From positions 14,396-78,395 of the forward strand of contig WJIS01000022.1 in assembly GCA_014730165.1 (NCBI GenBank): DNA of 64,000 nucleotides, given 5' to 3'. Within the stretch, counting starts at the first letter, position 1; each line of letters starts with the position of its first letter. Of the stretch, positions 1 to 64,000 are shown in pieces. The translations under genes and the position numbers were made by a program. The DNA is from Promethearchaeota archaeon. GTDB lineage: Archaea > Asgardarchaeota > Lokiarchaeia > Sigyniarchaeales > SOKP01. The notes under the pieces were generated by a model. That model was given only the letters and a program-made list of their open reading frames with translations. It was not told the origin of the DNA and ran no database searches.

Positions 1-2867
1 TCTTCAGAGTCTGGTTTAATTTCTTTAGCTATTTGCTCATCCGATTTTTTTTCTAACTCAATTTCTTTCTTCTTAAGTAATTCTCTCTCGGTTTTCTTTT
101 CTGACTCTTTTTCTTCAGCCTCTTCAATTTCTTGTATTTGTTCTTCAACAATTTTTAGCTTTTCTTCCTTAGGTTTCTCCAAAGTAAGTTTATCGATGAC
201 TTGAGGTCTTTTTGTACGAACTGCATTACTCATTAGCAGTTCAAGTTCTTTTTTAGAAATCTGGTCTTTATATTTGCTTCCATCTTGAGCAATATTATAA
301 ACACTTGATACAAACTTCGGAATATATTTTTCAATTAAATTAGCTCGTTTTTCCTTTTTTCTAATTTTATCTCTTCGATTCAAATATACTCTTAATCTTC
401 TCCCAATTGCTTCCAAACAATATTTTATCTCATTTATTAAATTTTCATCATCTGCTAATGAATTTTTTGACTGAGATTTAAACATTAAGTGTACATATGG
501 TCCAGAAACATTGATTAATAATTTTATCGGTCCTTTAGGTAGCCCATTATCATAAGTATCGAGATTATAATTCTTCCAATTTACAGATTGAGCTGCTTTA
601 GTTATAGCACAATCGGCAGTATCTCTCAGTTTTGGTGTTCTATTTACAAATCGAGAAAGGACATCTCTCGATCTTTTTGGCACTTCTAGTTTATTTGAAT
701 AAGCTAGAACTCCCTCTACTACATATGCTAATCCTTTGCCGCTTGTTGGGTCTCTCGTTTCAGCAGCAATAAAATCATCGTCTCTTGTGAAATTTTCTAC
801 AAAATATTCAAATACTTGTTTATAATCATTTTTTTGTGATTCTTCAGAGGTTTTTAAAATGTCTTCCAATTTATCTTCATAATTCTCGGGTTCAAAATAG
901 GGTTCTTCTATGAGAAAAGTTGAAAGAATTTTTGAATTAAATAAATTAATTTTTTCATTATCTATTTTCACATCTTCAAGTTCTTCAGGTTTTAAATTAG
1001 GATTTTCTTGTAATAATTGGTTTTTAATTCCATTTTTAAATATTTTTCTAGATTGAATATATGATTCTTGAGGAGCACCAAAATCATCAAGATTCTCTGA
1101 GACTCTCAATCCTAATTCTTTAATTAACGTATTTTCTAATATCACGTCGCCCACCGGTACTACTGTATCAGTAGGAGGAGACATATATTTAATAGATTTA
1201 AATGCAAAAAACAATGAGTTAAATTGATCATTTGTTAAATCAGACGGACGGGCTTCTGATATTTTCACTTCTAAAACAAGATCTTTCATTTTTCCGACGG
1301 TATTTTTACTTTTAATTTCATTTAATCCGTCCTCATTATCCTTGATAATTTTGTCTATGTTTTTTTTTATCGTATCCTTTTTTCCTCTGATATTTTCTAT
1401 TTGATCTCTAAGCTTTCTAATATCTTTCTTTAATTTTCTTTTTTCTTTTTTAGTATCAGCATTCTGTATCTTATCCTTAATTTTTTTAATTTTTTTGGTA
1501 ATATCATCGATATCCTTATTATAATTATTATATTCAGTTACATGAGACCAATATTTGTCTTTCAATTCATCAGATACAAGCTCATAAACTATTAATTTAT
1601 CCCTTGGTTTATCTGATCTACCATAAACCCTTTTTTCATAACGTGAATAATAGATTGATTTATTTTTTTTCTTAGGTTTATTAATATATCCACTTTTTAA
1701 AATTAAATAGTTCATATTATCTTGTAGATCCTTTTCTGCTAACTCAACGACTTCTTTTGCAGTATTATAGCTCATTCTTACAAAATTATCTTGTAAAAAA
1801 GCAGTTAAAGTCAAATTATTGGACTTTCCAAGTAGATCTTGAAGATCACCTATATTTGTTGAAGAAGGGTGAGGTTTTGCATACTTCGGTTCTGCAGGAA
1901 ATGATGATACCTTACGAGGAAAGATAAATTCCTCATTATATGGATCAATATAAATAATTGTTACATGAGGGTTCATTAATGCAGTTTCCTTTACATACGT
2001 ATCGACATATCCACGAACATATTTGGTATTTAAATAATGGAGCTTAACATACGTTCCATGAAGGAAGGGGACATCTATTTCTGTAGGTTCAATTACATAT
2101 CGCTTTTCATTCTTTGAGGTTGTAAAAAATTCAGAAACTCCCGCATAAATATTATCTGCTGTTTTAGAAACCACTACAATTGGTTTACCAGTAGTATTTT
2201 GGGCATCACTAAATGCACTTGGAGCTCCAAACCCTTGACTCCCCCTAGTTTGTTTTAATTCCATACTTTTTGAAGAGGCTAAATATTTCCCATATTTACC
2301 TAGATCTGATTTAGCCATTCCTAATCCATTATCAAATACTTCAAATTTATAGCTCATAACATTTTTTACATCAATTTCACCTGTAAGTAATGAATGTGCT
2401 TCAGATTCCGTTATACGGATAATCACTAAAGGTTCTTTATCGATAATATTGATGTTGTTGACTGGCTGAATAAGACTTTCCATATCTTTTATTGTATTTT
2501 TTACTTCTATTTCTTCAATTTCTTCTTTCTTTTTTGGTCTTTTTTCCCCTTCTTTTAAAGGAGATTCCTTTTTTTCAGGAATCTTTTCTGATTTTGGAGA
2601 TGTTTTGATTTCTTCCAGTAATGTCTGCCTTGCCTCTTCATTTAAAGTACTGGAAGAATCTTCAGATTGATCACTTTGAAGGATGGAAAAATTCTCTAAA
2701 AAGATCTCTTGATCTAATGTAAATTTGATTGGTGATTCTTCTTTATTTAATTCACTCCATTGAAAAGTTTCAATAGCATCAAGTGCATTATCAAGAAATT
2801 CAGCGCTATATTGAGAGTGTTTCCAATACCCAAACTCAAATCCAACTAATTGAGTTCTTTTTCTCAT
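1..2867 (-). CDS. top6B: DNA topoisomerase VI subunit B (GHKL ATPase + H2TH + transducer); C-terminus runs off the window; absent from the supplied ORF track
   Basis: Manual minus-strand translation is open from 2954 to base 1; first ATG is at 2867..2865. Motifs all lie in one frame (checked at 3 separated points): N-box EFLDNALDA, G1 FDNGLGM (ATG codon at 2318), G2 TRGSQGFGAPSA, PHP...GDLQDLL, H2TH-like LTAFLQDNFVRMSYNTAKEVVELA, transducer RFVNRTPKLRD and LLINVSGPYVHLMFKSQSKNSLAD (~490-560). Confidence 0.8.
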   Translation of the reverse strand, partial: MRKRTQLVGFEFGYWKHSQYSAEFLDNALDAIETFQWSELNKEESPIKFTLDQEIFLENFSILQSDQSEDSSSTLNEEARQTLLEEIKTSPKSEKIPEKKESPLKEGEKRPKKKEEIEEIEVKNTIKDMESLIQPVNNINIIDKEPLVIIRITESEAHSLLTGEIDVKNVMSYKFEVFDNGLGMAKSDLGKYGKYLASSKSMELKQTRGSQGFGAPSAFSDAQNTTGKPIVVVSKTADNIYAGVSEFFTTSKNEKRYVIEPTEIDVPFLHGTYVKLHYLNTKYVRGYVDTYVKETALMNPHVTIIYIDPYNEEFIFPRKVSSFPAEPKYAKPHPSSTNIGDLQDLLGKSNNLTLTAFLQDNFVRMSYNTAKEVVELAEKDLQDNMNYLILKSGYINKPKKKNKSIYYSRYEKRVYGRSDKPRDKLIVYELVSDELKDKYWSHVTEYNNYNKDIDDITKKIKKIKDKIQNADTKKEKRKLKKDIRKLRDQIENIRGKKDTIKKNIDKIIKDNEDGLNEIKSKNTVGKMKDLVLEVKISEARPSDLTNDQFNSLFFAFKSIKYMSPPTDTVVPVGDVILENTLIKELGLRVSENLDDFGAPQESYIQSRKIFKNGIKNQLLQENPNLKPEELEDVKIDNEKINLFNSKILSTFLIEEPYFEPENYEDKLEDILKTSEESQKNDYKQVFEYFVENFTRDDDFIAAETRDPTSGKGLAYVVEGVLAYSNKLEVPKRSRDVLSRFVNRTPKLRDTADCAITKAAQSVNWKNYNLDTYDNGLPKGPIKLLINVSGPYVHLMFKSQSKNSLADDENLINEIKYCLEAIGRRLRVYLNRRDKIRKKEKRANLIEKYIPKFVSSVYNIAQDGSKYKDQISKKELELLMSNAVRTKRPQVIDKLTLEKPKEEKLKIVEEQIQEIEEAEEKESEKKTERELLKKKEIELEKKSDEQIAKEIKPDSE

Positions 2868-3185
2868 GAATTGAGCTATAGTTCCTTGTTTGATGCGTCC
2901 ATCTTCTTCAGTGGTGATTTTTAAAACAGCTCCGATCTTTTTATAATAATAGTTCTAAGTTAACTGATAAATAACTCCTATATAATTATATTGTAATAGA
3001 CTATTAATTATACAATATATACTAGAGCTATTATCAAATATTTATAAACTCAACTTTCTCTGGTAAATGTATGATAAACTTCACTTTTTTAGAAAACTGA
3101 TAAAGTATTTAAACTTTTTCTTCATCCCAAAAGTTTATATACAATGCTACGAAAAAAAAGATACTCAATCACTCTAATATATATT

Positions 3186-4466
3186 TTATAGATCCTTAAT
3201 TCGAAAATTCTCTAATGCGACATCCATAATTCTGGATGCTACGAATCTCTTAGAATGCTTCTCTACGTGTGTGATATGTTTCTCTTTATCTATAATATAA
3301 ACTTCATTTTCAGTACTTTCAAATCCAATATCTTCTCTACCTACATCATTTGCGATAATCATATTCGCATTAGATTTCTTCAATCTTGAATAAGCTCTGT
3401 CAATCAATTCACTTTTTGACACATTTGTTTCCGCTTTAAATGCAACTATGAATACTTTTTTACTCACACTCCTAGCTTCATTTATTATTTTCGGAGTTAG
3501 TCTCATATTGACATTAAGTTCTTTTACTTCATCTGATGATATCTTCCCCTCAATACAGGATGTAGGTGAGTAATCACTTATCGCAGCAGCACATAGAAAC
3601 ATATCATAATTATTCTTTTTTAGTTCTTTCATCACGGTGTTGATGAAATCATCTGTAGAGGTTACATTGACAACATTTAGATAATCTGGAGGTTCGACTG
3701 TACTCTTCCCATTTACTAATAGAACGTCAGCACCACGAGCAGAACACTCTTTTGCAATTTCTATCCCCATTCTTCCCGATGATTGATTTGAAACAAACCT
3801 AATCTCATCAATAGCTTCTCTGCTTGGACCGGCAGTAACAAGAACCTTCATTCCGTGCAGATCCTTCTTGGAAACCAAAAGATCGATAGTCCTATCTATA
3901 ATGTCATCTATACGAGCGATCTTAGCTTTCCCTTCTGAAATACGTGGACCTAAAATCTCAACACCATACTTTCTTAATTTTATCATATTTTCTTTTAGGA
4001 TTGGATGACGAAACATACTCTCGTGCATAGCTGGCACGATAATAATTGGAGTCGAAGAGCCAAAAGCAGTAGTTACTACTGTAGTCACTGGAGTGTCATC
4101 TATTCCAGTCGCAATTTTAGATATAGTATTAGCCGTAGCAGGGCATACCAATATTAGGTCCGCTTGTCCAACCGCACGAGGTCTTTCTCCCGCAAGATAT
4201 ACATGCTCAACCGCACCCGTAAGTTTTGAGATAGCAAGATTACCTGTAGCCCAATGCATCATCTGGGGAGTTATTAATTCTGTTGCAGAGTGAGTCATAA
4301 CCGCTATTACTTCTGCTCCCCTACGCATTAATTCTCTTGCGATGATAGGTGCACTTATTATGGCTACACTTCCCGTTAAACACATACATATAGTTTTTCC
4401 ACGTAGAATTGTTCCTTCAGATTCTACAATATCCTTACTTGGATGTCTACTTTTCATAATAAACAA
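3186..4466 (-). CDS. coaBC: Bifunctional phosphopantothenoylcysteine decarboxylase / phosphopantothenate-cysteine ligase (CoaBC/Dfp)
   Basis: 426 aa. N-terminal flavoprotein motifs CLTGSVAII and PATANTISKIATGIDDTPVTT. C-terminal CoaB motifs VLVTAGPSREAIDEIRFVSNQSSGRMG and AAAISDY. Confidence 0.9.
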   Translation of the reverse strand: MFIMKSRHPSKDIVESEGTILRGKTICMCLTGSVAIISAPIIARELMRRGAEVIAVMTHSATELITPQMMHWATGNLAISKLTGAVEHVYLAGERPRAVGQADLILVCPATANTISKIATGIDDTPVTTVVTTAFGSSTPIIIVPAMHESMFRHPILKENMIKLRKYGVEILGPRISEGKAKIARIDDIIDRTIDLLVSKKDLHGMKVLVTAGPSREAIDEIRFVSNQSSGRMGIEIAKECSARGADVLLVNGKSTVEPPDYLNVVNVTSTDDFINTVMKELKKNNYDMFLCAAAISDYSPTSCIEGKISSDEVKELNVNMRLTPKIINEARSVSKKVFIVAFKAETNVSKSELIDRAYSRLKKSNANMIIANDVGREDIGFESTENEVYIIDKEKHITHVEKHSKRFVASRIMDVALENFRIKDL

Positions 4467-4584
4467 ATTAAGAAATTAATTGTGAAATTGATAATTTTTA
4501 AATTATAATACCTTTATTTAAGGGAACAAAGCAAGCAATAAAAAAATTATCGTGTTAATTAGAAATGAAGAAAATTGATTAAAT

Positions 4585-5460
4585 ATGAAAGTTGGAATAA
4601 TGCTAAATAGAGTAACGTGGGAAATAAAACAATTAATTAATGAATTTAAAATAAAAAATATTTCCTATTCACTGTTAAACAATCAGAAAGTTTTTTTCAG
4701 ATTATCGAAAAACAAGGATGCGTTTAAAGAAGATTTTGATGTTATTTTAGAGCGTTCATTAAGTTATATGAGAGGCCTTTTTACTAGTAGAATATTAGAG
4801 CTAAAAGGATATGAAGTAATAAATAGTTTTGATTGCTTAAACATTACGGGTAATAAATTATTAACCACAATTAGACTTATTGAAGAGGATATAAGAACAC
4901 CGGTTACGGACATTGCTTTTACTAAAGATTCAGCACTGAAATCAATTATGAATGATCTTGGATTCCCAGTAGTTATAAAACCGATAATTGGTTCTTGGGG
5001 AAGATTAATTTCAAAATTAGATGATTATAATACTGCGTCGGGAAATTTAGAATGCAGAGAAATAATGGGAAATATCCTGCAGAAGATTTATTATATTCAA
5101 AATTATGTAGAAACAAAGAATGAAGATATAAACTTTCCTATAGATATTCGAGTTATAGTTATCGGGGAAGACGCTGTTGCTGCTATGGGAAGATTTAGTC
5201 CAGAAAAGGATTTTAGAAGTAATATCGCCATTGGAGGTAGGGCAAAAGAAATTAAATTAACTGAGGAGATAAAAAAGGTTAGTATCAGAGCGACGAAAGC
5301 TGTAAAGGGAGAGATTGTTGGAGTTGATCTAATTTACGAAAATGGTGATCTATCTGTGTTAGAGGTTAATGGAACACCACAATTTAAAGGAATAACGGAA
5401 GCAACAAAAGCAAATATTTCAGAATATATTGCAAACTACATATCGGAAAAATATTCATAG
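4585..5460 (+). CDS. lysX: RimK/LysX-family ATP-grasp ligase (LysW-aminoadipate/glutamate ligase, LysX/ArgX)
   Basis: 291 aa. Motifs match the remembered Thermus LysX pattern: FPVVIKPIIGSWGRLISK, IYYIQNYVE, DIRVIVIGE, GVDLIYENGDLSVLEVNGTPQFKG. Followed by lysZ and lysK. Confidence 0.85.
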   Translation: MKVGIMLNRVTWEIKQLINEFKIKNISYSLLNNQKVFFRLSKNKDAFKEDFDVILERSLSYMRGLFTSRILELKGYEVINSFDCLNITGNKLLTTIRLIEEDIRTPVTDIAFTKDSALKSIMNDLGFPVVIKPIIGSWGRLISKLDDYNTASGNLECREIMGNILQKIYYIQNYVETKNEDINFPIDIRVIVIGEDAVAAMGRFSPEKDFRSNIAIGGRAKEIKLTEEIKKVSIRATKAVKGEIVGVDLIYENGDLSVLEVNGTPQFKGITEATKANISEYIANYISEKYS

Positions 5461-5472
5461 GAGAAAGAAAAT

Positions 5473-6300
5473 ATGAAAGTCGTTATAAAAGTAGGAGGAT
5501 CTCTATTAGCTAAGAATTTTAGCAGAGTTATTGATGATATCTCAATAATTTATAACAAATTCTCAGACAATTATAAACTGATAATTGTTCATGGTGGTGG
5601 ACCTCAGATAAATGAATTTCTTAGAGAAACAAATAAGGAACCGAAATATTTTATTACACCATCAGGTTTTAAAACAAGATATACTGATAAGGAAGCAATA
5701 GAAGCGGCAATAATGGCTTTAGGGGGAAGAAATAACAAGAGATTAGTAGAAGCACTCCAAAAAAGAGGTGTTAATTCGTTTGGTTTTACGGGAATTGATG
5801 GTGGAATCATCGAAGCAAAAAGGAAAGAAAAAATTCTTGTTATGATCAATAATAAAAGAATCTTTAAAAGAGGAGAATTTTCTGGTAAAATAGAGAAAGT
5901 TAATAAGGAAATTATTAATTTTTTGATAGAATCTAAATATCTACCTGTTATTGGTTCTCTAGCTAAAAGTGAGAAGGGAGAGATTGTAAATGTAGACGGA
6001 GATAGAGCAGCTAGTTATATTGCTTCCTCAATTGGCGCAGAAATACTAATAAGTCTTACAGATGTAGAGGGGATTTATAAAGATTATTCTAATCAACAAG
6101 AATTAATTAAAAAGATTTCTAAAGAGGAGCTCAAACGAATTGTAAAGGATTTAGAAGGGGGGATGAAGAAAAAGGTTTATGCTGCATTAGAGGCATTAAA
6201 TATGGGAATTAAAGAATTCATTATATGTTCTGGTTTAATTGAGTCGCCTATATCCAATTCATTACAAAAAAATACGGGGACTGTTATATTAAATGAATAA
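5473..6300 (+). CDS. lysZ: Amino-acid kinase family, [LysW]-aminoadipate/acetylglutamate kinase (LysZ/ArgB)
   Basis: 275 aa. Motifs VIKVGGSLL, IIVHGGGPQIN, NVDGDRAA. Sits between lysX and lysK. Confidence 0.8.
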   Translation: MKVVIKVGGSLLAKNFSRVIDDISIIYNKFSDNYKLIIVHGGGPQINEFLRETNKEPKYFITPSGFKTRYTDKEAIEAAIMALGGRNNKRLVEALQKRGVNSFGFTGIDGGIIEAKRKEKILVMINNKRIFKRGEFSGKIEKVNKEIINFLIESKYLPVIGSLAKSEKGEIVNVDGDRAASYIASSIGAEILISLTDVEGIYKDYSNQQELIKKISKEELKRIVKDLEGGMKKKVYAALEALNMGIKEFIICSGLIESPISNSLQKNTGTVILNE

Positions 6301-7453
6301 GCTTAATTTAATTGGCCCAGTAGAGTTTCTTAAAAAATGTGTTGAATATTATAGTCCTTCTGGAGAGGAGAAGGATTTTAGCCTGTTTTTGTCAAAACTT
6401 CTGAGAAATTCACAATTTAATGTATCTTTTGATAAAGTGGGGAACTTAATTGCCGAGAAAGGAGGAGGGATGCCAACATTATTATTAAGTTCTCATCTGG
6501 ATACAATCCCGGGAAAATTACCAATATACATAGAGAATGGATTTCTTTATGGGAGAGGGTCTGTTGATTGTAAAGCCTCACTCGCTGCGATAATATATTC
6601 GCTTTTAAATCTAGATAACGATGTATTTAGTAAAGGAACAATAATTTTTGGAGGTATAATTAGAGAAGAGGAACGTTTAATAGGAATCCAAGAGTTTTTA
6701 AAAAGAGATTTCACTCCAGACTATGCTTTATTCGGTGAACCTACAGGTATTAATCAGATTTGTATTGGATATAAGGGAAGAATTAGTATGAATTTTCGAG
6801 TTTTAACTAAAACGGGTCATGTTGCTAGTTCATGGCAATATTTCAATGCTATCGAGATTTGCATAGAGATTTGGAATATAATTAAATTATCATGTTGGAG
6901 GCTTAATAAGAATATGAGTGGAGAAAATAAGAAAAATAATTTCTTTAATAAAATAATTCCAAACTTGACATGTATGTCGGGAGGAGAATTATCTAACTGT
7001 GTCCCTTCTGAAGCCAAAATTCAAGTTGATATAAGATTCCCTCCAAAATTCACTTCTGAAGATATTCTAGATGTGATAAGGAATGATATCCTAAATTTCA
7101 AAATACTTTTTGAAAGAGAAAATAATTTTAATTTATCAATAAAAGAAGAAATTAATAGTTTGGTAGAAGCTTATTCAATTATGGGTAATAACCTTATCGC
7201 TAATGCCTTAAGATGGGCAATCTATAAAGTGACTAAAGTAAAACCGAAATTAATAAAAAAAACCGGAACAACATTTATCAATAATATTGGTAAGCATTAT
7301 TCTATACCTTCGATAACATATGGTCCTGGAGATCCTAAATTAGAACATACAGATAATGAAAATATAAATATTCAAGAATATCTTAATTGTATTAAAGTTT
7401 ATAATAGCTTTTATAAGAAGTTTTTTGAATTATATAAAAAAGAACATATATAA
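6293..7453 (+). CDS. lysK: M20 peptidase, [LysW]-lysine/ornithine hydrolase (LysK/ArgE-like)
   Basis: 386 aa. M20 motifs SHLDTIPG and GRGSVDCKASLAA, then YGPGDPKLEHTDNE. Overlaps the lysZ stop by 8 nt. Confidence 0.75.
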   Translation: MNKLNLIGPVEFLKKCVEYYSPSGEEKDFSLFLSKLLRNSQFNVSFDKVGNLIAEKGGGMPTLLLSSHLDTIPGKLPIYIENGFLYGRGSVDCKASLAAIIYSLLNLDNDVFSKGTIIFGGIIREEERLIGIQEFLKRDFTPDYALFGEPTGINQICIGYKGRISMNFRVLTKTGHVASSWQYFNAIEICIEIWNIIKLSCWRLNKNMSGENKKNNFFNKIIPNLTCMSGGELSNCVPSEAKIQVDIRFPPKFTSEDILDVIRNDILNFKILFERENNFNLSIKEEINSLVEAYSIMGNNLIANALRWAIYKVTKVKPKLIKKTGTTFINNIGKHYSIPSITYGPGDPKLEHTDNENINIQEYLNCIKVYNSFYKKFFELYKKEHI

Positions 7454-7495
7454 TCCCAAAAAAATCCTAAATACGGAATAGAATCAATTAAAATC

Positions 7496-9847
7496 TTAGT
7501 TTTCTTGGTTGATCACATGTATCTTGAGTTTTAATTTATGAGCAAATTCTGAAAAAGTTTTGAATTCTTTTGACGTGATTACCTGTTTTTTATCTAATCC
7601 AATAATTTTGATAATCCTTTTACCATAAAAGGTTTCTAAGACTTCGGAAATATCATAGGAATTACCTTTCTTTTTTATAAACGAGGACTCAAATTCGGTT
7701 TTTCTTATTTTCAAGATTCTAGGAATATATTTACTAAATGAGGTATGTTTCATTTTTTTTAAATTAAAGACATAAGTACTTCCAACTTCATTATGATCTA
7801 ATAATTCTTGAATAAAATTGTTTATAAGGTTGGGAAAAATTTCTTTGAACTCCTTTAATTTTATATTCTCATTAAGCAAGGGTTTAATAATCTCATAATA
7901 AGGAAGGTTTAAACCCCTTAAATCGTATGATAAATTTAATAAAATCAATAAAGCATCTATTTTTCCCTTGGGATTTTTCTTAATCTGATTAAAAACATAC
8001 GATTTTTCTTGATTTATAAAATTAAATAAGAATTTATTAAATTCATCAACAAACTTATCGTAATGGGGTATAAACTGTCGGTTTGCATTATTAGCTGCTA
8101 GATCACTTGCTTCAAAAGGATCAAGCTCTTTATTTTTTACAGATTCAACTAAAGATAATGGATAGTAGCCTTCAATATAATCCATACCCTCTGAAATTTT
8201 CCTTATAACATCCTTAAAAGAAGATTTTGTAATTGTGTTTACCGTTTTTATGATATTTGTTTCTATCCTTACTGGAGTCTTAAGACAAAAGCAAAGGTCG
8301 AAAGGTTTTAAATCATGGAAAAGAGAATTGTTTTGATCTGGGATTATTAGCTGGGATCCATAAGCATTAACAATACTGCCTTTTATAGGTTTGCTTGCTA
8401 AATCCCATTCGATGATTTGAACTTTATCAATGGAATAGTTTTTATTGATTTCATAGGAATAGTCCATACTCTTTGTAAGAAGGGATATACTATCTCTTAT
8501 CTCCACTTTATGGTCTTCTTCACCCCAAAATTGCTTTTTATAATAGAAAATATCAGGGAATTTCGTAAAATCATCAAGAAATAATTCACGCATAATAAAA
8601 TAGTTAATCCCTATCTCCGAAGATTTAATTGTGGAATCTTTCATACCATAAAATCCAATCTTCCTAATAATATAGTGATAAACGGGATTTTTAAGATTCT
8701 CTCGATCATGATTCACAATATATGTGTTTCTTTTCTTTTTGAAATCGATTTTGGATTTTTTCAAATTATATTTTTTCATTAAAAATAGGAGATACGCAAA
8801 TTTCTTTAAATAAACTTTTTTTTCTAATTCCTTAAATTCTCGTTTATACTTTTTATAATCGGGAAGATATCGTTCTGGGGATATACCAATTGTCTCAAAT
8901 TGTTCTTTCATTAGGTTTAATTTTTCTAAAACACAGAAGTTATCTATTTCTTTTATAAAATACTCCAAAAGTTCCTTTTTTAATTCTTCAATGAAATTTT
9001 CATTAAATAATCCTTGATATCTGGAATTTATTTTTATCAGATCATTTTTATATTTACTTAGGAAAAAAAGTGAAAAATAGCGCTCGTTAAAATCTGTGGA
9101 ATGCAACAGTTCAGAAAAATCAGATAATAGTAAAGATAAAAAATTCGTTTCCTCATGAGTGAATATTTTTTCTACTGAATTGATGATTCTAAGTAGATTA
9201 AAGAATGAATATTTCGAAATATTGTTCATGAATCGCTGAAAACCATTTTGAATTAAATCCATATACTTTTCTAAATACCTTCCTAGCTCTTTTTCATAAA
9301 CATCAAGAATAAATTCAAAGAATTCAATAAATAGGTTCTTTTCAATAGATATTCTTAAATAATTTGCTATTATCTCATCAGATTTCAAATTGTCTATTAA
9401 AGCTTTCTGCAAGTAATTTAATCCCTCAATATAATTTCTATCGAGATTAAAATTTTTATCAGCAATTAATCTAAAATTTTCACTCTTTTTGCTTGAACCA
9501 AAGTCTTCGGATGTTAAATGATAGTTTTCAATGTTATTTAGAAGGTTAATAGAAATCTCTTCATCAATGTAAAGAAGGATTTTTATAAAATGCTCACATA
9601 TTTTTTGATTTAATTCTGAATATATCAAGAATGAAGGACAGTCATGAAAAATTTCCATTTTTTCACTATCAATAATTAAGTGAAATTCCCGATCTTCATC
9701 AAAGATAACTGCTCGTATATGAATTGGTTTTTTATGAAATGAAATAATGTTAATCTTGTTATTTGGAAACTCCTGTCCTTTTTTATAAACCCCCTTTCCG
9801 ACGATACTTTTGATAAGATGAGATATTCTGTCTTCTTTCACTTTCAA
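7496..9847 (-). CDS. SWIM-like zinc-finger protein, 783 aa, third gene of the AAA+/VWA operon
   Basis: The N-terminus GKGVYKKGQ...IRAVIFDEDREFHLIIDSEKMEIFHDCPSFLIYSELNQKICEHFIKILLYI fits the SWIM pattern (CxCPx(n)CxH) with the first Cys replaced by His. The remaining ~650 aa are helical with no motif I recognise. The TTG start (9847..9845) overlaps the VWA gene TGA stop as TTGA. Confidence 0.6.
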   Translation of the reverse strand: MKVKEDRISHLIKSIVGKGVYKKGQEFPNNKINIISFHKKPIHIRAVIFDEDREFHLIIDSEKMEIFHDCPSFLIYSELNQKICEHFIKILLYIDEEISINLLNNIENYHLTSEDFGSSKKSENFRLIADKNFNLDRNYIEGLNYLQKALIDNLKSDEIIANYLRISIEKNLFIEFFEFILDVYEKELGRYLEKYMDLIQNGFQRFMNNISKYSFFNLLRIINSVEKIFTHEETNFLSLLLSDFSELLHSTDFNERYFSLFFLSKYKNDLIKINSRYQGLFNENFIEELKKELLEYFIKEIDNFCVLEKLNLMKEQFETIGISPERYLPDYKKYKREFKELEKKVYLKKFAYLLFLMKKYNLKKSKIDFKKKRNTYIVNHDRENLKNPVYHYIIRKIGFYGMKDSTIKSSEIGINYFIMRELFLDDFTKFPDIFYYKKQFWGEEDHKVEIRDSISLLTKSMDYSYEINKNYSIDKVQIIEWDLASKPIKGSIVNAYGSQLIIPDQNNSLFHDLKPFDLCFCLKTPVRIETNIIKTVNTITKSSFKDVIRKISEGMDYIEGYYPLSLVESVKNKELDPFEASDLAANNANRQFIPHYDKFVDEFNKFLFNFINQEKSYVFNQIKKNPKGKIDALLILLNLSYDLRGLNLPYYEIIKPLLNENIKLKEFKEIFPNLINNFIQELLDHNEVGSTYVFNLKKMKHTSFSKYIPRILKIRKTEFESSFIKKKGNSYDISEVLETFYGKRIIKIIGLDKKQVITSKEFKTFSEFAHKLKLKIHVINQEN

Positions 9848-12330
9848 AATCTCGATTTTATAATTTCTGATATAAGAGTGGGAAATTCTTCAAAATCCTT
9901 TATTTTAAGCAATTGTCCTCCCGTTATTTTTACCATCCTTTCAGCTTCTTCCAGGTTGAAGGAAGATTCTGGACAAACAATAATAAAATCGATTCCCATC
10001 GAACGAAAGATCCTCAATTCTTCCAGAGAATCTTCTATATCATATACTTCTGCATCTGTGAATATGATATTTAGTTTTTCACGTGAGCTTGACTTTTCTT
10101 TAAATTGTCGCCGAGCCCATTCTAACGCTTTTTGGATTCTTGTCCCCCCTCTCGCTTTTACGGATAGAATTTCATCCGCAAGCTCTTCTAAATCAATCTT
10201 TTGGTCCATTTCTTTAAGGATATGGGTATCTGATTCAAAGAAACATGCTGCCAGTTCATCTTTACGCATCCCATAGACTAACATGGTAACACATATGGCT
10301 AAATAAGTTAATTTTTCTCCAGACATACTTCCGGAAATATCCAACTCAATGCAAGCATTACGTAGACCTTCACCCGTTTCATAGACAAAGAAGTCGTCAT
10401 AATCTATATGAGAGATTTTTTTTCCTTTCTCTAAAATATTAAAAATTGTCTCTTCCATATCGATATTATCGAAATCATCTCCGACAGTATAAGGGCGAAC
10501 AATATTAATAGGAGTAGGTCCTGTTGTTGAGCTTCCTATCCTCGCTCTTGAATAATAAATCCCTAATTCAATAAGCATTTTTTTTGCTAATTCCTTTACC
10601 TTTTCTTTTGCTCCTTCTGGAAGTGTTCTTCTATGTTTAAACCATTGTTTTAATAAATTCTCACCAGATCCCGCAGAGAGCGACGATATTAACTTATCCA
10701 TTCCTTCTTGCCCTTCAGTCTGTTTTGCTGCTTTTAAGGCTTGATTTAGATCAAAATGACCTAACGCTCCCAATGCATCTCTATTTTCAGCGGATAAAGC
10801 TTTTCTTAATAACTCTTTTAACCTATCATCATTAATTTGATCTTTTAATCTATTCATTAGATTTTGAAGACGTTCAAATTCTGCTTGATTTTTCTTTATT
10901 AGTTTCTTCAATAATTGATAGTCTGGTTCGATTAGTTCATAGATTTCATCCTCATCCATATTTAACTTTTCTCCCATTTTTTTAATATCTTCCGGATTAG
11001 GATTTAGACCAATTTTTCTTAAGAATTCTACATTATCTCTTAATTGAGAAGGATTCTTTGTTGATTCTAAGGCTTTTTTAATGATTTCTGGTAATTCTTG
11101 GGACATTTTCTGTCCGCAATGAATATTTTGACAGGTATTTTTTAATTGATTAAGTTGATGAGCGAGATTTTTAAATTGTTCACTTGGATTTTTAGCGTTT
11201 TGGGATTGTTTGATCGCATTTTGAAGAGCTTTTTTAAAGAGATCATTCCATGATTTGTTAGCAAATGCATTTTTAGTTAGACTTTCTAATGAGGGACTAT
11301 TTTGAGATGAAGGATTCATCTTATTAAATCTATTCAATAAATCTTCCCTAAGATTAGTTCCAAAATATTGATCAAGAGAATTTGCCAAGTTAAAATTATG
11401 CTCAAAAGAAGATTTTTGAAGAGAGTTATTCAAAACCTTATCCATATCAAACTTGGGAGTTTCTCCAAGGTTTTTTGCGGCATTAAATAACTCATCAAGA
11501 TCTTTTATTTGATTTTGAAGTTGATCTCTAAGATTTTTAAGTAAATCGTCTTTTATAGCATCAGAATCCTTTAAAAATTTCATTGATTGAATTAAATCTT
11601 CCAGATTTTGAGAATTCATTATATCTTCAAGTTCTTTAGAAATATCTTGATTATTTAAGGCTTTACTCGTTAAATTTTCCCATTTTCTTTTTGTTTTTTT
11701 TTGAATTAAATCATCCAAGCCAAGATTTGAACCTGCTTTTAAATCTTCTGGATCTAAAGAATTAATCTTTTCTTCCAATCTTTTTTTTGCTTCGTTCATT
11801 AATTGCTCTAGGGACGTCATTTGTTGCTTGTATAATTCTGAGTCGTCCTTGAAAAAATTAAGCGCTGACTTGTATGGTTCTGTCATCCTTTTCTGGTTTA
11901 CTTCATTCATAAACCGTTCGACTTCTTCCAGTTTATCGGAATCAATATTAATTTCTATATCATCAATTAAATCTTGCAATTCCTCCAATTCAAACTTTTC
12001 TTGATCATTCAATAATTCCTTTTCATCTGACTGAAGATTATCATCTGATTTAAAGAAATCAGAAACAATATCTTTTTTATAATTCGGAAAAAGGACTTCA
12101 AATGCTAAATCGTTAGCGAGTTTCTGATTATTTGGAAATGAAGTAACTTTACTTATTTCGATGAAGTCATCAGGAGTGATTGAACCTTTACGATAATAGC
12201 GGGATAATATGAGCCTCGGGATTGCTAAAACTTGTCGCGAAGAGGGTATTTGAACTATATCAGGATGATTCCTCATCTTTCGAATAAATTCAACAGCAAA
12301 ATCGCAAGGATCATGTGGAAATACCCCCAT
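9844..12330 (-). CDS. Large VWA-domain protein (C-terminal MIDAS), CbbO/NorD/ViaA-like partner of a MoxR AAA+ ATPase
   Basis: 828 aa. The C-terminal VWA domain has the MIDAS residues LDISGSMSG ... GGT ... FTDAE. The middle ~500 aa are Lys/Glu/Asn/Gln-rich coiled coil or low complexity. A GGAGG Shine-Dalgarno lies within the end of the upstream ATPase gene, with a 5-nt gap to that gene. Confidence 0.8.
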   Translation of the reverse strand: MGVFPHDPCDFAVEFIRKMRNHPDIVQIPSSRQVLAIPRLILSRYYRKGSITPDDFIEISKVTSFPNNQKLANDLAFEVLFPNYKKDIVSDFFKSDDNLQSDEKELLNDQEKFELEELQDLIDDIEINIDSDKLEEVERFMNEVNQKRMTEPYKSALNFFKDDSELYKQQMTSLEQLMNEAKKRLEEKINSLDPEDLKAGSNLGLDDLIQKKTKRKWENLTSKALNNQDISKELEDIMNSQNLEDLIQSMKFLKDSDAIKDDLLKNLRDQLQNQIKDLDELFNAAKNLGETPKFDMDKVLNNSLQKSSFEHNFNLANSLDQYFGTNLREDLLNRFNKMNPSSQNSPSLESLTKNAFANKSWNDLFKKALQNAIKQSQNAKNPSEQFKNLAHQLNQLKNTCQNIHCGQKMSQELPEIIKKALESTKNPSQLRDNVEFLRKIGLNPNPEDIKKMGEKLNMDEDEIYELIEPDYQLLKKLIKKNQAEFERLQNLMNRLKDQINDDRLKELLRKALSAENRDALGALGHFDLNQALKAAKQTEGQEGMDKLISSLSAGSGENLLKQWFKHRRTLPEGAKEKVKELAKKMLIELGIYYSRARIGSSTTGPTPINIVRPYTVGDDFDNIDMEETIFNILEKGKKISHIDYDDFFVYETGEGLRNACIELDISGSMSGEKLTYLAICVTMLVYGMRKDELAACFFESDTHILKEMDQKIDLEELADEILSVKARGGTRIQKALEWARRQFKEKSSSREKLNIIFTDAEVYDIEDSLEELRIFRSMGIDFIIVCPESSFNLEEAERMVKITGGQLLKIKDFEEFPTLISEIIKSRF

Positions 12331-12335
12331 TTTTT

Positions 12336-13303
12336 TTAACCTCCTATCGTTCGATTTATTATTCGATCTATAACAGGTTGAACTTTTACTCCCGGTTTGG
12401 GTTTTATACTGCCTAACAACACATGTTTTGTTATATCAGCTAAATGTACATATACGGATTCTTTTTGTTTCACGATCCCTTTCTCCTCTAAATATCTTCT
12501 TCTTCCCAATAATTTCGCTATAGCAATTCCAGCTCTTATAGACGCGGGAACCTCAATATCAACTTTATTTTTTCGAGTTTCATCAATAATCGAATATATC
12601 AGTTCTAATTCGGATTCCTCAACCATAAATTGCTCCGGAAGGTTGATTCTAATAATGTCTAATTCAGTTGCTTTTTCAGGATATGTTAATTTAATCCAAA
12701 CCTTTATTCTATCTTTTAATGCTTCAGAAAGCCTATGAGTTCCAGAAAGTTCTTCTGGGTTCATAGCACATATGAAAAAAAAGCTTTCATCGGCTTTTAT
12801 CCTTCCAAGGTGTGGGATTCCTATAGAGGCTTCTTCTAAAGGGTCTAATAATGTATTTTGAGAATATTCTGTCGCTCTGTTAATTTCATTAGCCAAAAAT
12901 GTTCCTCCCTCTAACATAGCACTAAGTAATGGGCCGGAATTAAAAGCTTCTAAGGTGAAACCTTGTTTGAGAGTGATTGCGGGATCAAAACTTTCGGTTC
13001 CTATGCATACGCATAAAAATTTCCGATGAAATGTGAAGGTTTGATGGATTCATCCATCGTCAACCAATAGAAACTTTTTCGTTTAGTTTCCTTAGCCCTA
13101 AGACTCGCGAAGTATCTACATAGAATTGTTTTACCAACTCCAGGTGGTCCGACAAGTGCGGGAAATAGTCCTGTCGCTTCTGCGTCCTTCAGTAGATCTA
13201 AGGCTTTTCCATATTGTCCAGATAATACAATATCTATATTTTCTTCCGTTATGTCCTTTATCAGTCGTTGTTTAAACAACTTCTCAAATCTTTCTTTATC
13301 CAT
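12336..13303 (-). pseudogene. MoxR/AAA_5 (dynein-related) AAA+ ATPase, split by a 1-nt frameshift into 100-aa and 193-aa ORFs
   Basis: The N-terminal ORF carries Walker A PALVGPPGVGKT. The C-terminal ORF carries FLANEINRA (Walker B region, NE instead of DE) and the MoxR-type sensor MNPEELSGTHRLSEALKDRIKVWIKLTYP. The downstream frame stays open upstream to 13049. Adding one base to the A5 run at 13015-13019 joins both ORFs into a continuous ~320-aa protein. Confidence 0.75.
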
Positions 13304-13426
13304 AAATATTTGCTCCTTTTGTTTTTACGATAAAAATATGTTTTGCTCCTTTATTTAATATTTAATAATAAATAATAATTCTTAATTTATCTCATTATTA
13401 TATTAAATAATAGCTATGATTTAATT

Positions 13427-14263
13427 ATGAAAAACCCCTACTTCGATGAGAATGATTTTGTTCTATATTTTGGAGACGCATTAGAAATATTAGATGAGTT
13501 CGAGGACAATTTATTTGATCTTATTTTTGCGGATCCTCCTTACTTCCTATCTAATGATGGCATTACTTGCAAGTCTGGAGAGATGGTTTCTGTAAATAAG
13601 GGAAAATGGGATAAGTCTCAAGGATTTAAGAAGGATTTAGAATTCATTGATAAATGGTTGAAGAAGTGCCGAAATAAATTAAAAAAGGATGGTACAATCT
13701 GGATTTCAGGGACCCTTCATAATATATATAAGGTAGGCTATTTACTTGAAAAAAATGATTATGATATAATTAATGATATCATATGGTTTAAACCAAATGC
13801 GCCGCCAAATTTATCCTGTCGATATTTTACTCACAGTCATGAAACAATTTTATGGGCACGAAAGAGTACTGAATCAAATCATACTTTTAATTATGAGAAA
13901 ATGAAATATTGGAATAATATAAAGGATAAATTAAAAAATAAGGATAAACAAATGAGAAGCGTATGGTCTATTCCCCTTTTAAGTAAATCTGAAAAACTAC
14001 ATGGGAAACATCCTACACAGAAACCCATCGAATTGTTGAATAGAATTATTAGAAGCTCAACAAATAGCGGAGATTTAATATTAGATCCTTTTTTAGGTTC
14101 TGGTACTACTGGAATTGTTGCTAGTTTATTGAAAAGAAGATTTATTGGCATTGAAGCTAAAAAGGATTATCTTGATCTAACAATTAGAAGATATAAAGAT
14201 GAAAAGGTGGCAGATTTACTCTATTCTCCCGAAGAAGACAACCAGATCACTAATTATCTCTAA
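13427..14263 (+). CDS. Beta-class DNA methyltransferase (probable N6-adenine, possibly N4-cytosine); no adjacent endonuclease
   Basis: 278 aa. Motif IV IFADPPYFL precedes motif I ILDPFLGSGTTG (order IV then I = beta class). HPTQKP lies between them. Confidence 0.85.
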   Translation: MKNPYFDENDFVLYFGDALEILDEFEDNLFDLIFADPPYFLSNDGITCKSGEMVSVNKGKWDKSQGFKKDLEFIDKWLKKCRNKLKKDGTIWISGTLHNIYKVGYLLEKNDYDIINDIIWFKPNAPPNLSCRYFTHSHETILWARKSTESNHTFNYEKMKYWNNIKDKLKNKDKQMRSVWSIPLLSKSEKLHGKHPTQKPIELLNRIIRSSTNSGDLILDPFLGSGTTGIVASLLKRRFIGIEAKKDYLDLTIRRYKDEKVADLLYSPEEDNQITNYL

Positions 14264-14395
14264 GAAAAGCAATAAAAATCATAAAGATTTTATATAATTA
14301 GAGAATAAACAATTTAAGATATTATTAAACCTAATATCTATATTTCTTCATAAGCATGTCCTTGAAGAAAAGAAAAAATTTTTAGTAGTATAACA

Positions 14396-14405
14396 TTTAA
14401 AATAA
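14396..14405 (+). promoter_or_regulatory. TATA-box-like element upstream of tRNA-Ala
   Basis: TTTAAAATAA ends 24 nt before the first tRNA base, which is the spacing expected for an archaeal TATA box. No other support. Confidence 0.3.
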
Positions 14406-14428
14406 TTAGAAGAATAGTCTATTTTTCT

Positions 14429-14500
14429 GGGCCTGTAGATCAGCGGAAGATCGCTTGATTCGCATTCAAGAGGCCACGGGTTCAATTCCCGTCAGGTCCA
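14429..14500 (+). tRNA. tRNA-Ala (anticodon CGC)
   Basis: A 72-nt cloverleaf folded by hand. Acceptor GGGCCTG/CAGGTCC with the G3:U70 Ala identity pair. D stem GATC/GATC. Anticodon stem CTTGA/TCAAG with loop TTCGCAT. T arm ACGGG-TTCAATT-CCCGT. Discriminator A. CCA is not encoded. Confidence 0.9.
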
Positions 14501-14615
14501 CTAATAAATGTTTTTTTTGAAAAATTTTATGAATATCTGGGTTAAGATTATTAAGGAATAGATACTAATTTGATAACAATTTAAAAAAGCTTAGATTAAA
14601 AATTTGGTGTACTAT

Positions 14616-15293
14616 ATGGAAATATTACTTATAACAATTATCGTCTTAGCAATAATTCTCATGATCATTCTATTTATTTATTGGCGATTCCAATCGATCT
14701 TTTCAACTCCATCCACCGGGAAAATATCCGATGGTATTATTGCAATTACAAATTCATTTGTTTCCAGTTTTATCTATACAAAAGAGTCGGATATAATAAT
14801 GATAGACACGGGTTTTTCAAAAAAGGGAATGAAAAGTGCTTTGAATGAATTAAATATTTCTCCAAATGAGATTTCAAATGTCTTCTTAACCCATTCAGAC
14901 GGGGATCATACTGGAGGGATTTCCTTATTTAATAGCGCAAATATTTATTTTGGAAAAGACACCAAGATTAAGAATTCTGAAAATTTCATGTTTTTAGATG
15001 ATTCCGAAGTTGTGAAAGTGGGAAACATAAAAATTCAATCAATTGCAACTCCCGGTCATCGAGCAGGTCACACCTCTTATTTGATTGATGATAAATATCT
15101 CTTTACAGGTGATCTTATTCGTTTAAAAGATAATGAAGCGAAACCTTTTATTAAGATAATTAGTAGTGATTCAAAAAAGATGGAAGAATCAATAGAGAAA
15201 TTGGCAAGGATTAAGGGAATTAAAATGCTTTTTACAGCACACACAGGATATACTGGTGAGTTTAGTGATGCAATGGAGAAATGGAATAATTAA
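14616..15293 (+). CDS. Metallo-beta-lactamase-fold hydrolase with N-terminal transmembrane helix
   Basis: Motifs THSDGDHTGG (HxHxDH-like), ATPGHRAGHTSY, TGDL, TAHTG. The N-terminus ILLITIIVLAIILMIILFIYW is hydrophobic. The track starts at TTG 14604; ATG 14616 is more likely. Confidence 0.75.
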   Translation: MEILLITIIVLAIILMIILFIYWRFQSIFSTPSTGKISDGIIAITNSFVSSFIYTKESDIIMIDTGFSKKGMKSALNELNISPNEISNVFLTHSDGDHTGGISLFNSANIYFGKDTKIKNSENFMFLDDSEVVKVGNIKIQSIATPGHRAGHTSYLIDDKYLFTGDLIRLKDNEAKPFIKIISSDSKKMEESIEKLARIKGIKMLFTAHTGYTGEFSDAMEKWNN

Positions 15294-15517
15294 TGTTAAA
15301 AAATTGTATCTTTATGAGAAAAACACTATTCTATAAAAACGTTAAAGCATAGAATAAACGTTTAATTCATTTTATTAAAAATTCACAGATTTTTCTACCA
15401 TAATTTTTATACTAATTTTATTCACTTCAAAAAAATCTCAAGATACTAAAATGGAAAAATTGGTTCCGAAAATCTATAAAACTTTTATTCATTTACATTA
15501 TTAATTGTTTAAAAACA

Positions 15518-18124
15518 ATGGTTAATAATATGGCTAACACATTATTTCCGAAACGTTTCAAGTTCAATAAAGTTCAAAAAAAATGGATCTCATATTGGAG
15601 AGAAAAGGGTATTTATGATTTTGATATAGAGGGAAAAGGAAAAATCTTTTCAATAGATACTCCTCCTCCTTTTGTTAGTGGAACATTGCATTTAGGACAT
15701 GTTCTGAATCATTCTTGGATAGATTTCGTTGCTAGATACCACAAAATGAAAGGAAAAAATGTTTACTTCCCCCAAGGATTTGACTGCCACGGTTTACCAG
15801 TTGAGCTTGCAGTAGAAAAGAACTATGGTATCTCTAAAGACGACAGAGAGAGATTTCTTGAAAAGTGTGTAGAATGGGTAGAAGACAATATCTCTAATAT
15901 GACTAAACAATTTGATGACTTGGGATATTCTACAGATTGGAAATTCACATATAGAACTATGGATGAAAATTATAAATATAAAGTTCAAAAATCTCTATTG
16001 TATTTCTATGAAAAGGGTTGGTTATATAGAGATAAATTTCCAACACATTTCTGTGTGAATTGTGAAACATCGGTTGCAAAAGCAGAAGTTGGATATCAAG
16101 AGGAAGAAGGAAAGTTATGGTATATCAAATTACCGCTTGTTGGAAGAGATGATGAATATGTTACAATAGCAACAACACGTCCTGAGATGATGGAAAGTTG
16201 TGTTGGGGTTTTTATCCATCCTAATGATGATAGATATTATCATCTTTCTGCCGCAGAAGTAGAGCTCCCAATTGCTAATAGAACTGTGCGAATTCGTACT
16301 GATAATAATGTTGATATGACCTTTGGAACGGGAGTGGTCTATTGCTGTACATACGGCGATGAAACGGATATTAAATGGAAATTAGACTATGATCTCGATG
16401 AAATACAAATCTTTACAAAAAATGGACTAATGAACGAAAATTCAAAATATCAAGAACTTAGCATTGAACAAGCCCGTGAGAAAATCGTTAATGATTTAGA
16501 AGTAATGGGTTTAATAGAAAAGATTGAAACACACGAACATAACATTATTATTCATTCAGAAAGATCATCTTGTCGAAGACCGATTGAATATCTACCCGTT
16601 GATCAATGGTTTATTAATGTAAAGGATTTTACAACTGAAATCATTGATTCAGCAGAATCTATGGATTGGTATCCTGAAAAACATAAGCAAAGGCTGCTAG
16701 ATTGGGCAGAAGGCCTAGATTGGAATTGGGTAATTTCAAGACAGAGAGTTTTTGGAACTCCAATACCTTTTTGGTATTGTAGTGAGTGTGGACAAATATT
16801 AATTCCTGAATCGAAAGATTTACCGCTTGATCCTGTCATAGAGTCTCCTCCTTCAAATAAGTGCCCCAATTGCGATAGTTCTAATATTATTGGTGAGGAA
16901 GATGTCTGTGACTGCTGGGTAGATTCAAGTATTACACCATTAGCAATAGCAAAATGGCTTGAGGATGATGTCTTTTTTACAAAAACTTATACAAATGCAA
17001 GAGTTCACAGACCACAAGGTTATGAAATAATAAGGACATGGTTGTTTTATACTCTATTCAGATGTAAAAAATTAACGGGTAAAGCTCCTTTTCATGAAAC
17101 AATGATAAATGGTATGGTTGCTGGACCAGATGGGCGTAAGATGAGTAAATCTTATGGAAATGTTGTCTCACCCGATGATGTTCTCCCCGAATATGGAGCA
17201 GATGCGATCCGTCAATGGGCTGCTATGGGTTCCTTGGGAGATGATTATCCTTTTGAATACAATTGGATAAATATTCATAATAAACAACCCGTATCAGATG
17301 AAAAGATCAATAAAGAGAAAAAGCAGCTGAGTGAAGATAAATTTTTTAAAAAATATAGAAAAAGGTATGATCAACTAATCGGTGCTTCAAGATTTTTAAC
17401 TAAGATATGGAATGCTTATCGTTTCTTAAACATAAATCTCAATAAGATAGAAATCACTGATATCAATGTTAACATAGAAGAATTGCCTCCAATAGACAGT
17501 TATTTCTATTCTCAATTCAATGAAGTTATGGCTAAAGTCGAGGAGCTATTTGATAACTATAATTGGCACGAAGCTTTTATGATTTTAAGACCCTTTTTCT
17601 GGAATGAATTATGTGATAATTATATTGAAGCAATTAAGTATAAGTTCTATTCTGATGACGAAACAATTAGAAAAAATGCTCTAAAGCAAGCTTTAACACT
17701 CTTTTATTCTATATTGAGAATCTTTGGAATAATAATGCCATTTATCTCTGAGGAAATTTATTCAATTTTATACAAGGATTTTATTGGATTAGATTCAATT
17801 CATCAAGAAACCTGGCCAAAAAACTTTCAGATGATTTCTGCGGAATCTAATGAATTAGGAAGACATGTTATTAGTTTAATGAAATCGTTGAGAAAATTTA
17901 AATCAAAATTACAAATTCCACTAAATCAAGAGATAAATAAGGTTGTAATATTGTTAAAAAATGACAATCAAAATCAGATGAAAAATATCATTGATGACAT
18001 AAAACAAACTATTAGAATAAAGGATCTGAGCATTATAATGACAGAAGAACCCTCATTTAAAGCTCAACCAGACTTAAAGGAAGTTGTTGAAGAATTAGAT
18101 GCAACAATTTTTCTCTTTAAGTAA
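15518..18124 (+). CDS. valS: Valyl-tRNA synthetase (class I aaRS)
   Basis: 868 aa. FSIDTPPPFVSGTLHLGHVLNHSWIDFVARYHKMKG (HIGH = HLGH), QGFDCHGLPVE, and the KMSKS motif GRKMSKSYGNVV. Length and N-terminal pattern match archaeal ValRS rather than IleRS or LeuRS. Confidence 0.8.
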   Translation: MVNNMANTLFPKRFKFNKVQKKWISYWREKGIYDFDIEGKGKIFSIDTPPPFVSGTLHLGHVLNHSWIDFVARYHKMKGKNVYFPQGFDCHGLPVELAVEKNYGISKDDRERFLEKCVEWVEDNISNMTKQFDDLGYSTDWKFTYRTMDENYKYKVQKSLLYFYEKGWLYRDKFPTHFCVNCETSVAKAEVGYQEEEGKLWYIKLPLVGRDDEYVTIATTRPEMMESCVGVFIHPNDDRYYHLSAAEVELPIANRTVRIRTDNNVDMTFGTGVVYCCTYGDETDIKWKLDYDLDEIQIFTKNGLMNENSKYQELSIEQAREKIVNDLEVMGLIEKIETHEHNIIIHSERSSCRRPIEYLPVDQWFINVKDFTTEIIDSAESMDWYPEKHKQRLLDWAEGLDWNWVISRQRVFGTPIPFWYCSECGQILIPESKDLPLDPVIESPPSNKCPNCDSSNIIGEEDVCDCWVDSSITPLAIAKWLEDDVFFTKTYTNARVHRPQGYEIIRTWLFYTLFRCKKLTGKAPFHETMINGMVAGPDGRKMSKSYGNVVSPDDVLPEYGADAIRQWAAMGSLGDDYPFEYNWINIHNKQPVSDEKINKEKKQLSEDKFFKKYRKRYDQLIGASRFLTKIWNAYRFLNINLNKIEITDINVNIEELPPIDSYFYSQFNEVMAKVEELFDNYNWHEAFMILRPFFWNELCDNYIEAIKYKFYSDDETIRKNALKQALTLFYSILRIFGIIMPFISEEIYSILYKDFIGLDSIHQETWPKNFQMISAESNELGRHVISLMKSLRKFKSKLQIPLNQEINKVVILLKNDNQNQMKNIIDDIKQTIRIKDLSIIMTEEPSFKAQPDLKEVVEELDATIFLFK

Positions 18125-18175
18125 ATACTGATACTTAATTATTAAATTAAGAATTGATTTTGAAAAAAGATTTTC

Positions 18176-18943
18176 TTATTGATCTTGTATTCCAAGTTGT
18201 TCAATCATCACTTTTTTCATCTCTACTTTATTCTTAGGAAGTCCAAACATTTCAGCATATTTATCGGTAGTTGTCAGTTCTGATGTTCTTCCTTTCTTCA
18301 CGGAATCTATTAATTCATTCTCTTCTAAATATTTAACATGTTCATACGCCCCAGTCCCTCTTATTTTAACTAAAGTTGATTTAAGTAGGGGTTGTTTTAG
18401 TGCTATTATCGTAAGTGTGCGTAAATATTTCTCTGCTATTGCACCACCTTTAGCAAATTGGGAAATCTTCTCGGAATAGGCGGATTTTATCTGCATCTGG
18501 TATTTATCTCCGACTTGGATGATTTCTAGAGCGGTAGATCGATTTGTATACATTTCTATTAATTTTACCAATAAACCGCCTACTTCTTTCTTTGAAATAT
18601 CTAATTTTGTTGCTATTTCTTCTATGCTCAAGGCAGATCCTGATGCATATAATGCACCTTCGATCAAATTACGATAAATATCTGTTTTATCTCCTTCAAA
18701 CTCCTCAATTTCCACCTCATGATCCTGTCCAGATTCAAAAAAGCTGTCAGTTATTAGTGATCCATTATTTTTCTCATTCTTATGGTGTTTATCTTTTAAA
18801 AGCTTTTTATCCTCTGATATTTGCTCATTATTCTGTTTTTCAATTTTTTCAGAATTTAGTTCATCTTTCGAATGATCTTTATCGGGATCTTCTAATTCTT
18901 TCTCTTCTTCACTATTTTCTGTAATATTTTCATCACTAGTCAT
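18176..18943 (-). CDS. scpB: Segregation and condensation protein B (ScpB) with ~85-aa acidic N-terminal extension
   Basis: The tandem winged-helix pattern is IEGALYASGSALSIEEIATKL ... ALEIIQVGDKYQMQIK ... LTIIALKQPLLKSTLVKIRGTGAYEHVKYLEENELI. It lies directly downstream of scpA and smc. Confidence 0.8.
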   Translation of the reverse strand: MTSDENITENSEEEKELEDPDKDHSKDELNSEKIEKQNNEQISEDKKLLKDKHHKNEKNNGSLITDSFFESGQDHEVEIEEFEGDKTDIYRNLIEGALYASGSALSIEEIATKLDISKKEVGGLLVKLIEMYTNRSTALEIIQVGDKYQMQIKSAYSEKISQFAKGGAIAEKYLRTLTIIALKQPLLKSTLVKIRGTGAYEHVKYLEENELIDSVKKGRTSELTTTDKYAEMFGLPKNKVEMKKVMIEQLGIQDQ

Positions 18944-18966
18944 TAAATTAACTTCTTATAGGTTAT

Positions 18967-19965
18967 TTATCGATTTAAATCTATTTTTATATCCTTAAAT
19001 TCTTTTTCTTGGCTTAGATCTATTTTATTGTTTGTACTCAAGAACATTAGGGCTAGAAAAAGTCTAATCAACTCATATTTTCTTCCCAATCCTGATTCTT
19101 CCTCCGATTTGATCAAATCTGTGAGGTTAAAGAAACTAGTAGAGGAAAAATCATTAAAATTAATTTGAGCTCTTATTTTATTAAACCAACTTTCGAGTAA
19201 TTCATCAATGGATTCTTCTTTTCCTGTTATATGTTTTAGTAATTCTTTTGGTAATTTTGCCTCAGATTTCTTTTTTTTGCGTTGTTTTAATTTCTCTTCT
19301 CGTTTTAGTCTCCTTCTTTTTAGTTTCTCCTTTTTTTGCATTGTTTCTATGATAGCAGAGCGCATCGCGTCGAATAATTCATCCTTTGAAGTCATCTTTA
19401 GTTGCGGTTGTATTGGTTGAGTCATCGTTTTAGGAATTTTTCTTCGAGTCCGCTCTCTCATCTTTTCAAGTTCTTCTTCTTTTTGAATTTTTTCCTCTTC
19501 TTTTATAACGCTTGTAATTTTATGTCGATGTAAAGATGCCGAAGTCTTCAAAGCAATTCCAGAAACCTTATAATTAATAAAATCTTCATGGAGCATTTTA
19601 TTAAAAAATTTATCAACTAGTTCTGATAAGTCATAAAATGCTATATCAGAATCTTTTGCTAGATCAAGGTTTAGTAGCGTTGAATATGGTGGTTTTTGCC
19701 AAAATTTTAGCTCTTTTTTTCGAAATAACGGACTTTCTTTATCATCCTCATCATCAAATCCAGCAACAACTTCTTCTTCTAAGTTTTCCTCTTTTGTGCG
19801 ATCAACAAAATCAGGATGAGATACTACATCTTCTAATAAATTGATAATATCTTTCTTTCTGGACCCAGAAGGAATTGAAATGTTATTGATTGCAGCAAAA
19901 TCCCTTAATTCCTTAACCGTTAATTCCTTAAAGTTATATTCTGAAGAGAGTTCTTTTTCTTTCAT
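18967..19965 (-). CDS. scpA: Segregation and condensation protein A (ScpA kleisin) with N-terminal SAP/HeH-like motif
   Basis: The kleisin N-domain pattern is LDLAKDSDIAFYDLSELVDKFFNKMLHEDFINYKVSGIALKTSASLHRHK. A winged-helix-like C-terminus is present. The N-terminal LTVKELRDFAAINNISIPSGSRKKDIINLLEDVV resembles a SAP motif. Confidence 0.8.
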   Translation of the reverse strand: MKEKELSSEYNFKELTVKELRDFAAINNISIPSGSRKKDIINLLEDVVSHPDFVDRTKEENLEEEVVAGFDDEDDKESPLFRKKELKFWQKPPYSTLLNLDLAKDSDIAFYDLSELVDKFFNKMLHEDFINYKVSGIALKTSASLHRHKITSVIKEEEKIQKEEELEKMRERTRRKIPKTMTQPIQPQLKMTSKDELFDAMRSAIIETMQKKEKLKRRRLKREEKLKQRKKKKSEAKLPKELLKHITGKEESIDELLESWFNKIRAQINFNDFSSTSFFNLTDLIKSEEESGLGRKYELIRLFLALMFLSTNNKIDLSQEKEFKDIKIDLNR

Positions 19966-19987
19966 TTTCTTAAGAGTTAATAATATA

Positions 19988-22900
19988 TTAGGGTTGTGTT
20001 GGAACTTCTTCCATATCTAGAAGACGTTTTGCTTCCTCTTCTAAATCTACACTGAAAATATCTGTGATTCCACTTTGTTGCATAGATACCCCATAAATAC
20101 GATTTGAATTTACGATATTTTCTTCACGATGACTTATTACAAGAAATTGTGCTTGGCTTGAAAATTCCTTTATTACTTGGGAAACTCTGGCCACATTTAC
20201 GGAGTCAAGAGCTGCATCTATTTCGTCCATTACGTAAAAAGGCGCGGGGTAAAATTCCTGTACGGCAAAGATGAATGAGAGCGCCACCAACGTTTTTTCC
20301 CCTCCACTTAAGATTTCCAACGAGGAGATCTTTTTTCCTCGTGGTCGCGCTTCGATACTGATACCACCCTCAAAAGGTTTATCTGGACGATCTAGAATCA
20401 TTTTAGCGGACCCTCCCGGTGATAATTTCTGAAAGATTTTCGAGAATTCCCTATTGATTTCATGATACGCTTTCATAAAGGTTTTAGTTTTCTCGAGTTC
20501 AATTTTTTCTATCGCATCCAGGATTGATTTTCTCTCTCTTTGTATGGTTTGCCGTCGCATATCAATTTCATCAAATCGTTCTTTTACTGTATCATATTGT
20601 TCTATAGCTTTTAGGTTTACAGGTTCTAAAGCCTTTTTTTTATTCGTAGCTTTTGTGATGTCTGATTCTAATCCTTTTTCTGTCCAATCTTTACTAATCC
20701 TTGGTATTGAGCCAAAGTCCTTTGATCTTTGATATAAAGTTTCGATTTGATCATTAGTAATGATTTTCTTGGATTCGAAATTATTTAATTTGGATTTTTG
20801 CATTGATAAATCTGATTTTAAATCGCTAATCGATTCTTGATGCTTTTTTTGTTTCTGCCATGATTCTTCCTTTTCTTGTACAACTTTATCCAGTTCTTTT
20901 TGTTTTTCTTCTTTCTTTTTATTCTTTTCAGAGAGATCTTTTTCTACCTTCTCTATTTCTGATTCTAATTCTTCTATTTTGGAATTAGTCTGCTGAAGTT
21001 CTTCCGTAATGGATATTATCTTTTGTTCTCTTTCTTTGTTCTTTTTAAGTTCATTAAGATCTGCTTGAGCTTTATGTAATTCCTTATTTAACTTATTTAG
21101 GTTAGTTTGAGCTTCTTTTTGCGCGTTTAATTCTTTCGACTTATCTTCTTTAAGCGAATCAATTTGGTTTTGTGTCTTGTTTACTTCTTCTTGAAGATCA
21201 GCTACTTTTTTGTTTAATTCCTCAATTTGCTGTTTATTTTCTCCAATTTTTTTTTCTGATTCTATACTTTCATTTTTTAAGTCTTCAATAGAGTTAATGA
21301 TCCTCATAATATTCTCTAAAGATCTTAATTTGTCAAGTATTTTTTCTAATTCCTCGTTCTTCTTCTCTATATCAGATTGTAATTTTTCATTTATCTCCCA
21401 GAAACTATCTTTCTTGGAAGATAGAACTTCAATTTCATCTCGGACGGAATTTCTTTCATTTTCTAATGATTCTATTTTATTATTTATATTTGAAATCAAT
21501 TGTTTTTTTTCTTGAATGTTACTTTCTAAATTTTTAACCTTTCCATTTATATCTTCTATATTTTCAATTAAATTTTGAATTCCTTGGAGATCTTGTAGTT
21601 TGTCTTGAATTTCCTCTAATTCTTTCTGCTTCTCATCAATCTTTTCTTGCAAATCAGAAATCTTTACCCAATAATCTTCTTTATTCGTTTTTAATTCTTC
21701 AATAGTTTTATCTAATTCAATTTTCTTAAATGATTGTTTTTCAATTGAATCATTCCGTTCCTTGATTTCTTCTTCAGATTCTTCGACCTTGTTATTTAAA
21801 TCAGTAATCTTTTGATTAAGATCCTCAAGATTGTGAGTTGAATTCTTTAAATCTCGGGAATCATGATTTTTTTGAATGGTCAATTCAGAGATTCTTTTCT
21901 CAATTTTATTTAATTCACTGGTTTGTTTAGAGATATTTTGAGAGATATCTTCCAGTAGCTTATACAAATCTTGGCTTTTTGACATAGTTAATTTTCTTAA
22001 GGAAAGATGAACATTTTCAAGTATTTCCATTAAATCTTGTACAAAATTATCAAAATTGTTTGTAGAATCTTGAACAGCAACATCAACAGAGTCCTTTGCT
22101 CTATAAATAAGCTGGTCTATTGTTTCATCTGCATTATCAATAAAAAGAGATAAAGTTTGTACAATTGAATCTAATTCATTAACCATTTCATCCGATTCAC
22201 TCGATTCCTCAGTATTACAGGATGCTTCCTCCATCGTTTTCATAATATCTACTATATCTAAAATAAACTTTCTAAACTCCTCAGCAGACATATCTATTGC
22301 CTCGGAATTAGATTGTTGAATGTTTCCTTTTATTGATTCTACTGAAATATTTATATTTTGTGTGAGCATATTTAATATTTGAAGAATTCCATTGATATCA
22401 GATTTTTCTTGTTCATACTCCTTTTCTGCCAGTTGGATTTTATTCTCCATTCTTTTTTTTTCTGCTTTTGATTCCTCAATCCTTCTAATTACATTTTCTT
22501 TGCGATCTTCTAAGCTATTTAACTCATCTTCGAATGAGGAGATATTTTCATTCAAATCAGAGATTTGAAGCTCCGTTTTTTTCTTATTACGTTCCAGATA
22601 TTTTAAATCTTTTTTGTAAAGAGATAATTTTATTTCAATGTTAGAGATTTTAGAACTATTATCATTAATATCTGAATCAACTGCATCTTTCTTCATTTTA
22701 ACTAATTCTAATTCTTTCTCATTTTTCTTAAACTCATAATCTTTATTTTTTGATGTTTTTCTTAATTCTTCTAGTTCATTAGATAGTTGTTTTTTTTCAT
22801 TTACCAGCTTCTTAACTGCGGTCTCAATATCCTTTCCTTGACTTAATTCATTAATTCTTTTTTTCAAGTTTGATCGTTTTTCGGATAGTTCTTCGATTGA

Positions 22901-24460
22901 ATCCTTATTTAATTTTATCTCAGTAGTTAATGAAGAGAGTGTAGAATTGTTTTCAGAAATTTGAGATATCAAATTATTTTTCTCATTTTGTTTTTGACTG
23001 ATCTGTTCTTCAATAGAAATTCTTTTTTCATTCTCATTTGAGAGACGTGTTTTTAATTTTTCAATCTCCGCTCTTTTTTCATTTTCTTCTTGTTCTACTT
23101 TTTTAATAGCTTCTTCTATAGAATCGGATTTTCCTTGTAATTCATTTAATTCTTGTTCTAATTGTTCTCTTTTTTGAGAATTTTTTTCGATTGTCTCTTT
23201 AAGAAGATTTACTTTTGTTTCTAGAGAGGAAATTTGTTGCTTCAATTCAGAAATATCTGCTTTTATTTCAGATTTTTCGTTCTCAATTAAGGAAATTTGT
23301 TTTTCTATCTCAGTCTGAGCTTCTTGCCTTTTTTCTATTTCTTGTTTGGCAGTTTCAATTTTAGATTCGATTTCACTGATGCTTTCTTCTTGAGTAGTGA
23401 TTTTCTTCTCAAATGTTTCTCCTTCCTCAAGTTCCATTTGAAGTTCTTCAAGTTTAATTTTTTCTTGAGTTAATTTTTTTACTGATTTTTTAGCATGTTT
23501 AAGACTTGTTTGATTTGATGACAATTCTGTCTTTAGTTTTGTTATGGTTTCGTTAATTTCCTCTTTCTCTTTCTCTTTTTGAGAGATATTTCTTTCAATA
23601 TTTTCCATTACAACAGATTCTTGATCCAATATTTGTTGTTGTCTTGAAATCTTTTCATCCAATTCTTCTATAATTTTATTAGATTCTTCTATTTTTGATT
23701 CCAGTTCCTCCTCCTCTTTTCTCAATTTGTCGATTTTGAGAGCAATTAGCTTAGCATTTAATTTTTTGATTTGATCTTCTAATTCTTTCCATGCAAGAGC
23801 ATCGTTTTTCTCTCGCTCAACCTTTTTAAGTTGAGAGGATACCTCCTTGAATATCGCTTCAAATTGACTTAGATCGCGTTCCGCTTTTTCTAACTCTTTT
23901 GTAGTTTCCTCTTTCATCTGGTCATATTTTTGGAGACCGATTAACTCTTCAATAAAAATTCTTCTTTCTTCTGTATTCATGTGTGTTAATTCGACAATTT
24001 TACCTTGCAAAACGAATTGATTACTTCCATCAGGATCTATATTTGCTGAAGCTAAGGAATTTAATATTTGTTGTCGCGTAGCTATTTTATCATTCATTTT
24101 ATATTTATTTCCCTTATTTTTTCTCACTACTCTTGTTATTTGGAACTCATCAGTTCCACCAGGGAATATTCCCTCAGAATTGTCAAAATATAGGGTCACT
24201 GATGCTTTTTTTGCTGGATTCTTTCCTTTTGAACCCGCAAATATTAAATCCTCTAATTTCTCAGCTCTCATGGTCTTTTTAGAAAGCCTACCTAAGGCAA
24301 AACATAATGCATCAATTATATTAGACTTACCTGCTCCATTTGGACCTACTATACAAGTAAAACCAGGCGATAGTTTTACTGTAACAGTTCTGTCTCCAAA
24401 TGATTTAAAACCAGTCATGCTAATTCTTTTGATATATGTCAAAATAGATCTCCCAAACAA
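19988..24460 (-). CDS. smc: SMC (structural maintenance of chromosomes) ATPase, 1490 aa, atypical central region
   Basis: N-terminal head: GFKSFGDRTVTVKLSPGFTCIVGPNGAGKSNIIDALCFALG and QGKIVELTHMNTEERRIFIEELIG. C-terminal head: LSGGEKTLVALSFIFAVQEFYPAPFYVMDEIDAALD. The track start is TTG 24460; an alternative TTG at 24442 would give the typical MTYIKRI... N-terminus. Confidence 0.9.
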   Translation of the reverse strand: MFGRSILTYIKRISMTGFKSFGDRTVTVKLSPGFTCIVGPNGAGKSNIIDALCFALGRLSKKTMRAEKLEDLIFAGSKGKNPAKKASVTLYFDNSEGIFPGGTDEFQITRVVRKNKGNKYKMNDKIATRQQILNSLASANIDPDGSNQFVLQGKIVELTHMNTEERRIFIEELIGLQKYDQMKEETTKELEKAERDLSQFEAIFKEVSSQLKKVEREKNDALAWKELEDQIKKLNAKLIALKIDKLRKEEEELESKIEESNKIIEELDEKISRQQQILDQESVVMENIERNISQKEKEKEEINETITKLKTELSSNQTSLKHAKKSVKKLTQEKIKLEELQMELEEGETFEKKITTQEESISEIESKIETAKQEIEKRQEAQTEIEKQISLIENEKSEIKADISELKQQISSLETKVNLLKETIEKNSQKREQLEQELNELQGKSDSIEEAIKKVEQEENEKRAEIEKLKTRLSNENEKRISIEEQISQKQNEKNNLISQISENNSTLSSLTTEIKLNKDSIEELSEKRSNLKKRINELSQGKDIETAVKKLVNEKKQLSNELEELRKTSKNKDYEFKKNEKELELVKMKKDAVDSDINDNSSKISNIEIKLSLYKKDLKYLERNKKKTELQISDLNENISSFEDELNSLEDRKENVIRRIEESKAEKKRMENKIQLAEKEYEQEKSDINGILQILNMLTQNINISVESIKGNIQQSNSEAIDMSAEEFRKFILDIVDIMKTMEEASCNTEESSESDEMVNELDSIVQTLSLFIDNADETIDQLIYRAKDSVDVAVQDSTNNFDNFVQDLMEILENVHLSLRKLTMSKSQDLYKLLEDISQNISKQTSELNKIEKRISELTIQKNHDSRDLKNSTHNLEDLNQKITDLNNKVEESEEEIKERNDSIEKQSFKKIELDKTIEELKTNKEDYWVKISDLQEKIDEKQKELEEIQDKLQDLQGIQNLIENIEDINGKVKNLESNIQEKKQLISNINNKIESLENERNSVRDEIEVLSSKKDSFWEINEKLQSDIEKKNEELEKILDKLRSLENIMRIINSIEDLKNESIESEKKIGENKQQIEELNKKVADLQEEVNKTQNQIDSLKEDKSKELNAQKEAQTNLNKLNKELHKAQADLNELKKNKEREQKIISITEELQQTNSKIEELESEIEKVEKDLSEKNKKKEEKQKELDKVVQEKEESWQKQKKHQESISDLKSDLSMQKSKLNNFESKKIITNDQIETLYQRSKDFGSIPRISKDWTEKGLESDITKATNKKKALEPVNLKAIEQYDTVKERFDEIDMRRQTIQRERKSILDAIEKIELEKTKTFMKAYHEINREFSKIFQKLSPGGSAKMILDRPDKPFEGGISIEARPRGKKISSLEILSGGEKTLVALSFIFAVQEFYPAPFYVMDEIDAALDSVNVARVSQVIKEFSSQAQFLVISHREENIVNSNRIYGVSMQQSGITDIFSVDLEEEAKRLLDMEEVPTQP

Positions 24461-24585
24461 ATTGAAATATTATTACTATAATAACAAAGTAATATACGTT
24501 TAAATTTTTTATTTAAATATTTAAAAATTACCACTTTAAATGGAGAAATAAAAAGAAACAAAAAAATTGGATAAAACTTAGGATT

Positions 24586-25791
24586 TTAATTAAAATTTCC
24601 AAAAATAGCATCCACCATCGCTTTAAGTTTATGTGGATTTATCCCCATAAAAAAAATATTTTTTGCAATTCCCAGATGAGATTTTGATTCATTCAATGCG
24701 TTATTAATTTTTCTTGATTTACTCATTATACCTATATTATTCAGTAAATTAACTAGTTTTTTATACTCTTCAACATTTTTCTCATATTCCAAACTTTCAC
24801 ATGAAACGTCATATATCTCCTTTAATTGTTTCTCAGAAATATAATAATTCAAAGAATTTGAGATGAAATAATTTGTTAAATTGTCTAGAAAAATTAATGT
24901 AAATAAATTTTCTTCAGCAAGATAATTTAAAATATTAAATTCATCATGGGAGGGCATAGAATCTAAGTGGTTATGGGAGATTTCGACTATTTGATCATAA
25001 GATAAATTCTCTAAAGAATTAGTTTGTAGAAAAGGGTAGAGATCTCTTAAAATATATATACCTTTCCCAGGAATTGGTACATAATTCTCAAAAATTAGAT
25101 CTGATATAAATTCAATAAGTCCATTATCAATATGATGTTTAAAACTTAAATTAGCTCTCTGTTTAAGTATTTTAACTAGTTCTTTATATTTAAAATAAGA
25201 CAATTTTCTTTTAAAATCAAATTTTGATAAGAGATCCATAGCTGATCCTCGTAAAACTTTGTTTATTGTTGAAATTATAGAAATTTTTGATTCTTTTCCA
25301 AAAGCTAAAAATTTTTTAAAGACTGTAGGATCTAAATGCTCAGAATTATTTAAAATCAATATTATGTTTTTATCTACCTTTTTAATTGAAAGTTTGAGAA
25401 CACTCCATAATCTCGAAATTTTTGAATTCATAATTAAATTCATATCAAATTGAGGACTGTTAAGACTGAGGATCTTGCTAAGAGCAGATAATAAAATTTC
25501 CTCAATGGTTTTTTCTCTACAATCTAAAGTTATCCTCTTGTATGAATTAAGAGGGTTTCTTCTATTTATCAAATCCTTTAATACTTTATTAACAATTACT
25601 TTTTTGCCAATTCCAGCAATACCTTGATATAAAACATTTATTGAAAAATTATCTGATAATGAATCCCTTAGTATAGAAAATAAAGAAGTTTCTTCCTTTT
25701 TGCGATATAATAATTTTGGGGGAACGTAATTATCATTAAATAATGCTTTAGGACCTACATAATCCGATTGACATTTATTTTTACTTAACAT
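24586..25791 (-). CDS. cdc6: Orc1/Cdc6-family protein with degenerate Walker A/B motifs
   Basis: Family pattern: NYVPPKLLYRKKEETSLFSIL, VLYQGIAGIGKKVIV (GKK instead of GKT/S), ILILNNSEHLD (in place of LDEID), ISIISTINKV, KLSYFKYKELVKILKQRA, PGKGIYILRDL. Confidence 0.7.
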   Translation of the reverse strand: MLSKNKCQSDYVGPKALFNDNYVPPKLLYRKKEETSLFSILRDSLSDNFSINVLYQGIAGIGKKVIVNKVLKDLINRRNPLNSYKRITLDCREKTIEEILLSALSKILSLNSPQFDMNLIMNSKISRLWSVLKLSIKKVDKNIILILNNSEHLDPTVFKKFLAFGKESKISIISTINKVLRGSAMDLLSKFDFKRKLSYFKYKELVKILKQRANLSFKHHIDNGLIEFISDLIFENYVPIPGKGIYILRDLYPFLQTNSLENLSYDQIVEISHNHLDSMPSHDEFNILNYLAEENLFTLIFLDNLTNYFISNSLNYYISEKQLKEIYDVSCESLEYEKNVEEYKKLVNLLNNIGIMSKSRKINNALNESKSHLGIAKNIFFMGINPHKLKAMVDAIFGNFN

Positions 25792-25983
25792 TTATATCAT
25801 TTTAAATTTTATAGATCACTTAATGAAAGGATATTTAAACCCCACACAGAGTGAGGTGATTGGAAGTAAAAGTTTTTTTTTTAAATTCCATTAATCAATG
25901 ATAATAAGGAGTTCTTAAATGAACTGGTTTTATTATTTCTAATACTAATATTTATATAAGGAATCAACCATTTTAAATAAAAA

Positions 25984-26799
25984 ATGAAAGTTGCTTGTAT
26001 CCAACCCTCTATTCATGAAGAAATTGGTGATTGCTATAAAGAAGTTGAAAAATTACTCAAAGTTTTAGTAGATAAATATGGAAATTGTGATATTGCATGC
26101 TTACCTGAAAGATGGATTCCATTTTACAAAGAAATTGAAAAAAACTTCCAGAGTGAAAGAGGAGAGAATTATCAATTTATCGAAAAGATTGCTAGAAAGT
26201 ATAAAGTAGCTATACTCTCTGGAGCTATTTGGGAAAAAAGGAAAAACGAAAAGAAACCGTATATCACATGTTATTATTTCAATAATGAAGGAGAAGAGGT
26301 CGGAAGACAAGATAAAATTCATCTTTATACTTACGAAAAAAAATATTTTACTCCATCAAAAACTTTAAATCTTTTCAAATGGAATGAGAAAATTTTTTCA
26401 ATCCTTATATGTTTTGATGTCGCTTTCTATGAGACTCCGCGTTTATCTGCAGAGAATGGAGCAGAAATACTTTTCTCACCCACTCAGATACGATCAGATG
26501 GCATGGATAACTGGAAAATTTACCTCCAATCAAGAGCCTTAGAAAATAGAATCCCTATTGTTGCATGTAATACAGTTGGAAAAATAGGTAATAGAAAATT
26601 CGTTGGTAATAGTCAAATCATCTCTTTTATTGATACTGGTCAAATAACTCCTTCTAAACTCAAAATAGTCGAGGGTCCTTTAAATAAATCCGGACATATT
26701 TACAGTGACCTCAATATTGAATTTCCTAGAAAAATGAGAGAAATTCGCTTAAGAGAAAAAATTGAAAAGCAATCTATAAAGATTACAAAAAATTTCTGA
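25984..26799 (+). CDS. Carbon-nitrogen hydrolase (nitrilase superfamily)
   Basis: 271 aa. The E-K-C triad context is ACLPERW, DKIHLY, ILICFDVAFYE. Confidence 0.8.
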   Translation: MKVACIQPSIHEEIGDCYKEVEKLLKVLVDKYGNCDIACLPERWIPFYKEIEKNFQSERGENYQFIEKIARKYKVAILSGAIWEKRKNEKKPYITCYYFNNEGEEVGRQDKIHLYTYEKKYFTPSKTLNLFKWNEKIFSILICFDVAFYETPRLSAENGAEILFSPTQIRSDGMDNWKIYLQSRALENRIPIVACNTVGKIGNRKFVGNSQIISFIDTGQITPSKLKIVEGPLNKSGHIYSDLNIEFPRKMREIRLREKIEKQSIKITKNF

Positions 26800-26817
26800 T
26801 TTCTTGGAATGAGGTCT

Positions 26818-27555
26818 TCATTTCATATTTAACTCATCAATAATATCAAAAATCTTTTTTAAGCTTCTAATTTCGTAATCCGGTTTAAAATCTTTAGGAA
26901 ATTTTTTTTCTGAGGGATAAATATCATATTTGCCTCCTCTATGAATATAAACACTATGAATATTATTCTTTTTAGCAGGTATTATATCTTTATCTATTCT
27001 ATCACCGATATATATTGTTTCTTCTCCCTTTACTTTAAATTTTTTCAAAAAGTAATTAAATAATTCTGGATTTGGTTTCCTGATTCCGACTTCATCTGAA
27101 ATTACTACTAAATCTATTAATTTATCTATTTTTAATCTAATTATTTTTTCATATTGTTTTATTGGTATTCCATCAGTGATAACAGCGGTTTTTATTTTTC
27201 GATCCCTTAATTCTATTAAGGTTTCTTTAACATCATCATATAATTCGATAGAATCAATTTTTTCTTTATGATAGGCCATAACAGCTGATGCGATTAGTTT
27301 ATATTGAGTATTAAAGGACAATTTAACATTTTCATCCGTTTGGTTCAGTCTACGGATAAAATAATCATAATGATGGGAAAAATTGGAACCATATTCTTCC
27401 ACGATTTCCATTAGGATTGCAATAGCTTTATTCTTTTCAATTCTTAATCCTTGATCCAACATAGCATCAATCCCTTTAATTCTTGCACTTTCTGAAAGCC
27501 CCGTTGAATCAAACAAGCAATCATCTAAATCGAAACCAATTAATTTAATCAACAA
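26818..27555 (-). CDS. HAD-superfamily hydrolase
   Basis: 245 aa. Motif I IGFDLDDCLFD, motif II AVITDG, motifs III/IV KPNPELF ... GDRIDKDI. Confidence 0.8.
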   Translation of the reverse strand: MLIKLIGFDLDDCLFDSTGLSESARIKGIDAMLDQGLRIEKNKAIAILMEIVEEYGSNFSHHYDYFIRRLNQTDENVKLSFNTQYKLIASAVMAYHKEKIDSIELYDDVKETLIELRDRKIKTAVITDGIPIKQYEKIIRLKIDKLIDLVVISDEVGIRKPNPELFNYFLKKFKVKGEETIYIGDRIDKDIIPAKKNNIHSVYIHRGGKYDIYPSEKKFPKDFKPDYEIRSLKKIFDIIDELNMK

Positions 27556-27790
27556 AATCTCGCATCCATGAAGAGTGGTTAATTTATGTTATTTTATTAG
27601 ATTATGTCTTTAATAAATTATTCATTTTTAAATATTAATCTACCATTTGTAGTTTATTCACAAAAATTTATTAATTCATTATTTGTTTTAATCAATAATA
27701 GAAACCATTATCATTATTGTTGAAGAAAATTCTGTTGGAGTATTTATCGTATTAAAGTCCTATGTGATAAGAAATTAAATAATAATAGAG

Positions 27791-29146
27791 ATGATAGAAA
27801 TGAAGAATAAATTTTTGAATATCTCACTTTCCTATTTTCATCGAAAAATAGGACCTATGATCTTCTATTCTTATCCAGAGGATATGCTAGACGATAAATT
27901 ATCTTCGAGAATAGCAAATATTATGGATCAGCAGTTTAACGAAGGTTTTTTTACTCACACTTTTGAAGATATCATAACAATGAATTATTATTTTGAAGTT
28001 CAATCCGATTGGGCACGTGGTAACAACGATATGCTAATGATATCAATTATTTTCAATGAGCAAACAGATACGAAAATTGAAGAGGAAATTCAAAATTTGT
28101 GTATTGAGTTTTCTGAAAAACTTAAATCTAATGAAGAAATATATACAGCATTCTATATCAGCGATATTAGTCATTTTAATAATGAAGAACAAGAAAGCAT
28201 AATTAAGAATAATGAGAGGGTTAAGCTTTGGGTCAGAGAATTATACTGGGCTGCAATAGATGCTACAAGGGAAAAAACAGAAGAAGAAAGATTAGCAAAT
28301 CTCCTAAACAAGAAATATATTTTTCTTACTTTAAGGAAATTATCAAAAGGTCCATTACCATTAGAATGGTTGAGTGAATGGTTTTTTGAGAATTTCCCAG
28401 ACAAAGATTTCACAAGTATTATAGAAACGCTAGTTGAACGCCAACTTATATTTATTAATCAAATAGGGATTGTTGAAAAATATGTTCTATTATTAAAAGA
28501 AGTGAATGCTGAGAGAATACCACCTGATAGTGTAATTGAATATATTGATGAAACTCCCGAACTAATAGATTTAATTCTTCCTAAAGTACAAAAATATTTT
28601 AGTAAATATGAAACTAAAACTGATGAAGAATTAGAAGAGGATTCCTTTCTTTTATTCCAGATTATAGCAGATCCTAAAAAATATAATGTTCTTTCTGAAT
28701 TGCGAAATGGCTTGATTCCGAGAGATAAACTTCCAAAGTTGATTTCAAAAAGAAATTTAGATGCTTTAAGTAGAGTCTTAGAATTTCTCAAGAAGTATGA
28801 CATAATTGAAGAATTGAAATTTAAAAATGAACGATATGTAGTTTTAAAAACTAATCTACAGATAACAACCGCTTTCCCAGAATATCTTAGAAAATTATTA
28901 CCAGAGGAATCAAAACCAGTTATAGCAGACAAGTCTACCGCTGTAGAAGAGGAAAAGGAGAAGCAAGAAGAGATTGCAGAAATCTTATATGATTTGAGAA
29001 AAAAAGGATTAAAAAAATCTAAAGAAGAAAAAATATATAATTTTTTAGAAAATACATCTTCGAAATCAAATAATGATTCTCAAGAAGAAAAGAATAATTC
29101 CTTCAACGAAACTAATGTAGATGATTTTAATAAAGAAATTGACTAA
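27791..29146 (+). CDS. Hypothetical protein: N-terminal NPRL2-like longin domain, two winged-helix-like modules, acidic/Lys-rich tail
   Basis: 451 aa. SLSYFHRKIGPMIFYSYPEDML resembles the remembered NPRL2 N-terminus (F-H-x3-GP-x-I-x-Y-x2-PED). NDMLMISIIFN resembles the NPRL2 ALLFNLGF strand. WH-like segments are LTLRKLSKGPLPLEWL...LVERQLIFINQIGIVEKYVLL and YNVLSELRNGLIPRDKL...LKKYDIIEELKFKNERYVVL. Confidence 0.4.
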   Translation: MIEMKNKFLNISLSYFHRKIGPMIFYSYPEDMLDDKLSSRIANIMDQQFNEGFFTHTFEDIITMNYYFEVQSDWARGNNDMLMISIIFNEQTDTKIEEEIQNLCIEFSEKLKSNEEIYTAFYISDISHFNNEEQESIIKNNERVKLWVRELYWAAIDATREKTEEERLANLLNKKYIFLTLRKLSKGPLPLEWLSEWFFENFPDKDFTSIIETLVERQLIFINQIGIVEKYVLLLKEVNAERIPPDSVIEYIDETPELIDLILPKVQKYFSKYETKTDEELEEDSFLLFQIIADPKKYNVLSELRNGLIPRDKLPKLISKRNLDALSRVLEFLKKYDIIEELKFKNERYVVLKTNLQITTAFPEYLRKLLPEESKPVIADKSTAVEEEKEKQEEIAEILYDLRKKGLKKSKEEKIYNFLENTSSKSNNDSQEEKNNSFNETNVDDFNKEID

Positions 29147-29221
29147 AATTGATGTAAAATATAACTGATTAACTAGTATATTATTTAGATTGAATTTATA
29201 ATAGCTCTAAAATGAAGACAT

Positions 29222-29482
29222 ATGGACAATGAAGAAGAGACTCATGATGATCTAAAGTATTTATTAGGAAATATGGGTGTAGAAATCTTCTACGCTATTG
29301 TAAATGGAGCAAGAAATTTTGAAACGATTAAATTATTTTCGGGAATTCCAATAGCTTGTATAAGAGGGAGAGTACCGGTACTTCTAAATCTAAAATTAAT
29401 CGAGGAGCAGAATGAAGAGTATTCTATAACAAAGAAAGGAAGAAGATTCAAACAACATCTAGACAATAAGAACCGGTATTAG
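29222..29482 (+). CDS. Small winged helix-turn-helix protein (putative transcription regulator)
   Basis: 86 aa. GVEIFYAIVNGARNFETIKLFSGIPIACIRGRVPVLLNLKLIEEQNEEYSITKKGRRF fits an HTH plus beta-wing pattern. Confidence 0.4.
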   Translation: MDNEEETHDDLKYLLGNMGVEIFYAIVNGARNFETIKLFSGIPIACIRGRVPVLLNLKLIEEQNEEYSITKKGRRFKQHLDNKNRY

Positions 29483-29532
29483 ATTATTTCAAAATCAAGA
29501 GAAATATATTTAGTTACGAGCTAAATTAATTC

Positions 29533-29606
29533 AAATTCAGATTGGGGTAGCGTTACTCTCATTGATCCGAGCAAGATCTCGAGTTGTCACGATATCATCA
29601 TTATTT
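29533..29606 (-). ncRNA. Candidate C/D-box sRNA immediately 3' of the 29611..30105 gene
   Basis: Minus strand: canonical C box AUGAUGA (29601..29595) and D box CUGA (29540..29537), 54 nt apart. A 4-bp terminal stem AAAU/AUUU flanks them. A D'-like UCGA lies 12 nt after the C box. The C' (AUGAGAG) is weak. The segment is visibly GC-richer than its surroundings. Confidence 0.25.
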
Positions 29607-29610
29607 AAAA

Positions 29611-30105
29611 TTAATTTTCATTACTTTTAAGACTTTGATCTTTTTTAATATTTTTGTTGTAATATTTTCTTAGATAATAACCAGGTTTTTTGAATCCACC
29701 ACTTTTCTCAATCAGATTACTAAGACCATTTTCTTGTTCTATTATCTTTCGATATTGGATAAATTCTTTACTACTAATCTCTTCTCTTTTCAATAAATAA
29801 TCCAATATCTCAATTGCTTGATTACTATTAGAACAACGTCTGATAAAGTCTATTGCTTTAGGATTTCTCAGATTATCTAAGCAAACTTCTTCTTGCCCTT
29901 TTTCTTCTTTATTGAGAGATTCTTGTTGCTCAACTTCATAATCTACTGAATCAATACTTATCGATTTCTTCCTAGATGTTATTTCTTCCATTAAATGAGG
30001 CAAAAACTCATCTAATTCGTTTTTATCATAATTTACATTTAATCCATTATCTCTCTCAACTTGAGCTTTTTTAAAGGATTTTTCATTTTGATTTTCTTTT
30101 TTCAT
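29611..30105 (-). CDS. Conserved archaeal hypothetical protein (possibly DUF2095-like)
   Basis: 164 aa. The C-terminal half LRNPKAIDFIRRCSNSNQAIEILDYLLKREEISSKEFIQYRK...GGFKKPGYYLRKY resembles a small archaeal family as I remember it. The assignment is uncertain. Confidence 0.3.
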   Translation of the reverse strand: MKKENQNEKSFKKAQVERDNGLNVNYDKNELDEFLPHLMEEITSRKKSISIDSVDYEVEQQESLNKEEKGQEEVCLDNLRNPKAIDFIRRCSNSNQAIEILDYLLKREEISSKEFIQYRKIIEQENGLSNLIEKSGGFKKPGYYLRKYYNKNIKKDQSLKSNEN

Positions 30106-30208
30106 TGAAGATCCAACCGAGAAATGTAAATTAAAAAACTCTTTTAAGAATTTGTTATTATATAGTTTAGTTAATTAAATATAATAAAACTAAGCTTAAT
30201 AGGATATA

Positions 30209-31135
30209 ATGAAAATATTAATTTCAGATAAGATTCATCAAGATGGCATTAAAATAATGGAAAGAGAAGGATTTAAGGTAGTTCAGAAATATTCTTTAAC
30301 TCCAGATCAATTAAAAGATGAAATCCATCAATATGATGGAATAATTGTCCGTTCTGGTACCAAATTGAATTCAAGTGTCCTAGAAAATGCTCCTAATCTA
30401 AAAGTAATAGGAAGAGCTGGAGTCGGACTGGATAATATTGATTTACAAAAAGCAGAAGAATTAGAAATAAAGGTTTTTAATACACCTGAAGCTCCTTCCG
30501 TCTCAGTAGCGGAATTGACTATTGGTTTATTATTGAATCTAGTGAGACATATATCCAAAGCAGACAGAACAATGCATTGCGGAGAATGGTGTAAAGGTGA
30601 TTTCATGGGTACTACCTTAAAAGGAAAAAAAATTGGATTAATCGGTTTTGGAAATATCGGAAAGGAAGTAGCAAAAAAAGTAGCAGCATTCGAAATGAAA
30701 ATAGGTGTCTATGATGTAGATGAGAAGGCGAAGGAGATCGCAAAAACATTAGGTTATACAATATTCTCCTCTGTTGATGAACTTATTCAGAATTCTCAAA
30801 TTATCTCTCTTCATATTCCTGCCACAGTTAAAACCGAAAATACTCTTAATAAGAGGAGATTTGAATTAATGAAGGAAAATACATATATTATTAATACTGC
30901 TAGAGGGGATTTAGTCGATGAGAAAGCTTTAATGGAAGCATTACAACATGGAAAGATTGCTGGTGCCGCCTTAGATGTTTATAAAACAGAACCATTAGAA
31001 AACATGGATTTATGTAATTGTGAGAGGAATTTAATCCTTACACCTCATATTGGGAGTCAAACAATAGAGACACAAGTAAATGCCGCTGTTAAAGTAGTAG
31101 AAAAAATTGCAGAATATCTTTTAACACGGGAATAA
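30209..31135 (+). CDS. D-isomer-specific 2-hydroxyacid dehydrogenase (D-3-phosphoglycerate dehydrogenase-like, no ACT domain)
   Basis: 308 aa. Motifs GLIGFGNIGKEVAKK (NAD fold), NTARGDLVDEKAL, LDVYKTEP, TPHIGSQT. Confidence 0.8.
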   Translation: MKILISDKIHQDGIKIMEREGFKVVQKYSLTPDQLKDEIHQYDGIIVRSGTKLNSSVLENAPNLKVIGRAGVGLDNIDLQKAEELEIKVFNTPEAPSVSVAELTIGLLLNLVRHISKADRTMHCGEWCKGDFMGTTLKGKKIGLIGFGNIGKEVAKKVAAFEMKIGVYDVDEKAKEIAKTLGYTIFSSVDELIQNSQIISLHIPATVKTENTLNKRRFELMKENTYIINTARGDLVDEKALMEALQHGKIAGAALDVYKTEPLENMDLCNCERNLILTPHIGSQTIETQVNAAVKVVEKIAEYLLTRE

Positions 31136-31208
31136 TTTTAGTTTCAATAAAATTATAAAACCATGATGTATTTTAAAAAATATAATATAATTAATAATGT
31201 GTTCTAAA

Positions 31209-31793
31209 ATGAAATCAGGATATAAATACGTAAAAGAAACATTTGAAAAACATGAGAAAGCATATCAAACTCCCGATTGGTATCGTGGTATTGAATACAG
31301 AAAAGGAAAATCAGTACAAAGAATTGAGAGACCGACTAAATTACACAGAGCTAGGTCTTTAGGTTATAAGGCAAAACAAGGCTATATTGTTGCCAGGTCT
31401 AGAATTAGGAGAGGTGGTATGCATAAGGTTAGACCAAAAAGAGGACGAAAGAATCGAGCGATGGGTGTTTCAAAGTATACTACAGGTAAGAATTTACAAT
31501 GGATTGCTGAAGAGAGAGCACAAAGAAAGTTCCCTAACTTAGAAGTATTAAATAGTTATCATGTCTATAGTGATGGTAAAAATCATTATTATGAGATAAT
31601 TATGGTTGATCCTAACCATTCTGTTATACAGAATGATCCAAAAATAAATTGGATCTGCAAGAATTCCCAAAGAAGAAGAGTAAATAGAGGTAAAACTTCA
31701 GCTGGTAAGAAATCACGTGGATTAAGGAAGAAAGGTTGGGGTTCAGAGAAAACTCGCCCAAGTATTCGAGCAAATAAAGGGCGAGGCAAATAA
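31209..31793 (+). CDS. rpl15e: Ribosomal protein eL15
   Basis: MKSGYKYVKETFEK...RPTKLHRARSLGYKAKQGYIVARSRIRRGG is the typical eL15 pattern. The track starts 4 codons earlier (31197); ATG 31209 matches the family N-terminus. Confidence 0.9.
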   Translation: MKSGYKYVKETFEKHEKAYQTPDWYRGIEYRKGKSVQRIERPTKLHRARSLGYKAKQGYIVARSRIRRGGMHKVRPKRGRKNRAMGVSKYTTGKNLQWIAEERAQRKFPNLEVLNSYHVYSDGKNHYYEIIMVDPNHSVIQNDPKINWICKNSQRRRVNRGKTSAGKKSRGLRKKGWGSEKTRPSIRANKGRGK

Positions 31794-31957
31794 CCTCTAT
31801 ACTTATTATTGATATTTATTAATTTTTTCTGTAATTTCTGGATTTAGAAATAGTGTGGTAATTAATTTATATTAAGTAGAATAATTATTTTTTAAATAAT
31901 TACCATAGAATTTAATTTTAATTTAAAGCTTAAATCAAATTAGAAAATAAGATAAAT

Positions 31958-33412
31958 ATGAAAGACATTGAACCAAAGGTTTTAAGTAAAGAAGAATTAA
32001 GAAGAATTTCTCAAGGAATTAATGGGGAGGAGATTTTAGAGTTTCAAAAGCATTCATTGAATAACTTTGTAGAACCGCTGACCCCAATTGAGGCAAAAGA
32101 ACCCGGTTCACCATGGGTTAAAGTACAAGATGAAGAAGGAAACATGAAAGACATTTTGGATTGTACTTCAATGAATTGGGCTCTTGCCTTAGGATTCGCT
32201 CATCCCGATGTGAATTATGCTGCAATGGAACAGATGAAACGTTTAACCCACGTGAGATATAATTGTTTGACTCCGGCTAGAGCAAAATTAGCCAATAAAT
32301 TAGCAGAGATTGCACCGGGCAAATTAAAAGGAGGAAAAGTTGCATTCAATAACGAAGGAGGAGGGTTGGCAAATGAAGCAGCAATGAAGCTCGCAATGAT
32401 AGCTTCCAGGGGATCGGATCATTTCGGTACTTTCTGGCATGGATATCATGGTTCGAGTTTAGTAACTGCAACTTTGTCTCAGCCAATTCATGCAGTTACT
32501 CGCTTTGATTCATTTGCTGCTGGTCATTTTACTCGTATGCCTCAACCCTACTGTTATCGATGTATGTGGAATTATAAAAATGGTTCGGATGGAAAGAAGG
32601 ATCCAGAATGCAATTTAGAATGCTTCACGGTAGTGGAAAAATATATCAAAGGAATGGCACCAAGACAAATGGCGGGTGTAATTCTAGAGCCTATACAGGG
32701 AGCAGGCGGTCATATACCCTTTCCACCCGAGTTTCTCAAAGAATTGAAACAGATTTGTAAGGAGGAGAAAATATTTCTAATTTACGATGAGTGTCAAACG
32801 TGTATGTGGAGAACGGGGAAATATTTTACTGTTACAGAAAGATATAAAGAAGAACTCGGATTAGATGTCTCACCAGATATGATGACGTTTACAAAAGCAA
32901 TTGGAGGAGGACTGCCGCTAGGAGTTTTGATAGCGAGTCCAAAAGTGAGGAAGACATTCACACCCACAGAGGAGCATACAACATTTAGTTCTGATCCAGT
33001 TGCCTTAGCAACGGGTTTAGCCGCTATTAAAGTAATTGAAAAAGAAAAAATCGGGGAAAATTGCGAAAAAAGGGGTAAATTCATCACAAAAAGATTAAAG
33101 GAGATGCAAGAGGACTATGAAGTTATGGGTGATATTCGAGGCCCTGGATTATTTATCGGAATAGAGATGGTAAAAGATAGAGAGACAAGAGAACCTTTTA
33201 CCGAACTTGTCGAGGAGATGATACAGCTTGCTCCAGATTATAATTTGTATTTAGGAGAGAGTATGCCTATACTTTCTGCTAAAGGTGAGCTACTGATGAG
33301 AAATCTTGTCAAAATTAAACCTCCTTTAGTGATAACTGAAGAGGATGCGGAATTCATCGTGGAAAATTTTGAAAAAGTTCTAAAAAAAGCTCTTAATAAG
33401 GTCAAAGAGTAA
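31958..33412 (+). CDS. Class-III (PLP-dependent) aminotransferase
   Basis: 484 aa. Motifs FNNEGGGLANEAAMKLA, YDECQTCMWRTGKYF and TFTKAIGGGLPLG (PLP lysine). Confidence 0.8.
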   Translation: MKDIEPKVLSKEELRRISQGINGEEILEFQKHSLNNFVEPLTPIEAKEPGSPWVKVQDEEGNMKDILDCTSMNWALALGFAHPDVNYAAMEQMKRLTHVRYNCLTPARAKLANKLAEIAPGKLKGGKVAFNNEGGGLANEAAMKLAMIASRGSDHFGTFWHGYHGSSLVTATLSQPIHAVTRFDSFAAGHFTRMPQPYCYRCMWNYKNGSDGKKDPECNLECFTVVEKYIKGMAPRQMAGVILEPIQGAGGHIPFPPEFLKELKQICKEEKIFLIYDECQTCMWRTGKYFTVTERYKEELGLDVSPDMMTFTKAIGGGLPLGVLIASPKVRKTFTPTEEHTTFSSDPVALATGLAAIKVIEKEKIGENCEKRGKFITKRLKEMQEDYEVMGDIRGPGLFIGIEMVKDRETREPFTELVEEMIQLAPDYNLYLGESMPILSAKGELLMRNLVKIKPPLVITEEDAEFIVENFEKVLKKALNKVKE

Positions 33413-33444
33413 ATAGTTAAAAAATAATATATTTATTTCTTTTT

Positions 33445-34278
33445 TTATAATTTATTAATTGATAAGGTCATACCCCCATCTATTACGATATTCTGACCTG
33501 TTATATAATCTGCTGTAGACGATGCTAAGAATACAGCGAGATCTGCGACCCATTGAGCCTCACCGATTTTATCGATAGGTATTTTCACATTTCTTGAGTC
33601 TAAAAACTGACGAATCAATTTTGGATCGCTATTGTAAATAGGTGTAAGAAATACTCCTGGAGCAATCGAATTTACCGTAATATCACTTGAGCCTAGTTCA
33701 AGAGCCCAGACTCTGGTTTGAGCAATTACCGCAGCCTTACTTATACTATACACCCCCAACATTGGATTATGACCACTAGATGTTCCAGCAGTTGAAGCAA
33801 TATTAATAATTTTTCCGCGTACTGGTTTAAATTGCTTTTGCCTTTTCATCTTCCTAAAAAATGTTTTTGTAATATTCCAAGGACCTTTAACATTCACACC
33901 CATAACCTTATCGTACATTTCTTCCTTAGCTTTGAGAGATGTAGATAAACCCCCATCAATTCCCGCATTGTTAACAATTAAAAATACATTGTCAAATACT
34001 TCAAATACTTTATCTGCCATTTCCTCTACTTCAGCGAGCTTAGAAACATCTGCTTTTGCAAGTAGAATCTCCACTTCGTTATCTTTTAATACAAGGTTTT
34101 TAGTTTCTTTTATCCCTTCCAGATTTACATCATTAAGTACCAGATCAGCTCCTTTTTCTGCAAATGAGAGTGCCATTTTTCTGCCAAATCCGCTTCCTGA
34201 ACCAGTTATTAAAGCTACTTTTCCTTCTAAAAATTTTTCATTATTCATAGTAAATTTATATTTTTCTGTTAATTTCAA
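33445..34278 (-). CDS. Short-chain dehydrogenase/reductase (SDR)
   Basis: 277 aa. Motifs ALITGSGSGFGRKMA (TGxxxGxG), NNAG, YSISKAAV (YxxxK). Confidence 0.85.
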   Translation of the reverse strand: MKLTEKYKFTMNNEKFLEGKVALITGSGSGFGRKMALSFAEKGADLVLNDVNLEGIKETKNLVLKDNEVEILLAKADVSKLAEVEEMADKVFEVFDNVFLIVNNAGIDGGLSTSLKAKEEMYDKVMGVNVKGPWNITKTFFRKMKRQKQFKPVRGKIINIASTAGTSSGHNPMLGVYSISKAAVIAQTRVWALELGSSDITVNSIAPGVFLTPIYNSDPKLIRQFLDSRNVKIPIDKIGEAQWVADLAVFLASSTADYITGQNIVIDGGMTLSINKL

Positions 34279-34343
34279 ATAAATATTTAATTGAATTCAT
34301 AGATAAATTATTATTTTAAAATAAAAAAATAAGTTGGACTAAT

Positions 34344-36086
34344 CTAAGGATTCTTAAATAAACCCTTACTCTTTTTATAGAGACCAACTATTTTCATAGC
34401 AGGAGGAGTTTCAAAATCGATGTTAACATCGATAACTGCAGGTTTTCCCGACTCTTTTGCTCTTTGTAATGCAGCATTTAATTCATTTGGGTCCTCTATT
34501 TTCTCAGCATAGCAACCAAATCCTTTCGCTATTTCAGCGTAATTGGTTGAAGGAAAATCGACGTCACAGTATCGTTTCTTTAGATTGTTTTTTTGATTTG
34601 ATTTAATCATACCCCAGCAACTGTTATTCGCTATAACAATTATTAATGGTAGATTTAGCCGCACAGCAGTCTCTAATTCTTGAACATTAAACATAAAGCT
34701 CCCATCTCCAGTTAAACACATAGTTAATTTATCTGGATTAGCCATTTGGGCACCGATAGCGTGAGGAATACCCGTTCCTAAATGACCCATTGATATAGGA
34801 TAGTAAGTACATCTAGGTTGTCTAGTTTTGGAACTGAGCAATCCGAAAGTAAATACAGCGATATCTCCTCCATCCAATACGAATTGAGTATCAGGTTCAA
34901 TAAAATCTAGGACTTCCCATGCAAGTCTCTGAGGTTTCATGGGTAATTTCTCTGATTTTAAGATTTTATCGATATTTTGTTGATCTGTTGCTTTTAATTC
35001 TCTTAAATGTGTATTCCAATCCTCCCATTCACTTATTTTTTCTTTTGGAAGTTTACTTTCCATTTCATTGAGTAATTGATTTATAACTGCTTCAGCATCT
35101 CCAATAATGGGAACCTCTGTTGGTCTGTTTTTCCCTATTACTGTAGGATCTATATCAACATGAATTAGTTTCTGATCTTGATTCCAAATTGGGGGTGCTC
35201 CATAGAGAAGAGTATAATCCCATTTTGCACCGACAGAAATTACTACATCTGATTGTGATGCGGCGGTTCTAAATGCATTAGCTGTTAAATATGACCCGAT
35301 ATAGGTATCTTTATCATTTGAAATAGCACCAATACCATTTATTGAAGTCCCAGCTGGAATTCTATATTGTTGAGATAATTTAATAATACTTTCGGAAGCA
35401 CCCGATGCAATCGTTCCGCCTCCAGCGATGAGCAGCGGTTTTTCAGCTTTTTTTAAAACTTCTATCGCTTTTTCAATTGCTTCTGGATTTCCAGAAGGTC
35501 TATAAAGCGGTCGATATTTCTCCGGAGGGATTATGTCCTTGAAATAACTCTCTTTTGCTTCTCTAACTAATGCTGTTTCTCTTAATTCTAAGAAGACCGG
35601 ACCTCTTCTCCCAGACATAGCGGTTTTGATTGCTCTCTGTACTGCTCTAGGAATTTCATAGGGTTCTTCTACTGATATTTGAGCTTTAGTAATTGGTTCC
35701 ATTAATTTCATTTGATCTAATCCGCCTTGAAGAATCCCCGTATCATCAAATTGCCGTGCGATTTGTGCTCCAATTACTAGTAGTGGAATAGAATCTGCCC
35801 ACGCGGCGGCAACTGCGGGAACTAGATGAGTGACTCCCGGTCCAGCAGTACCTAAGCATACACCTAGCTTTCCAGTAGCTCGTGCCCACGCATCAGCAGC
35901 ATGACCTCCTGCTTGTTCATGTCTCATCATCACTGTATCAATCCCTTCTTCACGACCCCATCGCTCAATTGCATCAAATATCCGAAGTAATTCTCCACCA
36001 ACTATTCCATAAATTGTTGAAACCTTATCATTTAATAGGCATTTTACAAATAGATCTCCGCCATCTTTTTTTTGTTTTTGTGACAT
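34344..36086 (-). CDS. Thiamine-diphosphate enzyme of the acetolactate synthase / sulfoacetaldehyde acetyltransferase superfamily
   Basis: Motifs GTAGPGVTHLV and the ThDP motif GDGSFMFNVQELETAVRLNLPLIIVIANN. The likely start is ATG 36086 (MSQKQKK...), not the track start at 36167, whose first 27 codons are AT-rich junk. Confidence 0.8.
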   Translation of the reverse strand: MSQKQKKDGGDLFVKCLLNDKVSTIYGIVGGELLRIFDAIERWGREEGIDTVMMRHEQAGGHAADAWARATGKLGVCLGTAGPGVTHLVPAVAAAWADSIPLLVIGAQIARQFDDTGILQGGLDQMKLMEPITKAQISVEEPYEIPRAVQRAIKTAMSGRRGPVFLELRETALVREAKESYFKDIIPPEKYRPLYRPSGNPEAIEKAIEVLKKAEKPLLIAGGGTIASGASESIIKLSQQYRIPAGTSINGIGAISNDKDTYIGSYLTANAFRTAASQSDVVISVGAKWDYTLLYGAPPIWNQDQKLIHVDIDPTVIGKNRPTEVPIIGDAEAVINQLLNEMESKLPKEKISEWEDWNTHLRELKATDQQNIDKILKSEKLPMKPQRLAWEVLDFIEPDTQFVLDGGDIAVFTFGLLSSKTRQPRCTYYPISMGHLGTGIPHAIGAQMANPDKLTMCLTGDGSFMFNVQELETAVRLNLPLIIVIANNSCWGMIKSNQKNNLKKRYCDVDFPSTNYAEIAKGFGCYAEKIEDPNELNAALQRAKESGKPAVIDVNIDFETPPAMKIVGLYKKSKGLFKNP

Positions 36087-36199
36087 ACTGAGAATTATTT
36101 TGTTTATAAAATAAATCTTATTAAAACTAATTCTAAAGAACAAATTCTGTATAAAAATAAATTTCAAAAAATGTAATAATTAAGATTAGAGATAGTATT

Positions 36200-36655
36200 T
36201 TAAAATTCAATTAGTTCGATATAATAGCCAAGTAATGATTTCGTATCTAAATAAGTAAAATTTACTTTCCCAGCAACGCCCGTTTGAATTATTCTTACCC
36301 CAAAATTATCCTCGAACTTTTTTATATAAGGAGCTGCTTCCTTAACATAAATTCCTAAATGGTGTAATCCTGTATTTCCTTCCTTTATAAACTCAGAGTA
36401 TAAATTAGGTCCGCTAGCCTTTACCATTTCTACTATCTCGAATTGTTTTCCAGCAAAGAACTGCATAATCTTTTTCATTGTAAATGTGACTTCTTCTCCA
36501 TTATAAACAACGTTGGCATCTTGTTCAACTATGTTTATTTTGCCTTTAAATGAAAACAGCATACGATAAAGTTCTGCCGACTTTTCTATATTATTAACAA
36601 CTATTCCAATTTGGTCAAATTTGTCAAGTTTAATTTCGCTATTCATTAAGCCCAC
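36200..36655 (-). CDS. VOC/glyoxalase-family protein (methylmalonyl-CoA epimerase-like)
   Basis: 151 aa. Motifs DQIGIVVNNIEKSAELY and GLHHLGIYV. The paired beta-alpha-beta-beta-beta pattern is present. Confidence 0.7.
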   Translation of the reverse strand: MGLMNSEIKLDKFDQIGIVVNNIEKSAELYRMLFSFKGKINIVEQDANVVYNGEEVTFTMKKIMQFFAGKQFEIVEMVKASGPNLYSEFIKEGNTGLHHLGIYVKEAAPYIKKFEDNFGVRIIQTGVAGKVNFTYLDTKSLLGYYIELIEF

Positions 36656-36663
36656 TTTTCTTT

Positions 36664-37962
36664 TTAGAATACTTTTGGATAAAATTCTAAAGGATCCATC
36701 GCTTCCTTTAGTTTGAATTCTCCTTGAAGAATCATTTTTTTAAGCCTTTCTGCTAGTTTTATTGCTCCATTTCTATCAGATTGTCTTAAAACTACAGGTA
36801 TAGTTTTTTCATTTGTCATACCCTTCAGTTTTACTTTTACTGACTTCAAATCAATATCAAATGCATCTTCTGGACAAACATAATAACATGTTCCACAATT
36901 AAAACATCTTGATCTATCAATTCCTTTTTTCAAATCAAAAGCTCTTGTTGGGCATTTTCCATCTACAGGACAATCATCACAATCAACACATTTATCTGGA
37001 TAAAATTTTACAACAAAGTTTTTATGCCATACATCTCCATATGTGATCTCACCAACCTTAAATCTCCCAACTACATTTAAAACCGTTAAGGGAACTTCAT
37101 GATCCGATTTAACAATATTATTCCAAATTCCTTCATTTAAGATTGGTATAGGGACGGCTATTGAACAAATACTCTCCGGACCATAAGATGTTTTAAAAGA
37201 ACCCATAAATTCAGGATCCATTCCATTCATATCGGAAATTGTTTGAAGGTTCGGTTTTAATCTATCATTTCTAGTCCCAGGACCCATAATGTAACCAATT
37301 TGACCATTTACTAATATTTTTGTCCCAATACCTAATATCTCTGCATTAGGATCGTTTTGAAATGGATTCATTGCCCCACATCCAGAGAATGTAAGTTGAG
37401 AGAAATTTCCTTTAAGAGCTAATACAGAAAAAATAGTTTCGACATCTTTTTCGGTTGGGTTGACCATTGCAAAATAATTTCTAATTGCTTGACGTGTGCC
37501 CATAAGTCGAGCAAATTGAAAATCTTTTAAAGTAAGTGTTTTTTCTATTTGTATCCCTTCAACACTTTTTGCCTTTACATTTACTTCTTTTCCTTCGACT
37601 AAATCCCTGAAGAGCATTCCTCCTGAATAATCTTCTCGTGTCTCACTTTTTGCGGTTCCATAAAGAATTAGATCAATAATACCTAGAAATTCATTAGGAC
37701 ATGGTCCCGGAAACCCTTGTATCCCATTGATACTCACTTCAACAAATTTTCTAACCTTTTTTGGAGGCGAGAGTCTGAAAGAAAAAATCCCCGCAATTCC
37801 ACTCATTAAAGCTTTAGTAGCAGTTGTAATAACATCTACATCTTCAAAATTAATTTTTTCTCCTTTTTCAAGCTTATCAATTAATTCTTGAACGGTAAAA
37901 ATTCTTACAATTCCTTTCTCTATTTTAGAATTAATTTCTTTAAGAGTTCTTTTCTTAGCCAC
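36664..37962 (-). CDS. COG1900/DUF39 homocysteine-biosynthesis-type protein fused to a 2x[4Fe-4S] ferredoxin domain
   Basis: 432 aa. The N-terminus KEINSKIEKGIVRIFTVQELIDKL...VDVITTATKALMSGIAGIFSF matches the DUF39 pattern. The C-terminus has CVDCDDCPVDGKCP and CFNCGTCYYVCP. Confidence 0.65.
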   Translation of the reverse strand: MAKKRTLKEINSKIEKGIVRIFTVQELIDKLEKGEKINFEDVDVITTATKALMSGIAGIFSFRLSPPKKVRKFVEVSINGIQGFPGPCPNEFLGIIDLILYGTAKSETREDYSGGMLFRDLVEGKEVNVKAKSVEGIQIEKTLTLKDFQFARLMGTRQAIRNYFAMVNPTEKDVETIFSVLALKGNFSQLTFSGCGAMNPFQNDPNAEILGIGTKILVNGQIGYIMGPGTRNDRLKPNLQTISDMNGMDPEFMGSFKTSYGPESICSIAVPIPILNEGIWNNIVKSDHEVPLTVLNVVGRFKVGEITYGDVWHKNFVVKFYPDKCVDCDDCPVDGKCPTRAFDLKKGIDRSRCFNCGTCYYVCPEDAFDIDLKSVKVKLKGMTNEKTIPVVLRQSDRNGAIKLAERLKKMILQGEFKLKEAMDPLEFYPKVF

Positions 37963-38099
37963 AACAGAAACACTTAATATATTACTTAAGATATCATTCT
38001 TAATACTTAATAATAAATAAAATTTTATTATTATATTTATGATTAGAAATCTTAAAGATTTTTTTTAGGATTAAATAAATATTAAAGGTTTTAAACTCA

Positions 38100-38819
38100 T
38101 TGTCATACTTTGAATCAAGATTAAAAGTTAATCTCGAGAATTTGAAACAAATCAAGAGTATACTAAATTTTAGCAAACTTTTGGGGATAAATAATGTTAT
38201 TTTAGAACCAATTAGAGAGGTAAAGAAAATTAATCCAAAGATTAAATCTGAAATTCAAGATATGACCTCGCTAAATGTCTATTATCGGCATTGTCTACAA
38301 ATAAACAGTCTTAATCAATTTAAAAAGAAAATTAGAAATTATAGTAATTCTCGAGATATTGTTTCAATTGAAACCAATAATCAAGGAATTCAATTACAAG
38401 CGGTGAAAGATAGTAGAGTAGATGTTATCTCATATAGTAATCTTAAGTTATTGAAATCTTTATCGAAAGGGGTATTATCACTGGCTTCTCAAAATAGTAC
38501 TTTTATAGAAATAACATTAGATATGATATTTAATAAGAATAGATCTATTCAGTCAAAAACATTTCGAAAATTATATAATTCAATAAATTTAGTAATGAAT
38601 TCGAATTCTTGTCTAATTCTTTCTGGAAACTTCTCTGATTTATACGATTTTAGAAATCCAAGAGTTTTAATTAGTATCTGCAATACTCTATTTGATATCC
38701 CAATTCCCAAAGCCAAGAAATATTTTGATGATAACCCTAGATTATTAATAAAAAGTGTTTCTGATCGAAACAATAATCATATTTATGAAAAAGGAGTTAA
38801 ACTCATTAACGGAGATTAA
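38100..38819 (+). CDS. rnp3: RNase P protein component 3 (Rpp30-like)
   Basis: 239 aa with a TTG start. It lies 3 nt upstream of an unambiguous Pop5 gene, and Rpp30-Pop5 is a conserved archaeal pair. The sequence-level match alone is weak by eye. Confidence 0.55.
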   Translation: MSYFESRLKVNLENLKQIKSILNFSKLLGINNVILEPIREVKKINPKIKSEIQDMTSLNVYYRHCLQINSLNQFKKKIRNYSNSRDIVSIETNNQGIQLQAVKDSRVDVISYSNLKLLKSLSKGVLSLASQNSTFIEITLDMIFNKNRSIQSKTFRKLYNSINLVMNSNSCLILSGNFSDLYDFRNPRVLISICNTLFDIPIPKAKKYFDDNPRLLIKSVSDRNNNHIYEKGVKLINGD

Positions 38820-38822
38820 ATC

Positions 38823-39161
38823 ATGAAAATAAGGGAGAGGCAAAGATATATTATGTTTAAGATTATTAAAGATAAACAAACAACCTTCACAGAAGGAGAG
38901 TTTATTAGAAGATTATGGGATTCAGTCTGGCGATATTTTGGTATGGCTGCTTCTATAAAAGTGGGTTTATGGTTATTAGAATTAAATTTTGAAAGCTCGT
39001 ATGGAATCATTCGCTTTTCAAGTAATTCTAAAGAAATTATAATAAGTGCTTTAGGTTTAATTCGACATATCAACAATAAAAGGGTTATCTTATCCCCAAT
39101 TAAAACTTCTGGGACAATTAAATCGATTAGGAAAAGAATAGATGAAATGATAAAAAATTAA
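38823..39161 (+). CDS. rnp2: RNase P protein component 2 (Pop5)
   Basis: 112 aa. RQRYIMFKII...LWDSVWRYFGMAASIKVGLWLLELNFESSYGIIRFSSNSKEIIISALGLIRHINNKRVILSPIKTSGTIKSIRKR fits the Pop5 family pattern. Confidence 0.8.
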   Translation: MKIRERQRYIMFKIIKDKQTTFTEGEFIRRLWDSVWRYFGMAASIKVGLWLLELNFESSYGIIRFSSNSKEIIISALGLIRHINNKRVILSPIKTSGTIKSIRKRIDEMIKN

Positions 39162-39205
39162 TTAATAATAGTTTTTCATAAAAATTATAGTCTCTATGGA
39201 TAATT

Positions 39206-39661
39206 ATGAATAAAAAACTAAATAAAAATTTAACATCTGCAGAGGTTTGTTCAATTGAAAAATTGAAATGTAACATCCTCGGAAATTCATTAGAACATTA
39301 TAGAGATTTAGGTGATTATAAAAATATTTTAATAATAAAATCAATGAATCCTAAATATATACGTTTAACGTTGTATCCCATCAAAAGGGATAATATCACT
39401 AAAGTAACCATTATTGATAATAAGAACTCAGAAATTAAAATACAGAAGATAATGAATTCTTTTAAAGAATATGAGATTATCCATACATCGGGATTGACAT
39501 ATAAATCCAACAAAATTATCTATGAATGTTATTTCAATTTGGATATGTTTGATTTCAAAGATAAAGAGCTATCGAATTTTAAAAAGTTAATAAATAATAT
39601 TAATAAGAAATTAAAAGATATTATTGTTGAAGAAATAAGTATATCAAAGGATCAATATTGA
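39206..39661 (+). CDS. Hypothetical protein (151 aa)
   Basis: An ORF co-directional with rnp3-rnp2. I recognise no motif. Confidence 0.4.
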   Translation: MNKKLNKNLTSAEVCSIEKLKCNILGNSLEHYRDLGDYKNILIIKSMNPKYIRLTLYPIKRDNITKVTIIDNKNSEIKIQKIMNSFKEYEIIHTSGLTYKSNKIIYECYFNLDMFDFKDKELSNFKKLINNINKKLKDIIVEEISISKDQY

Positions 39662-39665
39662 GAAA

Positions 39666-40142
39666 ATGAGAGAATGGCAAGTTATATTAAATTATAATAA
39701 TGGAAAAAAAAAAGAAATAAAACTTTATGATGCTGAAAGATATTTTGATGGGTATTTAAAAATTAAAAGGCGTTATTTTAGCTCTTTAGTACAAAAAATA
39801 AAAACAACGCAGAACTACTTTATTGTAAAAGGAATTGAAAAAGTAATTTCTCCAAAGGAAAAGGATTGGACCGCAAATCCGTGGGTTTTATTATTAATTA
39901 AAGATTTTGAAAAAGATAAGTCTTTCTGGTTATTAATGAAGAGAGAAAAAGATCTTTCCGGTCTGGTAATTGCTATAGGTCCTAAGGAATTCGCTAAATA
40001 TAATAATAATAATTCTGAAGCAAAAAGAGAAATAATGAGAATATTTAATTATTTAATTGCCTATATGAATAAATTTAAGTGTGCTATAATTATTCCCAAT
40101 TATATAAAGAAAATTATTGTAGAGAATCCAACTGAAGATTAA
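39666..40142 (+). CDS. Hypothetical protein (158 aa)
   Basis: Starts 4 nt after the previous stop. I recognise no motif. Confidence 0.4.
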   Translation: MREWQVILNYNNGKKKEIKLYDAERYFDGYLKIKRRYFSSLVQKIKTTQNYFIVKGIEKVISPKEKDWTANPWVLLLIKDFEKDKSFWLLMKREKDLSGLVIAIGPKEFAKYNNNNSEAKREIMRIFNYLIAYMNKFKCAIIIPNYIKKIIVENPTED

Positions 40143-40370
40143 AACTATATATTTTATAGTAATCTCTTATTCTTTTTCTTTAAGTTATACTAGAAATTAT
40201 TATTAGTATTCAAATAATTTCAATTTTGTATTAATTTTTCTAATTTTTGAAATTTGATATTATTTTCTCTATATCTCTCAAATCGAAAGAAAAATATTTA
40301 ATTTTACTCTTAATTATCATCTATATCTTAAATATAATATAACGAAGAATTGAAAAGTGAATCATAACAC

Positions 40371-41198
40371 TTGAAGAGAAATTATACAAAAGCACTTTTA
40401 TTATCATTACCGTTAATATTTCTAACATTATTTATCCTTTCTCCGATTTCAAGGGCTGCTTCTCTAAGTATTGATCCCATTTCAGGAAAAGCACCAATAG
40501 TAGATGGATTAATAGACGTTAGCGCTGATGAATGGGAAGAAAGTATGTTTTATAATCTAAGTTTAAAAAGCAATGAAAATGATCCGGGATTACGAATTGA
40601 TTTAAAAGTAATGCAGATTGAAAAAAATCTTTATTTCCTAGTTCAATATGAGTTAGAATCCTCATATGTTGGAAATAATGAGATTATTGGACTTTTAATA
40701 TCTGAAAGTAGCTCAGAACTTATTGAAGACTTTAAAGATGCGAAAATAGTCAATATTTCAAATTTAAATAATTATACCTACTCAGATTATGACATAAACT
40801 CGAATTTTTTTATAAATGATATGTATTTGGACGGAGAAGGCGCTGCGACTAAAGAGTCAATTGATTCAGATATAATTAGATTTACTTTTGAATTTAAGCT
40901 ACCTATTAATGAAAGTCTAGTTGATGTAAATGATGAGGATGTTATTTTAGAATATGGATCGTCATACGCATTTAATATTAGTCATGGAAATACCCCAATA
41001 TATCCCCAAGGATTCATAAGGAGCAATATTATTACACTAAATTTATTAGAACATGAACAAATAACTCAACCATTAGATTTCGAATTGATTACTTTAGTAA
41101 CTTCTATAATAATATTTGGAATAGTTGGTGTGTTTTATGTCTTTTACTTGTATCGAATAATTTTGTTAAAAAACAAATTAGAGAGGATAAGATTATAA
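40371..41198 (+). CDS. Exported protein with signal peptide and C-terminal TM anchor (DOMON/CBM9-like N-terminal region, tentative)
   Basis: 275 aa with a TTG start. Signal-like ALLLSLPLIFLTLFILSPISRAAS. GKAPIVDGLIDVSADEWEES resembles DOMON/CBM9 openings. The C-terminus LITLVTSIIIFGIVGVFYVFYLY looks like a TM helix. Confidence 0.45.
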   Translation: MKRNYTKALLLSLPLIFLTLFILSPISRAASLSIDPISGKAPIVDGLIDVSADEWEESMFYNLSLKSNENDPGLRIDLKVMQIEKNLYFLVQYELESSYVGNNEIIGLLISESSSELIEDFKDAKIVNISNLNNYTYSDYDINSNFFINDMYLDGEGAATKESIDSDIIRFTFEFKLPINESLVDVNDEDVILEYGSSYAFNISHGNTPIYPQGFIRSNIITLNLLEHEQITQPLDFELITLVTSIIIFGIVGVFYVFYLYRIILLKNKLERIRL

Positions 41199-41608
41199 TG
41201 GCTAAATTCAGAAAGAAAACAATGAAAAACCGAAAAACAAAGAAGAGAAGATTAAATGAAGAATATGCTTATAGAACGGTTATTTCATCTGCTATCCTCG
41301 GAGGCGTTTTCTTTATCATTTCTCTATTCTTTAATATTGGAATAGTGAGTATTGCCTTTAACCAAAATACCTATTTGTTGATTGGAGATTTCTTTATAAA
41401 GTTTCTCTCGATTATTCTGTTCTTTTTATTTATGACTATTAGTATCGGAAATTACAAGGAATTAACCGGTAAGCCGGTTACTTGGAAAGAATTGGTTTTG
41501 TTAGTCATTTTCTCTTTAATTCAGGCTATCACAGATGGATTAGTTTTCGCATTTTCATTAATGGGAATCTTTATTTTAGTAATTTACCTATTCTTTCTTC
41601 AAGAGTAA
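41198..41608 (+). CDS. Small integral membrane protein (about 3 TM)
   Basis: 136 aa. The ATG overlaps the upstream TAA (TAATG). It has a basic N-terminus followed by three hydrophobic segments. Confidence 0.5.
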   Translation: MAKFRKKTMKNRKTKKRRLNEEYAYRTVISSAILGGVFFIISLFFNIGIVSIAFNQNTYLLIGDFFIKFLSIILFFLFMTISIGNYKELTGKPVTWKELVLLVIFSLIQAITDGLVFAFSLMGIFILVIYLFFLQE

Positions 41609-41629
41609 TCTAATGAAATTTTTTATTAT

Positions 41630-42376
41630 ATGAATTTTCTTTACATCGGTCATAGAGGAGAAAGATTTAATCATGATGAGAATACTTTTTCTGCATTTCA
41701 AAACGCAGTCAATTTTGGTGCAAATTGTTTAGAGCTTGATATCAGAATCACCAAGGATCAAAAACTAGTTGTTTTTCATGATGAAAATCTTGAAAGAATG
41801 ACTGGTTATGATATGAATATCTCAAATCTTAATTTCAATGATCTAAAAAAACTAAGAACTTCGAAAGAAAATCAAGAAATTCCTCTCCTTAGAGAAGTTC
41901 TTGATAGATACAATAATAATATCTTCTTAATGATCGAGTTAAAGGTTAGGGAAATTGAAGACAAGGTTATATTTCTATTAGAAAGTATATATAGTATGGA
42001 AAAAATAATTATAAGTGGAAGAGATTTACATCAATTAATCAAAACAAAAAAAAAAAGTCCTAAAATTTCCATATGTTATAATATTACGAAGGGTATTGGA
42101 CTCTCGTTATCAGATTTCTTAGATGACAATTTTAAATCGAAGAAATTAATAGGCATTGATATGATAAATTTACGTTCAACTTTTATTAATAAAGAATTTA
42201 TAGATCATTGTCATAAAAGAAAAATCAAAGCATTAGCATGGGATTTTATCGAATTAAAGGACCCGATTAAAATAATGAAGAAACTAGTTAATTTGGGAGT
42301 AAATGGGATATTATTTGATGATAAAAAAAACATTTCGATAATTAAAAAGTGGAATGAGAATAGAGGGCTTATCTAA
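41630..42376 (+). CDS. Glycerophosphodiester phosphodiesterase (GDPD family)
   Basis: 248 aa. IGHRGERFNHDENTFSAFQNAVNFGANCLELDIRITKDQKLVVFHDENLERMTG matches the GDPD signature. Confidence 0.85.
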   Translation: MNFLYIGHRGERFNHDENTFSAFQNAVNFGANCLELDIRITKDQKLVVFHDENLERMTGYDMNISNLNFNDLKKLRTSKENQEIPLLREVLDRYNNNIFLMIELKVREIEDKVIFLLESIYSMEKIIISGRDLHQLIKTKKKSPKISICYNITKGIGLSLSDFLDDNFKSKKLIGIDMINLRSTFINKEFIDHCHKRKIKALAWDFIELKDPIKIMKKLVNLGVNGILFDDKKNISIIKKWNENRGLI

Positions 42377-44412
42377 GAGTTCTTTAAAGTCGAAAATCCA
42401 TTTGGTAATTTAAGTATGATATCGTCCAAGGATAGTAATTCTACCCACTTTTTAAAATCATCAGAGGATTTATAAATAAATTGGTTTTTAATTTTTTTTG
42501 CTAATTCTCCTTTAGAATCACCTGAACGAGAAGGAATAATTCTAATATATAAATCGCTCATATTTTTTATCGCACTTATAGGACCTGCAATAATATTTGG
42601 GTAATAAACAAAATCATAATCTTCTACATTTGTCTCCATTTTAATAAATTTTAATCCAACCGCGAGTTCTGTTTTAGCATTTTTAATGAAATTTTTTTTT
42701 CCTTCAATCATAAATGAGCCTTTTTGAAGATATTCTCCATGAGGAGGACTTTTTGATACTTGCTCTGGGTTTACATAAAATATATCAGCTACCCCCCAGT
42801 TCTCTTTCCAAGCGATAGAATAGCTTGCTACAAAGTCAGCAGCCTCTTTTAATGTTTTTTCTGGAATCTTTTCTTTTTTTGGATTTTTAATAATAGATAA
42901 AGGGGAACCTGGGAATTTTGTATGTAATACAATATCATTTGGATTAAGATATTTTTTATAGATCGCCTCATTTGAGCTAGCATCCCTTCCTCCTATTACT
43001 AAATATCCATCAGATGACTTAAACCAATGATATTTTTCATACCATTTTTTTTCGGGTTTTTTAACCAAGAAATCGATTTTAGTTCCAAGGGTTTGCTTTT
43101 GCTCCTCTAAATTGGCAATTTTTCTTTTAGTTTTATCCATTGCTTCGTAAGTTCCCTTAATTTTTTTTTTTGCCTTTTTTCCCCTTGAGTAGATTTCATT
43201 GGCATTTTCTCCTATCGAAGTATTTATATCCAAATATATTTCATTATTATTAACCATGATTACTACTTGTTTTTGAGCGGGAATTAATTTTTTAAAATAT
43301 TCTGTACCATCAAGACCTTCTTCTTTAGCACATTTCAATTTTTCCTCTATTTCTTCCCATTTATATTCTTTTCTTCTCGCGTCCTTGATCACATGCAAGA
43401 GTTTTTCTAATGACTTGAAATTAGCATATATAAAATCTCCTTGCTGATAATATTGTTCTACTTTAACTTTTAATGATTCAATATATTCTTGTTGATTTTT
43501 CAAGATTTTTTTTTGAGCATCAATCTGATTTTTGATTTTATCATCTCCTGGCGTAATTAAGCGATTGGAGTCAACTTTTGAAAAATATTTATCAACAGCT
43601 TTATTAAATGAATCATAAAACTCTTTTTCATTTTTTTCAAATAATTCTAGATCAAAGGGTAAGACAGAAATTTCTGATTCCTCATCAAATACAATATGTG
43701 CTTTAATATCCTCAAACATAAGTTGATTCCTTAGATTCTTAAGAGAATCAAAAAGGAGGTCGATATCATCATCTGTTAAATTATTTCCTATGGTAGTTTT
43801 ATCTATATCAGCACGATAACAAATTTCTTCACTATATACTCCGGCAATATTTATGTTTCTTGCAATTGTTCTAACAATTTCATTCTCATTTGTTATTATA
43901 CTTTTGAAATCTTGCTGATTAAGAGTTAAAAAATTTTCTCCATAAGAATTTGGAAATTCATATTCTCGGTTAGCTAAAATGCTTCGGTTCCTCAATTTTA
44001 AATACCTTTTTGCTATTTTAACAATCCGATTTTCATCTAGCAAGATATAATTTCCTTTATTAAATAATTCTATAACTAGGTTCCATGAAGCACCATCAAA
44101 ATTACTAAGCTCAAAAACAACAATTCTATCAAAATTATATTGATATACCCGTAAAATTCTCCTATTTCTTAATAATTTTCTAAGAGAAATAATAAATTGA
44201 TTTGGATATTTGGGAATAGGATATTCATAATCGGTAAGATTCAACCTTGAATCCTTTTTGATAAGTAAATTCTTATTACCATTATGTGTATTTACTTTTA
44301 ATATCAATAAATCATCCACAGAATAAATATTGGATATAGTACCTTTTGATAAGAAGAGATCTAATTCCCGTACAATTGCGAATACATCGATATTTGTGAA
44401 ATCAGTTTTCAT
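42373..44412 (-). CDS. NFACT-family protein (Rqc2/NEMF/FbpA homolog, ribosome quality control)
   Basis: 679 aa. NFACT-N start FTNIDVFAIVRELDLFL..., a central coiled coil, and the NFACT-R/DUF814 motif HWFKSSDGYLVIGGRDASSNEAIYKKYLNPNDIVLHT. Confidence 0.85.
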   Translation of the reverse strand: MKTDFTNIDVFAIVRELDLFLSKGTISNIYSVDDLLILKVNTHNGNKNLLIKKDSRLNLTDYEYPIPKYPNQFIISLRKLLRNRRILRVYQYNFDRIVVFELSNFDGASWNLVIELFNKGNYILLDENRIVKIAKRYLKLRNRSILANREYEFPNSYGENFLTLNQQDFKSIITNENEIVRTIARNINIAGVYSEEICYRADIDKTTIGNNLTDDDIDLLFDSLKNLRNQLMFEDIKAHIVFDEESEISVLPFDLELFEKNEKEFYDSFNKAVDKYFSKVDSNRLITPGDDKIKNQIDAQKKILKNQQEYIESLKVKVEQYYQQGDFIYANFKSLEKLLHVIKDARRKEYKWEEIEEKLKCAKEEGLDGTEYFKKLIPAQKQVVIMVNNNEIYLDINTSIGENANEIYSRGKKAKKKIKGTYEAMDKTKRKIANLEEQKQTLGTKIDFLVKKPEKKWYEKYHWFKSSDGYLVIGGRDASSNEAIYKKYLNPNDIVLHTKFPGSPLSIIKNPKKEKIPEKTLKEAADFVASYSIAWKENWGVADIFYVNPEQVSKSPPHGEYLQKGSFMIEGKKNFIKNAKTELAVGLKFIKMETNVEDYDFVYYPNIIAGPISAIKNMSDLYIRIIPSRSGDSKGELAKKIKNQFIYKSSDDFKKWVELLSLDDIILKLPNGFSTLKNS

Positions 44413-44484
44413 ACTAGAATCATTTTAATAATTAAATTTAGAGACATAAGCATTTTATAATAATGAAAATTATAAATAATAATT

Positions 44485-44931
44485 ATGGTCAAAAAGAAGA
44501 AACTTAAGAAGATAGATATAAAAAAAAAAAGGAAACGATTAATTGAATTAAGAAGAGAAAAACTAGATGTTGATAAAAAAGAGAAGAAAGAACATCTTTC
44601 GGAATTTGACATTCGTTTAAATCGAGAAACGAAATTATATTGGATTCGAGCGATAACTGGTGCGATATTTGCATTGTTCGGGAGATTAATTGGATTTGTG
44701 GGATTTCTTCTATTCTTTTGGATGTTGATTTTCTGGTTTGGATTTCCCTTTATTGCTAGTTTCGGGATCTTCAAATATGAATATGATAAGGAAAATTGGA
44801 ATTGGAAGAATATAATAAAGCCCGGTCTTGGAATTTATTTCTTCCTATTCATGCTTGTTGGTACCATAACTCACACATTTTTGACCATGCTCAATTATCC
44901 GTTAAGATTGACGCTTTTTGGGCCTATTTAA
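44485..44931 (+). CDS. Small membrane protein with Lys-rich N-terminus
   Basis: 148 aa with 3 hydrophobic segments (AITGAIFALFGRLIGFVGFLLFFWMLIFWFGFPFIASFGIF, GLGIYFFLFMLVGTI). Preferred over the overlapping antisense ORF 44409..44774, which is the low-complexity complement of this one. Confidence 0.5.
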   Translation: MVKKKKLKKIDIKKKRKRLIELRREKLDVDKKEKKEHLSEFDIRLNRETKLYWIRAITGAIFALFGRLIGFVGFLLFFWMLIFWFGFPFIASFGIFKYEYDKENWNWKNIIKPGLGIYFFLFMLVGTITHTFLTMLNYPLRLTLFGPI

Positions 44932-44969
44932 GCTAAAAAAGAATTAATAGGATTATCCTGATAGAATGA

Positions 44970-45482
44970 TTATAAACTAATCTTTTGCTTTACTTTTTTG
45001 CTTCCCTTTTTTCTCCTGGATTTAAATTTAATTTCATCTAATTTGTAAATCCTATCACAATAAGCGCAGCGGATCTTCAATGGTTTCTCTTCGAGAACTA
45101 GAAACTCGGTATCTATAGGTTCTTTTTGAGAATTACTTACACAAGTTTTAGTTTCGCATACTATTAATTTTTTAATAATGCTGGGCATTTTTACTTTCTT
45201 TTTCTCAATAACATTAAAATCTTCGATTAAAGAGATAGTGGCATTGGGGGATAATATAGAAATTTGTTGCATTTGAATTTCATTTAGAAAAACATTTTCA
45301 ATCTTTACTATATCTTTTTTTCCGTATTTTTGGGAAGAGACATTGACTCCAATTGTCATTAAATTTGGAGATTCATCTAAGCCCGTTAGATTTAAGATTG
45401 TTAAGGCATAACCCGCGTCTATATGATCAATCACAGTTCCCTTTTGAATTCTATCAATTCGTAAATTTTCAGATTGAGACAT
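44970..45482 (-). CDS. pyrI: Aspartate carbamoyltransferase regulatory chain (PyrI)
   Basis: 170 aa. IQKGTVIDHIDAGYALTILNL, KDIVKIENVFL, Zn domain CETKTCVSN...CAYCDRIY. It has an extra Lys-rich C-terminal tail. Confidence 0.9.
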   Translation of the reverse strand: MSQSENLRIDRIQKGTVIDHIDAGYALTILNLTGLDESPNLMTIGVNVSSQKYGKKDIVKIENVFLNEIQMQQISILSPNATISLIEDFNVIEKKKVKMPSIIKKLIVCETKTCVSNSQKEPIDTEFLVLEEKPLKIRCAYCDRIYKLDEIKFKSRRKKGSKKVKQKISL

Positions 45483-45624
45483 AGTTATTCTCTATACATT
45501 ATTCGAATTAATTTTATATACTTTTCAATTATTATATTTTTAACCATTCTCAGTGAAATCTCTCAATCAATTATTGGTTATCAAAATTCTCTAAATGAGT
45601 TTTACCTCCAATTCTCACTTCTTC

Positions 45625-55309: not shown

Positions 55310-56437
55310 TTAAATTTTTTCTATCAAAGCATCTATAACTACTAAATCTGCTTGGGGGGAATAAGATTTTACAATTCTACTACCAAAAACTTTTCTTAGA
55401 GAGAGATCAAAAAATTCTAATTTTCTTTTTAACATTTCTATCGATTTTTTGATAGAATTTGGTTTTTCTGAGAATTGATAAAGATGAATCTTACTCTTTT
55501 TAGTGAGTAAAAATGCGGCTGTATCTATAAACTCTAAGGACTTTTCGGGTAAATTCATTATCAATCTGTTGACATTTCCTTTTAATTCCTTACCAATTCG
55601 ATGTTCATTAGTAGCAAATAATTTAGCATCATCATTAATAGGTAAAATATTCCCCTTTAGATTATTGATGGAGATATTATGTTTTAATAAGTCATAAGCA
55701 TCTGGATTTATATCTAGAGCATAAATGTCAACGGGATGTTCTTTTGCTATTTGAATTGAAAAGCTTCCCACACCAGCAAAAAGATCGACAATAATTTCAT
55801 TCTTCTTGTATTCTAAGGAAGAAAGCCTTTTCCTTTCATATACAAGTCTCGGAGTAAAAAATGACTTTTTAATGTCTATTTTGTAAATACATCCATTTTC
55901 TTTATGAATTGTAGATGTTTTTCTTACTCCAGCAAGATGTTCAATGGATCGAAGTCTATATGTTCCTTTAATTTCACTTTTTTTCTCAAAAACACTTTCA
56001 ACATTTTGATTAATTTTTATTATACCTTCTGCAATTGTTTCTTTTATAATATCACTATTTTGAAATTTATCATAGTGATTCAATTCCAAAATTGCAATAT
56101 TTCCAATGATGTCATAAGAATGAGGAATCATGCTAACTTCTTTATTACTCAACTTGTTTTCTAATAATTCTTCTAAATTTTTAGGCTGATAATTATGATT
56201 GATTAATCCCTTTTCATAAACTAAATCAAATGAAAATTTATTCTTTAGTAAGTCAATGATTTGTTGAGAATTGAAGTTCTCACTTACTAGTGGAAAAAGT
56301 AAAAATTTATCCCTTTTCTTGATTCTAAAGCGATTGTCAATACATGTTTGATTTTTACAATGATGTTTTAATAATTTGATAAATCTCTGTCCATCTTTTT
56401 TGTGAATTTTAATATGTGTTATTAATTTTTCATTCAT
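55310..56437 (-). CDS. trm5: Trm5/Taw2 (Met-10+) family tRNA methyltransferase (m1G37-type)
   Basis: 375 aa. SAM motif VDLFAGVGSFSIQIAK, DINPDAYDLL, and the catalytic-loop motif MNLPEKS. Confidence 0.75.
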   Translation of the reverse strand: MNEKLITHIKIHKKDGQRFIKLLKHHCKNQTCIDNRFRIKKRDKFLLFPLVSENFNSQQIIDLLKNKFSFDLVYEKGLINHNYQPKNLEELLENKLSNKEVSMIPHSYDIIGNIAILELNHYDKFQNSDIIKETIAEGIIKINQNVESVFEKKSEIKGTYRLRSIEHLAGVRKTSTIHKENGCIYKIDIKKSFFTPRLVYERKRLSSLEYKKNEIIVDLFAGVGSFSIQIAKEHPVDIYALDINPDAYDLLKHNISINNLKGNILPINDDAKLFATNEHRIGKELKGNVNRLIMNLPEKSLEFIDTAAFLLTKKSKIHLYQFSEKPNSIKKSIEMLKRKLEFFDLSLRKVFGSRIVKSYSPQADLVVIDALIEKI

Positions 56438-56439
56438 CT

Positions 56440-56868
56440 TTAAATATCAGCGATAAATTCTATTTTGAATTTATTCTTACTTTTCTGTATTTTTTCTATT
56501 AAATTGCGATTTAATTCAGAAGATGATTTTGTACAATTTATCAGAACAGTTCGATCGCATATAAAATTACTTTTTCTAAATACAATATCGCTATTATTTG
56601 ATAAGGTAAGTTCTCTTGAGCCACTTCCATAAAAATTATCAGATAAATCATCTATTTTAATAATAATTTCTAATTCTCTCCCTAATAAGAGATATCTTTT
56701 GAGGTTCTCACTTAAATTTGTACAAGACTTATTTGATTTTATTCCGAGAATACAATTTCCTTTTGGGGTCAAATAATCATCTTTAGTTACTTCAATTGTA
56801 GATTTATGGCTACATATTACGTTTTTATGACCGTAGGCGAATATGGTATCTAATATCATAAATTTCAC
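56440..56868 (-). CDS. DUF371 domain protein
   Basis: 142 aa. FAYGHKNVICSHKSTIEVTKDDYLTPKGNCILGIKSNKSC matches the DUF371 pattern as I remember it. It overlaps the tgtA stop by 4 nt and ends 2 nt before trm5. Confidence 0.65.
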   Translation of the reverse strand: MKFMILDTIFAYGHKNVICSHKSTIEVTKDDYLTPKGNCILGIKSNKSCTNLSENLKRYLLLGRELEIIIKIDDLSDNFYGSGSRELTLSNNSDIVFRKSNFICDRTVLINCTKSSSELNRNLIEKIQKSKNKFKIEFIADI

Positions 56869-58499
56869 GTCAAATTTTCTATAAGACCTTGGAAATTATT
56901 GAATATTTGTATATCATATTCATCTTCCGACAATAAGCATTTGAACGTTTTATTGATAATTTCATTAGAAAATTTTACTTCTTCATTATATTGATTTATA
57001 TAAGTCTTGGGTATTAAAACTAAAATTTTTTCTAAATTTTTTGTTCTTTTTTTCAGAAATTCCTTTATATTTTTATAAAATTTATGGAACAATAATTTTG
57101 AATTATATCTATTCCTTATAGCTTCATATTGTCCAATAGGATATAAATCTTTCAGTTCAAGTGGAATAACACCGAAATATTCGGAATAAAATAATATTTG
57201 GAGGGATTTCTGATTAATTTTATTTATTTTTTTAATTTTATTAAGCCATTGATTTATACTAGGAGAGAATTTACCCTTTACATCTAATTCGGGTAAGAAA
57301 ATTAAGCAATTTATCTCTTTATGAATCCTATATCTTTTATTAATTCTATTTGAATATCTAAAAAATACAGGTCTATATGTACTTTCTAATGATGAAAAAA
57401 GTCTTCCATGATTTTTATATACTTTTTCATACTTTTCAATAAATTTTGATTTATTAGATAAAAGAGAATAAGCTTTAGCTAATGTTGGATGTGATCTAAT
57501 TCTTTGTTCAACTAATTCCCAAAGATCTCCTAATTCAATAGCTTGTTTAATTGTATTAAGTTCGGTAAATGATATGTATAAATTGTGTTTAGCTATTAAA
57601 TTAATTTTAAAATTATCTTCAAACGTTCTTAACTCATTCGGTGTGTATTTTTGACAAATAGGACATGAACAAGGAAATTCTTTTAACTCACTAATATCTT
57701 TGGTCCCAGTAGTAATATCGAAATAACGATTTTCTTTAGCATATAAAATATAAGCTGCTGAGTCCATCAAATCACACCCGAATGCAATAGCTAAAGAAAA
57801 AAATTGTGGTAGACCCATTCCAAAAAGATGAATAGGTTTATTAGGTTTAATATTTTGTTTAACAAGAGAAAGTATTTTTATTATTAAATCAAACCTATAG
57901 TTAATTAATGGTTTTACTAATCCTCCTAACGCATATACACCAAATTTCAAACGATTCATTTCAATTGTACTTTTTTTCAATAAATCTTCGTACTTACCAC
58001 CGTGAATAGGTCCAAACCAACAGTTTTTTAGTATTTTCCTCCTTTTTATATTACTTTGAGCTCTTTTTAGATTATTTTCAATTTTTGTTTTTGCTATATT
58101 ATAAGTATCTTCAGGTTGCACTGGAATATCTAAAATTACTGGAAAATCAGATCTTATTACTTCTTGAAATCTTTCTATCTTATCAGCCGTTATATTAAAT
58201 TCTTCATTTTTGTACATGTATTGTTGGAACGCACCACTATCCGTCGCTATTAAACCATCAAATTCTAAATAGTCGTGAATTCCCTTTTTAATCGCCTTAA
58301 ATCGTGCTTTTTCATTTTGATATAAGATATATGCATTAGTAAATATTGATTTAAATCCAATCCTCTCTATTTCCTTAGCCGTTATTAAATCATCATAAGG
58401 ATGAACTACTGGAAATAGATTCGGAGTAGAAATTTCTTTTTTACCTACTTTAAGTCTCCCAATTCTCGCTAAACCATCTGTTTCTATAATTTCATACAT
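56865..58499 (-). CDS. tgtA: Archaeosine tRNA-guanine transglycosylase (ArcTGT)
   Basis: 544 aa. FEIIETDGLARIGRLKVGKKEISTPNLFPVVHP, ATDSGAFQ, LFGMGLPQFFSLAIAFGCDLMDSAAY, Zn site CSCPICQKY. Confidence 0.85.
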   Translation of the reverse strand: MYEIIETDGLARIGRLKVGKKEISTPNLFPVVHPYDDLITAKEIERIGFKSIFTNAYILYQNEKARFKAIKKGIHDYLEFDGLIATDSGAFQQYMYKNEEFNITADKIERFQEVIRSDFPVILDIPVQPEDTYNIAKTKIENNLKRAQSNIKRRKILKNCWFGPIHGGKYEDLLKKSTIEMNRLKFGVYALGGLVKPLINYRFDLIIKILSLVKQNIKPNKPIHLFGMGLPQFFSLAIAFGCDLMDSAAYILYAKENRYFDITTGTKDISELKEFPCSCPICQKYTPNELRTFEDNFKINLIAKHNLYISFTELNTIKQAIELGDLWELVEQRIRSHPTLAKAYSLLSNKSKFIEKYEKVYKNHGRLFSSLESTYRPVFFRYSNRINKRYRIHKEINCLIFLPELDVKGKFSPSINQWLNKIKKINKINQKSLQILFYSEYFGVIPLELKDLYPIGQYEAIRNRYNSKLLFHKFYKNIKEFLKKRTKNLEKILVLIPKTYINQYNEEVKFSNEIINKTFKCLLSEDEYDIQIFNNFQGLIENLT

Positions 58500-58519
58500 T
58501 TTTATTTTCAGTTAATTTA

Positions 58520-59110
58520 TTAAAAAAAATCTTTTAATCGATCTTGATTATCTAACTTTTTTATCCAATCTATTTTACCGAATTGATGTTTTTCTATAGT
58601 TTCTTTTTCATTCATTATATTAATTACTATCTTATACAGCTCTTCAATTTCTAAGTCTGTTGTATCAATTTCATATATAGGTTTTTTTAATTTCTTTTCA
58701 AATATGAAATTTGCGCTATTTCCCAATATTTCAGCTTGAATATTCTCTTTAATTTTTGATTCACTATAATTCCTGCTCTTTAAACGTTTATATAATTCAT
58801 CGGGGTGTGTTCTTAGGACTACCACTATATCTATAAAATTATTAGGAACGATATCAGCAAAATGTCCTTCAATTATTAAGAATTTAAAATTTAATTTTTC
58901 AATTTCATTTATTTTCTTTATTAGATATTGATATAATTTTTCATGGTTTATTACATATGTTTCTCTATCCTTATCATAAGACTCATAAAGATTTTTGTTT
59001 AGTATTATTTCATTTAATGAAATAAGTCTACCGTACACATTATTGATAATCTTCTTAGAAACTGTTGTTTTTCCGGTACCTGGTGTTCCGGTAATTAATA
59101 ATAATCTCAT
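58520..59110 (-). CDS. Fap7/AK6-like adenylate kinase (P-loop NTPase)
   Basis: 196 aa. The P-loop is at the extreme N-terminus: MRLLLITGTPGTGKTTVSKK. IIEGHFADIV and VVVLRTHPDELYKRL fit Fap7-type kinases. Confidence 0.6.
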   Translation of the reverse strand: MRLLLITGTPGTGKTTVSKKIINNVYGRLISLNEIILNKNLYESYDKDRETYVINHEKLYQYLIKKINEIEKLNFKFLIIEGHFADIVPNNFIDIVVVLRTHPDELYKRLKSRNYSESKIKENIQAEILGNSANFIFEKKLKKPIYEIDTTDLEIEELYKIVINIMNEKETIEKHQFGKIDWIKKLDNQDRLKDFF

Positions 59111-59202
59111 TTTTTCCTGAAAAGATCTTTAAAAAATAAAATCCTTGGTTAATTTAATGTTAGAATAAATTTAATGATGTTCAATAATATTTAGAAATTT
59201 AG

Positions 59203-59276
59203 TGCGGAGAGGGGGCTTCGATCCCCCGACCTCACGGTTATCAGCCGTGCGCTATACCAAGCTAAGCCATCCCCGC
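59203..59276 (-). tRNA. tRNA-Ile (anticodon GAU)
   Basis: A 74-nt cloverleaf folded by hand. Acceptor GCGGGGA/TCTCCGC. Anticodon stem CACGG/CCGTG with loop CTGATAA. T arm GGGGG-ATCGAAG-CCCCC, with A rather than U at the first T-loop position. Discriminator A. Confidence 0.85.
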
Positions 59277-59433
59277 TATTTCTTTAAACTTAAAGTTTTA
59301 AGTTTTTTTTTAGAATTTAGTACCAAGTATTTCTTAGTAAATTTAATAATAAATCTTTAAAAAATTTTGTGAGTAGAAGATTTTAATTTTAATCGAATAA
59401 ATTATATCCTTTTTTTTACTCTTATTATATAAC

Positions 59434-59865
59434 ATGCCTAAAGTACTCAATTATTCTATAGTTGGTTTAGAGGATTACATAATATCATTTGAATCATATT
59501 GCATTGAATGCGAGATACAACAGCATTGCAATTTTGGTAAAGATATTCCTTTTAATATTAAAATTAGTTGTAATGATTTAAATCAAGCGAAAGAAAAGAT
59601 AAAATACAAACAATTAAGAAAACTCCAGAAATCTGAGGACATTTCACTGACATATGACGATCTTATGAAAAAAGTAAAAATCAATCTACAAGGTATATTC
59701 TCACAAATTTGGAAAGAAAGGATAAAAGATCAAAAAGAAGAGATAAGGTGTTTAGACTCAAGAAAGGTAGATTCTATTTTAGTTGCTCAAAGAGGCCAAG
59801 ATTGGTGGCAAGATTTTAATATGACACTAAAATTAATCAATGAAGAGTGCCTTAAAATATCTTAA
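59434..59865 (+). CDS. Hypothetical protein (143 aa)
   Basis: An ORF between tRNA-Ile and the TnpB remnant. Host-like AT-rich composition. No HUH/Tyr transposase motifs. Confidence 0.4.
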   Translation: MPKVLNYSIVGLEDYIISFESYCIECEIQQHCNFGKDIPFNIKISCNDLNQAKEKIKYKQLRKLQKSEDISLTYDDLMKKVKINLQGIFSQIWKERIKDQKEEIRCLDSRKVDSILVAQRGQDWWQDFNMTLKLINEECLKIS

Positions 59866-59995
59866 AAATCATTTTATATTATTATCATATTTCCAAAATA
59901 TAGATAATCTTAAGTATGCATTTTTCAAGAGTGCACGTCTCTGTGGACCTCAACACTTTCGTGAATCGGTATTAGGTAACACTACTTACAAACTA

Positions 59996-60595
59996 CTACA
60001 CACAAGCGGGCTGAGTCATTTCCAAAAGTTCACCCGGACTCATCTGATACCGCTGTGGTCTAACCTTACTTCTACTTAACATTTCTTTCCTTCTTAACTC
60101 TTTTGTGGGAATCCCGTTTGAAGGGCAAAATTTAATCGGTGGGGTTGTGATAAATTCAAGAACTCCCTGTTCTGCTTGATTGGATAAGCATTGGCAAGGA
60201 TCGGAAATCAACCCTAGGCTGTAGGCGATGGCATTATGGGAAAAAAGCTCCGGGTGTTTTTTCTTACCAATATTAGCCGCACCATTGATATCTCCGTGAA
60301 TTATATATCCGCTCCTGGAACGGAATAATCCATTGTGTTTCACTTTCTTTTGGGTAAACCTGCGTAATCCCGCATACTCTCCGTCTCTCTTCTTCCCAAT
60401 TGATTCATCATCGATATATGAACACTTGCTCGTATACCAATCGGGCGTATAATCAACCGTAATCCCAAAATAAAGCGCTTCTTCTTGAATCCGCTCGAAC
60501 ATTTGGTTAAAAGGCAATGAAACAAATAAATCTCTGGTTACTTTCTTGAGTTTAACCGTGTTGCTCTGCCATCCCTTGTTATACCCGATTGTAAT
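59996..60595 (-). pseudogene. tnpB: IS200/IS605-family TnpB (RuvC-like) remnant, 5'-truncated (C-terminal ~200 codons only)
   Basis: The frame is open from 60595, beyond the track Met at 60517. It reads ITIGYNKGWQSNTVKLKKVTRDLFVSLPFNQMFERIQEEALYFGITVDYTPDWYTSKCS...IIHGDINGAANIGKK, which gives the RuvC-II Glu and RuvC-III Asp contexts. An in-frame TGA precedes it and there is no N-terminal RuvC-I region. The segment is visibly GC-richer than its flanks. Confidence 0.75.
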
Positions 60596-60893
60596 TCATA
60601 TTACGCACCACGAGCTGATGAAACTGAGATTAAATCAGAAGACGAGCTTTAATTTTATTCAAATATTTTATAATAATTAACTAATCCTAACCTTTTTTTT
60701 ATTAACCATTATAAGAAGCCTTATGATATCATTATTAATTTTGGTAATATTGATATTACTATAAATGGAATATGTCACTTTCAGATAAAAATATCTTAAG
60801 TATATGGAATTTCCAAAAATTCTTTTTGTTGTATTTTAAATTGTTTTTGTTAGAAATAAACCTTGACAAAAAAAGCTGATAAATTTGGAAATT

Positions 60894-61448
60894 ATGTATA
60901 TAGGTTTCGAAAATTGGTGTATTCTCTTTAATTTGTTCACGGTATATATTTTTAAATTAATTAAGTTTGTTTTAGTAATTATTCTTTTTGTGATAGGTAC
61001 ATTAAATTTTATAAAATGTAGAAAATTTAAAATAAAACCAAAAGCGAGTAATTCTGAAAGTTTTTACAAGAAGCATTTATTGTTAGGTTTTATTTATCTT
61101 TTTATTTCTTTTGGATTACTATTTAATTACTTCATTTTTTTTTTGATTTGGATTTTAGATCCGTTACCTGACAAAATCCTAATAACTTCTTTTAATTTTA
61201 GTAGCAATACTGAAGAAAATATTTATTTATTTTTGAATAATATTTACTTACCTTATCAAAAAACACTCTATCTATGTTTCTCAATAATTTCATTCGTATC
61301 TTTCCTAAATTTGGGAATAGCTATAGTATATCTAATTAGCAAAAACAAAGTTAAGAATATCTCTTATTCTCTTTTTAATATTATATTTATTAGTCTAATT
61401 TGTGGTTCATTATTTGGTTTTGACACTTTTTTACCACTTTTAATTTGA
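60894..61448 (+). CDS. Integral membrane protein (about 5 TM), hypothetical
   Basis: Multiple hydrophobic segments. The track begins at TTG 60885; ATG 60894 is an alternative start. Confidence 0.45.
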   Translation: MYIGFENWCILFNLFTVYIFKLIKFVLVIILFVIGTLNFIKCRKFKIKPKASNSESFYKKHLLLGFIYLFISFGLLFNYFIFFLIWILDPLPDKILITSFNFSSNTEENIYLFLNNIYLPYQKTLYLCFSIISFVSFLNLGIAIVYLISKNKVKNISYSLFNIIFISLICGSLFGFDTFLPLLI

Positions 61449-61650
61449 TTAATTTCATTAGTTATCAAAATTGATATATTTGTATTAAAAATTCGAAACA
61501 TTTATATATGGTATTTGTGTTTATATAATTTGCATCGGGATTAATTTATTTCAGTCATAGTTGTATTATTGTAGTTAATATGGGTTTCGGTATATAACTA
61601 TTTAATTTAGATGTTATTTGATTAAAAATTTTAAGAGGTATTATTAAATT

Positions 61651-62538
61651 ATGGATGTAAAATCAGATGTTCATATTTTATCAAATTCTTGTCCAGAATG
61701 CAATGGAAAAGTCATTCCAATAGAAGAAAAGGGTGAGATAGTTTGTTGCCAATGTGGATTAGTGATAAATGAAAGAATTTTAGATATTGCTCATAGTGGT
61801 AAAAGAGCTTTCACCAAACAGGAAAAAGCAAAACGAGAAAGAACAGGGTCACCTATTTCAATATTACTTCCTGATATGGGGCTTAGTACCGTTATTGATA
61901 AATCTAGCATTAAGAGTCCAGATTTGAAGCGAGCAGCGAAATGGAATTCGCGTATGACATGGGATAAGAGGAATATGTTAATTGCTACCACTGAACTTAA
62001 AAGAATTGCTAGTAACTTAAATTTACCTTCACATGTTAAGAAAGCGGCTATAAAACTTTATATTAGAGCATTTAAAAAGAAATTATTGAGAGGAAGATCT
62101 ATTAATGGAATGGTTGCTGCTTGTTTATATTTCTGTTGTAGAGAAAGAAAAATACCACGAACATTGCAAGAAATTTTAGAAGAAACATCAATAAGTGCAA
62201 AGAATGTAAGAAGATGTTATAGAACATTAATTAGGGAATTAAATTTAAAAGCTCCTTGTACCGACCCTATTTCCTTAATTCCAAGATTTATTGCTGAATT
62301 AGGATTAGATACTGAAGCAGAAAAAATAACAATTAAAATTCTGAAAGCTTATACTTCTAATTTTTCAATTAGTGGAAAAGATCCAAAGGGGTTATGTGCA
62401 GGTTCTTTATATTTAGTTTGTAAAGTGAAAAATAAAAAAACATCACAGAAAGAAATTGCCAATTTAATTGGAGTAACCGAAGTAACTCTCAGATCCAGAT
62501 ATAAAGAAATTATTAAAAAATTGAATATTAAGATATAA
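61651..62538 (+). CDS. tfb: Transcription initiation factor B (TFB/TFIIB)
   Basis: 295 aa. N-terminal Zn ribbon CPECNGKVIPIEEKGEIVCCQCGLVI, a B-linker, and two cyclin-fold repeats (RGRSINGMVAACLYFCCRE..., GKDPKGLCAGSLYLVCK...). AAGAGG lies ~10 nt upstream of the ATG. Confidence 0.9.
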   Translation: MDVKSDVHILSNSCPECNGKVIPIEEKGEIVCCQCGLVINERILDIAHSGKRAFTKQEKAKRERTGSPISILLPDMGLSTVIDKSSIKSPDLKRAAKWNSRMTWDKRNMLIATTELKRIASNLNLPSHVKKAAIKLYIRAFKKKLLRGRSINGMVAACLYFCCRERKIPRTLQEILEETSISAKNVRRCYRTLIRELNLKAPCTDPISLIPRFIAELGLDTEAEKITIKILKAYTSNFSISGKDPKGLCAGSLYLVCKVKNKKTSQKEIANLIGVTEVTLRSRYKEIIKKLNIKI

Positions 62539-62548
62539 TTAAAGTTTT

Positions 62549-63136
62549 TTATATATTACCTTCTTTTTTTAACATTATTTTTATAAAATCTGGTAAAGTA
62601 AGTAAGTAACTTTGAGCTTGAGGTAGATGATTTTTAATTTTAATAAAAATCTGAGAATAATGATGAGCTCTTTCTTTTTGTTCTAGAACTTCGTTTCTGG
62701 TTTGTTCTCTAACTCTTTCTATAGGAATTCCCCTCATAACAGATCTAGCTGGTATTACAAATCCAGGTGGTACTTGACTATTATTTAATATAACTACACC
62801 CTCGCCTATAGAGGACTCTTCATATATCAATGATGCTTCTAATATTTGAACATAATCTTCTAAAAAACAACCCAGAATTGTAACTCCCGTTTCAATAATA
62901 CAGTAGCGACCGATATGTATCGGACTCTTTTTCTTTCTTGAAAATAAAAGCACTCCATCAAAAATAGTAGTATACTCTCCAATATTTATTTGAGAATTCT
63001 CTCCACGAATAATTGACCCTGGCCATATTATTGCATTATCATTGATTTTAACATCTCCAATTAATGTTGCTTGAGGAGAAACATATGCATTTTCACTAAT
63101 TTCAGGTTTTTTTCCATTATATTCTAATAAGACCAT
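62549..63136 (-). CDS. Left-handed beta-helix (hexapeptide repeat) protein, gamma-carbonic-anhydrase/YrdA-like
   Basis: 195 aa. The start KPEISENAYVSPQATLIGDVKINDNAIIWPGSIIRGE is typical of the family. The usual His metal ligands (..lH.., ..GH..lHG) are not evident (LLFS, IIETGVTILGC). Confidence 0.7.
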   Translation of the reverse strand: MVLLEYNGKKPEISENAYVSPQATLIGDVKINDNAIIWPGSIIRGENSQINIGEYTTIFDGVLLFSRKKKSPIHIGRYCIIETGVTILGCFLEDYVQILEASLIYEESSIGEGVVILNNSQVPPGFVIPARSVMRGIPIERVREQTRNEVLEQKERAHHYSQIFIKIKNHLPQAQSYLLTLPDFIKIMLKKEGNI

Positions 63137-63261
63137 AAAAATCTACTCAAAATATTATTAAATGATTTATAGAATACATAAATTTTAATTCATTTAAATT
63201 TAAGTTATTATTAGTATTCATAATATCAATTCAAAATCCTCAAAGATTAGTAATTTTTAAA

Positions 63262-64000
63262 TCAAAGATTTTTCTCAAATATTTTAAAATACTCACTCCT
63301 TTCAAAAATCGAAAATTCCTCATTAGGAAATTCTAGACTTAAGATATTCTTTAATTTTTTCATTGTTATGAGGTCAACCCTATAATGTGGTATTTTTATT
63401 AAACAAATTCCTAAATCATCAGCTAATATGTGTTCAGAATGATTAAAATCGAATGAAATAAAGCAATCACACCCATAATTAACTTTCTTTTTTAAAAATT
63501 CAATTTTGTTTTTAGGCTCAGCAAAAAGACATATTTTCTTTATGCTTCGATCAAGATTTCCTACATATTCAATAAAATTTATATTCAGATTGTTTAAAAT
63601 ACGATTTAACAATGTTCTTAACGTAAAAGTGCTTTCATTCATTAAAAGTTTGGGTTTAGTAATCTTAAATAGAGATTCTATTTTTTCCTCAGTTTGTAAA
63701 AGATCAGTTTTTACCATCTCTAAGTAGAGAAGATCAATCAAAGTGTCAAATATCCCATCTTTACTATAAATAAATGATGAATTTAATGTATAGATAAGTG
63801 GGAGATTTTTTGTAAGTAATATTAATTTGTTTGTTAGAAGATTATCAAATTGAGAAACAGGATTTTTTAGGAAACTATGGTGTGTTATTATCATATTAAT
63901 CTTATTCATAACTGAAAAATGTAAAGATTCTAAGCTTATATCAACTGTTAGCATGATTTTATTAATCTGTCGATATGGGTAATTTTTTCCAAATTCTAAC
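63262..64000 (-). CDS. NIF3-family (GTP cyclohydrolase 1 type 2-like) protein; N-terminus runs off the window
   Basis: Motifs INMIITHHSFL (HHP-like) and a C-terminal GCDCFISFDFNHSEHILADDLGICLIKIPHY. The frame stays open upstream of the track Met (63954) to base 64000 (..LEFGKNYPYRQINKIMLTVD..), which aligns with the family N-terminal region. Confidence 0.65.
   Translation of the reverse strand, partial: LEFGKNYPYRQINKIMLTVDISLESLHFSVMNKINMIITHHSFLKNPVSQFDNLLTNKLILLTKNLPLIYTLNSSFIYSKDGIFDTLIDLLYLEMVKTDLLQTEEKIESLFKITKPKLLMNESTFTLRTLLNRILNNLNINFIEYVGNLDRSIKKICLFAEPKNKIEFLKKKVNYGCDCFISFDFNHSEHILADDLGICLIKIPHYRVDLITMKKLKNILSLEFPNEEFSIFERSEYFKIFEKNL

Follow-up and report, generated by a model that had tools for sequence, protein, structure and literature searches.

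A condensin-type SMC of a Lokiarchaeia-like Asgard archaeon with a predicted helical apex in place of a recognisable hinge

The window analysed here, a stretch of 64,000 nucleotides from a Promethearchaeota archaeon contig, carries an smc gene on its minus strand (19988..24460); no second SMC-like gene was found within these 64 kb. The product is 1490 aa long, counted from the TTG start as listed, the position of which is uncertain by a few codons. Downstream of smc lie genes for a ScpA-like kleisin of 332 aa (18967..19965, minus strand), recognised by Pfam SMC_ScpA (PF02616) at 27.1 bits over a cutoff of 24.6, and for the kite subunit ScpB of 255 aa (18176..18943, minus strand), recognised by Pfam SMC_ScpB (PF04079) at 111 bits and by TIGR00281 at 99 bits over a cutoff of 89. 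Among 80 related loci, many of which end at contig ends, the kleisin gene is found downstream of smc in 59 and scpB in 53. An earlier sequence-only reading of this DNA, which had placed scpA and scpB after smc, is thus borne out, and the adjacency and conserved synteny suggest, at the level of genes, that the SMC has both a kleisin and a kite partner. The kleisin begins with a putative SAP/LEM-like module (residues ~13-47; 19825-19929, minus strand), for which the matches to HeH (E 0.0019) and Rho_N (E 3e-4) were both sub-threshold, and ScpB begins with a charged extension of ~90 aa. The N-terminal modules of the kleisins vary by lineage, being SAP/LEM-like, HhH, a Cys/His motif or a Lys-rich tail, mostly on sub-threshold Pfam matches and with one haloarchaeal control. 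Upstream of smc is a gene for a divergent Orc1/Cdc6-like P-loop protein (24586..25791, minus strand) with weak PDB matches to archaeal ORC2/Cdc6 (E 1.6e-4 and 2.6e-3), which occupies this position in 59 of the 80 loci and is given as context only. In Prometheoarchaeum, the smc operon has been termed 'condensin/cohesin-related' in published work.

The ATPase heads are canonical, as had been claimed. All elements of an ABC-type head are present (Walker A, Q-loop, signature, Walker B/D-loop and H-loop), split over the two termini, and the quoted motifs are legible in the translation: GPNGAGKSN at 39-47, LQG at 151-153, LSGGEKT at 1384-1390 and FYVMDEIDAALD at 1408-1419. The N-terminal half (residues 1-188; 23897..24460, minus strand) contains the Walker A motif and the Q-loop, matches the Pyrococcus furiosus SMC N-head 1xew_X over residues 8-188 and is conserved within the family at 0.84-0.98. 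The C-terminal half (residues 1321-1490; 19991..20500, minus strand) contains the signature, the Walker B motif YVMDEIDAALD and the H-loop, and matches the P. furiosus chains 1xew_Y and 3kta_B over residues 1321-1481. Pfam SMC_N recognises the protein at 115 bits. In a PDB sequence search, solved SMC heads as a set matched with E 1e-118 to 1e-44, one example being 5xei (E 1.6e-118), with P. furiosus and B. subtilis heads at 1e-118 to 1e-67.

These heads, together with the neighbouring kleisin and ScpB genes, uphold the assignment to the condensin SMCs, and TIGR02168 is matched at 643.3 bits, over its cutoff of 567.35. The archaeal-type model TIGR02169 scores 651.4 bits, under its cutoff of 729.4, a shortfall consistent with a missing hinge. 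The same shortfall could be read as a sign that the protein is some other ATPase of the SMC superfamily that is naturally without a hinge (Rad50/SbcC, ClsN, Arcadin-4 or a RecN-like protein), since Rad50 and RecN-like proteins typically have a helical tip and no hinge, and weak NCBIfam matches to such families do occur. We consider this very improbable. The models for ASRP (ClsN, Sph, Arcadin-4; NF045487/NF053563) reach 155.6 bits against a cutoff of 300, with Arcadin-4 at 39.9 against 860, and the Rad50/SbcC models reach 48-107 bits against cutoffs of 700-1087, whereas the SMC models score about 4-6 times as high and the TIGR02168 cutoff is passed. Rad50 chains match the heads only at E 1e-8 or weaker. 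The whole protein has three Cys, none of them in a CxxC motif, in agreement with the reported lack of a zinc hook, and the neighbours are kleisin and ScpB genes, with no Mre11-like gene in the 64-kb window.

Prokaryotic SMCs are typically ~1150-1200 aa long. The earlier estimate of ~300 extra residues held against two canonical controls, the SMCs of Natronorubrum and Listeria (1186 and 1194 aa). A Pro-free run of 1109 residues (144-1252) spans most of the protein, and at its centre the sequence-only reading had seen no recognisable glycine-rich hinge (21900-22400, corresponding to residues 687-854). We looked for a divergent hinge in four ways, by HMM and by structure, and all were negative. 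The Pfam scan that had been proposed gave no match to SMC_hinge (PF06470) in the 1490-aa protein even at E<=1, while the same tool scored the Natronorubrum and Listeria SMCs at 108 and 113 bits. No hinge chain was among the PDB sequence or profile matches, the PDB profile search of the centre finding only designed helical bundles; profile-profile comparison with the hinge (hhalign) gave a probability of 0.04%; and no hinge chain was among the Foldseek matches to an AlphaFold2 model. The dimerising globular hinge of condensin-type Smc is therefore not detectable here. Some SMC-like proteins, such as MukB and Smc5/6, have hinges of low conservation, and this lends a little weight to the idea of a genuine hinge fold too divergent for sequence methods. 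Residues 687-838, however, contain 2 Gly (1.3%) and no Pro in 152 residues, against 15-25 Gly (8-13%) and 5-7 Pro in the hinge regions of the controls, and the model, built with a 25-sequence alignment, has two continuous helices and no strands. Together with the profile, PDB and Foldseek results, this makes a hidden hinge highly improbable.

In place of the hinge, we find a helical apex (residues 686-838; 21947..22405, minus strand). It comprises unit A (686-744), a variable acidic loop (~745-759, with a predicted turn at 750-755) and unit B (760-818), followed by a conserved continuation to ~840. Units A and B match one another by hhalign with a probability of 98.3% (E 2e-14) and, judged from their sequences, the apex is a tandem duplicate of a helix of ~59 aa. 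The AlphaFold2 model, which covers residues 600-930 only (mean pLDDT 85), consists of two uninterrupted helices, 601-749 (149 residues) and 756-929 (174 residues), joined by a hairpin turn at 750-755; pLDDT is ~95 in the arm and lowest, at 71-80, in the apex. The centre is thus predicted to be a plain helix-turn-helix that prolongs the arm as the tip of a continuous hairpin. It had earlier been described as a helical bundle: the all-helical character stands, but a separate globular bundle does not, and we infer that a bundle would form only on association of two apex tips. With the hairpin model as query, the best Foldseek match was the chemoreceptor hairpin 2ch7 (E 6.6e-4), with the MukB elbow and fragments of SMC arms next in rank.

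The composition of the apex sets it apart from the arms. It is net acidic and Gly/Pro-poor, with 37-39% hydrophobic residues and 6-7% K+R, and is far more hydrophobic and far less charged than the arms; each of its heptads has 2.4-2.6 conserved hydrophobic positions, compared with 1.45-1.7 in the arms on either side. Conservation reaches 94-96% in blocks 691-720 and 811-840, and parts of the apex are conserved to the same degree as the ATPase heads. This pattern of conservation indicates strong purifying selection on the apex. Searches for a known homologous domain in Pfam and PDB profiles gave only sub-threshold, generic matches to helical bundles and designed proteins. Two copies of the apex domain are also present in a family of Lys-rich proteins from Promethearchaeota that is unrelated to the SMCs; a homologue search for this family returned only 3 proteins. 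An AlphaFold2 model of the two-copy region (residues 1-520) has four helices of ~120 aa (pLDDT 83.6, pTM 0.54), and its Foldseek matches have TM 0.2-0.3.

The AlphaFold2 hairpin and the Pro-free run both point to an antiparallel coiled-coil arm, with a head-to-tip span of ~563 residues per strand (189-749 and 756-1320). Self-BLASTP of the SMC returned the identity match only, and repeats were detected by an ungapped diagonal scan with shuffles, by hmmsearch with family profiles and a reversed-sequence decoy, and by Smith-Waterman z-scores. The N-terminal arm (22445..23605, minus strand) contains tandem modules N1 (286-382), N2 (383-480), N3 (481-577) and a weak N4 (578-672). The repeat signal in this arm lies above every shuffle in the diagonal scan, and its copies are found in register at 14-30 bits with the family profile. 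N2 and N3 share 39/94 identities (z = 12.6), and z is 6.8 for N1-N2 and 6.7 for both N1-N3 and N2-N4. The C-terminal arm (20861..21937, minus strand) contains C1 (842-930, weak), C2 (931-1020), C3 (1021-1110) and C4 (1111-1200, weak). The self-similar blocks that had been noticed there are genuine repeats: C2 and C3 share 32/87 identities, with z = 10.5 against shuffles and 32 bits, in register, by the family profile; C1-C2 and C1-C4 give z of 6.1 and 7.1. That the arms were lengthened by internal duplication, as had been proposed from the C-terminal arm, is supported in broader form, the duplication being found in both arms and in the centre.

The modules are ~90-97 aa in size. Of the four modules counted in each arm, only N1-N3 and C2-C3 are firm. 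The others, N4, C1 and C4, score weakly at 5-15 bits, a level that one decoy of reversed sequence also attained (15.7 bits), and on sequence grounds these three copies are tentative. The repeat profiles also match the canonical Natronorubrum and Listeria SMCs at scattered places with 8-15 bits, a range that we take as coiled-coil background, and they are therefore unable to count modules in a canonical arm. With the turn at 750-755, N3 would face C2 in the modelled hairpin, N2 would face C3, N1 would face C4 and N4 would face C1. In a Sigynarchaeota homologue, each arm is exactly one module shorter; in homologue P0140 there are two copies in the N arm and a single strong copy in the C arm, and the arms are ~100 and ~88 aa shorter. 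Arm growth may have occurred through paired duplications that copied a single structural module on each of the two strands, and such stepwise growth would respect the ~91-100-aa length quantisation of functional SMC arms.

The architecture is widespread within its clade. Among the best 120 matches of a whole-protein search, all 120 are 1469-1487 aa long, are without PF06470 and belong to the same clade, and the apex itself was found in only 27 clusters among 1.84 billion representatives, the full-length carriers being SMCs of 1296-1497 aa without a hinge. Altogether, at least 120 protein clusters show the hinge-less architecture, as do at least 80 species genomes, and the label Promethearchaeota is attached to nearly all of them. 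Among the carriers are a closed chromosome of 2.27 Mb and a contig of 4.36 Mb. As far as sequence comparison can tell, the hinge-less SMC is a conserved state of the whole Promethearchaeota/Sigynarchaeota clade, beyond one gene. The DNA is of metagenome type, AT-rich and contains repeats, all of which could raise suspicion of a mis-assembled, frameshifted or decaying gene. Yet smc is a single uninterrupted ORF, and because a length of 1469-1497 aa and the same domain order recur in more than 120 independent clusters and in 80 genomes, and the apex is under strong purifying selection, such an artefact is effectively refuted. We found no description of a hinge-less, long-armed Lokiarchaeia SMC in the searchable literature, which suggests that an SMC with a helical apex and ScpAB partners is an apparently undescribed variant of Smc.

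We consider it reasonably probable that this protein is the condensin-type SMC of a Smc-kleisin-ScpB complex in a Lokiarchaeia-like Asgard archaeon, in which an all-helical apex has replaced the Gly-rich hinge and would dimerise as a bundle. In this model, the ATPase would cycle, the kleisin would bridge and ScpB would bind as they do in Smc-ScpAB. Two apex hairpins lying side by side would form a chemoreceptor-like four-helix bundle, probably the dimeriser, and could provide the constitutive dimerisation that is normally the job of the hinge. The acidic apex is probably no DNA binder, and DNA contacts may come from the N-terminal nucleic-acid-binding modules predicted in the kleisins (SAP/LEM-like, HhH or Lys-rich, by lineage).

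The broad hydrophobic face of the apex might just as well be a docking site for another protein, or pack against the arm in a folded-back state. In that case the apex might be no dimeriser at all but a closed hairpin whose tip binds another factor (a partner or its own arm), the SMCs being joined only by ATP-engaged heads and by kleisin/ScpB. The AlphaFold2 monomer model is a self-contained hairpin, as such a mechanism would have it, and hinge-less SMC relatives whose assembly mode is unreported exist in marine Actinobacteria (PMC12153180). The presence of the apex domain twice in the unrelated Lys-rich family of Promethearchaeota cuts both ways: it makes a heterotypic interaction module conceivable, but a helical hairpin that associates with itself would also be expected to occur in pairs. 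Both apex helices carry about one additional conserved hydrophobic position per heptad, which speaks against a closed hairpin. To our knowledge, moreover, every characterised long-armed member of the SMC superfamily is dimerised at its apex, whether by a hinge, a zinc hook, the MukB hinge or the coiled-coil tip of RecN. We therefore regard the closed hairpin as rather unlikely and prefer the dimerising apex.

A more far-reaching proposal, which is possible but doubtful as a whole, is that Loki/Sigyn archaea have a rewired condensin, with a self-associating four-helix-bundle apex, arms that grew on both strands in matched steps of ~95 aa, and the DNA-binding role of the hinge moved to interchangeable kleisin modules. 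Its apex would be built from a lineage-specific helical module that is paired in a Lys-rich, possibly chromatin-associated family. If this is true, the quantisation rule for SMC arm length has left its record in nature in these arm duplications. The repeated modules, with a relative one module shorter per arm, give direct sequence evidence of ~95-aa length quanta and of strands kept matched. The hinge counts as universal among SMC proteins and as one of their defining features, and current models have it dimerise the protein, bind DNA, and take part in the entry of DNA or the bypassing of obstacles. A hinge-free, ScpAB-associated SMC across an Asgard clade thus offers a natural experiment on which functions of the hinge are indispensable. 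The Asgard group is also the presumed source of eukaryotic SMC complexes, and some phylogenomic caution is warranted, as a Lokiarchaeial SMC used as a proxy for the ancestor of SMC1-4 is a derived, atypical protein.

Compared with canonical Smc-ScpAB (B. subtilis, Pyrococcus; TIGR02168/TIGR02169), the system described here shares the head motifs, the adjacent kleisin and ScpB genes, and collinear head-proximal arms (residues 9-503 correspond to Natronorubrum 2-488, and 989-1488 to 695-1192). It differs in having an acidic helical apex where the canonical protein has the PF06470 hinge, in a kleisin with an additional N-terminal SAP/LEM-like module, and in arms of ~563 aa per head-to-tip strand rather than ~340 aa; the predicted rod would be ~80 nm (563 residues x ~0.15 nm) against ~50 nm. 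Rad50/SbcC likewise has a long antiparallel coiled coil with a non-globular tip, but that tip is a CxxC zinc hook and the partner is Mre11/SbcD, in contrast to the ScpA/ScpB partners and lack of CxxC here; in the Loki-type apex, the turn is variable and the flanking helices are the conserved part. RecN and MukB are members of the SMC superfamily with apex dimerisation and without a canonical hinge, RecN via a coiled-coil tip. Both are bacterial, with other heads and partners, and showed no sequence similarity to the apex in PDB searches.

The cytoplasmic domain of chemoreceptors is a homodimer that forms a four-helix bundle. Its signalling domain, as in 2ch7, shares a long helical hairpin and a conserved tip with our model, but the two are not related in sequence (for Pfam MCPsignal, E is 0.87 and the score is 9.8 bits, under the cutoff of 34.6), and we regard it as an analogue, not a homologue. 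A clade of SMCs described as 'hinge-less', which comes from marine metagenomes, is assigned to Actinobacteria and is known from sequence and predicted structure only (PMC12153180), shares by description the SMC-type heads, the antiparallel coiled coil and the absence of a hinge or CxxC. It belongs to another domain of life, and a conserved apex, arm repeats and scpAB context are undescribed there (PMC12153180). A parallel in design is the engineered B. subtilis Smc(Zh), in which the hinge was replaced by the zinc hook of P. furiosus Rad50 (Burmann et al. 2017, PMC5344682). That work showed that the hinge fold is dispensable if the apex dimerises and arm length fits a functional period of ~91 aa, and that natural SMC arms fall into length groups of 238, 341 and 515 aa, with ~100 aa as the step (PMC5344682); the 90-97-aa modules found here match both figures. 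In both proteins, SMC heads and arms are joined to a structurally unrelated apex. Smc(Zh) was engineered, whereas the Lokiarchaeial protein is natural and conserved, has no Cys/zinc site and would dimerise through its helical apex, and in this way it complements the zinc-hook chimera.

The smc gene (19988..24460 (-), 1490 aa) lies in an AT-rich window (25-38% G+C) that also carries the housekeeping genes for ValRS, NFACT and TGT. The head of the protein, formed by its N-terminal ~190 and C-terminal ~170 residues, is of the textbook type. Pfam SMC_N scores 115 bits, the top PDB matches are the Pyrococcus and Bacillus SMC heads (E 1.6e-118 to 5e-67), and Rad50 chains reach E 4e-8 at best. Of the NCBIfam models, TIGR02168 exceeds its cutoff of 567 with 643 bits, and TIGR02169, at 651 bits, falls short of its cutoff of 729. 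The kleisin gene scpA (PF02616, 27.1 bits, cutoff 24.6) and its kite partner scpB (18176-18943 (-); PF04079, 111 bits) follow directly downstream on the same strand. Both the canonical heads and the scpA/scpB neighbourhood had been claimed by the sequence-only reading, and both were confirmed. Among related loci, kleisin is found downstream of smc in 59/80 and scpB in 53/80, with many loci ending at contig ends. The protein is clearly of SMC descent and most likely works like Smc-ScpAB; the head end of the complex would operate as it does there.

Alignments of the SMC homologues begin at residue 3-7 and have gaps in 31% over the first 30 columns, and the start codon is therefore uncertain; the listed TTG start (24419-24460 (-), residues 1-14) places ~7-14 extra residues before the usual SMC N-terminus (..YIKRISMTGFKSFG). 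Directly upstream of smc, here and in 59/80 related loci, is the gene for a 401-aa P-loop protein (24586-25791 (-)) with weak Orc1/Cdc6 similarity (PDB 1w5s, E 1.6e-4; 2qby, E 2.6e-3), for which Pfam gave nothing above cutoff. Four other large ORFs (451-805 aa) at 7496-9847 (-), 49182-51491 (+), 51473-53890 (+) and 27791-29146 (+) encode uncharacterised proteins with no Pfam match at E<=1e-4.

The canonical heads are joined by a center in which no hinge was recognized. SMC_hinge (PF06470) was not found in the Pfam scan even at E<=1; the same scan detected it at 108 and 113 bits in two canonical controls, the 1194-aa SMC of Natronorubrum bangense and the 1186-aa SMC of Listeria monocytogenes. 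No Pfam family scored above cutoff in the central region, the sole PDB matches of a profile of this region from 20 diverse homologues were de novo designed helical bundles, and profile-profile comparison with two canonical hinges gave a probability of 0.04%. For residues 600-930, AlphaFold2 with an alignment of 25 sequences predicted two uninterrupted helices, 601-749 and 756-929, with a 6-residue loop between them (mean pLDDT 85; arms ~95, center 71-80). In a Foldseek search of the PDB this model came closest to 2ch7, the cytoplasmic hairpin of a chemoreceptor (E 6.6e-4); the MukB elbow and arm fragments of SMC, Rad50 and Smc5/6 ranked next, and no hinge was among the matches. The central 152 residues contain 2 Gly and 0 Pro, compared with 15-25 Gly and 5-7 Pro in canonical hinge regions; the protein is Pro-free from residue 144 to 1252, and its three Cys form no CxxC. 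The sequence-only reading had placed a hinge-less, glycine-poor center without a CxxC zinc hook at positions 21900-22400 (residues 687-854), and all of this stood. Its helical bundle is all-helical in the prediction, as claimed, in the form of a two-helix hairpin. Overall, its observation and interpretation are supported. Because the hinge, a defining feature, was looked for by several routes and not found, the protein should not be classed without qualification as a standard SMC.

The helical tip, or apex (residues 686-838), forms a conserved unit of its own. When the query was aligned with 120 homologues, conservation reached 94-96% in blocks 691-720 and 811-840, as high as in the Walker and signature regions, compared with 54-79% in the arms; the loop at 751-780 varies and contains gaps. 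Hydrophobic residues make up 37-39% of 687-838 and charged residues 22-29%, K+R accounting for just 6-7%; in the arms the proportions are 23-28% and 42-49%. Conserved hydrophobic positions, counted across 25 diverse sequences, number 2.4-2.6 per heptad in the apex versus 1.45-1.7 in the flanking arms, and doublet patterns (IL.IL.ML, FIL.IV.IM, LM.IL) give the apex a wider hydrophobic face. Segments 686-744 and 760-818 align without gaps (hhalign probability 98.3%, E 2e-14), and the apex is thus a hairpin made of two tandem copies of one ~59-aa helix. We suggest that two such hairpins pair laterally into a chemoreceptor-like four-helix bundle, which would provide a constitutive dimer contact. 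Given its acidic character, the apex is unlikely to bind DNA in the manner of a hinge.

Tandem pairs of the apex domain are also found in a small non-SMC family of Promethearchaeota (P0139, P0142, P0143, P0150, P0141, P0151), with one member labelled Heimdallarchaeota. These proteins have no Pfam match and match the window only at 21893-22474; beyond the apex copies they have a beta-rich region and then a long tail rich in Lys. AlphaFold2 folded the N-terminal 520 aa of one into four ~120-aa helices. Its members may be partners of the SMC, or the apex may have evolved from them. The former would fit the main rival to lateral pairing of two apex hairpins, namely that the binding partner of the apex is not a second apex; we consider this rival less likely.

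DNA contacts may instead fall to the kleisin. The kleisins beside hinge-less SMCs carry N-terminal nucleic-acid-binding modules that differ by lineage, and from their sequences we suggest that these may make up for the DNA binding lost with the hinge. Most, including that of the window (residues ~13-47, 19825-19929 (-)), have a SAP/LEM-like motif, assigned from Rho_N, HeH, SAP and Ish1 matches that are mostly sub-threshold, with one above cutoff (28.8 bits). Another has a clear HhH domain (L049; HHH_5, 53.6 bits), two have a zinc-finger-like CxxC...H..C motif (L048, L051), and four have Lys/Ser/Thr-rich tails (L056, L059, L060, L067). A single haloarchaeal ScpA control has an acidic extension only. 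ScpB has a highly charged (Glu/Asp/Lys-rich) N-terminal extension of ~90 residues (1-90) before its winged-helix region, and in related loci the ScpB match begins at residue ~60-90.

At 1490 aa, the SMC is indeed ~300 aa longer than the 1194- and 1186-aa controls. BLASTP against the haloarchaeal SMC paired residues 9-503 with 2-488 and 989-1488 with 695-1192, so that 504-988 stand in place of canonical 489-694, hinge included. A diagonal self-comparison found repeats in both arms, above every shuffle, at offsets of 97-98 (N arm) and 90 (C arm). Family profiles built per segment, with reversed sequences as decoy background (<= ~7 bits, bar one match at 15.7), recovered further copies end-to-end and in register: N1 286-382, N2 383-480 and N3 481-577 (14-30 bits), C2 931-1020 and C3 1021-1110 (32 bits), C1 842-930 (11 bits) and C4 1111-1200 (5.6 bits). 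N4 (578-672) gave no copy up to the decoy level, the sole N3-N4 profile match being 7.1 bits. By Smith-Waterman, N2-N3 scored z 12.6 (39/94 identities) and C2-C3, the self-similar C-arm blocks of the earlier reading, z 10.5 (32/87); N1-N2, N1-N3, N2-N4, C1-C2 and C1-C4 scored z 6.1-7.1, and N-versus-C pairs z <= 4.3. From the PDB-match head boundaries, 188 and 1321, the strands are 561 and 565 residues long and therefore matched. Given the predicted turn at 750-755, residue x of the N strand would lie opposite ~1505-x of the C strand, and the turn and module comparison together suggest the facing pairs N3-C2, N2-C3, N1-C4 and N4-C1. A coiled coil rises ~0.15 nm per residue, and on that assumption the rod would be ~80 nm long. 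The arms were probably lengthened by matched duplications on both strands, since mismatched or out-of-phase arms are non-functional (PMC5344682).

The hinge-less SMC is a clade-wide state and no one-off. The best 120 database matches (59-66% identity, all 1469-1487 aa) all lack PF06470, and the named ones are Lokiarchaeota or Promethearchaeota, occasionally another Asgard phylum. An exhaustive phmmer search of 1.84 billion cluster representatives with the apex alone found it in just 27 clusters. Their full-length members are all hinge-less SMCs, one of them 1296 aa long and the rest 1464-1497 aa. The 1296-aa protein (P0140, MDO8116617.1, Candidatus Sigynarchaeota) has the same apex and is shorter by ~100 aa in the N arm and ~88 aa in the C arm. 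Two copies were seen in its N arm and a single strong one in its C arm; it has one ~95-aa module fewer per arm and looks like a natural step variant in arm length. Scanning GTDB with one genome for each species yielded at least 80 loci (38-66% identity), among them those of a closed 2.27-Mb chromosome and of Candidatus Harpocratesius repetitus. A few records with this archaeal SMC bear Nanopelagicaceae, Bacillota or Chloroflexi MAG labels (L042, L075; P0148); the labels Thor-, Hod-, Hermod- or Odinarchaeota appear on others that are ~60% identical to the window. Mis-binning of contigs or inconsistent taxonomic labelling is the probable cause, and the names are therefore no guide to distribution.

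Two SMC complexes of Asgard archaea are the subject of a 2025 preprint, which terms the smc-kleisin-kite operon of Prometheoarchaeum syntrophicum 'condensin/cohesin-related'; neither the preprint nor Yoshinaga & Inagaki 2021 mentions the hinge state. Marine 'hinge-less' SMC relatives have been reported in a clade assigned to Actinobacteria (PMC12153180), and our literature search on hinge-less SMCs in Lokiarchaeota or Asgard archaea found nothing beyond these publications. A Rad50 zinc hook in place of the B. subtilis hinge allows normal growth (PMC5344682). In nature, SMC arm lengths have several modes, at 238, 341 and 515 aa (minor ones at 163 and 423), with steps of about 100 aa, and engineered arms function only at lengths on a 91-aa period (Burmann et al. 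2017, PMC5344682). The 90-97-aa modules described here fit this picture, as do the arm lengths to the apex start of ~490 aa in the window SMC and ~400 aa in the Sigynarchaeota variant.
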